DNA from: Alphaproteobacteria bacterium
Lineage (GTDB): Bacteria > Pseudomonadota > Alphaproteobacteria > UBA6615
Reading direction: 5' to 3'
Assembly (NCBI GenBank): GCA_046759605.1
Contig: JBHICL010000001.1
Location: forward strand, 1 to 43,694
DNA: 43,694 nt
Positions 1 through 43,694 of the stretch are shown here, piece after piece. Each line of letters starts with the position of its first letter. Within the stretch, counting starts at the first letter, position 1. The notes beneath the pieces are model-generated. The model had not been told where the DNA came from. It made no database searches and saw only the letters and a list, made by a program, of their open reading frames with translations. A program made the translations under genes and the position numbers.

Positions 1-5
1 CGCCA

Positions 6-983
6 TCAGGCGGCAACCTCCATGGGACCATAGAACGCGTCGATGAGCTCGCGCACCCGCCGCGGGTCCATCGTGTTGTTGACCGCAGCCCTGAACGTCG
101 CAGCGCCGGGTCGCCCGTGCGCGTACCAGCCGACGTGTTTCCGTGCCGCGCGGACGCCTGTCTCGAGGCCGTAGTGCCGCAACGTGTCCTGATAGTGCTC
201 CTCCAGGGCCCGCCGCTGCACGGCCGCCGGTGGATCGGCGAGACGGCGGCCCGTGCGCAGGAACTCGGCCACCTGAGCCAGAAGCCAAGGCCGGCCCTGG
301 CAGGCGCGTCCGATCATGACGCCGTCGGCCCCCGAGACCTCGAGGCATCTGGCGGCGTCGTCGGCGCCGCGGATGTCGCCATTGGCGATCACAGGCACGG
401 ACACCGCATCCTTCACCTCGCCGATGAAGGCCCAGTCGGATGCGCCGTCGTACAGCTGGCAGCGCGTCCTGCCGTGCACCGTGATCATGCGGACGCCGCA
501 CGCCTCGGCCATCCGGGCCAGGCGCGGGGCATTGCGATGGTTGTCGTCCCAACCCGTGCGCATCTTCACCGTGACCGGGATGGAGACGGCCTTCACCACG
601 TGCTCCATGATGCGGAGGGCCAGCGATTCCTCGCGCATGAGGGCCGAGCCGGCCTGTCGGCCTACGACTTTCTTCGCGGGACAGCCGAAATTGATGTCGA
701 TGAAGCTGGCGCCGCGGTCCTCGTTGATCCGCGCCGCCTCGGCCATCACCTCGGGCTCGGTGCCGGCGAGCTGGACCGCAACCGGCAGCTCCTCGGCGGC
801 GATCCGCGCCTTTCTAAGCGACTGCCTCGTACGCCGGATGAGCTCGCGGCTGGCGACCATCTCGGAGACGAGCCAGCCGGCCCCGAACCACTTGACCCGT
901 CGGCGAAACGGCAGGTCCGTGATTCCCGACATTGGCGCCAGACCAACCGGGCTCTCGAGGGTTATCGGGCCAACCTTGATCAT
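6..983 (-). CDS. dusB: tRNA-dihydrouridine synthase B (DusB/NifR3 family)
   Basis: 325-aa ORF with Dus-family TIM-barrel motifs in the translation (LAPMSGITDLPFR, IDINFGCPAKKV, VTVKMRTGWD, ITVHGRTR). Its TGA (6-8) overlaps a minus-strand ATG (4-6) of a gene that runs off the window. Confidence 0.9.
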   Translation of the reverse strand: MIKVGPITLESPVGLAPMSGITDLPFRRRVKWFGAGWLVSEMVASRELIRRTRQSLRKARIAAEELPVAVQLAGTEPEVMAEAARINEDRGASFIDINFGCPAKKVVGRQAGSALMREESLALRIMEHVVKAVSIPVTVKMRTGWDDNHRNAPRLARMAEACGVRMITVHGRTRCQLYDGASDWAFIGEVKDAVSVPVIANGDIRGADDAARCLEVSGADGVMIGRACQGRPWLLAQVAEFLRTGRRLADPPAAVQRRALEEHYQDTLRHYGLETGVRAARKHVGWYAHGRPGAATFRAAVNNTMDPRRVRELIDAFYGPMEVAA

Positions 984-1082
984 AATTTGAGCAAAGTGTC
1001 GTGGTGATCAATGCTTGAGCAGAAGCTAGCGCCTTGCGGAGTCGCGCGCAACGGCCCAGGGACAATTGCTAACGGACCGGCT

Positions 1083-1886
1083 TCACGCCAGCAGCACGTC
1101 GGTGACGAACTTCACCCCCGGAAAGGCCAGGGTCAGCAGAAGGTAGGCGAGCAGCACCAGCCGCGCCGCGCGGCGGCCGCGAACGCCGGTGCGGAGGTGG
1201 GCGAGGAGAAGCAGCCCGATGACCGCAAATGTCGTCAGCGAGAACAAGGTCTTATGGTCGAACTCCAAAGGCGTGCCCGAAACCAGATACTGGGTCGCCA
1301 TGCCGGTGAGCAGACCCAGCCCGAGCACCAGCTCGCTGCCGCCGAGCAGCCTGACCTGGAGACTTTCGCCGTCCGCGACCGATGGCAGCAAGCGCGAAAG
1401 CGCCGTCGGCTGCCGGGTCCTCACCGCCCGTTCCTGGAGCAGCACCGCCAGCCCGGCGACCGCGGCCAGAGTCAGCAAGGCATAGGTGAGCACCGAGACG
1501 GCGATGTGCGCCTGGAGCCACGCGGCGGGCGCGAGCCCCGTGAGCGGCCGCTCCGGGGCCGAGGTCCAGATCGTGGCCAGCGCGCCCAGAAGGACCAGAT
1601 AGGGCAATAGCAGCGGCGCCAGACGTCGGGCCCCGGCGGTGACCACGGCCAGGGCCGCGAACACCACCATGGTCGCGGCGATGCTCACCCACAGGGTGGC
1701 GCCGAAACCGGTGCGCCAGGCGCCCACGTTCATGAGGAACGACAACACCAGGGGCCCGGCGACGGCGACGGCGACGAGCACCCAGAAAACGCGTCCCCGC
1801 TCCCCCGGCTTCCTGAACGGCGCCAGGATGGCCGCCGGCAGGAGGGTCGCAAGCGCCGTGAGGTTCATGACAAGGCTAGTGTTCAT
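1083..1886 (-). CDS. cytochrome c assembly family (CcsA/YpjD-like) polytopic inner-membrane protein
   Basis: Very hydrophobic ORF with multiple predicted TM helices. The family call is from recollection of YpjD-like proteins. The start is ambiguous: ATG at 1886 or 1868, and the ORF is open to 1940. Confidence 0.55.
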   Translation of the reverse strand: MNTSLVMNLTALATLLPAAILAPFRKPGERGRVFWVLVAVAVAGPLVLSFLMNVGAWRTGFGATLWVSIAATMVVFAALAVVTAGARRLAPLLLPYLVLLGALATIWTSAPERPLTGLAPAAWLQAHIAVSVLTYALLTLAAVAGLAVLLQERAVRTRQPTALSRLLPSVADGESLQVRLLGGSELVLGLGLLTGMATQYLVSGTPLEFDHKTLFSLTTFAVIGLLLLAHLRTGVRGRRAARLVLLAYLLLTLAFPGVKFVTDVLLA

Positions 1887-2036
1887 CTCGCACTTCGCCG
1901 CGCCGATGGACGATGGGGCGCCAGCGGCCTCACTTAGCACAGTCGCCTTGGCATTGGTATCGGCGACATTTAGGCTGCGGAACGAACGACCTCTGGCTCG
2001 GCTCCGCGGCCGGCGTTATCGGGCGCGTATCCGGAC

Positions 2037-2555
2037 ATGACCGACCCCTCGAGCGGCACGAAGACATCGGAAGAGATCTCGTTCTTCCACCCGGCGACGC
2101 TTGTGGCGACCTGGTTCGGACTCGGCCGGCTGCCGGTCGCGCCGGGAACCTGGGCCTCACTGGCCGCCCTGCCCATCGCGGCCGGCATCGTCTGGATCGG
2201 CGGCCCGTGGCTGCTTTCGGCCGCCATCGTGGCGGCGGCTCTGGCAGGCGCCTGGGCCGCGGGCCGCTACGCCGAGGCGATGCACGCCCGCGACCCGAGG
2301 GCCGTGGTCGTCGACGAGGTGGCGGGACAGTGGCTGGCCCTGCTGCCGCTCAGCCTCGACTGGCGATACTACGTCGCGGCATTCGTGGCTTTTCGACTGT
2401 TCGATATCCTGAAGCCCTGGCCTTGCCGGCGGCTCGAGCGGCTTCCCGGCGGCGCGGGCATCATGGCCGACGATATCGCCGCCGGCGTCTATGCGGGAGC
2501 GCTTGTCTGGGTGCTGGGCCGGTTGCTGTCGCAATTTCTCGGCTCGCCCTCCTGA
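2037..2555 (+). CDS. pgpA: phosphatidylglycerophosphatase A
   Basis: 172-aa ORF with PgpA-like motifs FHPATLVATWFGLGRLPVAPGTWASL, DEVAGQW and FRLFDILKPWP. Confidence 0.85.
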   Translation: MTDPSSGTKTSEEISFFHPATLVATWFGLGRLPVAPGTWASLAALPIAAGIVWIGGPWLLSAAIVAAALAGAWAAGRYAEAMHARDPRAVVVDEVAGQWLALLPLSLDWRYYVAAFVAFRLFDILKPWPCRRLERLPGGAGIMADDIAAGVYAGALVWVLGRLLSQFLGSPS

Positions 2556-2572
2556 CAGCGCTCGGAAATACC

Positions 2573-3067
2573 ATGTTCGACAAAGGGTTACTGGAAGAAG
2601 CAAAGGAAGTGCTCGAGCTGTGCCGCCGTGGCGACGTGCGCCTCGCGACGGCTGAATCCTGCTCCGGCGGACTCATTGCCGCGTGCCTCACGGAAGTTCC
2701 CGGGGCATCCGATGTGTTCGAGCGCGGCTTCATTACCTACTCGAACGCGGCCAAGACGGAGCTTCTGGGCGTGCCGGCGATGCTTATCAACCTTGAAGGC
2801 GCGGTGAGCGAGCGGGTCGCCCGGGCCATGGCGGAGGGTGCGCTGGTCCGCTCGGCGGCGGACATCGCGGTGGCGGTCACCGGGATCGCCGGACCGTCGG
2901 GCGGCACGCCGGAGAAACCGGTCGGGCTCGTGCATCTGGCGTGCGCCGGCACCGGGCGACCGACCCGGCACCGAAGCGAAATCCTGCCCGGTAGCCGGGC
3001 CGCGATCCGCGACGCGACGGTCGTCGCCGCATTCGCCATGTTGCGGACGATGCTGACGGGGCGCTAG
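2573..3067 (+). CDS. cinA: CinA C-terminal domain protein / nicotinamide-nucleotide amidohydrolase (PncC-like)
   Basis: ATG at 2573 in the frame of track ORF 1913..3067. Motifs ATAESCSGGLIAA and AVTGIAGPSGG are typical of the CinA/PncC domain. The upstream part of that ORF overlaps pgpA in another frame and is Arg/Gly-rich junk. Confidence 0.85.
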   Translation: MFDKGLLEEAKEVLELCRRGDVRLATAESCSGGLIAACLTEVPGASDVFERGFITYSNAAKTELLGVPAMLINLEGAVSERVARAMAEGALVRSAADIAVAVTGIAGPSGGTPEKPVGLVHLACAGTGRPTRHRSEILPGSRAAIRDATVVAAFAMLRTMLTGR

Positions 3068-3531
3068 GCCGGTTTGGGCTCGGCGGACACGTCGCCGGGC
3101 GGGCCATATATATCGGCGGCGCGGTGCTCGAAGGCGCGCACCATCCGCGTTACGGCCTCGTGGAAAAGAACGCCGATAAGTTTCTGTAAAACAAGGGATC
3201 GGAACTCGAAGTCCACGTAGAAGTCGATCTCGCAGCGGCCATCGGGAAGCGGCACGAAGACCCAGTGGTTCTTCAGGTACTTGAGCGGCCCGTCCACGTA
3301 CTCCACGTCGATGCGCTCGGGTCGAGTCATGGTCACCCTCGAGGTGAAGCGCTCGCGGATGAACTTGAAGCCGATCACCAGGTCCGACCAGACCACGTTG
3401 CCCTCGCGCCGGCGGTTGCGGGCGGCGATGCACCACGGCAGGAAGTCCGGATACCTCTCGATATCGACCACGAGGTCGAAGAGCTGCTCGGCGCTGTAGG
3501 GCAGCACGCGCTTTTCGGCGTGGCTCGGCAC
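3064..3531 (-). CDS. ratA: SRPBCC/START-fold protein, RatA / COQ10-like (ubiquinone-binding family)
   Basis: 155-aa ORF. N-terminus (RVLPYSAEQLFDLVVDIERYPDFLPWC) and size fit the RatA/COQ10 family. It sits immediately downstream of lipA, as is common in alphaproteobacteria (recollection). Confidence 0.75.
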   Translation of the reverse strand: MPSHAEKRVLPYSAEQLFDLVVDIERYPDFLPWCIAARNRRREGNVVWSDLVIGFKFIRERFTSRVTMTRPERIDVEYVDGPLKYLKNHWVFVPLPDGRCEIDFYVDFEFRSLVLQKLIGVLFHEAVTRMVRAFEHRAADIYGPPGDVSAEPKPA

Positions 3532-3536
3532 CGCGC

Positions 3537-4487
3537 CTACTCCGCGGCGGTACCGGCGAGCCGAGCTTCGCGCGCCGCGCGCAGCTTCAGGAAGGCGTCA
3601 CCCGCGTGATAGCTGGAACGGGTGAGAGGCGAGCTCGCGACCATCAGGAACCCCTTGCCCCGCGCCAGCGCGGCGTACTCGTCGAACTCCTCCGGCGTCA
3701 CGAAGCGGTCGATGGCCGCGTGCTTGGGCGTCGGCTGCAGATACTGCCCGATGGTGAGGAAGTCGACGTCCGCCGCGCGCAGATCGTCCATCACCTGAAG
3801 CACCTCCTCCCGGCCCTCGCCGAGCCCCACCATGACGCCGGACTTGGTGAAGCCCCCCGGCAGGCGCCGCTTCATCTCATGGAGCAGGTTGAGGCTCGTG
3901 AAGTAACGCGCCCCCGGGCGGATCGACGGATAGAGCCGCGGCACGGTCTCGAGGTTGTGATTGAAGACGTCGGGCGGCGCGGCCGCGACGACGTCGACGG
4001 CGCCGGGCTTGTCCTTGAAGTCGGGTGTGAGAATCTCGATGGTCGTGCCCGGCGAGGCTGCCCGGATACGCCGCACCACTTCGGCGAAGTGCCCGGCGCC
4101 GCCATCGGGCAGATCATCCCGATCGACCGATGTAATGACCACGTGGCTCAGACCCAGGGCGCCCATGGCCACAGCCACGTTCGCGGGCTCCCGGGGATCG
4201 AGGGGCAGCGGCCGGCCGGTGGCCACGTTGCAGAAGGCGCAGGCGCGCGTGCAGGTGTCGCCCAGGATCATCACGGTGGCGTGCTTCTGGGCCCAGCATT
4301 CGCCGATGTTGGGGCAGGCCGCCTCCTCGCAGACCGTGTGCAGCCGGAGCTCACGCATGAGCCGGCGCACCTCGTGGTACTCCCGCGAGACAGGCGCCTT
4401 GACCCGGATCCAGGGTGGCTTGCGCTGGATCGGGTTGTCGGGACGATTGCGCTTTTCCGGGTGACGGAGCCCGGCTGCCTCGCTCAT
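3537..4487 (-). CDS. lipA: lipoyl synthase
   Basis: Auxiliary cluster motif [13 protein letters not shown] and radical-SAM motif [10 protein letters not shown]. Start chosen at ATG 4487 ([12 protein letters not shown]...). The ORF is open to 4550, but that would overlap the lpdA 3' end. Confidence 0.95.
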
Positions 4488-4518
4488 GAGCTTCCCACGC
4501 ATGGCCTCTCGCCGCAGG

Positions 4519-5931
4519 CTAAAAGTGGAGGGCGCGCCCGTAGGCGTCAAGGACCGCCTCGTGCATCATCTCGCTCAATGTCGGATGCGGGAACACCGCC
4601 TCCATGAGCTCCGCCTCCGTCGACTCCAGTGTCCTGGCGACCCCGTAGCCCTGGATCAGTTCGGTCACCTCGGCGCCGATCATGTGGGCGCCCAAGAGCT
4701 CGCCCGTCTCCGCGTCGAACACGGTCTTCACCAGGCCCTCGGGCTCGCCCAGGGCGATCGCCTTGCCGTTGCCGACGAACGGGAAGCGCCCAACCTTCAC
4801 CTTGTGGCCGTTCTCCTCGGCCTGGCGCTCGGTCAGCCCGACCGAGGCCACCTGGGGGCGGCAGAACGTGCAGCCGGGGATGCGTGTGGTGTCCAGCGGG
4901 TGCACGGCGTTGAGCCCCGCGATCTTCTCGACGCAGACCACGCCCTCGTGCATGGCCTTGTGGGCCAGCCATGGCGGCCCGGTGAGGTCGCCGATGGCGT
5001 AGACGCCCGGCTCACCGGTCTCGCCCCACTCGTTGATCGCCACGTGGCTTTTCTCGACCCGGACCTTCGTGCCCTCGAGACCGATGTCCTCGACGTTGCC
5101 GACGATGCCGACCGCGAGGATCGCCCGGTCGACTTTGAGCTCGAAGGTCTTTCCGCCATCCTCGACGGTCGCGGAGACGCTGTCCTTGCCCTTCTCGAGC
5201 TTCGTCACCGAGACCCCGGTGTGGATCGCCATGCCCTGCTTCTCGAACGCCTTGTGGGCGAACGCCGAAATCTCTTCGTCCTCCACCGGCAGGATGCGGT
5301 CCAGGATCTCCACCACCGCCACCTCGGCGCCCAGGTCGCGATAGAAAGACGCGAACTCGATGCCGATGGCGCCGGAGCCGATGACCAGCAGCGACTTGGG
5401 CATGGTCTTCGGCACCATGGCTTCGGTGTAGGTCCACACGAGCCTGCCGTCGGGCTCGAGGCCCGGGAGCGTGCGCGCCCGCGCCCCGGTGGCGAGGATC
5501 ACGCGGCCGGCCGTGAGCTCGGCCACCGCCTTGCCGTCCTTGGCGACGGCAACCTTGCGGGCGTCGGCCCCGCCTCCGGCGAGACGGCCATGACCGTCGA
5601 ATACGGTCACCTTGTTCTTCTTGAGGAGGTACCCGACACCGCGGCTGAGCTGTTTCGCCACGTCGCGGGAGCGCTTCACCACCTTGCCCAGGTCGAAGGA
5701 CACGCCGTTCACCTTGAGGCCGAATTGATCGGCGTGGGCCATGGTCTGATAGAGCTCGGCCGTGCGCAGCAGCGCCTTCGTGGGAATGCAGCCCCAGTTG
5801 AGACAGATGCCGCCAAGGTGCTCGCGCTCGACGACGGCCGATTTCATGCCGAGCTGCGCCGCCCGTATGGCGGCCACGTAGCCGCCGGGTCCGCCGCCTA
5901 CGACGACCAGGTCGAAGCTGTCGTTCGCCAC
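4519..5931 (-). CDS. lpdA: dihydrolipoyl dehydrogenase (E3)
   Basis: FAD motif [10 protein letters not shown] and redox disulfide [10 protein letters not shown]; 470 aa. GTG start at 5931 preceded by AGGAGGAGAGG. Confidence 0.95.
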
Positions 5932-5973
5932 GCCTCTCCTCCTGTCGGTTCCCGGGAAGCGTCCGGCCGCCGC

Positions 5974-7308
5974 CTAGAGCAGCATGGCCAGCGGGTCCTC
6001 GATGAGCTTCTTGAAAGCGGCCAGGAACTCGGCGCCGACCGCGCCGTCGACCACACGGTGGTCCACCGAGACGGTGCAGGACATCACGGTCGCGATCGCG
6101 AGCGCCCCGTCCTTCACCACCGACCGCTTCTCGCCCGCACCCACGGCCAGGATACAGCCCTGGGGCGGATTGATGATGGCGCCGAACTCCCGCACGCCGA
6201 ACATGCCCAGGTTGGAAACCGAGAAGGTGCCGCCCTGGTACTCCTCGGGCAGGAGCTTGCCTTCGCGCGCCCGGCCCGACAGCTCCTTCATCTCCTGGGA
6301 GATCTCCCTGAGCCCCTTGGCGTCCGCGGCGCGGATGACCGGGGTCACGAGCCCCCCTTCGATGGCCACGGCCACCGAGATATCCGCCCGGAGGTAGCGC
6401 TTCGTCCCCTCCTCCGACCACGACGCGTTGGCCGCCGGAACCTGACGGAGCGCCAGCGCCGCGGTGCGGATCACGAAGTCGTTCACCGACAATTTGTAGG
6501 CGCCGTCGGCGCGGTCGTTGAGCTCCTTGCGGATCTCGAGAAGCCGGTCGATTTCGCAGTCCATCGTCACATAGAAATGCGGGACCGTCTGCTTGGCTTC
6601 GGTCAGGCGCCGCGCGATGATCTTGCGCATCGTCGTGTGCGGCACCAGCTCGAACTCGGGCTCGCCGACCATCGGAATCTCGGTTGCCGGGGCGCGCGCG
6701 ACCGGAGCCGGAGCCAGCGCCGGGGCCGCCACCGCCGGAGCCGCGACCTGGAAAGCCTCGATGTCGGCCCTGACGACGCGGCCGTGTGGGCCCGTGCCCT
6801 TCACCTGTGCGAGATCGATGCCGGCCTCCTGCGCCATGCGGCGGGCCAGAGGGCTCGCGAAGATGCGGCCATCGCCGTCGCTGGGCGGCGAAACGGGCGC
6901 GGGAGATGGTGTGGGCGCTATCGGCTGCGCGGGAGCCGCCGGCGCCGCCGGGGCGGCGGCGGGGGTGGGAGCGGCAGGCGCCGGGGCCGGCACGGCCTCC
7001 GCCGCGGGAGCACTGGCTGGCTGTGGCGCCGCCGTCTCGAACCCGGCCAGGGCCGAGGGGTCCTCCCCTTCCTCGAGCACCACCGCGATCGGGGTGTTGA
7101 CGGCCACGCCCTCGGTGCCCTCGTCCACCAGGATCTTGCCGAGCACGCCGTCGTCGATGGCTTCCACCTCCATTGTGGCCTTGTCGGTCTCGATCTCCGC
7201 GATCACATCGCCCGAGGACACCTCGTCGCCCACGGACTTGAGCCACTTCGCCAGCGTGCCCTCGGTCATCGTTGGCGAAAGCGCCGGCATCAGGATCTCT
7301 ATGGGCAT
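5974..7308 (-). CDS. pdhC: pyruvate dehydrogenase complex dihydrolipoamide acetyltransferase (E2)
   Basis: N-terminal lipoyl domain ([17 protein letters not shown]...[10 protein letters not shown]), Ala/Pro linker, E3-binding segment and catalytic DHRVVDGA. ATG 7308 is preceded by AAGGGGGAA. Confidence 0.93.
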   Translation of the reverse strand: MPIEILMPALSPTMTEGTLAKWLKSVGDEVSSGDVIAEIETDKATMEVEAIDDGVLGKILVDEGTEGVAVNTPIAVVLEEGEDPSALAGFETAAPQPASAPAAEAVPAPAPAAPTPAAAPAAPAAPAQPIAPTPSPAPVSPPSDGDGRIFASPLARRMAQEAGIDLAQVKGTGPHGRVVRADIEAFQVAAPAVAAPALAPAPVARAPATEIPMVGEPEFELVPHTTMRKIIARRLTEAKQTVPHFYVTMDCEIDRLLEIRKELNDRADGAYKLSVNDFVIRTAALALRQVPAANASWSEEGTKRYLRADISVAVAIEGGLVTPVIRAADAKGLREISQEMKELSGRAREGKLLPEEYQGGTFSVSNLGMFGVREFGAIINPPQGCILAVGAGEKRSVVKDGALAIATVMSCTVSVDHRVVDGAVGAEFLAAFKKLIEDPLAMLL

Positions 7309-7319
7309 ACGGTTCCCCC

Positions 7320-8705
7320 TTACGACCGGTAGCAAGCGGCCTTGGCCGCCGCGACAACCCCCTCGGTCTGCGGGATCGCCAGCCGCTCGAGATTCGCGGC
7401 GTATGGCATGGGCACATCGGCGCCCGTCACACGAGCCACCGGTGCGTCCAGCCAGTCGAAGGCCTGCTCCATCATGAGCGCCGCGATCTCGGCGCCGATG
7501 CCCGCGTAAGGCCAGCCCTCCTCGACAGAGACCAATCGGCTGGTCTTCCTGACCGACGCCACGATGGTCTCGGTATCCAGAGGCCGCAACGTCCGCAAAT
7601 CGATCACCTCGGCGCTGATGCCCTCCGCCGCCAGCACTTCGGCGGCCTCGATCGCCCGCTGCACCATCAGCGAGAACGAGACGATGGTCACATCGCTCCC
7701 CTCGCTGAGGACCCGGGCCCGGCCCAGCGGCACGGTGAAGTCGTCGTCCGTCGGCACCTCGAAGCTTTGGCCATAAAGGATCTCGTTCTCGAGGAACATG
7801 ACGGGGTTCGGGTCGCGGATCGCCGACTTGAGGAGGCCCTTGGCGTCCGCCGCCGCGTAGGGAGCCACGACCTTGAGAAACGGGCAGTGCGCGTACCAGC
7901 TGCTGTAGTCCTGGGAGTGCTGGGCGGCGACGCGCGCCGCCGCCCCGTTGGGTCCGCGGAACACCACGGGGCAGTTCACCTGGCCCCCGGACATATAGAG
8001 GGTCTTGCCGGCCGAATTGACGATCTGGTCGATGGCCTGCATGGCGAAGTTGAAAGTCATGAACTCGACGATCGGCTTGAGGCCGGCAAAGGCGGCGCCG
8101 ACGCCGACGCCGGTGAAGCCATGCTCGGTGATCGGCGTGTCGATGACCCGCCCGTCGCCGAACTCGTCCAACAGACCCTGGCTCACCTTGTACGCGCCCT
8201 GATACTGGGCCACCTCCTCGCCCATCAGAAACACTTCCGGGTCGCGCCGCATCTCCTCCGCCATGGCGTCACGCAGGGCCTCGCGCACCGTCAGAGTGGT
8301 CGTGGGTCCCGTGTACTCGGCCTCGGCCGGAGAGACCATGGCGGGCGCCGGCGGCGCCGTCACGGCGGCTGGGGGCTCCGCGGCCGGGGGCGGCGTCGGC
8401 TCAGCCGGCGCCGGAGCCGGTGCGGTCGTCGCGGTCGCCGCCTCGACGGCACCCGCCTCCTCGCCGTCGCCGAGAAGAACGGCGATCGGCGTGTTCACGG
8501 CAACGTTCTCGGTGCCCTCGGCCACGAGGATCCTGCCCAGGATACCCTCGTCCGCGGCCTCCACCTCCATCGTCGCCTTGTCGGTCTCGATCTCGGCGAT
8601 GACGTCGCCGGAGGACACCGCGTCGCCTTCGGCCTTGAGCCATTTCGCCAGCGTTCCCTCGGTCATCGTGGGCGAAAGCGCCGGCATCAGAACCTGGATC
8701 GGCAT
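7320..8705 (-). CDS. pdhB: pyruvate dehydrogenase E1 beta subunit with N-terminal lipoyl domain
   Basis: 461 aa: a lipoyl domain ([10 protein letters not shown]) and Ala/Pro linker fused to a transketolase-like E1-beta core ([16 protein letters not shown]...). This architecture is typical of alphaproteobacteria. Confidence 0.95.
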
Positions 8706-8758
8706 CCCTCTCCCCGTTCAGGAAAATCGTCTCCGGGCCCGCTCGGATCGGGGCCTGG

Positions 8759-9805
8759 TCACGCCTGGACCAACACGTCCGCGTACAGCTCGGCCGGGTC
8801 GGGCTCGGGGCTGTTCTGGGCGAACTCCGTCGCGTCGGTGATGACGGCTTTCACATGCCTGTCGATTTCCTTGAGCTTCACCTCGTCGGTGTGACCCGCA
8901 TCGACGATCATGCTCTTGAGCGTCTCGATCGGATCCTTTTCCGATCTCATCTTCTGCACCTCTTCCTTCGAACGGTACTTGGCCGGGTCCGACATCGAGT
9001 GGCCGCGGTAGCGGTAGGTCAGCATCTCCACGATGTACGGTCCCTTGCCGCCGCGCACGTAGCCCACCGCCTTGTTCGCGGCCGTGCGGACGGCGAGCAC
9101 GTCCATGCCGTCCACCTGCTCGCCCGGAATGCCGTATGGCGATCCCCTGCGGTGGAGGTCGGTCGACGCCGAGGCCCGCTCGATCGAGGTCCCCATCCCG
9201 TAGCGGTTGTTCTCGATGATGTAGACGACCGGCAGCTTCCAAAGGGCGGCCATGTTGAAGGCCTCGTGCACCTGACCCTGGTTCACGGCGCCGTCGCCGA
9301 AATAGGTGAGGCACACGCCGTTGTCGCCACGGTACTTGTGGGCGAAGGCGATACCCGTGCCCAGGGGCACATTGGCGCCGACGATTCCGTGGCCGCCGTA
9401 AAAGTTCTTCTCCTTGGAGAACATGTGCATGGAGCCGCCCTTGCCCTTGGAGTAGCCGCCGCGCCGCCCCATGAGCTCGGCCATGACGCCGCGGGGATCC
9501 ATGCCTGAGGCCAGCATGTGGCCATGGTCGCGATAGGTGGTGATGACCGTATCCTGCGGCTCGAGCGCGGCCTGCATGCCGACCACCACTGCCTCCTGGC
9601 CGATGTACAGGTGGCAGAACCCGCCAATGAGGCCCATGCCGTACATCTGCCCGGCCTTCTCCTCGAAGCGCCGGATCAGCAGCATTTCACGGTAGTAGGA
9701 GAGAAGCTCCTCGGCCGTATGGGCGCTCGCGCCATTACCGGCCTTCCTGTTCCGAGACCGGCCCGTCCGCGCCGTCCTCGAGCTCCGTTGTCCAACGGTA
9801 GCCAT
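8759..9805 (-). CDS. pdhA: pyruvate dehydrogenase E1 alpha subunit
   Basis: TPP-binding motif GDGAVNQGQVHEAFNMAALWKLPVVYIIENN. Start chosen at ATG 9805 because AGGAGG lies 6 nt upstream. The ORF is open to 9865. Confidence 0.93.
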   Translation of the reverse strand: MATVGQRSSRTARTGRSRNRKAGNGASAHTAEELLSYYREMLLIRRFEEKAGQMYGMGLIGGFCHLYIGQEAVVVGMQAALEPQDTVITTYRDHGHMLASGMDPRGVMAELMGRRGGYSKGKGGSMHMFSKEKNFYGGHGIVGANVPLGTGIAFAHKYRGDNGVCLTYFGDGAVNQGQVHEAFNMAALWKLPVVYIIENNRYGMGTSIERASASTDLHRRGSPYGIPGEQVDGMDVLAVRTAANKAVGYVRGGKGPYIVEMLTYRYRGHSMSDPAKYRSKEEVQKMRSEKDPIETLKSMIVDAGHTDEVKLKEIDRHVKAVITDATEFAQNSPEPDPAELYADVLVQA

Positions 9806-10026
9806 CCCACCTCCTCGAGAAACTGCCGCCCGGGGGGCCAGTTCATCGCGCAAGACGGCGGTCAAGATGGATCACAGGTAGGGGAGCTGGCGCGGGGAGG
9901 CAAGGCGCATGGGCGCGAAAAATGTTGACAAATTAGACAAATAGAGAGAATTAACTAGAATTCAGTTAATCACCCTCGACACCGCAAAAACATCCGTACA
10001 GGAATTCGTCACCACATAGAACAATG

Positions 10027-10377
10027 TTACCTCAAGGGGAGCGCGCCGGTGGAAAGTCGGTCGCGGGCGTCGCGAAGAATAATGATCTCCTCCGGGTGGG
10101 CGACGTTGAGCATCGCCCTGGCCCGCTCCTCCAGCATATCGGGATCGAGGTTGTCCGGCCGCAGCAGCCGCACACGGGCTTCGATGCGCCCGCGCTCGGC
10201 CTGAAGCTCCGCGCGCCGGTCCTTGGCAATGGCGATATTGGCCTTCAGCTTGGTGTACGCGATGAGGCCATGGTTCCCCTGGACGAGGTGATAGGAGAAG
10301 TAGCCGATCAGGAGGGCGCCGAGGACCGGCGCCACCGCCTGTCGCACCCTCGAGCGGATCTCGTGCAGGACCGCCAT
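10027..10377 (-). CDS. ftsB: septum formation initiator family protein (FtsB/DivIC-like)
   Basis: 116 aa with an N-terminal TM (VLGALLIGYFSYHLV) followed by a coiled-coil segment. It lies directly upstream of pdhA, as in many alphaproteobacteria (recollection). Confidence 0.75.
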   Translation of the reverse strand: MAVLHEIRSRVRQAVAPVLGALLIGYFSYHLVQGNHGLIAYTKLKANIAIAKDRRAELQAERGRIEARVRLLRPDNLDPDMLEERARAMLNVAHPEEIIILRDARDRLSTGALPLR

Positions 10378-10459
10378 GGCGCGACCGAATCACAGTCCGT
10401 TTGCAAAATCAAGAGCTCGATGTAAAGGATTCCAGATACTTGCTTCGCGAGGCGCGCTC

Positions 10460-11566
10460 ATGCAGCTACCGCGTTTCGAGCTGGAACGTTACTTCGCCCG
10501 TTACGAGTTCGCGGCCGAGTACCTGCTATGCGCCAGCGACTGCGAGGCGATGACGGTGGGGGAGTTGCTGGCGCTGGAGCCCGGCGCCTCGGAAGCGTTC
10601 GCGGCGCACGGGCTGGGTTATGCCGAGAGCGCCGGCGCGCCGGCGCTGAGGGCGGCCGTGACGGCGTTGTACGAAACGGTCGGCCCCGACGAGGTGCTGG
10701 TGCACAGCGGCGCCGAGGAAGCGATCTTCGTGTTCATGCACGCCGCCCTCGCGCCGGGCGACCACATCATCGTGCATTCGCCGTGCTACCAGTCGCTTCA
10801 CGAGGTCGCCCGCGCCATCGGCGCGGGCGTGACGCCCTGGCGCGCGGATCCCCATGACGGCTGGAGCCTCGATCCCGACGACCTCGTCCGCGCCCTGGGG
10901 CCGCGCACGAGGGCCATCGTGCTCAACAGCCCCCACAACCCCACCGGCTACCTGATGGACCCGGATCGATACCGCCGGGTTGTGGCGATCGCCGAGGATC
11001 GTGGGGTCTGGTTGTTCTCCGACGAGGTTTACCGCGAGCTGGAGCACGATCCCGCCGATCGCCTGCCGGCGGCGTGCGACCTGAGCGAACGGGGCGTGTC
11101 CCTGGGCGTGATGTCCAAGACCTATGGCCTTGCCGGCCTGCGCATCGGCTGGGTGGCGACCCACGACCGGGACCTGATCGCGCGCATGGCCGCGCTCAAG
11201 GACTACACCACGATCTGCGCGGCCGCCCCGTCGGAATTCCTGGCGCGGCTCGCCCTCGCGCACCGGCATGAGCTGATCGAACGGAACCGCGGCATCGTGC
11301 TCGAGAACCTGGACCTGCTCGACAGGTTCTTCGCGCGCCATGCCGGCCGCTTCGCGTGGGCGCGGCCGCGCGCCGGCCCCATCGCCTTCCCCGAGCTCCT
11401 GGACGGCGGCGCCGAGGCCTTCTGCCGCCGGCTCATGGAGCGTGAGAGCATCCTGCTGCTGCCGGGCACGGTCTATGGCCACGGCGACCGCCACGTCCGT
11501 GTCGGCTTCGGCCGAAGCGGCCTGGCGCCGGCCCTCGAGAGGCTGGACGCTTATCTCGGCGCCTGA
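10460..11566 (+). CDS. class I/II PLP-dependent aminotransferase, specificity unknown
   Basis: 368 aa from ATG 10460. Aminotransferase fold-type I hallmarks: NSPHNPTG and SKTYGLAGLRIGW (PLP lysine). Confidence 0.8.
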   Translation: MQLPRFELERYFARYEFAAEYLLCASDCEAMTVGELLALEPGASEAFAAHGLGYAESAGAPALRAAVTALYETVGPDEVLVHSGAEEAIFVFMHAALAPGDHIIVHSPCYQSLHEVARAIGAGVTPWRADPHDGWSLDPDDLVRALGPRTRAIVLNSPHNPTGYLMDPDRYRRVVAIAEDRGVWLFSDEVYRELEHDPADRLPAACDLSERGVSLGVMSKTYGLAGLRIGWVATHDRDLIARMAALKDYTTICAAAPSEFLARLALAHRHELIERNRGIVLENLDLLDRFFARHAGRFAWARPRAGPIAFPELLDGGAEAFCRRLMERESILLLPGTVYGHGDRHVRVGFGRSGLAPALERLDAYLGA

Positions 11567-13791
<2,225 letters not shown>

Positions 13792-13805
13792 GGCAACCCC
13801 CAAGG

Positions 13806-15434
13806 TCAAACAAGGCGCGATTGATCGATCGCCGCGGCGATGAACGAGGTGAACAGCGGGTGCGGGTCGAACGGCTTGGACTTGAGCTCGGGATGGAACT
13901 GCACCCCGATGAACCACGGATGGTCCGGGATCTCCACGATCTCCGGCAGCTCCCCGTCCGGCGACAGCCCGGAGAAGACGAGCCCCGCCTCCTCCAGCGG
14001 ATCCCGGTAGTTGATGTTGACCTCGTAGCGGTGCCGGTGGCGCTCGCTGATCTGGCGGATTCCGTAGATCTCCGCCACCCGGGAGCCCTCCGTCAGGAGC
14101 GCCGGATAGGCGCCCAGGCGCATGGTGCCGCCGAGATTGTCGCCGGGCCTGCGGCGCTCGATCGTGTTGCCGCGGGTCCATTCGGTGAGCAGCCCGATCA
14201 CCGGGTGCGCGCAGGTACCGAACTCGGTGGATCCCGCCCCCTCGAGGCCCGCGAGATTGCGGGCCGCCTCGATGACCGCCATCTGCATGCCGAAGCAGAT
14301 ACCGAGAAAGGGCACCCGGCGCTCGCGAGCGAAACGGGCCGCCAGCACCTTGCCTTCGGCGCCGCGCGCGCCGAAGCCGCCGGGGACGAGGATGCCGTCG
14401 ACGCCTTCGAGGTGCGGTGCCGGGTCGTCCTTCTCGAAGATCTCGGCGTCGATCCAGCTCAGGTTGACCTGGGACGTGTTGGCGATGCCGCCATGGCTCA
14501 ACGCCTCGGCCAGCGACTTGTAGGCGTCCATGAGGCGCGTGTACTTGCCGACAATGGCGATGCTCACCTCGCCCTCGGGCTCCTGGATCCTCCGGACGAT
14601 GCGGCGCCAGGTCTCGAGGTCCGGCTCGCGCGAGGCGTCGAGGCCGAAATGCGCCAGCACCTCGGTGTCCATGCCCTCGTCATGGTAGCTGACGGGCACC
14701 TGATAGATCGTGGCCACGTCGAGGCCCTGCACCACCGCCTCCGGCCGCAGGTTGCAGAACAACGCGATCTTGCGGCGCTGGCTCTCCGGGATCGGACGGT
14801 CGCACCGGCACACCACCATGTCGGGCCGGATGCCGACGCGCTGCAGCTCCTTCACCGAATGCTGGGTCGGCTTGGTCTTGAGCTCGCCCGCGGCCGGAAG
14901 ATAGGGCACCAGCGTGAGATGGATGAACATGGCGCGGCGCGGTCCGAGCTCGAAAGCCAGCTGCCGAATCGCCTCCAGGAACGGCAGGCTCTCGATGTCG
15001 CCGACCGTCCCGCCGATCTCGCACAGAACGAAGTCCTCGTCGTTCAGGTCGGCGGTGGCAAAGTTCTTGATCGCGTCGGTGACATGGGGAACGACCTGAA
15101 CCGTGCCGCCGAGGTAGTCGCCCCGGCGCTCGCGCGCCAGCACCTCGGAATAGATCCGGCCGGTGGTGACGTTGTCCGATTGCTTGGCTGCAACGCCCGT
15201 GTAGCGCTCGTAGTGGCCCAGGTCCAGATCGGTCTCGGCGCCGTCGTCGGTCACATAGACCTCGCCGTGCTCGTAGGGGCTCAACGTGCCGGGATCGACG
15301 TTGAGGTATGGGTCCAGCTTGCGCACGCGCACCTTGTAGCCGCGCGCCTGAAGCACGGCCCCGAGCGACGCGGAGGCGAGGCCCTTGCCCAAGGAGGAAA
15401 CCACGCCGCCGGTTATGAATATGAACCTGGTCAC
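13806..15434 (-). CDS. pyrG: CTP synthase
   Basis: (V)[18 protein letters not shown]-terminus, GATase GICFGMQ and FHPE. A GTG start at 15434 gives the canonical 542-aa length. The ORF is open to 15497. Confidence 0.95.
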
Positions 15435-15539
15435 GCGGACGCAATCCCCGTCTTGCACGGCCGACTCGAGACCCGCCGCAAAAGAAAGAGGCGGCACGGG
15501 TGCCGCCTCCTGCCGTCGGTTCCGCCCCGAGGGCTCATG

Positions 15540-15905
15540 TCAGTCATCGAGCGGCACGCTCGGCTCCACCGGCCCCTCCGGGGTCGCGGCAGGTTCGGGC
15601 GTCTCATGGGTTGGCGGCAACGCTTCCTCCGCCGGAGCCACATCGCCGATGATCGAGCGCGTCGCCGGCTGGGTCCCGGAGAGGATCGAGAGCGCGATGC
15701 TGCTGACAAAGAAGAGCCCCGCCAGGACGGCCGTCGCCCGGGTCAGCAGGTTCGCGGTCGCGCGGTTTCCGATGAGCCCGCCCATGCCGCCGCCGGACCC
15801 GCCGCCGCCGATGCCGAGGCCGCCACCCTCCGATCGCTGCAACAGCACGACTCCCACGATCCCGAGGGCCAGCAGCAGGTGAACAATGAGCAATATCGTG
15901 GCCAT
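15540..15905 (-). CDS. secG: preprotein translocase subunit SecG
   Basis: 121 aa with two TM segments flanking a Gly-rich loop (LLQRSEGGGLGIGGGGSGGGMGG). Conserved position between tpiA and pyrG. Confidence 0.85.
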   Translation of the reverse strand: MATILLIVHLLLALGIVGVVLLQRSEGGGLGIGGGGSGGGMGGLIGNRATANLLTRATAVLAGLFFVSSIALSILSGTQPATRSIIGDVAPAEEALPPTHETPEPAATPEGPVEPSVPLDD

Positions 15906-16031
15906 ATCCTACTCTCGAACGAGCGCCCGGGGCGCGCCCGGCCAAGCCCGCCCCCGCCCACGAACTCACGCGTTTTTAGTCGTTCCGGGCGCTCTTTGCC
16001 AGTGCAATCTTGGGCGGCCGGGGCGCCAGGT

Positions 16032-16823
16032 TCAGCCCGGAACACTCATGGCAATCGCCCAGAAATCCTGGGCCTTCAGGCTGGCGCCACCCACGAGAGC
16101 GCCATCGACGTCGGCGACGCCCAGAAGCGCCTCCGCGTTGTCCGGCTTCACCGAGCCGCCATAGAGCACGCGCATCCTTCGGGCGTCGTCACGGATCAGG
16201 ACGCTCAGATATGCGCGGATGTGGCTGTGCGCCTCCTCGACCTGCTCCAGCGTCGGCGTGCGCCCGGTGCCGATCGCCCAGACAGGCTCGTAGGCTATGA
16301 CGGTGTTGACCGAGCTGAACGGCGCCGAGCCACCGGGGGGCACCAACGGAAGCGACCCCTCGAGCTGCGTGCTGAGCACGGCGAGGGTCTGTCCGCCGTC
16401 CCTTTCGGCTTCGGTCTCGCCGATGCACACGAGCGCCGCAAGGTCCGCCCCGTGGGCGGCGATAACCTTCGCGCGCACGAGCGCGTCCGTCTCGCCGTGG
16501 TCCTGGCGCCGCTCAGAGTGACCGAGTATGACGTAGCTCGCGCCTGCGTCGGCCAGCATGGAGGCGCTCACGTCGCCCGTGTGGGCGCCCCCGGTTGCGG
16601 CGTGGCAGTCCTGCCCGCCAACCGCGATGCCGCTGCCTGCCAAAGCCTCGGAAACGGCGCGCACCAGCGTCGCCGGCGGGCACAAGAGAAGCTCGAGGTC
16701 CGGGGCTCCCGTCGCCTCGACGCGCTCGCGCATCGCCCGCGCCAGCTCCAGTCCGTCCGCCGCGAGGCCGTTCATCTTCCAGTTGCCGGCGATCAGCGGG
16801 CGCCGGCCCGAAGCCACGCTCAT
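16032..16823 (-). CDS. tpiA: triose-phosphate isomerase
   Basis: Motifs [27 protein letters not shown] and VGGASL. Start at ATG 16823 or 16844; the ORF is open to 16928. Confidence 0.9.
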
Positions 16824-17011
16824 GCTCCCCCCATCGACTGCCATCACGCCCGGGTGCTGTAGCACAGCGCCGGGACCGGAGTCAGCGGACGATTCAGCGT
16901 GATTGACGTACCCTTGAGGACTTGTCATGGGATGGAATCACGCTTGCGGCGCGAAGCGGGACCCTCATATCATGCCGCTCGCGACCACGGGAACACGACG
17001 GACGGCAGACA

Positions 17012-18886
17012 ATGCTCCAGTCACTTCGCAAGAGCACTTCCAGCTGGATCATGAAGGCCATACTCGGCCTCTTGGCGTTGACGTTCGTGGCGTTCTTCGG
17101 CGTCGGACGGGGGCCAGGCGGGCACTCGGGCCGGGGCAACGTCAACGCGGTCGTTCAGGTGGGCGGCGTGGACATCGGCGCGCAAGAGATCTCGCGCGCC
17201 TTCAACCAGGAGATCCGGGCCGTGGCGCCGCTCATCGGCGGCCAGCTGGACGCCGAACGCGCCCGCCAGATCGGGCTCCTCGACAGCGCCGTCCGGCGTC
17301 TCGTGGCACAAACGCTTCTGCGGCTCGCGGCCGACGACCTGGGCGTCGTCGTCTCCGACGAGCTGGTGCGCCGGGAGATCATCGAGCTCCCGCAGTTCCA
17401 GGACGAAGAAGGCCGGTTCAATCGAGCCGCGTTCGAAGCCTTTCTGCTTCACAGCGGCACGTCCGAGGGCGAGCTGATCGAGCAGCTTCGGTCGGACCTC
17501 TCGCGGGGTCAATATGCCGGGACGTTGAGCAGCGGCGGCGTCGCCCCCTTCACCCTGGTTGAAACGCTGTACCGGTATCGTGAAGAGCGGCGGGTCGCCG
17601 AGGCGGTCATCGTCCCCGCGGCGACCGATGTGGGCGAACCGAACGAGGCCGCGCTGGCGGCGTACTATGAGGACAACAAGGAGCGGTTCCGCGCTCCCGA
17701 GTACCGGGCCTTCACCCTGGCATCGCTCACGCCGGAGCAGCTGGCGGCCGAGATCGCCATCTCCGAGGAGGACATCGCCGCCGAGTACGAGCTGAGGCAG
17801 CACGAGTTTCGCATCCCCGAGCAACGGGAGCTCGACCAGGCCGTCTTCCCCGATCGCGAGGCCGCCGATCGCACCGCGATGCTCGTCGCCGAGGGCACGG
17901 GCTTCGTCGATGCCGTGGAGGAGGTGTCCGGGGCGGCGCCCGTCCCGCTGGGTCGGGTCGTTGCCGGCGAGTTGCTGCCGGAGCTCGCGGAGCCCGCGTT
18001 CAGCGCGTCCAAAGGCGACGTCGTCGGCCCCATCGAAAGCCCACTGGGCTGGCACCTGCTACGGGTCAACGCGGTGTCCGATGGAGAGGTGTTGTCGCTG
18101 GACGACGTGCGCGACGAGCTTTCCGCGAGCCTGGCGCTCGAGGAGGCGCGAGACGGCATTTTCGACGTGATCGCCGCGGTCGAGGACACGCTCGCCGGCG
18201 GCGGCACGCTGGAGGAGGCGACGGACGTCGGCAAGCTCTCCATGGTTCGCGTCGAGGCCATGGACAGACAGGGTCTCGATCCTTCCGGGCAGCCGATACC
18301 CGAGCTCGACATCGGCGGCGACGTCGCCGGAACGGCCTTCGAGACCGAGGAAGCCCAGGACAGCTTCGTCGTCGAGACCAGCGACGGCGGCTTCTTCGTC
18401 CTACGTGTGGACCGGGTCAACCCGGAGCGGATCCGTTCCCGCGACGAGGCGCGCGAAGCGGTCACGGCGGCATGGCGGGAGAGCGAAGGCCTGCGCGTGG
18501 CGGAGCGGCAGGCGCTGGAAATCGTGGAACGCGTGAACGGCGGCGCTTCTTTCGCGGACGCGGCCCGGGAGCTGGGCCACGTGGCGACGACGAGCGAACC
18601 GTTCAGCCGCACCGAAAGCGACGGCGTTGTCCCCGGCCCGCTCGTGGAGCTTCTGTTCCAGAGCGACGTCGGCGACGTCGTGTTCGCGCCGACACCGGGC
18701 GGCTTCGCCGTGGGACGGCTGCTGGAGGTGACCCCGCCGACCGGCTCGGTGGGTCTCATCAACCTTCGGGACACCCTGAACCAGGCCATCGCTCAGGACA
18801 TCCAGTCGCAACTGGTCCTCGCCCTCCAGGACCGCTACGAGGTCGAAGTCGACGAGGAGGCGTTGGACAACCTCTTCAGCCGCTGA
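17012..18886 (+). CDS. ppiD: periplasmic chaperone / peptidyl-prolyl isomerase, PpiD-like (SurA N-terminal domain family)
   Basis: 624 aa from ATG 17012. N-terminal anchor MLQSLRKSTSSWIMKAILGLLALTFVAFFG followed by a long periplasmic domain with a parvulin-like segment (GDVVGPIESPLGWHLLRV). Confidence 0.75.
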   Translation: MLQSLRKSTSSWIMKAILGLLALTFVAFFGVGRGPGGHSGRGNVNAVVQVGGVDIGAQEISRAFNQEIRAVAPLIGGQLDAERARQIGLLDSAVRRLVAQTLLRLAADDLGVVVSDELVRREIIELPQFQDEEGRFNRAAFEAFLLHSGTSEGELIEQLRSDLSRGQYAGTLSSGGVAPFTLVETLYRYREERRVAEAVIVPAATDVGEPNEAALAAYYEDNKERFRAPEYRAFTLASLTPEQLAAEIAISEEDIAAEYELRQHEFRIPEQRELDQAVFPDREAADRTAMLVAEGTGFVDAVEEVSGAAPVPLGRVVAGELLPELAEPAFSASKGDVVGPIESPLGWHLLRVNAVSDGEVLSLDDVRDELSASLALEEARDGIFDVIAAVEDTLAGGGTLEEATDVGKLSMVRVEAMDRQGLDPSGQPIPELDIGGDVAGTAFETEEAQDSFVVETSDGGFFVLRVDRVNPERIRSRDEAREAVTAAWRESEGLRVAERQALEIVERVNGGASFADAARELGHVATTSEPFSRTESDGVVPGPLVELLFQSDVGDVVFAPTPGGFAVGRLLEVTPPTGSVGLINLRDTLNQAIAQDIQSQLVLALQDRYEVEVDEEALDNLFSR

Positions 18887-18892
18887 ACACGG

Positions 18893-19957
18893 TCAGTCCG
18901 GATCATCCGCCCGGGCGACGATCGTGCTGAGCGGCACCAGCGCCAGACCGCGACTTTCCACTTGCGGCAGCCACTCGGCCAGAACTTCGATCGTCGTGTC
19001 ATGAGGGTGCCCGATGGCGATCGCGAACCCAGCATCGCGCGCCAGATGCTCGAGTTCCACGAGCGCCTCGCGTATCGCCTCCCGCGAAGGATCGTGATCG
19101 AGGAACACGGTCCGTTCGACCACCGGGACACCGACGCGCCGCGCGACCTCCGTGCCCACGGTGTCGGGAGTCGTGCGACTGTCCAGGAAGAACAGCCCGC
19201 GCTCCCTGAGCTCCTCCATCACCACCGACATCCCGGCACGGTCTTCGGTGAAGCGGCTTCCCATGTGGTTGTTCACGCCCACATAGCCTGAGAATCGGTC
19301 GAGAGCCCGCTTGACGCGCTGTCTGAGCTCGTCCTCGCCGAGGTCGGTCTGCAGAGCTCCCGGACCGGGGTCCTCCTCGGGACTATGCGGTTCCATGGGG
19401 AGATGCAGCATGAGCTCGTGACCGGCCGCCCGGGCGGCGGCCGCTTGCAGCTCGAGCTCTTCGGCATAAGCGAGAAACGACGTCGTGAGCGGCGGCGGCA
19501 AGGCCACCGCGCGCGCCGACCGGTCCCGGTCGAGGCCGAGATCGTCGAACACCACGGCGATCATCGGACGGTCGTCCGCCGGCGGTCGCACCGCCGCGAC
19601 CTCCTGGCCGACGTGTGCCGACCGAACGGCGGGCAGCGCGGCCGGCGGGGCGGCCACGGTTTCGGAGGCGCGCGGCCCCGACGCCTGAGCTACGCCGGAC
19701 TCCGGCGCGGGATCGGACGCCGCCCGAGCCACCGGAGCGGCGTTCTCGGACCCGCCATCGACGCCACTCTCGACGCCATCGCCGGCGCCGGGATCGTTGA
19801 GAGCCAACGTTACCGCCAGAAGGGTCGACAGGCTGCCGATGGCAAGACCCAGTGCAAGGGCCGTCGCCAGAGCCAGACGTCCGCTGCCGCCCGACGACCG
19901 GTCCCGTCCCTCCCGGGGTCGGCGTTGACGGAGGTTGTTCTCGGGTCCGTGCGGCAT
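18893..19957 (-). CDS. divergent polysaccharide deacetylase family protein (YibQ-like)
   Basis: TM anchor (LALATALALGLAIGSL), an Ala/Pro/Gly-rich linker, then a C-terminal domain with DDLGLD, HLPMEP and GVNNHMGS motifs recalled from the YibQ/DUF610 family. Start 19957 or 20014. Confidence 0.7.
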   Translation of the reverse strand: MPHGPENNLRQRRPREGRDRSSGGSGRLALATALALGLAIGSLSTLLAVTLALNDPGAGDGVESGVDGGSENAAPVARAASDPAPESGVAQASGPRASETVAAPPAALPAVRSAHVGQEVAAVRPPADDRPMIAVVFDDLGLDRDRSARAVALPPPLTTSFLAYAEELELQAAAARAAGHELMLHLPMEPHSPEEDPGPGALQTDLGEDELRQRVKRALDRFSGYVGVNNHMGSRFTEDRAGMSVVMEELRERGLFFLDSRTTPDTVGTEVARRVGVPVVERTVFLDHDPSREAIREALVELEHLARDAGFAIAIGHPHDTTIEVLAEWLPQVESRGLALVPLSTIVARADDPD

Positions 19958-20130
19958 CACGTATGTGGCCTCCACGCCGTCAACCGAACAAACGCCATCA
20001 CCCGGCCAGGCCACGGCACAGCGCGCTGCGACGGTGTTGCTATAAGCAAATTCAAAAGGTTACGCTAGAGCTTCGTCCCGCCTGGCATCGTCCGAGACGG
20101 GCGCACTATAGCACAGGGAAGGTTGGCGCG

Positions 20131-21180
20131 ATGAGCGGCGATCTCACGGACCTGAAGGAGCTGCTCGCCGAGGTCGCCGGCGGCGCGACACTTACCCAGG
20201 CGAAGGCGGAACAGGCCTTCAACATCATCATGTCGGGCAACGCCACGCCCGCCCAGATGGGCGGCTTCCTCATGGCCCTGCGCGTCCGTGGCGAGACCAT
20301 AGATGAAATCACCGGCGCCGCCCGCATCATGCGGGCCAAGGCCCATACGATCGAGGCGCCGCCGGGCGCCATCGACACCTGCGGCACCGGGGGCGACGGA
20401 AAGGGCACGCTCAACATCTCCACCGGCGCAAGCCTCGTCATCGCCGCCTGCGGCGTGGCGGTAGCCAAGCACGGCAACCGGGCGCTGAGCTCGCGCACCG
20501 GCGCGTCCGACGTGCTCGCCGCGCTCGGGGTGAACATCGATGCGGATTTCGCCCTGATCAGAGAGTCCATCTGGGAGAATCACATCGGCTTCCTCATGGC
20601 GCCGCGACACCACAGCGCGATGCGCAACGTCGCCGGTGTACGCGTCGAGCTGGGCACCCGCACGTTGTTCAATCTTCTGGGACCGCTGTCCAGCCCGGCG
20701 CTCGTAAAGCGGCAAATGGTCGGCGTGTTCGCCCGGGAATGGATCGAGCCGCTGGCGCAGGTGCTGGGGAACCTCGGCCTCGAGCGCGCCTGGGTCATGC
20801 ACGGCGAAGGCGGTCTCGACGAGATGACAACCACGGGCACGACCTACGTGGCGGAGCTCGACGACGGCCGCGTACGCTCCTTCGAAATTACCCCCGAGGA
20901 GGTTGGCCTGCCGCGCGCCCGCCTGGAGGACATCAAAGGCGGCGATGCCGAGCACAACGCCGCCGCCATGCGTCTGATGCTCGATGGCGAGCGGGGTCCG
21001 TTCCGCGACGTCGTGCTCTACACCAGCGCCGGGGCGCTGATAGTCGCCGGCAAGGCGACGAACCTCGAGGAAGGCCTGGCCATGGCCACCGATGCCATCG
21101 ACAGTGGCGCCGCCAAGAGAAAGCTGGAGCGGCTGGTCGAGATCACCAACCGGCCGCCGCCCGCCGGGACCGGCGAATGA
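20131..21180 (+). CDS. trpD: anthranilate phosphoribosyltransferase
   Basis: ATG 20131. Motifs GFLMALRVRGET, DTCGTGGDG and NRALSSRTGASDVL. Confidence 0.95.
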   Translation: MSGDLTDLKELLAEVAGGATLTQAKAEQAFNIIMSGNATPAQMGGFLMALRVRGETIDEITGAARIMRAKAHTIEAPPGAIDTCGTGGDGKGTLNISTGASLVIAACGVAVAKHGNRALSSRTGASDVLAALGVNIDADFALIRESIWENHIGFLMAPRHHSAMRNVAGVRVELGTRTLFNLLGPLSSPALVKRQMVGVFAREWIEPLAQVLGNLGLERAWVMHGEGGLDEMTTTGTTYVAELDDGRVRSFEITPEEVGLPRARLEDIKGGDAEHNAAAMRLMLDGERGPFRDVVLYTSAGALIVAGKATNLEEGLAMATDAIDSGAAKRKLERLVEITNRPPPAGTGE

Positions 21181-21998
21181 GCGACGTGCTGAAGCGGATC
21201 TGCGCCGACAAGCTGGAGCACGTAGCGTCGCGCAAGGCCTCCCATCCACTATCGCGCCTCGAGGCGCAGGCCAGGGAGGCGCCGCCCGCCCGCGGTTTCG
21301 CGCGGCGACTTGCGGATACGATAGCGGAGGGAAATTACGGCCTGATCTGCGAAATCAAGAAGGCGTCGCCGAGCCGGGGGCTCATCCGGGCGGATTTCGA
21401 TCCGGTCGAGATCGCGCGGGCCTACGAGCGGGGTGGCGCGAGCTGTATCTCGGTGCTGACCGACGCGCCCTACTTCCAAGGCGCCGACGCGCACCTTACC
21501 GCCGCCCGCGCCGCGGTTTCGCTTCCGGTACTGAGGAAGGATTTCGTGCTCGATCCGTATCAGGTGATCGAAGCACGCGCCATGGGCGCTGATTGCATCC
21601 TGCTGATCATGGCGGCCCTCGACGGTGGCCAGGCGGCACAGCTCGTGGCCTCGGCGCACGAGCACGGCATGGACGTGCTGGTGGAGGTTCACGACGCCGA
21701 CGAGATGCGGCGCGCCCTCGCGCTCGAGGCGGACCTCGTGGGCATCAACAATCGCAACCTGAAGACGTTGGCCGTGGACCTCGCTACGACCGAGGCCCTG
21801 GCGTCCATGGCGCCGCCGGATCGGCTGCTGGTCTCGGAGAGCGGCCTCGCGAGCCGCGGCGACCTCGATCGCATGGCAGCCGCCGGGGCGCGCTGCTTCC
21901 TCGTTGGCGAATCGCTGATGAGGGAGAGAGACATCGCGGGCGCCGTGCATGCCCTCGTCGCCGCGCCGGCGCCGGCCGACGTCGAGGCCACCGCCTGA
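21177..21998 (+). CDS. trpC: indole-3-glycerol phosphate synthase
   Basis: ATG 21177 overlaps the trpD TGA (ATGA). Motifs EIKKASPS, LRKDF and GINNRNL. Confidence 0.95.
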   Translation: MSDVLKRICADKLEHVASRKASHPLSRLEAQAREAPPARGFARRLADTIAEGNYGLICEIKKASPSRGLIRADFDPVEIARAYERGGASCISVLTDAPYFQGADAHLTAARAAVSLPVLRKDFVLDPYQVIEARAMGADCILLIMAALDGGQAAQLVASAHEHGMDVLVEVHDADEMRRALALEADLVGINNRNLKTLAVDLATTEALASMAPPDRLLVSESGLASRGDLDRMAAAGARCFLVGESLMRERDIAGAVHALVAAPAPADVEATA

Positions 21999-22004
21999 GC
22001 GAGC

Positions 22005-22493
22005 ATGGCCGAGCTCACCCATATCGACGAAAAGGGCCGCGCCCGCATGGTGGACGTGACCGCCAAGGACGTCACCGAACGCGTGGCCGCGGCCGCCGCA
22101 TCGGTGACGATGCGCGCGGAAACGCTGGCGCTTATCCAGGCGGGCGATATCAAGAAGGGCGATGTGCTCGCCGTTGCCCGCCTCGCCGGGATCATGGCGG
22201 CAAAGCGCACGGCCGAGCTCGTGCCCCTCTGTCACCCCCTTGCCTTGACCGCGATCGACGTGAGCGTGTCGCCCAACCCGGAGCGCAAGACGGTGGACAT
22301 AGAGGCGACCGTCAAGCTCAGGGGCCGCACCGGGGCCGAGATGGAAGCCATGACGGCCGTGGCCGTGGCGGCGCTTTCGGTCTACGACATGTGCAAGGCG
22401 GTCGACCGCACCATGCGCATCACCGACGTCCGGCTCACTTACAAGACGGGCGGAAAATCGGGCACCTTCGTGGAGCGGGAGCGCAGGCGTTGA
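22005..22493 (+). CDS. moaC: cyclic pyranopterin monophosphate synthase
   Basis: 162 aa with LTHIDEKGRARMVDV, KGDVLAVARLAGIMAAKRTAELVPLCHP and MEAMTAV motifs. Confidence 0.95.
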   Translation: MAELTHIDEKGRARMVDVTAKDVTERVAAAAASVTMRAETLALIQAGDIKKGDVLAVARLAGIMAAKRTAELVPLCHPLALTAIDVSVSPNPERKTVDIEATVKLRGRTGAEMEAMTAVAVAALSVYDMCKAVDRTMRITDVRLTYKTGGKSGTFVERERRR

Positions 22494-23704
22494 TCTCGGT
22501 CGACGACGCGCTCGGACGTATCCTTGCCCCGCTGACGCCGATGCCGGCGGAACAGGTGGGTATCTCCGGGGCGTTGGGCCGCGTTCTGGCGGCGGACGTG
22601 GCCGCGCGAACGACCCAGCCGCCGGTCGCCGTCTCGGCGATGGACGGCTACGCCGTGCGTGCCGCCGACGTCGCGAACGTTCCGGCCCGACTCGAGATCG
22701 TTGGCGAGGTTCCGGCCGGACAGACCTACGATGGCGAGGTGAGCATCGCCACGGCCGTACGCATCTTCACCGGCGCGCCGGTACCGTCTGGCGCCGATGC
22801 CATCGTCATCCAGGAGGACACGACACGCGACGGCAACCGGGTCGTCGTCCGCGAGCGGGCCGAGGCCGGCACCTACATTCGTCCAACCGGTCTGGACTTC
22901 TCCGAGGGCGACGTGCTGCTCAAGGAGAACCACCTGATGACGGCCCGCGACGTAGGTCTCGCGGCCGCGATGAACGTGTCGTGGCTCGCGGTGCGACGGA
23001 AACCGCGGGTGGCGATTCTGGCCACGGGGGACGAGGTGGTCCTGCCGGGCGATCCGATGGGACCCGCCCGCGTCGTCAGCTCCAACAACTTTTCACTGGC
23101 CGCCCTGGTCGAGGCCGCCGGCGGCGTGGCCATCACGCTTGGAATTGCGGCCGACGACCCGGCTTCGCTTTCGGCCATGGCCTCCGGCGCCGCCGGCGCC
23201 GATTTCCTCGTGACGACAGGTGGCGCATCCACGGGTGACCACGATCTCGTTCAATCCGTCCTGAGCGAGCACGGGCTCAAGGTGGACTTCTGGCGCATCG
23301 CAATGCGGCCGGGCAAGCCGCTGATGTTCGGACATTTCGGCGACGTGCCCATGCTGGGACTGCCCGGCAATCCCGTGTCCACGGTGGTATGCGGGATACT
23401 GTTTCTCGTGCCCGCGATCGAACGCATGCTCGGACTCGCGCGGCCGGCCGAGCCCAAGCGCACCGCCATTCTGGGCTGTGACGTGGACGCCAACGACAGG
23501 CGTCAGGATTATCTGCGCGCCACCCTGAGCTACGGGGCGGACGGCGACGCCATCGCCACGCCCTTTCCGATCCAGGACAGCTCGATGTTCGCGCGCATGG
23601 CGGAGGCAAGCTGCCTGGTGGTTCGCGCCCCCCATGCGCCGCCGGCGCCCGCCGGCACACGAGTCGAGATCATTCCGCTCAAAGGCGGATCGGTCGGTAT
23701 CTGA
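22490..23704 (+). CDS. moeA: molybdopterin molybdotransferase
   Basis: MoeA-like N-terminus (L)ISVDDALGRIL and SAMDGYAV motif. The only plausible start is TTG 22490, which overlaps the moaC stop (TTGA). There is no ATG or GTG nearby in frame. Confidence 0.88.
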   Translation: MISVDDALGRILAPLTPMPAEQVGISGALGRVLAADVAARTTQPPVAVSAMDGYAVRAADVANVPARLEIVGEVPAGQTYDGEVSIATAVRIFTGAPVPSGADAIVIQEDTTRDGNRVVVRERAEAGTYIRPTGLDFSEGDVLLKENHLMTARDVGLAAAMNVSWLAVRRKPRVAILATGDEVVLPGDPMGPARVVSSNNFSLAALVEAAGGVAITLGIAADDPASLSAMASGAAGADFLVTTGGASTGDHDLVQSVLSEHGLKVDFWRIAMRPGKPLMFGHFGDVPMLGLPGNPVSTVVCGILFLVPAIERMLGLARPAEPKRTAILGCDVDANDRRQDYLRATLSYGADGDAIATPFPIQDSSMFARMAEASCLVVRAPHAPPAPAGTRVEIIPLKGGSVGI

Positions 23705-23761
23705 CCCGTCCTCGCCTGCCCCTCCTTCGCCCGTCGAATTTTTGCGCTTGACCCGCCCCGA

Positions 23762-23776
23762 GAACAGGAGTAGAAC
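23762..23776. promoter_or_regulatory. alphaproteobacterial-type SOS box (GAAC-N7-GAAC) upstream of lexA
   Basis: GAACaggagtaGAAC read directly, 67 nt upstream of the lexA ATG. It matches the direct-repeat LexA operator (GTTC-N7-GTTC / GAAC-N7-GAAC) described for alphaproteobacteria. Confidence 0.7.
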
Positions 23777-23783
23777 ACTACAC

Positions 23784-23798
23784 GTTTGCCGTTTGTTC
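23784..23798. promoter_or_regulatory. second, imperfect SOS-box-like repeat (GTTT-N7-GTTC)
   Basis: GTTTgccgtttGTTC, with one mismatch and opposite orientation to the first box, 45 nt upstream of lexA. Confidence 0.35.
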
Positions 23799-23842
23799 CG
23801 CGTGTTGGAGATCACGCGCGGGGGGCTGTGTGAGGGAATGGA

Positions 23843-24550
23843 ATGCTTACCAGAAAACAATACGAACTTCTCGTCTACATCAACCAGTACTTGTCGGAGA
23901 ACGGAGTCTCTCCCTCGTTCGACGAGATGAAGGATGCCCTGGGGCTGAGGTCGAAGTCGGGTATCCACCGCCTGATCACGGGTCTCGAGGAAAGGGAATT
24001 CATAAAGCGGCTGCCGCACCGGGCACGGGCGCTCGAGGTGCTCCGGCTGCCGGAGGACGTTACCGTCGACAGGGGACGGCGACCGGCGCGCTTCGACCCT
24101 CAGGTGATCGAAGGCGGGTTCCCCTCCGGTCGCGGCGCGGAGGACGTGCCGCCCGGACAGGACGACAGGGCGGTCCCGGTTCCGCTGCTGGGCCGCATAG
24201 CCGCGGGCACGCCGATCGAGGCGCTCAGGGATACCTCCCATCTGGTCGGCATCCCCGCCGCGCTCTTGGGAAGCGGTGAGTACTACTGCCTCGAGGTCGA
24301 AGGCGACTCCATGGTGGATGCCGGCATCCTCGACAACGACGTCGTCGTCATCGAGCGTTGCGATACGGCGGAGAACGGCTCCATCGTCGTGGCCCTGGTG
24401 GAGGCACAGGAGGTCACTCTCAAGCGCCTGCGCCGACGGCACAATTCCGTGGCGCTCGAGCCTGCCAACCGCAATTACGAAACTCGGATATTCGGACCCG
24501 ATCAGGTGGAGATCCAGGGGCGGCTGGTCGCCCTGGTACGCCGCTACTGA
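23843..24550 (+). CDS. lexA: LexA repressor
   Basis: 235 aa: winged-HTH N-terminus ([17 protein letters not shown]...), Ala-Gly cleavage region [11 protein letters not shown], and S24 peptidase Ser (VEGDSM) and Lys (TLKRL). Confidence 0.95.
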
Positions 24551-26775
24551 CCCCCCGATCTCTCTCGACGACCTGCTACAGGTACCCAGGGACGGCGACC
24601 GCGAATCTCGTTCGCGCTCTCGACACGGACGCCGGACGCGTCCGCTTGCGGGGACGTGAGCCAGAAGGCGTGGCCGCCGTCCCGCCAGAGGTCGAACCGG
24701 TCGACCACGATCACTGGTCTCGAGCACGCCCGGGGCACCGCGACGGTGGCGATCACCACGTCGGCGCGGCGGCAGTCTTCGACCAGCGCGCGTTCGTCGC
24801 GAACGAGCGCGACGACCCGATCGTGGGCGCGGTAGATACACCCGAGGCCGTCGCACCGTAGCCGGCCGTCGGACGAGAGGCCGTCGCGGGGAAAGGTCGT
24901 CCAGGTGTCCACCCCTGCGCTGCGCAGCCAGGTAACACGGCTGAACGGCGCCGCCCGCCGGCTCGACACGAGGTAGCCGCCATCGGCGCCGCGTACGGCA
25001 GCGAGCTTGCCGTCGCCGGTGATGAGCACATCGGCCGGCCGGGTCAGGCCCAGCGAGGCCAGTCCGGCCAGCACCGGGAGCAGCCCGAAGCAGCGCCACC
25101 GCCGTCTGAGGAGCATCAGCCACAACCCACCGGCGACGATGGCGACATAGCCGGCGAGGGGCATGGCGGGCGCCAGCTCGACCGAGCCCGGCCAGGAGGC
25201 GACCACGTGGGCGGTCGCGATAACGCCGTCGAGGCCCCACCCCATGGGGATGAGCGCCAGACCCTCGAACCCGAAAGGCATCAGGGCGAACGCGGCCACG
25301 GCCCAGGGCATCACCCACAGCGCGGTCAGCGGAACCGCGACAAGGTTTGCCGCCAGGCCGAACACGGCGACGCGGCTGAAGTGGAAAAGGGCGACGGGCA
25401 TCGTGGCGAGCCCCGCGATGAGCGTCGTCAGGGCGACGCCGCCGAGGTACAGCCCCGCTCGCTCGGCCAGACCGGCTTCGCGGTACCATATGCGCAGTCT
25501 GTCACCCAGCGCCTCGTAGACGGCCACCAGCGCCAACGCGGCGGCAAAGGACATCTGGAAGCTGGCGCCGAGCAACGTTTCCGGCCGCAGAACCAGGATC
25601 ACGACGGCCGCCCAGGCGACCAGGCGCATCGAGATGCCGGTGCGGTCGAGCATGACCGCCAGCAACACCAGTCCGGTCATCATGAAGGCGCGCTGCGTCG
25701 GCACGGGCGCTCCGGCCAGGAGGAGGTAAGCGAAGGCGACAATCAGGGCGATGGCGGCCGCCCACTTCTTCACGGGATAACGCAAGACCACCGCCGGCCA
25801 CAAAGCCAGGCCACCGCGGATCGCGAAGAACACGATCCCGGCAACGAGGCCGATGTGCAGACCCGAGATCGCCAGCAGATGCGCCAAGCCGGAATCGCGC
25901 ATGGCGGTCAGGGTCTCCGGCGGAATGGCGCCCCGCTCACCCGTCATCAGGGCCGCCGCCACGCCACCCGTGGCGCCCTCGAGGCTCGCCGTCACGCGTT
26001 CGAAGATCACACGGCGCACGCCGGCTATCCGGCGCGCGCTGGCCCGTCTCCAGCCCAATTCCATCTGCCCGGCCGGCCGAACGACCGTCGGTCGACCGAA
26101 GGCAAAGCCGACCGCTCCGATTCGCTGGAACCACGCGCGCCGCTGGAAATCGAAGCCGCCGGGTATCGCCGGCCCGGGCGGCGGCACCAGCGCGGTGCGC
26201 AGCGTGACCAGATCGCCCGCACCGACGTGCGGGACACCTCCACGCGCCCAAACCCGCACACGGACGCGCGCCGGCGTTTCGTGCTCGTCGAGCCGCCCTA
26301 TCTCCAACGCCTCGAGGACCAGGCGATATGCGCCGGCCATGGGGTCGATCTCGGCCACCAGGCCCGTGATCTCCACTCCGCGAAGCTCACGGGTCAACAC
26401 CGGCGCCGAGACCAGCGCACCACGCAACTGCGCGGCCGCGAAACCGGTGGATGCGCCGGCCAGGGCAAACGCCACGAGCAGCGCTCCCGGCCACCGCCCG
26501 TCCGACCCTTGGCGAAACAACAGCGCCAGCACGCCGAGAGAACCGACAACCGCCAGGGCACCGAGCCAGCCTGGCGGCTCGGCATGAAGAGCGAAGTACC
26601 CGGCTATGCCGCATCCCAGGGCCACAGGCAGCCAAAGCGCCCACCGATCGCGCTCCGCGGCCAGCTCGGCGCTCAGCCACCGCCGCAAGGGACGAACGGC
26701 CCGCTCCGCGTGCCCCTCCCACGGCTCGCGCGGCGTCGCCGTCATGACCGGCGCCGCCGGCTGTTTCGACGCCAC
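24544..26775 (-). CDS. comEC: ComEC/Rec2 family DNA internalisation channel protein
   Basis: 743-aa polytopic membrane protein with the competence-domain motif [14 protein letters not shown]. Convergent with lexA (7-nt overlap). Alternative start at 26745. Confidence 0.88.
26363..26418. repeat. 56-bp comEC-internal segment (copy 1) that recurs at 27826-27881
   Basis: Aligned by eye: 53/56 identical to 27826-27881. It encodes ComEC residues [19 protein letters not shown]. Confidence 0.9.
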
Positions 26776-26845
26776 GCGCTGTCCGGGGGAGGAGGCGAAG
26801 GAAGGGATTTACTGGCTGACAACGTTACCCGACACCAGGATGAGC

Positions 26846-26897
26846 AGCACGCCCCCTGTTTGAGAGACAAACCGCCGTTGTGCTACACACCGCTCAC
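26846..26897. repeat. 52-bp direct repeat, copy A (left border of insertion; native comEC-gltX spacer sequence)
   Basis: agcacgccccctgtttgagagacaaaccGccgttgtgctacacaccgctcac is 51/52 identical to 27888-27939. It contains the palindrome GTTTG-agaga-CAAAC (26858-26872). Confidence 0.95.
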
Positions 26898-26907
26898 GCG
26901 CTGGGCC

Positions 26908-27369
26908 CTATGCAGCCTGGCGTTCCTCCTCCCAACCGCTCTCAGCTTCCTTGAATATGGCGGCTTCTGTCTGCTCAAGCTCGTCTAGTTCCTTTAGCAA
27001 CTTGACGATCCGCTTGGCACGGGCGTGTCCGACTTTCTCCAAGGCATAGAACAGCCTCAAGAGGCGGTCAGCGGGTCCGTTAATTGCCTCGCTAGGCTTA
27101 CCCTCCCAGCGGGCAATCGTGGACCGCGTGACATCCAGTATCTTGGCTAGGGTACCTTGAGAGATGCCCAGCATGGACCGCAAGTATCGTAGCTCCTGTC
27201 CCCGTATGCGCCGGGGGGAGGCGATAATCATCATGGCGATGACATCATGCAGACCGTCCATGTCCTCGATGGTTATAGACGGGCCGTGTTCGGTCTGCTT
27301 CTCTGTGAACCCGTTCGCCAGGTACACATAGTCTAACCCACATCCCGTGTAGTGGTGGCAGTTGTTCAT
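26908..27369 (-). CDS. putative antitoxin: MqsA-like / XRE-family HTH protein with degenerate N-terminal zinc-ribbon-like domain
   Basis: 153 aa from ATG 27369 (MNNCHHYTGCGLDYVYL...). Classic XRE HTH: GQELRYLRSMLGISQGTLAKILDVTRSTIARWEGK, followed by ADRLLRLF. The ATG overlaps the upstream gene's TGA (ATGA at 27366-27369). Confidence 0.65.
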   Translation of the reverse strand: MNNCHHYTGCGLDYVYLANGFTEKQTEHGPSITIEDMDGLHDVIAMMIIASPRRIRGQELRYLRSMLGISQGTLAKILDVTRSTIARWEGKPSEAINGPADRLLRLFYALEKVGHARAKRIVKLLKELDELEQTEAAIFKEAESGWEEERQAA

Positions 27370-27704
27370 CTTAGCCAGTCCATCCATTCCACTGTCCGAA
27401 CGTAAAGACGTTCGCCCTCCCTGAAGATGACGGTTACGACCCCGGCTTCTCTCGTGCCGGGCATTCGTTTCGTCATGATGACCTTCCAATCGCCATGGTC
27501 GAGCAGTTCTGGTTCGCCTTCAACATGGCCGGTACGTAAAATTCGCAGAACTTCCACCGTCGTGATAGCCCTCTCGTCTTGCCGCTCCAGGGCATGCGGA
27601 TGCCAGCCAATGTTGCTTGTATCTCTTGCTCGCTGGTGAACCAGTTCTTCGGCTTGGTCTGCTCGCAGGTTGTCCCAATGGATAGGTCGCTTCCGAAAGG
27701 GCAT
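27366..27704 (-). CDS. putative toxin: DUF4258-like small protein (HAxxRxxxRxI motif)
   Basis: 112 aa from ATG 27704 (MPFRKRPIHWDN...). WHPHALERQDERAITTVEVLRILRTG and the later GVVTVIF resemble my recollection of the DUF4258 pattern. Alternative ATG at 27770. The track ORF start at 27863 is a comEC-derived GTG. Confidence 0.6.
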   Translation of the reverse strand: MPFRKRPIHWDNLRADQAEELVHQRARDTSNIGWHPHALERQDERAITTVEVLRILRTGHVEGEPELLDHGDWKVIMTKRMPGTREAGVVTVIFREGERLYVRTVEWMDWLR

Positions 27705-27726
27705 CGGGTCGTCATGATGTGCTATT

Positions 27727-27751
27727 TTGATACAACCTGTTCCATTATCAA
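27727..27751. promoter_or_regulatory. perfect 6-bp inverted repeat TTGATA-N13-TATCAA in an AT-rich stretch upstream of the toxin ATG (candidate operator/promoter)
   Basis: Read directly. It lies 23-47 nt upstream of ATG 27704 in the lowest-GC part of the island. On the minus strand TTGATA could serve as a -35, with CAAAAT 16 nt downstream as a -10. Confidence 0.35.
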
Positions 27752-27825
27752 GTGTATTAAAATGGTACATCCAAAAAGGGCGTGCACCGACCAAGCTGGG
27801 AGAGGTACAGGCGGTGAACAGTTCC

Positions 27826-27881
27826 CCCGTGATCTCCACCCCGCGAGGCTCACGGGTCAACACCGGCGCCGAAACCAGCGC
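27826..27881. repeat. 56-bp comEC-derived fragment (copy 2) at right edge of insertion
   Basis: 53/56 identical to 26363-26418, in the same orientation. It is joined through the 6 nt ttaagt to repeat copy B. The minus-strand reading frame is closed by TAA at 27882-27884. Confidence 0.9.
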
Positions 27882-27887
27882 TTAAGT

Positions 27888-27939
27888 AGCACGCCCCCTG
27901 TTTGAGAGACAAACCTCCGTTGTGCTACACACCGCTCAC
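27888..27939. repeat. 52-bp direct repeat, copy B (right border; immediately upstream of gltX)
   Basis: 51/52 identical to 26846-26897. It ends 18 nt before the gltX ATG; GAGGA lies at 27944-27948. Confidence 0.95.
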
Positions 27940-27957
27940 ACCCGAGGACAAGCGTGA

Positions 27958-29358
27958 ATGACAGTCGTCACCCGGATAGCGCCCTCGCCGACCGGATTCC
28001 TCCACATTGGCGGCGCCCGCACGGCGCTGTTCAACTGGCTGTTCGCACGCCACCACGGAGGCACGTTCCGGCTGCGGATCGAGGACACCGATCGGGCCCG
28101 CTCCACGCCCGAGGCCATCGACGCAATACTGGACGGGCTCAGCTGGCTCGGCATCGACTGGGATGGAGATGTGGTTTACCAGTCGCGCAACAGGGAGCGC
28201 CACCGGGAGCTGGCACTTGCGCTTCTGGAAGCGGGCAAGGGCTACCGCTGCTACGCCACGCCCGAAGAGCTGGCCGAGATGCGTGAGAAGGCGCGCGCCG
28301 AGGGAAGGACCAGGCTCTACGACGGTCGTTGGCGCGAACGCAATCCCGCGGAAGCGCCACCGGGCATAGACCCCGTGGTCCGCATCAAGATGCCGTCCGG
28401 CGGCGAGACCGTCATCGATGATGACGTCCAGGGTATCGTCCGCGTCGCCAACGACCGGCTCGACGATTTCGTCCTGCTGCGGGCCGATGGCACGCCTACC
28501 TACATGTTGGCGGCGGTCGCCGACGATCACGACATGGGCATCACGCACATTATTCGCGGCGACGACCACCTCAACAACGCTGTGCGCCAGTATCACCTCT
28601 ACCGCGCCCTCGGCTGGGAGGCGCCCAGGTTCGCTCATATTCCCCTGATCCACGGGCCCGACGGCGCCAGGCTGCAGAAACGCCACGGAGCACTTGGCAT
28701 CGGTGCCTATCGCGATATGGGCTACCTGCCCGAGGCCATGCGGAATTACCTCGCGCGCCTGGGCTGGAGCCATGGCGACGACGAGATATTCACGACCGAT
28801 CAGGCGATCCGGTGGTTCGGCCTCGATGCCGTGGGGCGATCGCCCGCCCGTTTCGATCTCGCCAGGCTGGACAGTCTCAACGGCCATTACATCCGGGCCG
28901 CCGACGACCGGCGTCTGGTGGACCAGATCCTGCCGAGGATCGAGGACATGCTCGGCCGGTCGCCGGATGCCGCGATGGTCGAGCGGCTGATCAAGGGCAT
29001 GTATAGCTTGAAGCAACGCGCAAAGACCCTGGAAGAACTGGCTGAAAAATCTATGATATATTGCCGCTCGGCCCCTTTGCCGATCAGCGAGAAGGCGGCC
29101 CGACTGCTGGACAGCGAGGGTCTCGGGCACCTGGGTGGGCTGGAGCCCCGGCTGAGGGCGCTGGAGCGCTGGGGCGAACCGGAGCTGGAGGCGGCAATAC
29201 GAGAATACTGCGAAACCGCCGGTGTGAAGCTCGGAAACGTAGCTCAACCCTTACGCGCAGCACTCACGGGTTCGACCGTTTCTCCGAGCGTTTTCGAGGT
29301 CATGGAGGTGCTTGGGCGCGAGGAGGTGCTGGCAAGGGTCTCGGCGGTCACCGGGTAG
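27958..29358 (+). CDS. gltX: glutamate--tRNA ligase
   Basis: 466 aa with the class I HIGH region ([20 protein letters not shown]) and the GluRS core ([29 protein letters not shown]). Confidence 0.95.
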
Positions 29359-29475
29359 CTCGATCCGCGCCGGGATCCGGACCACGATTGCCGGCCGAGG
29401 GCACGGTCAAGTACATTATGGGGGCCAGCGGAGGAGAAGAGGATCGCGCACCGTACGCTGAGAGGGACATAGTCG

Positions 29476-30804
29476 ATGAACGAGGACGCACCCGGTAGGA
29501 CCAAAGCAGAAGCCGAAACCGTAACCCTCAAAGTCAACAGCACCGGCCAGAGCTACGAGCTTCCGGTTCTGCACGGCACCTCTGGTCCCCCGGTGATTGA
29601 TGTGCGCCGGCTTTACGCCGAAACCGGGATGTTCACCTACGACCCGGGCTACACGTCGACGGCCAGCTGCGATTCAGCGATCACATACATCGACGGCGAG
29701 GCCGGCATCCTGCGCCATCGCGGCTATGCCATCGAGGACCTGGCCGAACACAGCGACTTCATGGAAATCTGCTACCTGCTGCTCAACCGCGAGCTGCCGA
29801 CCCGCGCGGAGAAAGAGGTCTTCGAGCACACGATCACGCGCCACACGATGGTGCACGAGCAGCTGCTCTACCTGTACCGGGGCTTCCGCCGCGATGCCCA
29901 CCCGATGGCGATCATGGTGGGCGTGACCGGGGCGCTGTCGGCTTTCTATCACGACTCCACCGACATCGGCGATCCGCACCAACGCCTGATCGCCTCACAC
30001 AGGCTGATCGCCAAGATGCCGACGATCGCCGCAATGGCCTACAAGTACTCCGTAGGTCAGCCGTTCGTCTATCCGCGCAACGACCTGAGCTACGCCGCCA
30101 ACTTCCTGAACATGACCTTTTCGGTTCCCGCGGAGGAATACCACATCAAGCCTTCGGTGGCGCGTGCCATGGACAGGATCTTCATCCTGCACGCGGACCA
30201 CGAGCAGAACGCCTCGACCTCGACCGTGCGGCTCGCCGGTTCCTCGGGGGCCAACCCGTTCGCCTGCGTCGCGGCCGGGATTTCCTCCCTCTGGGGCCCC
30301 GCGCACGGGGGCGCCAACGAAGCCGTGCTCAACATGCTGCGAGAGATCGGCAGGAAAGATCGTATTTCCGAGTACCTGGACAAGGCCAAGGACAAGAACG
30401 ACCCCTTCCGCCTCATGGGTTTCGGTCATCGGGTCTACAAGAACTACGATCCGCGCGCGGCGGTGCTTCGGAAGTCGATGCACGAAGTCCTCGAAGAGCT
30501 GGGCGTGCGCCGAGAGCCGTTGCTCGAACTCGCGCTCGAGCTCGAGCGGATCGCGCTCGAGGATGACTATTTCATCGAGCGTAAGCTGTTCCCGAACGTG
30601 GACTTCTACTCCGGCATCATCCTCAAGGCCATCGGCTTCCCGACCAGCATGTTCACGGTGCTGTTCTCCCTCGCCCGGACGGTCGGCTGGATCGCCCAAT
30701 GGAAGGAGATGATCGAGGATCCGAGTCAGCGCATCGGGCGGCCGCGTCAGCTGTACAAAGGCCACGCCGGGCGCAAATACGTCCCCCTGGAGAAACGGGG
30801 TTGA
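29476..30804 (+). CDS. gltA: citrate synthase
   Basis: 442 aa with motifs [19 protein letters not shown] and [14 protein letters not shown]. Confidence 0.95.
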
Positions 30805-30808
30805 GAAA

Positions 30809-31021
30809 GTGGCGCGGCGTCCCGGCCATACCCGCGGCCTCGTGGCATCGCCTCAAGAGAGGGCGGCCGAGGCGCCCCCACAGCGGGAGCCGCGCCGGAT
30901 ACACCCGGGCCGGCCCGCCAACGACAATCCTCCGCCGTGGGCGACGCGCCCTCGGCGCTTCGTGCTTGCGGCTGTCGCGCTCACGGCGCTGGTCGTCCTC
31001 GCCCTGCTGCTGGCTCTCTGA
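30809..31021 (+). CDS. hypothetical small tail-anchored membrane protein (speculative)
   Basis: 70 codons from GTG 30809. About 8 in 10 codons end in G/C by hand count, which is coding-like for this genome. C-terminal hydrophobic helix FVLAAVALTALVVLALLLAL. The stop is followed immediately by a 7-bp stem hairpin. No family recognised. Confidence 0.3.
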   Translation: MARRPGHTRGLVASPQERAAEAPPQREPRRIHPGRPANDNPPPWATRPRRFVLAAVALTALVVLALLLAL

Positions 31022-32246
31022 GGGTCGAGAGCCCGACCCTCGTTTCGTTCAACGCCGAGTCGGCCGCGCGATGCTCCGTCGCAAAGCGGAACACCACGTC
31101 GGCCGCGCGCTCGCTCGGCGGCCTTCCACCCAGGCCGAGCTGCCTGAGGGCGCTGTTCTGAGCCTCGAGAATATTGCGCCTGCGCTCGGGTGTCAGGAGC
31201 AGCGCCATCAACTCCGCCTCCAGCTTATCGGGGCGGCACTTCTCCTGAAGCAGCTCCGGGATCGCCTCATGTCCGGCAAGCAGGTTGACCGAGTTGACAT
31301 ACGGTATCCTGATCATGCGGCGCAGGATCCAGGCCGTTGGCGGCCAGACGCGGTGCGCGGTCACGCACGGCACGCCCGCCATCGCGAGCTCCAATGAAAC
31401 GGTGCCCGAGGCGGCCAGGGCGACATTGCTCGCCGCCATCGCGCCGTAGCCCTCCTCGTGCCCCTCCACCACGACGACCGGCACACTCCAATCCGCCGTC
31501 CGCGCCCGTATGATGTCGGCCGCGTGCGCCACGGTCGGTACCACCACGCGAAGCCCTTCGAGCCGCCTGGCCATCCGGTGAGCCGTCTCACCGAACGGTT
31601 CCAAGAGACGCGAGACCTCGCCACGTCGGCTCCCTGGCAGCAGGCACAGCACCGGCGCGTCCTCGGCGATTTCATACCGCTCTCGGAACGCCCCACCGTC
31701 ACCGCGATCCGCGCCGCACTCGACCACGGGATGTCCGACGAACGTGCAGCCCAGGCCGGCACGCGTGAAGTAAGGCGGCTCGAATGGAAACAAGGCCATG
31801 AGATGATCGAAACGTCGCCGGAACTTGCGCACCCGCCAGGGCCGCCACGCCCATACTTGAGGCGCGACGTAGTGCACCCGCGCGGCATCCCGTGACTTGA
31901 GACGGCGCACGACACCGAAGACGAAGGCCGGGGCGTCGATGGTAACAAGGATGTCGGGTCGGAAACGGTCGATCTCCCGCGCCGTTTCCTTCATACGACG
32001 AAACAGCGACCGGGCGCGGGGTATCACCTCGGCCAGGCCCATGACCGCAAGCTCGGAATACGGAAACAGGCTCTCCAGCCCCTCCGCCGCCATGCATGGT
32101 CCGCCGATGCCCGCGACCTCTACCCCGCCATGAGCGCGTGCGCGAAGAGCCGAGATCAAACGGCCGCCGAGGACGTCGCCGGAGGACTCTCCCGCGATCA
32201 AGAACACCCGGAGCGGCCGGTCCGGCGCACTTGGGGAACGGCTCAC
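30981..32246 (-). CDS. lpxB: lipid-A-disaccharide synthase
   Basis: 421 aa with N-terminus RVFLIAGESSGDVLGG and a GT19-like body. The last roughly 12-14 codons have poor third-position GC and overlap the small plus-strand ORF. Confidence 0.9.
   Translation of the reverse strand: MSRSPSAPDRPLRVFLIAGESSGDVLGGRLISALRARAHGGVEVAGIGGPCMAAEGLESLFPYSELAVMGLAEVIPRARSLFRRMKETAREIDRFRPDILVTIDAPAFVFGVVRRLKSRDAARVHYVAPQVWAWRPWRVRKFRRRFDHLMALFPFEPPYFTRAGLGCTFVGHPVVECGADRGDGGAFRERYEIAEDAPVLCLLPGSRRGEVSRLLEPFGETAHRMARRLEGLRVVVPTVAHAADIIRARTADWSVPVVVVEGHEEGYGAMAASNVALAASGTVSLELAMAGVPCVTAHRVWPPTAWILRRMIRIPYVNSVNLLAGHEAIPELLQEKCRPDKLEAELMALLLTPERRRNILEAQNSALRQLGLGGRPPSERAADVVFRFATEHRAADSALNETRVGLSTLREPAAGRGRPAP
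31021..31040 (+). terminator. stem-loop AGGGTCG-agagcc-CGACCCT followed by cgtttcgtt
   Basis: Read directly. It lies just after the small ORF stop and 217 nt after gltA, inside the low-GC3 3' tail of the lpxB ORF on the other strand. The T-tract is weak. Confidence 0.3.
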
Positions 32247-33091
32247 GCGGACTCTGCCTCCGCTTCGTCGAACGCGGCCGGGTCGATGCCGACGACGAAG
32301 AGACCCCGGTCGTCAGCCAGTCGAACGAGGCGTTCCCGCTCTATCACCAAAGTCTCGCCCGCGTGGATCGCGACCCCCCGTAGGCCGGAGTCGGCGGAAA
32401 GCTCGATCGTACGGGGCCCCACAGTCGGCAAGTCGACGCGTCGCTCCTGGGAAGGCTTCGACACCTTCACGAGCACGCCTCCCGGTCCATCGAGGCAGAG
32501 AGCCCGGCATCGCTGGACAAGAGCGTCGGTACCTTCCACCGCCTCGACGCCGAGAACGATGCCGCGCTGGACGACGACCGCCTGCCCAACGTCCAGACGC
32601 CCGAGCGCGCGGGCCACGGCGACTCCCCGGGCTATGTCGGTCTCGGCGGCATTGTCGGGCCTGTGCCGACCGTAGACGCCCGCTGCCGCTCTGAGGCCGG
32701 GCAGGACCTCGTCGGCGCCAACGATCGAGAAACCCTCGCCTTCCTCGAGCTCCTGAACGATCCAGCTCAGAAGGCCGTCGTCGCCCCGGCGGAGCACGCC
32801 GCTCGCCAGGAACCTGATCGCCCGCGTATCGGGCCATAGCTCGGCCGGTGAGGGACGGTGCACGGGTCCGGCGAGTACGAGCTCGCGGACGCCTTCGGCG
32901 CGCAGCCTCCTCAGAATGCGGCCGGCCGCGCCGACGCGCGCCCACATATGGGGCGCATCACCAATTATCGCGGGATCGGCATGGCCTTCGAACGCGATGA
33001 CGAAATAGTCGCGTCCCGAGGAACGACAGGCGTCGATCAGCTGACCGGGCAGCAGTCCCTCGCCGGCGAGAATGCCCAGCTTAGCCGCCAT
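32243..33091 (-). CDS. lpxI: UDP-2,3-diacylglucosamine diphosphatase LpxI (DUF1009 family)
   Basis: 282 aa with N-terminus LGILAGEGLLP. It sits between lpxA and lpxB, the characteristic LpxI position in alphaproteobacteria. 4-nt overlap with the lpxB start. Confidence 0.85.
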   Translation of the reverse strand: MAAKLGILAGEGLLPGQLIDACRSSGRDYFVIAFEGHADPAIIGDAPHMWARVGAAGRILRRLRAEGVRELVLAGPVHRPSPAELWPDTRAIRFLASGVLRRGDDGLLSWIVQELEEGEGFSIVGADEVLPGLRAAAGVYGRHRPDNAAETDIARGVAVARALGRLDVGQAVVVQRGIVLGVEAVEGTDALVQRCRALCLDGPGGVLVKVSKPSQERRVDLPTVGPRTIELSADSGLRGVAIHAGETLVIERERLVRLADDRGLFVVGIDPAAFDEAEAESA

Positions 33092-33881
33092 TCTGCAATT
33101 TTGGCTGCAGCACGGCGCGCGACGAGTCCGTCCTGATGAAATCGACGATATCCATCACCGGCTGCACATCCCGATAGAGTTGCACCACGTCTTCGACCCT
33201 TTCGGCGAGCGTGCCCTCCTGGGCGAAGAGCAGGCGGTAGGCGGTGCGCAACGTGTGTATGTCATCGCGCGAGAAGCCGCGCCGCTTCAGCCCGATGACA
33301 TTCAGACCGATAAGCCGCGCCCGATCGCCAACGGCCGAGCCGTAAGGTATGAGATCGTGCTCCACCCCCGACATGCCCCCGACCATCGAATGGGCTCCGA
33401 TCCTGACGAACTGGTGCACCGCCGCGAGGCCCCCGATGATAGCATAGTCGTCGACGACCACGTGGCCTCCGAGCGTCGCATTGTTCGCCATGATCACCCG
33501 ATTTCCGATTTTGCAGTCGTGGGCCACGTGGGCGCCAACCATGAAGAGACAGTCGTCGCCCACGGACGTGATCATACCGCCGCCCTCGGTGCCGGGATTC
33601 ATCGTCACGTACTCGCGGATACGGTTATTTGCACCGATTCGCAGCACAGACGCCTCGCCACGGTACTTCAGATCCTGAGGCGGGTGGCCGATAGATGCGA
33701 AAGGAAATACGGCACATCCCGGGCCCAGCGTGGTACGGCCGGCGACGACGACATGGGACTTGAGCACGACGCCGTCGCCAAGCTCCACGTTCGAACCCAC
33801 AATGCAGAATGGCCCCACCTCGACGCCCGCGCCGAGCTCCGCTCCCCGTTCGACGAGTGCCGTCGGGTGGATCTTACTCAT
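33081..33881 (-). CDS. lpxA: acyl-ACP--UDP-N-acetylglucosamine O-acyltransferase
   Basis: 266 aa with an N-terminal hexapeptide-repeat left-handed beta-helix ([26 protein letters not shown]...) and a C-terminal helical domain. Confidence 0.93.
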
Positions 33882-34348
33882 TTCCTATCCCTGATCATCG
33901 CGGTGTAGGTGGCCTCGGCGACGGTTCGACCGTCGACGCGAGCCTCTCCGCTAAACTTCCAGACCGCCCCCCGGTTGCGGACCTTATTGACGTGTAGACG
34001 CAAGGTGTCACCCGGCAACACCGGCTTCCGGAAGCGCGCGTCCTCGATGCTCATGAAGTACACAAGCTTACCCTTTGCCTCATCCCCAAGTGTTTCCACC
34101 ACGAGCGCCGCCGCGGTCTGCGCCAACGCCTCTACGATCAGGACGCCCGGCATCACGGGCTGTGACGGGAAATGCCCCTGGAAGAACGGCTCGCCGATCG
34201 TGACGTTCTTGATCCCAACGGCGCTGACATCGGGGTGGATGTCCTCGACGCGATCGATCATCAGAAAGGGGTAGCGGTGCGGGATCATATCCATGACCCG
34301 CAGCGTGTCCGCGGACCGACCTTCCCGCTCTCTTGCCTTCGCTTCCAT
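33878..34348 (-). CDS. fabZ: 3-hydroxyacyl-ACP dehydratase
   Basis: Motifs [13 protein letters not shown] and FFQGHFP...[14 protein letters not shown]. 4-nt overlap with the lpxA start. Confidence 0.95.
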
Positions 34349-34360
34349 CCGGGATGGCCC

Positions 34361-35395
34361 CTAGTGCCCTTGAGTCTTTCCTCGCTCCTTCGCCAGTCTG
34401 GCAAGGGTCGCGACCTGGCGGAAGAAGTCTCGTACGGGAACCGCCGGTGATCCGACGATTCTCGAACCGGCGGGAACATCCCGCATAACGCCGCCCTGAG
34501 CGCCGACCTGGGCCCCCTTGCCAACCCGGAGGTGGCCCGCCACGCCCGACTGAGCGGCAAGCACCACGTGATCCTCCAATCGGGTACTGCCGGACACACC
34601 GGCCTGGGCCACGATAACGCACCCCTTGCCGGTTTTCACGTTGTGTCCGATTTGAACCAAATTATCAATCTTGCTGCCCGCTCCAATAACCGTATCCGTG
34701 CCCGCGCCGCGGTCGATCGTGCTGTTCGCGCCGACCTCCACCTCGTCCTCGATACGCACCAGGCCGAGCTGTGGCACGTCGAGGTGACCTTTCGCATCCA
34801 TGTCGAAGCCAAAGCCGCGCTGGCCTACCTGAACGCCGGGATGAATCAAGACGCGCTCGCCAACGATACAATGGCTCAGAGTCGCGTTGGGACCAATCTC
34901 GGTATCGGCGCCGATCTCAACGTTCGCCTCGACGACAGCGTTGGCGCCGACAAACACGCGTGGACCGAGCCTGACTTCGGGACCAATGACGGCTCCGGCC
35001 GCGATCGAGCACCCTTCTCCGATCTTGGCCGTGGGATCCACATGAGCGGCGGGATGGATACCGGGCCGTGGCAGCTCGCGCGGGTAGAAAGCCCGTGCGA
35101 TGCGGGCATATGCGCGGTAGGGACGCCTGCTGAGGAGAAGGGCCATACCCTCGGGAGCCCGGTCCGCAAGCGCCGGCTCGACCACACATGCGCCGGCGCG
35201 GCTCGTTTGGAAAGCCTCCACGTAGCGACGGTTGTCAAGGAAGCTGACGTCGTCCGGTCCAGCGACCTCGAGTGGCGCCACGTCGCGAAGTTTCTTTTCC
35301 ATAGGGGCTTCGGGGCGAAGCTCGGCCTCCGCTATCCGGGCCAGCTTCGCGAGAGTGAAAGGGCCGCGATTGGTAAAGAACCGTGGATCAGCCAT
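34361..35395 (-). CDS. lpxD: UDP-3-O-(3-hydroxyacyl)glucosamine N-acyltransferase
   Basis: 344 aa with a LpxD N-terminal domain followed by long hexapeptide repeats. Confidence 0.93.
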
Positions 35396-35411
35396 GACCC
35401 CGTCGCATCCG

Positions 35412-35990
35412 CTACTGCTGCGGCGAATTCTCGGTAACTTCTATTTTGACGGATGGAAGTCGTTGGTCGAGCCGGGACAGCGCAGTTGCCGTGAAGTCGG
35501 ATACATTGCGGGCGAACACGATCTGCGACCGCTGCAAGACGACGTTCACACCTTCCTCACGAGCCATCTTGCCTATCTCCTCGAACAGCACATTCTGAAT
35601 CTGCCGCATCGAGGATTCGAACGCCCCATCGAGCACACGCCGCACCTCCTGCACCCGACGGTTCAGACCGGCCGCGTCCTTCTGAAACTGCTCGCGCCGC
35701 TGGGCGTAGATCTCGGGCGCCAGGATGGTCCGTTGCTGCTGAAGCTCCCGCTCGACGGCGCGAAGCCGGTTTTCCTCCTCCGAGATCTCCTGGCGGTACC
35801 GGGCCTGGATCTGCTCGAGCTGCTCCCGTGCGGTCGCCACGGCGCTCGCCTCGCGCATGACCGCCTCGATGTCCACCACCGCTATGACGGCGGCGCTCTG
35901 CCCGTCCTGCGCCATTGCGCCGCCCACGGCAAGGTGAATCGAGCCAAAGGCGCAAACGATCAATGCGCGGAACAAAGAGGTCTGTACCAT
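35412..35990 (-). CDS. skp: OmpH/Skp family periplasmic chaperone
   Basis: 192 aa with a signal peptide and a coiled-coil Gln/Arg/Glu-rich body. Conserved bamA-skp-lpxD position. Confidence 0.8.
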
Positions 35991-35994
35991 GACG

Positions 35995-38295
35995 CTAGAA
36001 CCTCGTGCCGAAATTAAGTCGAAGCGCCTCGGTCTCGTCGAAGTCTTCCTTGAGCACCGCCTGAGACAGGTCGACTCGAATCGGACCGAATGGCGACCGC
36101 CAGCCTACGCCAACTCCAATCGATGCGCGAATCGAAGCTTCGTCCTCGATGGATGGGCCGCCCACGTCGAGGTCCGTCAGCGTGCCGAAATCGCTGAAGA
36201 CGCTCATGTCGATACCCAACTCCTCCGGCAGGCCCGTGGGCAACTGCAGCTCCGCCGTTCCGGAAAAGACCTGTTTGCCGCCGAGGGCATCGTCGGTGGC
36301 AAGGTCACGCGGGCCAACACCCGCGGTCTTGAAGCCGCGCAGGTTGGCGCCGCCGAGAAAGAAGCTGTCGACGATGCGCACGTCGTCCCCGATGCCAAAG
36401 ATATAGCCCGCTTCGGCGGATAGGCCCAAGATCACGTTCTGGCCGAAAAGCGGCAGGAAGTATCCCGCTTCCACCTCATTACGAAGGAACTTGATTGTTC
36501 CTGGGGGCGACGCCAGGTCGACCTTGTACCTGGCAAACACGCCGTCCGTTGGTTGGATGCGGCTATCCAGCGCGTCGAAGAAGAACTCGTTGCCGATTAT
36601 CGAGGATACTTCGCTACCTTCCTGCTGCTGAATGGCCAACGATGCGTCGTCCTGCACGTTCGAAATATCGTCTCGGGACAGGGTGTAGCGCAAATTGTGG
36701 CGGATCCGCGGCGAGAACTGGTAGCCGGCGCGCAAGCCGAAACCCACCTCGTCCTCCTCGAAGGAGCTCTCACTGGTAAAGTCGGTCCGCGTCCTGAACA
36801 CGTCGAATCCCGCGCTGAGATTGCGATCGAGAAAAAACGGGTCGGTGAAGCTCAGATCGATCTGCTGCTGCTCCTGCGCAAGGGTGAGGCTGAGCCGAAG
36901 GTCCTGGCCCCGGCCGAGAAGGTTGCGCTCGCGAATGGACAGATCGCCGAGCAGTCCCGGTCCGGTTGAGAAGCCCGCGCCGACCGACAGTTCGCCGGTC
37001 GACTGTTCGACCACGTCCACGTTGACCACCGTCTTGTCGGGCGCCGAGCCCGGGTTGTTTTCTACGTCGATTCGGCTGAAGTATCCGAGGTTCCTGAGCC
37101 GTTGCCGGGAACGACGCACCTTGGCCGTATTGAAGGCATCGCCCTCGACCAGCTCGAATTCCCGCCGGATCACCTTGTCCAAGGTGCGGAGATTGCCGGT
37201 AATGTCGATGCGCTCCACAAACACACGCGGGCCCTCGCGCACGTCGTAGGTGACGCCGATCGTGCGTTCCTCGCGGTCCCGCCGGACCCGCGGACGCACG
37301 TCTACGAACGCGAAGCCCTGCGCGCCGGCCGCATCGGTAATGACTTCGAGCGTCTCCTCGACCTCGTCCGCGTTGTAGAACCGGCCCGGCTCGGTGACCA
37401 CCAGCGCTCTCAGTACCTCGGGATCGAGATCGCGGATATCCGCAACGACGTCGATATCGCCGAAGCGGTAGCGCTCGCCTTCCTCGACGGTGAAAGTGAT
37501 GATGAAGGCTTCCCGATCCAGGGTCAGCTCGGCAACGGCGGAAACGACGCGAAAGTCGGCATACCCTTCCGCCAAGTAGAAGCGCCTGAGCAGCTCGCGA
37601 TCGAACGTGAGACGGTCGGGGTCGTAGGTGTCATCCGCCGTGAAGAACCGGTAGAAGCGGCTCTCTTTCGTCTGGACCACGCCGCGCAACGTGCGATCGC
37701 TGAATCTCTCGTTGCCGATGAAGCTGATCCTGCGGATGCCGGTGGCCGGACCTTCGTTGATCTCGAACGCCAGATCGATACGGTTCTCCGGAAGCTGGAT
37801 CACTTTCGGCTCGACCGTGGCGGCAAACCGGCCGGAACGTCGATACAGCTCCTGGATCCGCTGAACATCCTGCTGGACTTTGGTGCGCGTGAACACCACG
37901 CGCGGTCTCAGCGAGACCTCGGCGGACAACGTCTCGTCGTCGATGCGGTCATTACCTTCGAAGGCGATGCGATTGATGATGGGGTTCTCCACCACCTGGA
38001 CGATCAGGCTGTCGCCTTCGCGTCTCAGGGTTACGTCGGCGAAGAGCCCCGTGTTGAACAGGCTCTTGAGGGAGCGGTCCATACGCTCCACGTCGAAGGC
38101 ATCACCCGGCTTGAGCTCCATGTAGGACATGACGGTCGACGGCTCGATCCGGCGCGTGCCCACGACTCTGATGTCACGGATCGTCTCCGTCGTCTGAGCG
38201 AACGGAGGCCCGGCGTTGGCGCTGACGAGAAACACGGCTGCGGCCACGAGCACACGAGCCAGGACGCGCTGGAGCTTGGACCGTCGCGGCGGCAC
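35995..38295 (-). CDS. bamA: outer membrane protein assembly factor BamA
   Basis: 766 aa with a signal peptide, repeated POTRA-like modules (IRDIRVVGTRRI..., INRIAFEGN..., IRRISFIGN...), a C-terminal beta-barrel and a terminal F. Confidence 0.95.
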   Translation of the reverse strand: MPPRRSKLQRVLARVLVAAAVFLVSANAGPPFAQTTETIRDIRVVGTRRIEPSTVMSYMELKPGDAFDVERMDRSLKSLFNTGLFADVTLRREGDSLIVQVVENPIINRIAFEGNDRIDDETLSAEVSLRPRVVFTRTKVQQDVQRIQELYRRSGRFAATVEPKVIQLPENRIDLAFEINEGPATGIRRISFIGNERFSDRTLRGVVQTKESRFYRFFTADDTYDPDRLTFDRELLRRFYLAEGYADFRVVSAVAELTLDREAFIITFTVEEGERYRFGDIDVVADIRDLDPEVLRALVVTEPGRFYNADEVEETLEVITDAAGAQGFAFVDVRPRVRRDREERTIGVTYDVREGPRVFVERIDITGNLRTLDKVIRREFELVEGDAFNTAKVRRSRQRLRNLGYFSRIDVENNPGSAPDKTVVNVDVVEQSTGELSVGAGFSTGPGLLGDLSIRERNLLGRGQDLRLSLTLAQEQQQIDLSFTDPFFLDRNLSAGFDVFRTRTDFTSESSFEEDEVGFGLRAGYQFSPRIRHNLRYTLSRDDISNVQDDASLAIQQQEGSEVSSIIGNEFFFDALDSRIQPTDGVFARYKVDLASPPGTIKFLRNEVEAGYFLPLFGQNVILGLSAEAGYIFGIGDDVRIVDSFFLGGANLRGFKTAGVGPRDLATDDALGGKQVFSGTAELQLPTGLPEELGIDMSVFSDFGTLTDLDVGGPSIEDEASIRASIGVGVGWRSPFGPIRVDLSQAVLKEDFDETEALRLNFGTRF

Positions 38296-38328
38296 ACTTT
38301 CCCCCTCCGGCGTCGTGCCGCCCGCCCG

Positions 38329-39450
38329 CTAGGAAATAAGGGCAACAAACTGCTTGATGAGCGGCAGACGAACCAGATCGTTGAGGGTGGCGAATACCAT
38401 GAGGCCCAGCACCAGCACCAGCCCGATTTTCAGACCGAGCTCCTGGGCGCGCGCCCCGGCCGGCCGGCCGCGGATGGCCTCATAGCCGTAGAACAGCAGG
38501 TGTCCTCCATCCAAAAGGGGAACAGGAAATAGATTGATCAGGCCTAGATTGACAGACAGAAACGCCGCGAAGATGACCAGGTTGGCCAGGCCCGCCTCGG
38601 CGGCGACCCCCGACATCTGCGCTATTCTGACCGGTCCTCCGAGTTCCGCGGTTCCGCGATCGCCGCTGACGATCTGACCCAGGGCCGTGAGGGTGATCGA
38701 TACGAGCCGCGTCGTCTCTCGGGCACTCTGCCAGATGGCGGTCACGGGATCGTGGTGCTTGAACTCGCGGCCGACGCCCATGACGCCGAGCACGCCAATC
38801 CGCTGTTCCTCGCCAAGGCCGTCGTCCTCGACGCGGGCCTCCGGCGTTGCCTTGAGCGCTATGTGTTCGCCTTCGCGCAGGACCACGAGGTCGATCTCGA
38901 TCCCGGGGTGCAGTCTGACCAGTTGCTGAACTTCCTCGAAGCGCTGGATGGACCGGCCCTCGACCTCGATCATCAGGTCGCCCTGCCGCAGCCCCGCACG
39001 CTCCGCCGCCGAGCCCGGCACTACCTCGGCGACCCGCGCCGGAGTGAAGGGCTGGCCGAGAAAGGTGAACATGAGGGCGAAAACGACGATGGCGAAAAGG
39101 AAGTTCGCAGCCGGGCCCGCCACCACGATGGCCGCCTTCTGTCCCAGGCGCTTGTTGAAGAAGCACTCGGCCCTCTCCTGCTCCGTGAGGGACTCGGCGC
39201 CTTCCTCGTCCGGTGCAAGGTCGTTCTGACCGAACATCTTGACATAGCCACCAAGCGGGATCAGGGAGAACTTCCAGCGGGTCCCACGGCGGTCGGTGAA
39301 ACCGAAGATCTCCTTGCCGAAGCCGATGGAGAACGCCTCGACCCGGACGCCGTTGCGACGGGCAATCCAGAAATGGCCGAACTCGTGCACGAACACGACG
39401 GGGGTCAGAACAACGAGAAACCAGAATAGAGTCATCATGAATCCGCTCAT
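38329..39450 (-). CDS. rseP: RIP zinc metalloprotease RseP
   Basis: HEFGHF (HExxH) in the first TM, a PDZ segment (GSAAERAGLRQGDLMIEVEG) and C-terminal LNLFPVPLLDGGH. Confidence 0.93.
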   Translation of the reverse strand: MSGFMMTLFWFLVVLTPVVFVHEFGHFWIARRNGVRVEAFSIGFGKEIFGFTDRRGTRWKFSLIPLGGYVKMFGQNDLAPDEEGAESLTEQERAECFFNKRLGQKAAIVVAGPAANFLFAIVVFALMFTFLGQPFTPARVAEVVPGSAAERAGLRQGDLMIEVEGRSIQRFEEVQQLVRLHPGIEIDLVVLREGEHIALKATPEARVEDDGLGEEQRIGVLGVMGVGREFKHHDPVTAIWQSARETTRLVSITLTALGQIVSGDRGTAELGGPVRIAQMSGVAAEAGLANLVIFAAFLSVNLGLINLFPVPLLDGGHLLFYGYEAIRGRPAGARAQELGLKIGLVLVLGLMVFATLNDLVRLPLIKQFVALIS

Positions 39451-39628
39451 TGGAAATCCACGCTCCCCTTCTTGCCCCGTCGAACTACCCTAACGGTATC
39501 ACAGCATGTTTTCCCATAAGCTAACGCTCGCCTTCGCGCTTTCAACCGCCACTCGTGTCTAATCCTAAAGTGCCGTCGAAGGAATCTCGCAACAAGCCCT
39601 TGGAGCATCTAATACCTGGATGATCGGG

Positions 39629-40447
39629 TCAGGTCTGAAACAGTGACCAGCCACCAAATGCAACGATCACAGCGAGGACGGGGGCGGCGAATATCAGGCT
39701 ATCGATGCGGTCCAGCACGCCGCCATGCCCTGGAATGAGAGCACCCGAGTCCTTGGCGCCGAAGCGCCGCTTGACGGCCGACTCGAACAGATCACCGAAC
39801 TGCGCGACGACAGCCAGAATGCCGGCAAGACCCCCGGCCAGCCATTGAGACGCGCCGGTGAACGCAGCCGCAATGAAGGCTACGCCCGCGGCTACGGCAA
39901 GCACGATGCCCCCCAGAAAGCCGGCCCAAGTCTTTCTAGGGCTCACCGTCGGCGCCAGCCTCGGCCCCCCTATGAGCCTGCCGGCGGCATAAGCGCCGAC
40001 ATCGGTCGCCGAGACGACGGCGAAGAGCCACAGCACGGCCCAGCGTCCCGCATCCGGGACGTCCCTCAGATAAAGGATGGCAATAGCCGGAAGGCCCAGA
40101 TAGGCCATGCCGCCCGCCGCCCAGGCCATGCCGTCGGCACGTGCCAAGCGGCCGCCCACCAGAACGAACACCAGCCCCGCGATGAGAGCCAGCGCAGCGG
40201 CGTCGACTCCACGGAAACTGGCCAGTAGTGCCACCAACGGCACAAGGAGCATGAGCGCCGTTCGCACAAACCCGGGTTTCAGGCCGCACAGGCGCGCCCA
40301 CTCGAACGCGGCCAGGATGACCGCCGCCGTAACAAGGGCCAGGAAGAAGGGGCCACCGAGCCAAGCCGCGACGACTGTCATGGGGGCAAGCGCGATGATG
40401 GAAGCGACGCGGAGCGCAAGATTGGATGGCGGAGCCTTAGACGCCAC
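39629..40447 (-). CDS. cdsA: phosphatidate cytidylyltransferase
   Basis: Polytopic membrane protein with the signature GDLFESAVKRRFGAKDSG...IPGHGGVLDRIDS. A GTG start at 40447 (272 aa) overlaps the uppS 3' end by 11 nt. The ORF is open to 40534. Confidence 0.88.
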   Translation of the reverse strand: MASKAPPSNLALRVASIIALAPMTVVAAWLGGPFFLALVTAAVILAAFEWARLCGLKPGFVRTALMLLVPLVALLASFRGVDAAALALIAGLVFVLVGGRLARADGMAWAAGGMAYLGLPAIAILYLRDVPDAGRWAVLWLFAVVSATDVGAYAAGRLIGGPRLAPTVSPRKTWAGFLGGIVLAVAAGVAFIAAAFTGASQWLAGGLAGILAVVAQFGDLFESAVKRRFGAKDSGALIPGHGGVLDRIDSLIFAAPVLAVIVAFGGWSLFQT

Positions 40448-41171
40448 AGGCTCCGTACCGCCGCTCCCGACGCCCGTACTCCCTGATGGCCTCGAGCAAG
40501 TTCTCCTTGCCGAAATCGGGCCACAGGACGTCAAGGAAAACCAGTTCGGTGTAGGCGAGCTGCCACAGCAGAAAATTGCTCAGCCGCTGTTCGCCGCTCG
40601 TACGTATGAGCAGATCCGGATCGGGGATGCCGGCGGTGGTCAGGCGGCTCTCGATCAGGCCCGAGTCGATGTCGCCTGCGGTCAGGTCGCCTGCGTGCAC
40701 CTCCCCCGCCAGCATTCTGACGACCTCGACCAGTTCCTGGCGGCCGCCATAACTCAGCGCCACGATCAGGTTGAGCCCGGTGTTCTCCGCGGTTCGCTGC
40801 TCTGCAGCGGCGATCAGCGACACGATATCGTCGGCCAGTTTCTTTCGGTCGCCGATGACACGAACGCGAACGTTGTTGGCATGAAGCTCGGCTATCTCGC
40901 TCCGCAAATAGCGACGCAACAGCACCATGAGGTCGTCGATCTCATCGCGCGGTCGCCTCCAGTTTTCGGAGCTGAAGCCGAACAGGGTGAGGTAGGATAT
41001 TCCAAGTTCGCCGGCGGCACGCACCGTGCGGCGCACCGCGTCCGCACCATAGCCATGCCCGGCGGCCCGGGGCAGGCTCCGTTGTCTCGCCCAGCGCCCG
41101 TTGCCGTCCATGATGACGGCAACGTGCACGGGCACCACAACGGCCGCCGGATCGGGTCGGGGAGACTGCAT
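40437..41171 (-). CDS. uppS: isoprenyl transferase / undecaprenyl diphosphate synthase
   Basis: Motifs HVAVIMDGNGRWA, LTLFGFSSENWRRP and RTSGEQRLSNFLLWQLAYTE. Confidence 0.95.
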   Translation of the reverse strand: MQSPRPDPAAVVVPVHVAVIMDGNGRWARQRSLPRAAGHGYGADAVRRTVRAAGELGISYLTLFGFSSENWRRPRDEIDDLMVLLRRYLRSEIAELHANNVRVRVIGDRKKLADDIVSLIAAAEQRTAENTGLNLIVALSYGGRQELVEVVRMLAGEVHAGDLTAGDIDSGLIESRLTTAGIPDPDLLIRTSGEQRLSNFLLWQLAYTELVFLDVLWPDFGKENLLEAIREYGRRERRYGACGV

Positions 41172-41176
41172 TGGCC

Positions 41177-41731
41177 TCAGACCTGCATGATCTCCTGTTC
41201 CTTGGTGGCAAGCATCTCGTCGATATGCTTGACGTGCTCGTCCGTGAGCTTCTGGAGGGCCTCCCCGCGGGTGTGGTGCTCGTCCTGCGAGATCTCTCCG
41301 TCCCGCTCCATGTGCTTGAGCGAATCCATTCCGTCCCGGCGGACGTTTCTCACCGCAACGCGTGCCTGCTCGGCATAGCGTCCGGCGACGCGGGTAAGCT
41401 CGACGCGGCGTTCCTCGCTAAGCTCCGGCACCGGAACCCTGATGAGATTGCCCTCGGGTTGCGGATTCAGGCCTAGATCGGACTCGTGGATCGCCCGCTC
41501 GACGGCTTTGACGAGGGAGTTGTCCCACACCTGCACCGTCAGCAGCCGGGGTTCGGGAACGCTGATGGTCGCCACCTGATTCATCGGCATCTGGGAGCCG
41601 TAGGCCTCGACCGCGATCATCTCCAGAAGCCCGGTGGACGCGCGGCCGGTGCGCAGCCCGGCGAACTCCCTGCGCAGCACTTCGACGGCGCCGTCCATTC
41701 GTCGTTTGAGGTCATCGAATTCCGCGGACAC
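41177..41731 (-). CDS. frr: ribosome recycling factor
   Basis: 184 aa with an RRF-like sequence ([34 protein letters not shown]). Confidence 0.95.
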
Positions 41732-41734
41732 AGC

Positions 41735-42460
41735 CTAGTCTTCTCCTTCGATAATCGTGAAGCGCCCGCGACCGCAGACGACTTCCGCGAACTGACCGGC
41801 ATTTTGTATTGAAAATACCAGAATCGGAATGTTGTTTTCACGGCAGAGCGTGATGGCCGCCGCATCCATGACCTTGAGGTCCCTGCGCAGCACATCGAGG
41901 TAGGTGAGCCGCTCGTAACGCGTCGCCTCGGAGTCCCGCGCCGGATCGGAGGAGTAGACGCCGTCCACCTTGGTCCCCTTCACCAGACAGTCACAGCCCA
42001 TCTCCGAGGCTCTGAGCGCGGCCGCCGTATCCGTGGTGAAGAAAGGATTGCCCGTGCCCGCCGCGAAGATCACGACCCGGGCTTTCTCCATGTGGCGGAC
42101 CGCCCGACGGCGAATATAGGGCTCGCACACGGTCGCCATCGGGATGGCGGACAGGACGCGGGTGAAAACCCCCAGCCCTTCGAGGGCGTTCTGGAGCGCC
42201 AGAGAGTTGATGACGGTCGCCAGCATGCCGATGTAGTCGGCCGAGGCGCGTTCCATACCCACCGCCGCCCCGGAAATGCCACGAAAGATGTTGCCGCCGC
42301 CCACGACCAGGCTGATCTCGACACCGAGCTCGTGCACCATCTGCACGTCTCGGGCGACGCGGTTGACCGTGTCGTTGTCGAGACCGAATTCCCCATCGCC
42401 CATGAGCGCCTCGCCGGAGATCTTGAGGAGGACTCGGCGATAGCTGGGCTCATCTGGCAT
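41735..42460 (-). CDS. pyrH: UMP kinase
   Basis: Motifs [21 protein letters not shown] and [11 protein letters not shown]. Confidence 0.95.
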
Positions 42461-42534
42461 GTCCGTTGTCCGATCGTCGTAGCGGCTTCACGCGGGCGGC
42501 TCGCCCGCATCCATGAACGAAGGCCTTCCCGCAC

Positions 42535-43461
42535 TCAGCCTGCGAGCTTTGCGACCTCCTCGGCAAAATCGTCTGGTTTCTTCTCGACGCCCTCACCTAG
42601 CACAAAGCGAACGAAACCGGTAATGGCGATTTGGGTACCCAGCCGCTTCGCGGCCCGTTCGACGACCTTGGATACCTTCGTCTCGCCGTCGATTACGAAG
42701 GTCTGCTCGAGTAGCACGACTTCCTGGTAGTACTTCCGCAGGCGGCCTTCGACCATCTTGGCCACGATCTCCTCCGGCTTGCCCGAGCTCCGCGCCTGTT
42801 CCTCGAGAATCGCGCGTTCCCGCGCGAGTATCGCCGTGTCGACGGTCTCGACGCCCAGGAACTGGGGCTGCGCCGCCGTCACGTGCATGGCCAGCTGCTT
42901 GCCGAGCTCCGCAAGATCGGCCCCATCCGCGGCGTCCGCCTCGAGGCCCACGAGGACGCCGATCTTCCCGAGCCCGGGCACGGCCTGGTTATGGACATAG
43001 CCGCACACGATCCCCCGCTCGACAGCGAGCACCGCCGCCCGGCGCAGATTGATATTCTCGCCGATCATGGCCACCAGGTGGGTCGTCTCTTCGGCCACGC
43101 TACGCCCGCTGTCCGGGTACTCGGCCTGCTGCAGCGCCTCGATGTCGCCGCCTGAGACAAGCGCCAGGTCGCACACATTTGCCACAAATTCCTGGAACGT
43201 CTCGTTGCGAGCGACGAAATCGGTCTCCGAATTCACTTCGACGACAGCACCGCGATTGCCCTCGGTGCGGACGCCCACGAGGCCCTCGGCGGCCACGCGC
43301 CCCGCTTTCTTCGCGGCGGCCGCGAGACCCTTCTTGCGCAGCCAGTCGACCGCTGCCTCTTTATCGCCGTCGGCTTCCATGAGCGCTTTCTTGCAATCCA
43401 TCATCCCGGCGCCGGTGGCCATTCTGAGCTCCTTGACGAGCGCAGCCGTTACGTCTGGCAT
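42535..43461 (-). CDS. tsf: translation elongation factor Ts
   Basis: N-terminal UBA-like [19 protein letters not shown]. 308 aa. Confidence 0.95.
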
Positions 43462-43508
43462 TTTGTCTTCCCTTACAATAGCTTGTACAAGAATACTGCC
43501 GATTCAGA

Positions 43509-43694
43509 TCAGGCCTGGGAGGCCTTGGCTTCGTCCTCGTCGACCTGCGCGGAGGTGTTCGAGGGCGCGGTTTCGGCGCCTGCCTCGCCCTCGGGGGAAG
43601 GTGTTTCCGCCTCGCCGCCCGTGGCCTCGCCGCCCATCGCCTCGCCACCCGTGGCCCCGGCGTCACCGGGCGGCTTGTCGGCGGCGGCTGGTTC
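43509..43694 (-). CDS. rpsB: 30S ribosomal protein S2, C-terminal tail only (gene runs off the window)
   Basis: I translated the open minus-strand frame by hand from the window edge: EPAAADKPPGDAGATGGEAMGGEATGGEAETPSPEGEAGAETAPSNTSAQVDEDEAKASQA*. The identity is inferred only from rpsB-tsf-pyrH-frr synteny and the acidic tail typical of alphaproteobacterial S2. Confidence 0.6.
   Translation of the reverse strand, partial: EPAAADKPPGDAGATGGEAMGGEATGGEAETPSPEGEAGAETAPSNTSAQVDEDEAKASQA

Follow-up and report, generated by a model that had tools for sequence, protein, structure and literature searches.

A predicted toxin-antitoxin cassette between partial copies of host sequence in the comEC-gltX control region of an alphaproteobacterium

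How does a lone toxin-antitoxin pair enter a chromosome, and how can it come to lie in the control region of two divergent host genes? Most chromosomal toxin-antitoxin pairs have lost all traces of their arrival. The integration of these systems into genomes is described as "unelucidated to this day" in a passage of a 2020 review (PMC7167474). We address this question in a window of 43,694 nucleotides (43.7 kb, the whole stretch of DNA analysed), in which comEC and gltX are divergent, a foreign cassette sits in their shared control region, and four readable junctions are kept.

The comEC gene (24544-26775, minus strand) is an intact open reading frame with DUF4131 and Competence domains (Pfam E = 4.6e-65 and 2.6e-16), for which an ATG at 26745 provides a second possible in-frame start besides the GTG at 26775. 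The gltX gene (27958-29358, plus strand), which encodes glutamyl-tRNA synthetase, is also intact (tRNA-synt_1c, E = 5.1e-90; Anticodon_2, E = 6.4e-33), and the rest of the window consists of housekeeping genes only. Pfam scans of 30 larger open reading frames across the window and of four at the locus revealed no integrase or transposase, so the initial annotation, which had noticed no recombinase, was right on this point. No tRNA or tmRNA gene is present in the whole 43.7-kb window, no Rfam family lies within or near the repeats termed R below, and PADLOC gave no match to a defence system.

The cassette spans 928 bp (26898-27825, with its genes on the minus strand). Its GC content of 0.49-0.585 (about 0.55) is low against 0.67-0.76 (about 0.70) in comEC, and its third-position GC is 0.65 compared with 0.72-0.92 in the host genes; on both measures the segment is foreign, as its earlier description as an inserted island implied. 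Its protein homologs are at most 59% identical, this value belonging to the nearest antitoxin homolog among 5.8 billion proteins. The donor search proposed at the outset produced no donor: the cassette DNA had no match among plasmids, where proteins related to the antitoxin family are 33-39% identical at best, and a scan of viral contigs found nothing. In an exact-protein look-up, neither the toxin nor GltX had a database record.

The cargo, left unnamed in the initial finding, is a self-contained, predicted type II toxin-antitoxin operon that pairs a toxin of the DUF4258 family with an HTH antitoxin resembling MqsA. The toxin gene (27366-27704, minus strand) encodes 112 amino acids and matches DUF4258 (PF14076) with 25.7 bits against a cut-off of 25. 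The antitoxin gene (26908-27369, minus strand) encodes 153 amino acids, or 159 if read from the start at 27387 in a public gene call, and carries an XRE-type HTH domain (HTH_3, E = 1.2e-5, 25.6 bits against a cut-off of 23). It resembles the MqsA family model TIGR03830 with an E of 1.5e-8, under that model's cut-off, and matches phrog_5119 over its full length (E = 6.8e-28). Against solved structures, the best E for the two proteins was 0.03, with the antitoxin matches spanning the HTH region only; the single structure match of the toxin is unrelated. The toxin stop and the antitoxin start overlap by 4 nt (ATGA), and the cassette ends 10 nt past the antitoxin stop codon. An AT-rich leader contains a promoter-like site (27724-27751, minus strand; TTGATA, 16 nt, CAAAAT), which is the sole sigma-70-like match in 26600-28100, where shuffles average 0.3, and at which TTGATA and TATCAA form a dyad. 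The search for the same cargo at other loci, also suggested in the initial annotation, was successful. In five loci (L083-L087) a DUF4258-type or 115-aa gene lies immediately 5' of an antitoxin homolog, and those of L083 and L085 share 48-51% identity with the toxin; at two further loci (L088 and L089) no gene is called upstream of the antitoxin homolog. The pair is thus kept as a unit in unrelated genomic contexts, and two sequence marks of type II systems, an adjacent co-oriented gene pair and conservation in unrelated contexts, are present.

Host sequences occur in two copies around the cassette. On the left, a 56-nt comEC-internal segment F (26363-26418), the 424-bp segment M (26419-26842), which comprises the 5' end of comEC with the start codon and the region upstream of it, and a 55-nt spacer segment R (copy A, 26843-26897, plus strand) follow one another without interruption. 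On the right, F' (27826-27881), a non-coding relic of comEC, is 53/56 identical to F, exactly as first reported, and is joined through a TTA filler (27882-27884) to R' (copy B, 27885-27939, plus strand), which adjoins gltX, is 53/55 identical to R and ends 18 nt 5' of the gltX ATG. F' and R' are collinear with F and R, in the same order and orientation, and represent the two ends of one 535-bp segment (26363-26897) of which F forms the left edge; the host origin attributed to these copies is upheld. M, whose extent was obtained by aligning 26330-26925 with 27795-27965, exists in the left copy only. This alignment also adjusts the boundaries given initially: the repeat described as 51/52 identical from 26846 to 26897 is real and starts 3 nt earlier, the joiner is the three nucleotides TTA and not ttaagt, as "agt" aligns with the "agc" that opens R, and the right copy indeed lacks a segment, one of 424 bp (26419-26842) rather than 427 bp (26419-26845).

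With up to three mismatches allowed, the window contains a 27-nt core of R exactly two times, and none of 100 shuffles matched; the only other repeats of at least 35 nt at more than 90% identity in the 43.7 kb are the F pair and two paralogous lipoyl-domain segments. The copies mismatch at 5 of 111 positions, the combined length of the remnants F' and R' from which the 535-bp duplication is reconstructed, or at 4 once a SNP specific to the window is discounted: at position 26377 a sister metagenome-assembled genome (MAG) has C, the same allele as F'. Read in the frame of comEC, one of the three differences between F and F' would replace Leu with Pro. Three of the four junctions show no microhomology; the fourth, that of the 424-bp deletion, carries the 3-nt filler and also lacks microhomology in the junction alignment. 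The statement that terminal inverted repeats are absent holds for long ones; a single 7-nt perfect pair, GCGCTGG and CCAGCGC, bounds the block 26898-27881 for one boundary choice, with a chance of 1.7e-4 for pre-set boundaries. A DNA transposon, insertion sequence or MITE was rejected on the grounds that the duplication is at least 55 bp against 2-14 bp and that the inverted match covers only 7 nt. Dyad symmetries are present in both F and R; compared with shuffled controls, F and R fold no more stably and R' alone does (z = -2.6), and a hairpin-driven mechanism was discarded. Taken together, the junctions are better explained by a duplication of host sequence than by transposition or site-specific integration.

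Judged from its motifs, R likely carries the gltX promoter. Boxes read from the sequence, TTGAGA (26860-26865) and GCTACA (26882-26887) at a 16-nt distance, recur in R' at 27902-27907 and 27924-27929 with the same 16-nt spacing; those in copy A now face the 3' end of the cassette. A -10-like tGCTAnA motif lies 5' of gltX in 22 of 80 loci (28%) compared with 2.2% of background windows, and the two nearest ComEC relatives (L090 and L091) have the matching motif upstream of gltX. A strict E. coli-type promoter scan did not call the R boxes. Both divergent genes retain their upstream DNA, as had been pointed out before. Since gltX is an essential gene and its promoter likely lies in R, only insertions that leave a promoter copy beside gltX would survive, which would explain why a duplication is seen here and has been kept.

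Comparison of the comEC-gltX locus in related genomes, recommended in the initial annotation, reveals compact spacers free of the cassette. In the two nearest ComEC relatives, which are 58% identical and share the order lpx-gltA-gltX-comEC-lexA-moeA with the window, the spacers are 87 and 229 bp long and too diverged to align with R beyond the -10-like motif. Among 63 alphaproteobacterial loci, about 54 have a comEC-gltX spacer of at most 350 bp. Excision of 26898-27939 restores, in agreement with the first estimate, a spacer of 140 bp (from GTG 26775) or 170 bp (from ATG 26745), the usual size in other Alphaproteobacteria. The only near-identical sequence, found by a ComEC protein search, is a partial contig of a sister Kiloniellales MAG, which covers 1637 bp at 99.6% identity and ends at 26700, short of the spacer, and no cassette-free site was found within the species; the two MAG strains differ by only 0.37%. 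A scan of GTDB species with GltX gave a top match of 69% identity, so this collection holds no close relative. Matches to an N-terminal GltX fragment were all of at most 277 aa and did not include the GltX of the window, cluster look-ups yielded no sister-strain GltX, GltA or antitoxin, and the single additional protein in the GltX cluster (P0315) has no relation to the window. A 22-mer of R had no match in JGI metagenome contigs, and in protein searches of the JGI data the species and the cassette were both absent. No long flanking repeats were found around homologous cassettes elsewhere or in other enlarged comEC-gltX spacers.

We favour, at a probability of about 0.5, the entry of the cassette with a 535-bp duplication of host sequence, followed by a 424-bp deletion in the right copy. 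The 0.93-kb operon would have entered the comEC-gltX control region at about the gltX transcription start by means of no enzyme of its own, and 535 bp of the target (26363-26897) would have been duplicated to give the order comEC, F-M-R, cassette, F'-M'-R', gltX. In a second event, a deletion of the end-joining type with the TTA filler may then have removed the 424-bp M', a truncated comEC 5' end with its upstream region, to leave F'-TTA-R'. Recombination between the repeats could remove the cassette, but toxin-antitoxin addiction would act against this. For the physical route we prefer a single RecA-dependent crossover whose partner was a DNA circle, original or formed secondarily, carrying the cassette beside a copy of the host segment, and break repair with fill-in could serve as an alternative. 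As the copies differ at 4-5 of 111 positions and the strains by 0.37%, the event must be old unless the right copy stems from a diverged donor, a possibility that would favour the homology-driven route. What we infer from the locus is that the duplication once measured 535 bp, which of the two events came first, that R acts as a promoter, and by which physical route the cassette came in. The initial interpretation is partly supported; of its two models, duplication followed by deletion needs fewer events than a donor that was composite beforehand, and it matches the published class of insertions with long target duplication.

Such a composite donor, carrying R, the cassette, F' and TTA in this order, could have been joined to the chromosome by one homologous crossover within the 55-bp R, in which case R alone was duplicated here; a circularised fragment could have served, as could a plasmid that gained and then partly lost host DNA in a related strain. 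The product would equal the observed layout, the 3-5% divergence of the copies fits a slightly diverged donor, and the presence of the antitoxin family on plasmids and in a phage protein family means that vehicles exist. We nevertheless regard this course as unlikely, since it demands at least two prior events in the donor, namely the capture of host DNA and an internal deletion, and a crossover confined to 55 bp with two mismatches, and since the searches that gave a closest antitoxin of 59% and no plasmid DNA match turned up no such molecule. Somewhat less likely still is a single complex event of break repair or template switching near the gltX start, which would have laid down the cassette, 56 nt of comEC, the three filler nucleotides and R again. 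The three junctions free of microhomology, the filler at the fourth, the 7-nt inverted ends and the dyad symmetries would all suit it, but the hairpins, R' excepted, are no more stable than shuffled controls, and the 7-nt match was noticed with several boundary choices open. Moreover, the copies would have been identical at birth but now differ at 4-5 of 111 positions, and we know of no patchwork capture of this kind in bacteria.

Direct repeats of about 50 bp around foreign DNA are typical of integrase-made islands (PMC2853133), and toxin-antitoxin pairs are given as common island cargo in part of the 2020 review (PMC7167474). R and R' might accordingly be read as attL and attR of a site-specific integrative element from which the integrase and the rest were deleted while the addictive pair was left. 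This is improbable: the window is without any integrase, R lies in a promoter region outside any tRNA, tmRNA or known RNA, and the host-derived F' lies inside the supposed element beside attR, which site-specific integration does not yield. The deletions must also have spared both att sites and ended 10 nt past the antitoxin stop. An assembly artefact or strain chimera is very improbable, even though the window appears to be a MAG contig and the sister MAG is fragmented around the locus: the copies are distinguished by SNPs and, at 55-56 nt, are well under read length, four junctions cannot be invented by an assembler, and the layout is internally coherent, with the flanking and cassette genes all intact.

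The locus shows that an essential gene can tolerate an insertion at its start, probably because the promoter was duplicated, and its junction sequences can be used as search targets in reads from the same population. It is doubtful, although conceivable, that lone toxin-antitoxin cassettes generally enter by a recombinase-free route with long target duplication, and that this duplication allows them to land in essential-gene promoters; if true, a general mechanism independent of DNA-cutting cargo would have left a rare and still young scar at this locus. As a single case it is an anecdote, which fits an existing class and defines no new one.

Several known systems share parts of this arrangement. 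Among type II modules, DUF4258 counts as one of the toxin families with a BECR fold (RelE/ParE-type), and it is also known fused to MqsA (PMC11980606). Like these modules, the pair described here forms a two-gene operon, has the toxin Pfam domain and includes an HTH antitoxin similar to the MqsA family, but the toxin comes first instead of the listed antitoxin/toxin order, its score is barely above the Pfam cut-off, and the CxxC pairs of the MqsA N-terminal zinc ribbon are not evident in the antitoxin. Among lone toxin-antitoxin insertions in E. coli, ccdO157 between folA and apaH and mazEF between relA and mazG are presented in a section of the 2020 review (PMC7167474) as lying between core genes, missing from relatives and without an obvious mobile element, as here; that section mentions no flanking duplication, whereas a long duplicated host flank is preserved at comEC-gltX. 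Integrase-made islands likewise hold foreign DNA between direct repeats of about 50 bp, but this locus has neither the integrase that marks them nor their usual attachment site (a tRNA gene, a tmRNA gene or a conserved gene's 3' end), and part of the adjacent host gene is found within the "island". In Campbell-type insertion-duplication, foreign DNA is also placed between host segments in direct orientation, and no element-encoded enzyme is needed. Here, in contrast, there is neither a remaining vector backbone nor a known donor circle, and the homology would have been 535 bp, with a partial deletion afterwards, or else just 55 bp.

The closest parallel is found in restriction-modification modules, which show target duplications of 30-420 bp without mobility genes (PMC2853133; PMC3874152), with tabulated repeats of 45-47 bp and 370-423 bp (Nobusato et al. 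2000, Gene 259:99; Furuta, Abe & Kobayashi 2010, PMC2853133). The scar had been called unusual; its layout is real, but in view of these duplications it has more precedent than this word suggests (PMC2853133). How such long duplications arise is still conjectural, even for restriction-modification systems. Both cases involve a small addiction-type module of deviant GC inserted into the chromosome without integrase or transposase, between direct repeats of the host target that measure tens to hundreds of bp. Set against the criteria of Furuta et al. 2010, the cassette is a complete predicted addiction module (both open reading frames intact, own promoter-like site), is 928 bp long where less than 20 kb is asked for, has no mobility genes within or adjoining it, and lies between direct repeats that exceed 30 bp (55 nt, 53/55; plus 56 nt, 53/56); the same criteria require an empty site in the same species, and the nearest comparison here is with the 58%-identical ComEC relatives. 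Uniqueness of the repeats was established genome-wide in the restriction-modification cases and here as two copies within the 43.7-kb window. In contrast to those cases, 424 bp are missing from within the right copy, the target that was duplicated takes in an essential gene's likely promoter, and the cargo encodes no DNA-cutting enzyme for the chromosomal break that those authors invoke. Footprints of this kind were already known for restriction-modification genes, and at comEC-gltX the cargo is a predicted type II toxin-antitoxin pair.

The initial annotation had described two direct spacer repeats bracketing an island between comEC (24544–26775, minus strand, with an in-frame ATG at 26745) and gltX (27958–29358, plus strand), and a comEC fragment at its right end; this layout is present in the sequence, and re-alignment brought small corrections only. 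The left repeat R (26843–26897) and its counterpart R' beside gltX (27885–27939) are identical at 53 of 55 positions, and the comEC-internal stretch F (26363–26418) matches its non-coding copy F' (27826–27881) at 53 of 56. Three nucleotides, TTA, link F' to R', and the right copy is without the 424 bp (26419–26842, termed M) that separate F from R on the left. The sequence reads caccaggatgAGCAGCAC at the M/R junction, CCGCTCACacccgaggac at the R/gltX junction, gtgaacagttcc at the right end of the cassette, and accacgcaactg beyond F in the left copy. Since F, M, and R are contiguous on the left and F' and R' occur in the matching order and orientation, F' and R' look like the two ends of another copy of a single 535-bp segment (26363–26897). 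With up to three mismatches allowed, the window has exactly two matches to a 27-nt core of R, and none of 100 shuffles contained one. The only other long repeat in the 43.7 kb is a paralogous lipoyl-domain pair with 82% identity, a 261-nt direct repeat (7061–7321 and 8458–8718) in adjacent pyruvate dehydrogenase genes, one for E2 and one E1-beta-like with its lipoyl domain at the N-terminus.

In about 63 of 80 alphaproteobacterial loci the two genes lie side by side and divergent, with a spacer of at most 350 bp in about 54 of those 63. The two nearest relatives by ComEC (58% identity) keep the order lpx-gltA-gltX-comEC-lexA-moeA, their spacers measure 87 and 229 bp, and neither has the cassette. 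The window spacer becomes 140–170 bp once 26898–27939 is taken out; the comparison of these sequences thus indicates that the cassette is an insertion in the window's lineage. All other window genes examined are housekeeping genes, including the pyruvate dehydrogenase complex, eno, pyrG, tpiA, trpD, moeA, lexA, and comEC, as well as gltX, gltA, lpxB/I/A, fabZ, bamA, rseP, pyrH, and tsf. Two long plus-strand ORFs (34532–35437 and 40107–41378) have host-like third-position GC and no Pfam match, and may be wrong frames or unannotated genes, because other housekeeping genes are expected in this region.

Insertions seem to have landed repeatedly in the comEC-gltX spacer. In three loci (L001, at 4162–5886, L016, and L068) it is occupied by glnS, a gene resembling glutaminyl-tRNA synthetase, so that spacer content differs among lineages; the closest GTDB relative, a Kiloniellaceae MAG, is one of those with glnS. 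In L028, from a low-GC alphaproteobacterial MAG, the spacer holds a toxin-antitoxin pair (5223–5892) of a PIN-like toxin, split by an N run, and an RHH-like antitoxin, both judged by eye from translations. No long flanking repeats surround the three glnS genes or the L028 pair. In the nearest ComEC relative, comEC and lexA are separated by an IS1595-type transposase gene (L090:6369–7298), a further sign of insertion tolerance in this neighbourhood.

The cassette (26898–27825) has a GC content of 0.49–0.585, in contrast to 0.67–0.76 in comEC and 0.63–0.69 in gltX, and its third-position GC is 0.65 against 0.72–0.92 in host genes. It contains two minus-strand genes overlapping by ATGA. The first (27366–27704) encodes 112 aa with a DUF4258 (PF14076) match barely over the gathering score, and the second (26908–27369) encodes a 153-aa XRE-type HTH protein with MqsA-family similarity, whose stop codon lies 10 nt from the cassette end. 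A published list of type II toxin families with the BECR fold (RelE/ParE-type) includes DUF4258, which is also known in fusions with MqsA (PMC11980606). The sole sigma-70-like site in 26600–28100, TTGATA-16-CAAAAT on the minus strand, lies immediately 5' of the toxin start. Among 5.8 billion proteins searched, 73 are antitoxin relatives, each at most 59% identical; among seven loci fetched for three of these, five carry a toxin homolog directly upstream (48–51% identical to our toxin in L083 and L085), in surroundings that vary among other toxin-antitoxin pairs, transposases, and housekeeping genes. A few plasmids encode members of the antitoxin family at low identity, and a phage protein family includes others. 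Together these results indicate that the cargo is a type II toxin-antitoxin operon that is self-contained, mobile, and rare.

R contains the boxes TTGAGA and GCTACA, spaced by 16 nt, and ends ~8–10 nt past the second box; R' ends 18 nt before the gltX ATG. Both nearest ComEC relatives have a tGCTAnA motif before gltX at a comparable distance, and in 22 of 80 loci the 80 nt preceding gltX contain GCTANA, versus 2.2% of random windows; we take this motif to resemble the alphaproteobacterial housekeeping -10 element. These motifs suggest that the gltX promoter lies in R, which would put the insertion point of the cassette approximately at the gltX transcription start. As gltX is essential, an insertion there would be survivable only with a promoter copy beside the gene, and R' is probably that copy. 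Transcription from the left copy would then enter the cassette at its 3' end in the antisense direction, and read-through from the cassette would reach comEC. A nested dyad, AGCAC-N7-GTTTG-AGAGA-CAAAC-N7-GTGCT (26846–26884 and 27886–27928), overlaps the promoter-like boxes; in R', whose folding beats shuffled sequences (z = -2.6), the outer arms reach 7 bp (GTAGCAC/GTGCTAC) through a C-to-T change. A dimeric regulator of gltX and comEC might use the dyad as its operator.

Public data contain a single near-identical sequence, a 1637-bp contig from a second Kiloniellales MAG (GCA_046759805.1), which by its accession prefix seems to belong to the same project as the window; the contig is 99.63% identical to 25064–26700 and ends 45 nt before the comEC ATG start, i.e., before the spacer. 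Protein search and cluster look-ups found no record of GltX, GltA, or the antitoxin from this MAG, so its assembly is broken on both sides of the locus. At position 26377 the contig has C, as does F', and one of the three F/F' differences is therefore a recent change in the window comEC. The remaining differences between the copies, 4 in 111 nt, amount to ~10 times the divergence of the two strains, which suggests either that the duplication predates the strain split or that the donor of the right copy was somewhat diverged.

The fewest events that yield this layout are two, a target-duplicating insertion and a later deletion. The cassette insertion would have duplicated the 535-bp target, and the right copy would subsequently have lost 424 bp, leaving a 3-nt filler at the joint; the deleted part would be a truncated comEC 5' end and its upstream region, which would have pointed into the cassette. 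The most likely physical route, in our view, would be a single RecA-dependent crossover with circular or circularised DNA carrying the cassette beside a copy of the host segment. Single crossover with circular DNA is a known way to a host segment-insert-host segment arrangement, and it would also explain copies that differed from the start. It is unlikely that the donor was already composite (R-cassette-F'), as the initial annotation had proposed in its first model. Slightly less likely again is one-step patchwork repair of a break, hinted at by the microhomology-free junctions and by perfect 7-nt inverted ends on the cassette-plus-F' block (GCGCTGG, 26898–26904; CCAGCGC, 27875–27881), for which chance gives 1.7e-4 for one pre-set boundary pair, several boundary choices having been possible. 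A decayed integrase island is improbable; no integrase, transposase, tRNA, or Rfam family was found at the repeats. An assembly chimera is the least probable of these explanations.

A 2020 review calls the integration route of toxin-antitoxin modules unelucidated (PMC7167474), which gives a readable insertion scar some value. The defining features of integrase islands and of transposons are absent from the window locus. The two-event layout matches the class named 'insertion with long target duplication', in which restriction-modification modules without mobility genes are flanked by duplications of 45–47 bp up to 370–423 bp (PMC2853133; PMC3874152). Of the five features that Furuta used, three are found here (the module is complete, mobility genes are absent, and the repeats exceed 30 bp) and none is contradicted; the cassette-free spacers come from relatives at 58% ComEC identity rather than from the same species, and the two-copy count of R applies to the 43.7-kb window rather than to the whole genome. 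The authors of that class raised the possibility that the restriction enzyme takes part by breaking DNA (PMC2853133). A toxin of RelE/ParE-type fold could not break chromosomal DNA in this way, and hence a host pathway is needed at the window locus. The finding is real, and it adds a single example to a pattern that had already been described in a sister class of addiction modules.

Follow-up and report, generated by a model that had tools for sequence, protein, structure and literature searches.

Among the type II toxins with the BECR (Barnase-EndoU-ColicinE5/D-RelE) fold, DUF4258 (PF_DUF4258) is catalogued with its activity given as unknown and without references, and 17 fusions of DUF4258 with MqsA are recorded (Gerdes 2025, PMC11980606). 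The domain has been described as Ntox49 with the signature 'H, [KR]' (Zhang et al. [quoted passage not shown] A survey table for Pseudomonas syringae links DUF4258/CdiA to DNA double strand break (PMC8790059), and one E. coli CdiA-CT has been entered as 'tRNase (?)'. No experiments on DUF4258 toxins of toxin-antitoxin systems were found in the literature, where the activity entry of the 2025 catalogue (PMC11980606) stands without references. DUF4258 is among the last BECR-fold toxin families without an assigned activity or target, and a well-defined member helps to design the missing experiment. The earlier note on this DNA had assumed that such proteins have neither an established activity nor a known antitoxin pairing; the former agrees with the literature, the latter is contradicted by the MqsA fusions (Gerdes 2025, PMC11980606). 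Nor is there support for the novelty that it ascribed to the module, since DUF4258/Ntox49 is already catalogued as a BECR-fold toxin and the MqsA fusions are on record: the pair described here adds a member to a catalogued family.

The window, i.e. the whole stretch of DNA analysed, comprises 43,694 nt of a metagenome-assembled genome (MAG) contig from an uncultured alphaproteobacterium. It probably carries, in the comEC-gltX spacer, a horizontally acquired and self-contained type II toxin-antitoxin operon composed of a DUF4258 (Ntox49) toxin and an XRE-type HTH antitoxin. The coordinates of the locus are collected in Table 1.

Table 1. Features of the comEC-gltX spacer region and of the comEC segment from which part of it was copied
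Feature	Position	Strand	Description
X	26363..26418		56-nt segment in the comEC coding region, source of X'; follows the reading frame of the intact comEC ORF
R	26843..26897		55-nt repeat of the comEC-gltX spacer, left copy; runs up to the insert on its left side
Foreign DNA	26898..27825		928 bp; bare toxin-antitoxin operon; GC 0.553, low GC3
Antitoxin	26908..27369	-	153 aa; HTH_3 25.6 bits
Toxin	27366..27704	-	112 aa; DUF4258/Ntox49-type, predicted BECR-fold RNase; PF14076 25.7 bits
ATGA overlap	27366..27369	-	toxin stop/antitoxin start; ORF coordinates and sequence
O2	27718..27734		proximal operator-like palindrome, overlaps the -10; TGTAYCANNNTGRTACA with 2 mismatches
Promoter-like site	27724..27751	-	TTGATA (27751-27746), 16-nt spacer, CAAAAT (27729-27724)
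O1	27753..27769		distal operator-like palindrome, abuts the -35; palindrome with 1 mismatch
X'	27826..27881		diverged 56-nt copy of comEC codons (...LTREPRGVEITG...); right edge of the insert, upstream of the toxin-antitoxin promoter
R'	27885..27939		right spacer-repeat copy, immediately upstream of gltX

The stretch 26898-27884 is the lowest-GC kilobase of the contig (0.55 vs 0.67), and in a 200-nt profile the GC content was 0.49-0.585 over 26800-27900 in comparison to 0.62-0.76 on either side. The 928-bp segment itself is the contig minimum for its size (mean 0.667, sd 0.031, z = -3.6), the runner-up among non-overlapping 928-nt intervals having a GC content of 0.595, and the 60-nt minimum of 0.30 was located at 27717-27776. 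GC3 amounted to 0.575 in the toxin gene and 0.70 in the antitoxin gene, against 0.80-0.85 in lexA, comEC, gltX and gltA. Little besides the operon is present in the segment, which continues for only 10 nt past the stop codon of the antitoxin gene and, at the other end, starts about 56 nt ahead of the distal operator; it contains no mobility gene. Pfam confirmed the flanking genes as ComEC (Competence and DUF4131 domains), LexA, GltX and citrate synthase; gltX starts at 27958, directly downstream of R'. The comEC-gltX spacer has no insert in the two nearest relatives (L029 and L030, 116 and 170 nt, respectively) and would be 140 nt long in the window once reconstructed without it; the comparison is one of gene order only, and the spacers of the two relatives do not align with that of the window. 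Composition, the uninterrupted spacer of the nearest relatives and the repeats R/R' and X/X' support the conclusion that the 928-bp segment is a foreign, horizontally acquired insertion splitting the comEC-gltX spacer, as had been proposed from its low GC content. ARAGORN found no tRNA or tmRNA in the contig that could have served as the integration target, and Rfam returned nothing at gathering scores, with one chance-level match in the spacer.

The ORF coordinates and the sequence bear out the toxin-first order and the ATGA overlap of the two genes. The full toxin ORF extends over 27366-27863 on the minus strand and the ATG at 27704 is the most likely biological start, which would make a toxin of 112 aa; of the range of 112-134 aa given previously the lower value stands and the upper one does not. 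ORFs of 134, 157 and 165 aa were rejected as artefacts because the toxin homologues begin at PF(R)RPIxW (PFRRPI) and the additional residues would be encoded upstream of the promoter. Those of 157 and 165 aa additionally reach into X', and their N-terminus is spurious because X' is a copy of comEC. The expected Pfam family was found, with a marginal score: PF14076 matched residues 35-105 of the 112-aa toxin at 25.7 bits (E = 1.5e-5) vs a gathering cut-off of 25, the artefactual 165-aa ORF scored 24.5 bits, and 26 of 37 toxin homologues were matched at E <= 0.01. The DUF4258-like motif noticed at the outset, HPHALERQDERAI, occupies residues 35-47, and two of its residues, H37 and R45, are invariant in the 37 homologues together with G59, R85, A87, G88, V89, T104, W107 and D109; R41 is at least 90% conserved in the same set. 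The conserved H and R of the toxin agree with the Ntox49 signature 'H, [KR]' (PMC3482391).

The downstream gene encodes, as read before, an XRE-type HTH protein of 153 aa (HTH_3 at 25.6 bits vs a cut-off of 23; HTH_3, HTH_19 and HTH_31 all match residues 57-104), for which the NCBI annotation uses an alternative start at 27387 giving 159 aa. In the AF2 model (pLDDT 94.3) an N-terminal beta-hairpin region is predicted to be followed by the HTH (residues ~57-112), a long helix and a C-terminal beta-hairpin. Its best structural match, HigA2 (5JAA), covers the HTH only. The label 'MqsA-like' proved only loosely appropriate. The XRE HTH and a match to the MqsA model TIGR03830 speak for it, but the match (34.5 bits) is below the cut-off of 61.8 and restricted to profile positions 42-116 of 127, and the CxxC zinc domain is absent. 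The only cysteines of the antitoxin are C4 and C10, with no CxxC pair or zinc finger, and no invariant or nearly invariant Cys column was seen across 74 antitoxin sequences. TIGR03830 matched 74/74 family members tested (judged by E-values only). Chains of E. coli MqsA align with the antitoxin in the HTH alone, with E-values of 0.07-0.25, and the P22 C2 repressor is a better match than they are. The antitoxin family is large, with 715 representatives at E <= 1e-10.

Upstream of the toxin gene, the promoter-like site is the sole sigma-70-like match within 26700-28000. The 17-bp palindrome TGTAYCA-N3-TGRTACA has two matches in the 43.7 kb vs 0.04 expected, both over this promoter, and it recurs upstream of homologous toxins, 12 loci having an exact copy and 9 others a copy with 1-2 mismatches (~21/27). 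It is a candidate family-wide operator over the predicted promoter. A dimer of the antitoxin would bind O1 and O2 via its HTH and repress the operon.

The neighbourhood survey bore out the co-occurrence of the two genes. Adjacent genes in the toxin-first order were found in 27 loci besides the window. An antitoxin homologue lies directly downstream of the toxin in 22/22 loci from species-representative genomes, and reverse look-ups placed a DUF4258-like gene directly upstream of 4/4 distant antitoxin homologues. The only toxin homologue among plasmids, on the megaplasmid pTT6-2 of Skermanella sp. TT6, is part of the same pair. A 1-4-nt gene overlap was also present in L001, L008, L009, L012, L024 and L031-L035; the contig of homologue P0003 has, according to the gene calls only, no called plus-strand gene downstream of the toxin. 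At L021, L024, L027 and L028 the toxin genes are frameshifted, truncated or interrupted and a recognisable antitoxin remains, an indirect sign of probable toxicity. These comparisons of sequence and gene order make the reading of the pair as a toxin and its putative antitoxin a well-supported one.

The earlier note had stressed the position of the module between lexA/comEC and an essential tRNA synthetase gene. Nothing was found in favour of a functional link to lexA/comEC or gltX, and the homologues occur in unrelated contexts: homologous pairs were seen in integrase islands, beside a RES toxin, beside a VapE-type primase and in a prophage-like region. Such contexts raise the question whether the pair acts mainly in phage defence by abortive infection, with infection as the trigger and altruistic arrest as the outcome, rather than in addiction or stress response. 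This would be compatible with the toxin-antitoxin reading and is favoured further by the full-length match of the antitoxin to the phage protein family phrog_5119 (E = 7e-28), and RelE/ParE-superfamily toxins have been framed as defence toxins (Gerdes 2025, PMC11980606). On the other hand, the toxin clade has no homologue in 50,697 phage genomes, PADLOC gave nothing more specific than generic HTH matches for the two proteins, and no defence genes adjoin the window locus. A defence role is therefore possible, though rather doubtful.

According to the main reading, the non-HTH parts of the antitoxin, i.e. the N- and C-terminal beta-hairpins, would bind and block the toxin, and loss of the antitoxin through proteolysis, transcription shut-off or phage attack would set the toxin free to arrest growth. 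Within the colicin-like BECR branch, the toxin would be a metal-independent RNase whose target would most likely be tRNA or some other RNA of translation, with H37 on the pre-alpha helix as the catalytic acid/base and with R41, R45 and R85 together with T104, E106 and D109 of beta4 lining the pocket. The AF2 model of the toxin (pLDDT 86.8) has helices at 36-45 and 49-58 followed by strands at 73-80, 86-94 and 100-109, and this predicted order of elements, pre-alpha + alpha + beta, is the layout described for colicin-like BECR proteins. Foldseek against the PDB gave nothing at E <= 0.001 (best E = 0.16, TM about 0.4), the match of highest probability being HigB2 (5JAA; probability 0.80, TM 0.40, E = 0.17); phmmer against PDB sequences gave only noise matches to S100P and a profile search none. 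In BFVD the toxin matched unnamed phage proteins with TM values of up to 0.6-0.7, and a DUF4258 phage protein was also matched. Because the PDB fold and profile searches were not significant, the assignment to BECR rests on the class given to DUF4258 in the literature and on the predicted topology. The suggestion of a tRNase activity is borrowed by analogy from the colicin-like relatives and from the 'tRNase (?)' entry of the E. coli CdiA-CT.

With no known RNase matched significantly in structure, a target other than RNA has to be weighed, be it damage to DNA, as the P. syringae table would have it (PMC8790059), or non-catalytic inhibition of another process in the manner of ParE, a gyrase poison that is itself counted among the BECR-fold families. 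We consider this improbable: an invariant His and Arg on the pre-alpha helix fit the catalytic layout of colicin-like RNases, and both Zhang et al. 2012 (PMC3482391) and the 2026 preprint (10.64898/2026.08.28.747851) assign DUF4258 to an RNase-fold class. Less probable still is a non-toxic remnant: a prophage or island would have decayed and left behind a repressor with a small accessory gene that inhibits no growth today. The trimming of the cassette to a bare operon devoid of a mobility gene, the visible decay of several homologous loci and the relatives in an integrase island and in a prophage-like region would fit such an origin, but both window genes are intact with every invariant residue of the family, promoter and operator-like sites have been kept, and the strict pairing, which holds over 27 loci of diverse context, suggests that the two genes are under selection as a unit.

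The insert was said to hold exactly two genes; the two minus-strand genes are indeed there, but they are not the full content of the region, as two direct repeats are also present. X and X' (direct repeat D1) are 95% identical (blastn E = 2e-19), R and R' (direct repeat D2) 96% identical (blastn 52 nt at 98%, E = 8e-22), and the longest exact runs within the two repeats are 28 and 25 nt. X' is a non-coding rearrangement scar. R does not behave as a structured RNA (folding z-scores of -1.4, +1.1 and -0.8, indistinguishable from shuffles), and it was not called as a canonical sigma-70 promoter by the promoter scan. That the cassette might be a mobile unit bounded by repeats was considered and rejected; no direct repeats flank the pair in 19 other loci, and the repeats are therefore specific to the event in the window. 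The 55-nt repeat R/R' and the 56-nt comEC fragment X' would thus be the scar of the insertion. In the simplest account, the ~535-bp X..R segment would have been duplicated around the incoming DNA and the redundant 5' part of comEC then deleted from the right-hand copy, so that gltX would have retained its native upstream sequence. This route is inferred from a single scar, the best identity in a GltX search for a close relative with an empty site being 70%; an exact-match scan of JGI metagenomes with the 27-nt core of R gave no match. It is very improbable that the insertion is a chimera of the MAG assembly, in which strain variants or an unrelated contig were joined via short shared k-mers: the contig does come from a metagenome, the ~55-nt repeats are about as long as a k-mer commonly used by assemblers and their copies differ by 4-5%, as those of co-existing strains might, but the repeats are inexact with exact runs no longer than those given above, the same three junctions would still be needed in some strain, and the host-like X' and R' are found where the junctions face the insert, the foreign DNA therefore being embedded in DNA of the same lineage.

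A bolder reading goes further, and we think it unlikely to hold: the clade would be the first type II system to restrain a tRNA anticodon nuclease of the colicin D/E5 type (DUF4258/Ntox49) by means of an MqsA-related repressor that is zinc-less and fully folded and clamps the toxin via beta-hairpins at both ends. Transformed DNA would moreover have brought in the 1-kb cassette beside comEC through homology-facilitated illegitimate recombination, with the R/R' and X' scar as its trace. Were the anticodon nuclease and the folded repressor true, the cultured hosts and a defined operator would offer a tractable entry to the activity of ~6,000 DUF4258 proteins. Cultured hosts in the clade are Novispirillum itersonii ATCC 12639, Gluconobacter roseus (B4931), Nitrospirillum sp., Acidisphaera sp. 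and Skermanella sp. TT6. What the present analysis adds is a coherent alphaproteobacterial clade with a strictly conserved partner, the candidate operator TGTAYCA-N3-TGRTACA and candidate catalytic residues. The window copy, from an uncultured MAG, is no more than a tidy example, a bare operon with no mobility gene beside an essential gene, and its junction scar, which records a rearrangement, is one new detail.

In comparison to MqsRA of Escherichia coli, the toxin gene is first in both systems. The window antitoxin shares the XRE HTH, which is C-terminal in MqsA, and the sub-threshold match to the family model TIGR03830 common to all 74 members, and MqsA is an autorepressor that acts through a palindrome. 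The MqsA operator palindrome is ACCT-N-AGGT, from which the candidate operator of the window differs in sequence. The window toxin, however, is not MqsR (PF15723), its antitoxin lacks the CxxC...CxxC zinc domain of MqsA, and E. coli MqsA is no closer to it than generic phage repressors are.

HigBA2 of Vibrio cholerae (PDB 5JAA, 8A0X) shares the toxin-first operon and the BECR-fold toxin (predicted in the window), and its XRE HTH antitoxin, a dimer on a palindromic operator with a separate neutralising part, has a predicted counterpart in the window. Both the highest-probability PDB match of the toxin and the best PDB match of the antitoxin come from 5JAA; neither is a strong match (TM about 0.4 and E = 0.17 for the toxin, the HTH only for the antitoxin). 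HigB2, a ribosome-dependent mRNase, belongs to the RelE branch, whereas DUF4258 has been placed in the colicin-like branch, and HigA2 neutralises via a disordered N-terminus, whereas a complete fold is predicted for the window antitoxin, with a beta-hairpin at either end. With the tRNases colicin D, colicin E5 and CdiA-CT the toxin would share the proposed colicin-like BECR branch, the catalytic His on the pre-alpha helix and tRNA as the likely substrate, with no sequence-level match of the toxin to any solved structure. Those proteins are secreted or delivered inter-bacterial toxins with immunity proteins dedicated to them, whereas the window holds an intracellular two-gene module with a putative DNA-binding antitoxin.

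The nearest kin remain the DUF4258/Ntox49 proteins, including the toxins listed by Gerdes 2025 and E. coli CdiA-CT type 8, with which the window toxin shares a threshold Pfam match, the His + Arg/Lys signature, the predicted pre-alpha + alpha + beta-sheet topology and the character of a small stand-alone toxin beside a putatively neutralising partner. The usual order of DUF4258 systems according to Gerdes is antitoxin-toxin and Synechocystis slr1421 (DUF4258) pairs with a HicB-like antitoxin, whereas the window has the toxin-antitoxin order with an HTH partner; the DUF4258-MqsA fusions have the same order and an MqsA-type HTH partner. Relative to the DUF4258 core, which it matches only marginally, the alphaproteobacterial clade of the window toxin adds a conserved 34-residue N-terminal extension (RPIxWxxLRxDEAE) and a C-terminal TVEWMDW outside the Pfam core.

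The comEC-gltX spacer of the 43,694-bp contig, which is complete in the window and belongs to a MAG labelled "Alphaproteobacteria bacterium" by NCBI, carries an intact, horizontally acquired, probable DUF4258/XRE-HTH type II TA operon with a conserved palindromic candidate operator, and its insertion left an unusual duplication scar in the spacer. The GC content of the interval falls to 0.49-0.585, against 0.62-0.76 in the flanks (200-nt windows), and the 928 bases at 26898-27825 are the GC minimum of the contig at that window size (0.553; contig mean 0.667, z = -3.6). Two ORFs lie there on the minus strand and overlap as ATGA (27366-27369), so the low-GC two-gene stretch described in the earlier note was correctly observed. 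Third-position GC is 0.575 in the toxin gene and 0.70 in the antitoxin gene, compared with 0.80-0.85 in lexA, comEC, gltX and gltA. Elsewhere in the contig (67 % GC) a short AT-rich patch at 9901-10005 (60-nt windows with GC <= 0.40) is matched in extent only by the TA promoter; isolated low-GC windows also occur at ~23836 and ~41781, and the second-lowest-GC kilobase (35931-36860, ~0.595) lies inside or beside a 766-aa minus-strand ORF (35995-38295).

Features of the comEC-gltX interval
Feature	Position	Strand	Description
comEC	24544-26775	-	Pfam Competence + DUF4131
X	26363-26418		56 nt inside comEC, ~425 nt from R
R	26843-26897		left 55-nt spacer direct repeat bounding the insert, 96% identical to R'
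Antitoxin gene	26908-27369	-	predicted XRE-HTH antitoxin
Toxin gene	27366-27704	-	predicted DUF4258 toxin
O2	27718-27734		palindrome overlapping the -10 hexamer
Promoter-like site	27751-27724	-	TTGATA-16-CAAAAT, sole sigma-70-like promoter in the region
O1	27753-27769		palindrome abutting the -35 hexamer
X'	27826-27881		56-nt copy of X, 95% identical, three bases left of R'
R'	27885-27939		right 55-nt spacer direct repeat bounding the insert, 96% identical to R
gltX	27958-29358	+	Pfam

The toxin ORF was 165 aa long when called mechanically and 157 aa in the NCBI annotation (protein P0001). Since all 37 homologues start a few residues ahead of a conserved PF(R)RPIxW motif, the start is most likely the ATG at 27704, giving a protein of 112 aa. 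Both longer calls were rejected as annotation artefacts, their extra N-terminal residues (…LTREPRGVEITG…) coming from the duplicated comEC piece upstream of the promoter. Within 27705-27863 both of these ORFs start inside the 56-nt comEC duplicate, and the N-terminus (MEITGELF...) is therefore chimeric. The antitoxin has 153 aa if read from the ATG at 27369 and 159 aa from the NCBI start, the ATG at 27387; the 1-4-nt gene overlap in homologous loci favours the former.

The two nearest relatives found, whose GltX is 68-69 % identical, share the gene order moeA-lexA-comEC-gltX-gltA-lpxB, and their comEC and gltX are 116 and 170 nt apart with no gene between them; removal of the insert leaves a spacer of 140 nt in the window. 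The foreign DNA is pared to the operon and ends 10 nt past the antitoxin stop. There is no integrase or transposase gene in the insert and no tRNA gene on the contig. On the simplest reading, the segment from X to R (~535 bp) would have been duplicated so that one copy lies on each side of the incoming DNA, either through filling-in at staggered breaks far apart or through homology-facilitated illegitimate recombination with sister-strain DNA; the right-hand copy would later have lost its 5' part of comEC, which was redundant. The copies differ by 4-5 %, which is compatible with age as well as with a donor from a sister strain. The insert opens with the 7 nt GCGCTGG (26898-26904), the reverse complement of the 7 nt that close X' (CCAGCGC, 27875-27881); this could be chance or microhomology used in the rearrangement. 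An origin of the insertion as an assembly chimera is unlikely, given the inexact repeats and the host-like sequence inside the junctions. Flanking repeats were found at none of 19 other loci of the family, so the scar belongs to this single event and not to the cassette as such. Among 5.8 billion proteins the best GltX match was ~70 % identical, the window's own protein not being among the top matches; the lineage has no close sequenced relative, and an empty-site comparison is not possible at the nucleotide level.

The pairing of the two genes was followed in a homologue scan that took one genome per species. A toxin relative was found at 22 loci, mostly in Rhodospirillales and alphaproteobacteria related to them, with one in a Comamonadaceae MAG, and an antitoxin homologue lay directly downstream on the same strand in all 22 (the counts leave out one JGI contig with a toxin homologue). 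In the reverse look-up, each of four distant antitoxin homologues (31-43 % identity) was directly preceded by a gene of 97-116 aa that overlapped it by 1-4 nt and matched DUF4258 (E = 6e-10 to 3e-3). The pair is also present on a Skermanella megaplasmid, annotated as "DUF4258 domain-containing protein" and "helix-turn-helix domain-containing protein". The co-occurrence that the earlier note had proposed to survey is thus found at all of these loci.

The homologue neighbourhoods are unrelated to one another, and several are integrase islands or prophage-like regions. The position between lexA/comEC and gltX, to which significance had been attached, therefore appears incidental. Among the distant pairs, that of L031 adjoins a phage-type integrase and a RES-domain toxin, that of L032 lies in a prophage-like block (integrase, Sak recombinase, S24 repressor) and that of L034 adjoins an integrase fragment and a VapE-like primase.

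At four loci (L021, L024, L027 and L028) a frameshift, truncation or interruption has hit the toxin gene and the antitoxin gene is still recognisable, as is expected when a harmful gene decays. L021 (4001-4307) and L024 (1540-1868), with apparent toxin frameshifts, and L028 (4001-4553, Skermanella aerolata), with a truncated toxin and a frameshifted antitoxin, are decaying copies of the module. L027 (1239-4141, Acetobacteraceae MAG JASHOA010000078.1) has two toxin fragments ~2.6 kb apart and an intact downstream antitoxin; the genes between the fragments encode a 687-aa large serine recombinase (Resolvase + Recombinase + Zn_ribbon_recom + HTH_17) and, on the opposite strand, a DUF5372 protein, and it looks as if a recombinase-bearing element had inserted in the toxin gene.

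A 17-bp palindrome, TGTAYCA-N3-TGRTACA, occurs upstream of the toxin genes, no more than ~80 nt from the first aligned residue, exactly in 12 loci and with 1-2 mismatches in 9 more. The whole window contains two such sites at <= 2 mismatches, against 0.04 expected, and both (O1 and O2) lie at the TA promoter. Such a layout is standard where a dimeric HTH antitoxin represses its own operon; the antitoxin would bind at these sites, and the operon is probably autorepressed.

The toxin-first DUF4258 and HTH pair recognised in the earlier note is borne out by the conserved order and by Pfam, with 25.7 bits for DUF4258 (barely over the cut-off of 25) and 25.6 bits for HTH_3 (cut-off 23). The XRE-type HTH of the antitoxin has HigA2 as its nearest structural match; the confident model (pLDDT 94.3) has a beta-hairpin at each end, and the non-HTH parts may neutralise the toxin. 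The phage family phrog_5119 covers the full-length protein (E = 7e-28), and the antitoxin family has 715 representatives at E <= 1e-10. The HTH part of the "MqsA-like HTH" description stands, whereas membership of the MqsA family does not: the match to the family model TIGR03830 fell short of its threshold and was limited to profile positions 42-116, the antitoxin has no conserved cysteine pairs, and E. coli MqsA is no more similar to the antitoxin than phage repressors are. The protein is therefore MqsA-related at most.

H37, R45, R85, T104, W107 and D109 of the toxin are invariant across the clade. Its AlphaFold2 model (pLDDT 86.8) comprises an N-terminal helix, helices 36-45 and 49-58 and three long strands, an order that fits the pre-alpha + alpha + beta topology given for colicin-like BECR proteins. 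Foldseek against the PDB gave no significant match (highest probability HigB2, 0.80, TM 0.40), a profile search of PDB sequences gave none, and in BFVD the model matched unnamed phage proteins (TM 0.6-0.7) and one phage DUF4258 protein. Direct structural support for a BECR fold is weak. DUF4258 has been put in the colicin-like BECR branch and equated with Ntox49 (10.64898/2026.08.28.747851), which Zhang et al. 2012 (PMC3482391) predict to be a BECR RNase and in which "H, [KR]" is conserved, and an E. coli CdiA-CT with a DUF4258 domain is entered as "tRNase (?)". The toxin may likewise be a colicin-like BECR RNase, with tRNA as the probable substrate.

The module is not the new kind that had been suggested. 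SLING-based surveys (one is PMC8790059) already treat DUF4258 as a TA toxin, and Gerdes 2025 (PMC11980606) lists PF_DUF4258 (~6,000 proteins) among BECR-fold type II toxins, enters its activity as "unknown", cites no references for it and records 17 DUF4258-MqsA fusion proteins; the operon is therefore a member of a catalogued family. Its remaining value lies in the biochemistry of the DUF4258 family and in the insertion scar, and otherwise it is of modest interest as one more member of that family.
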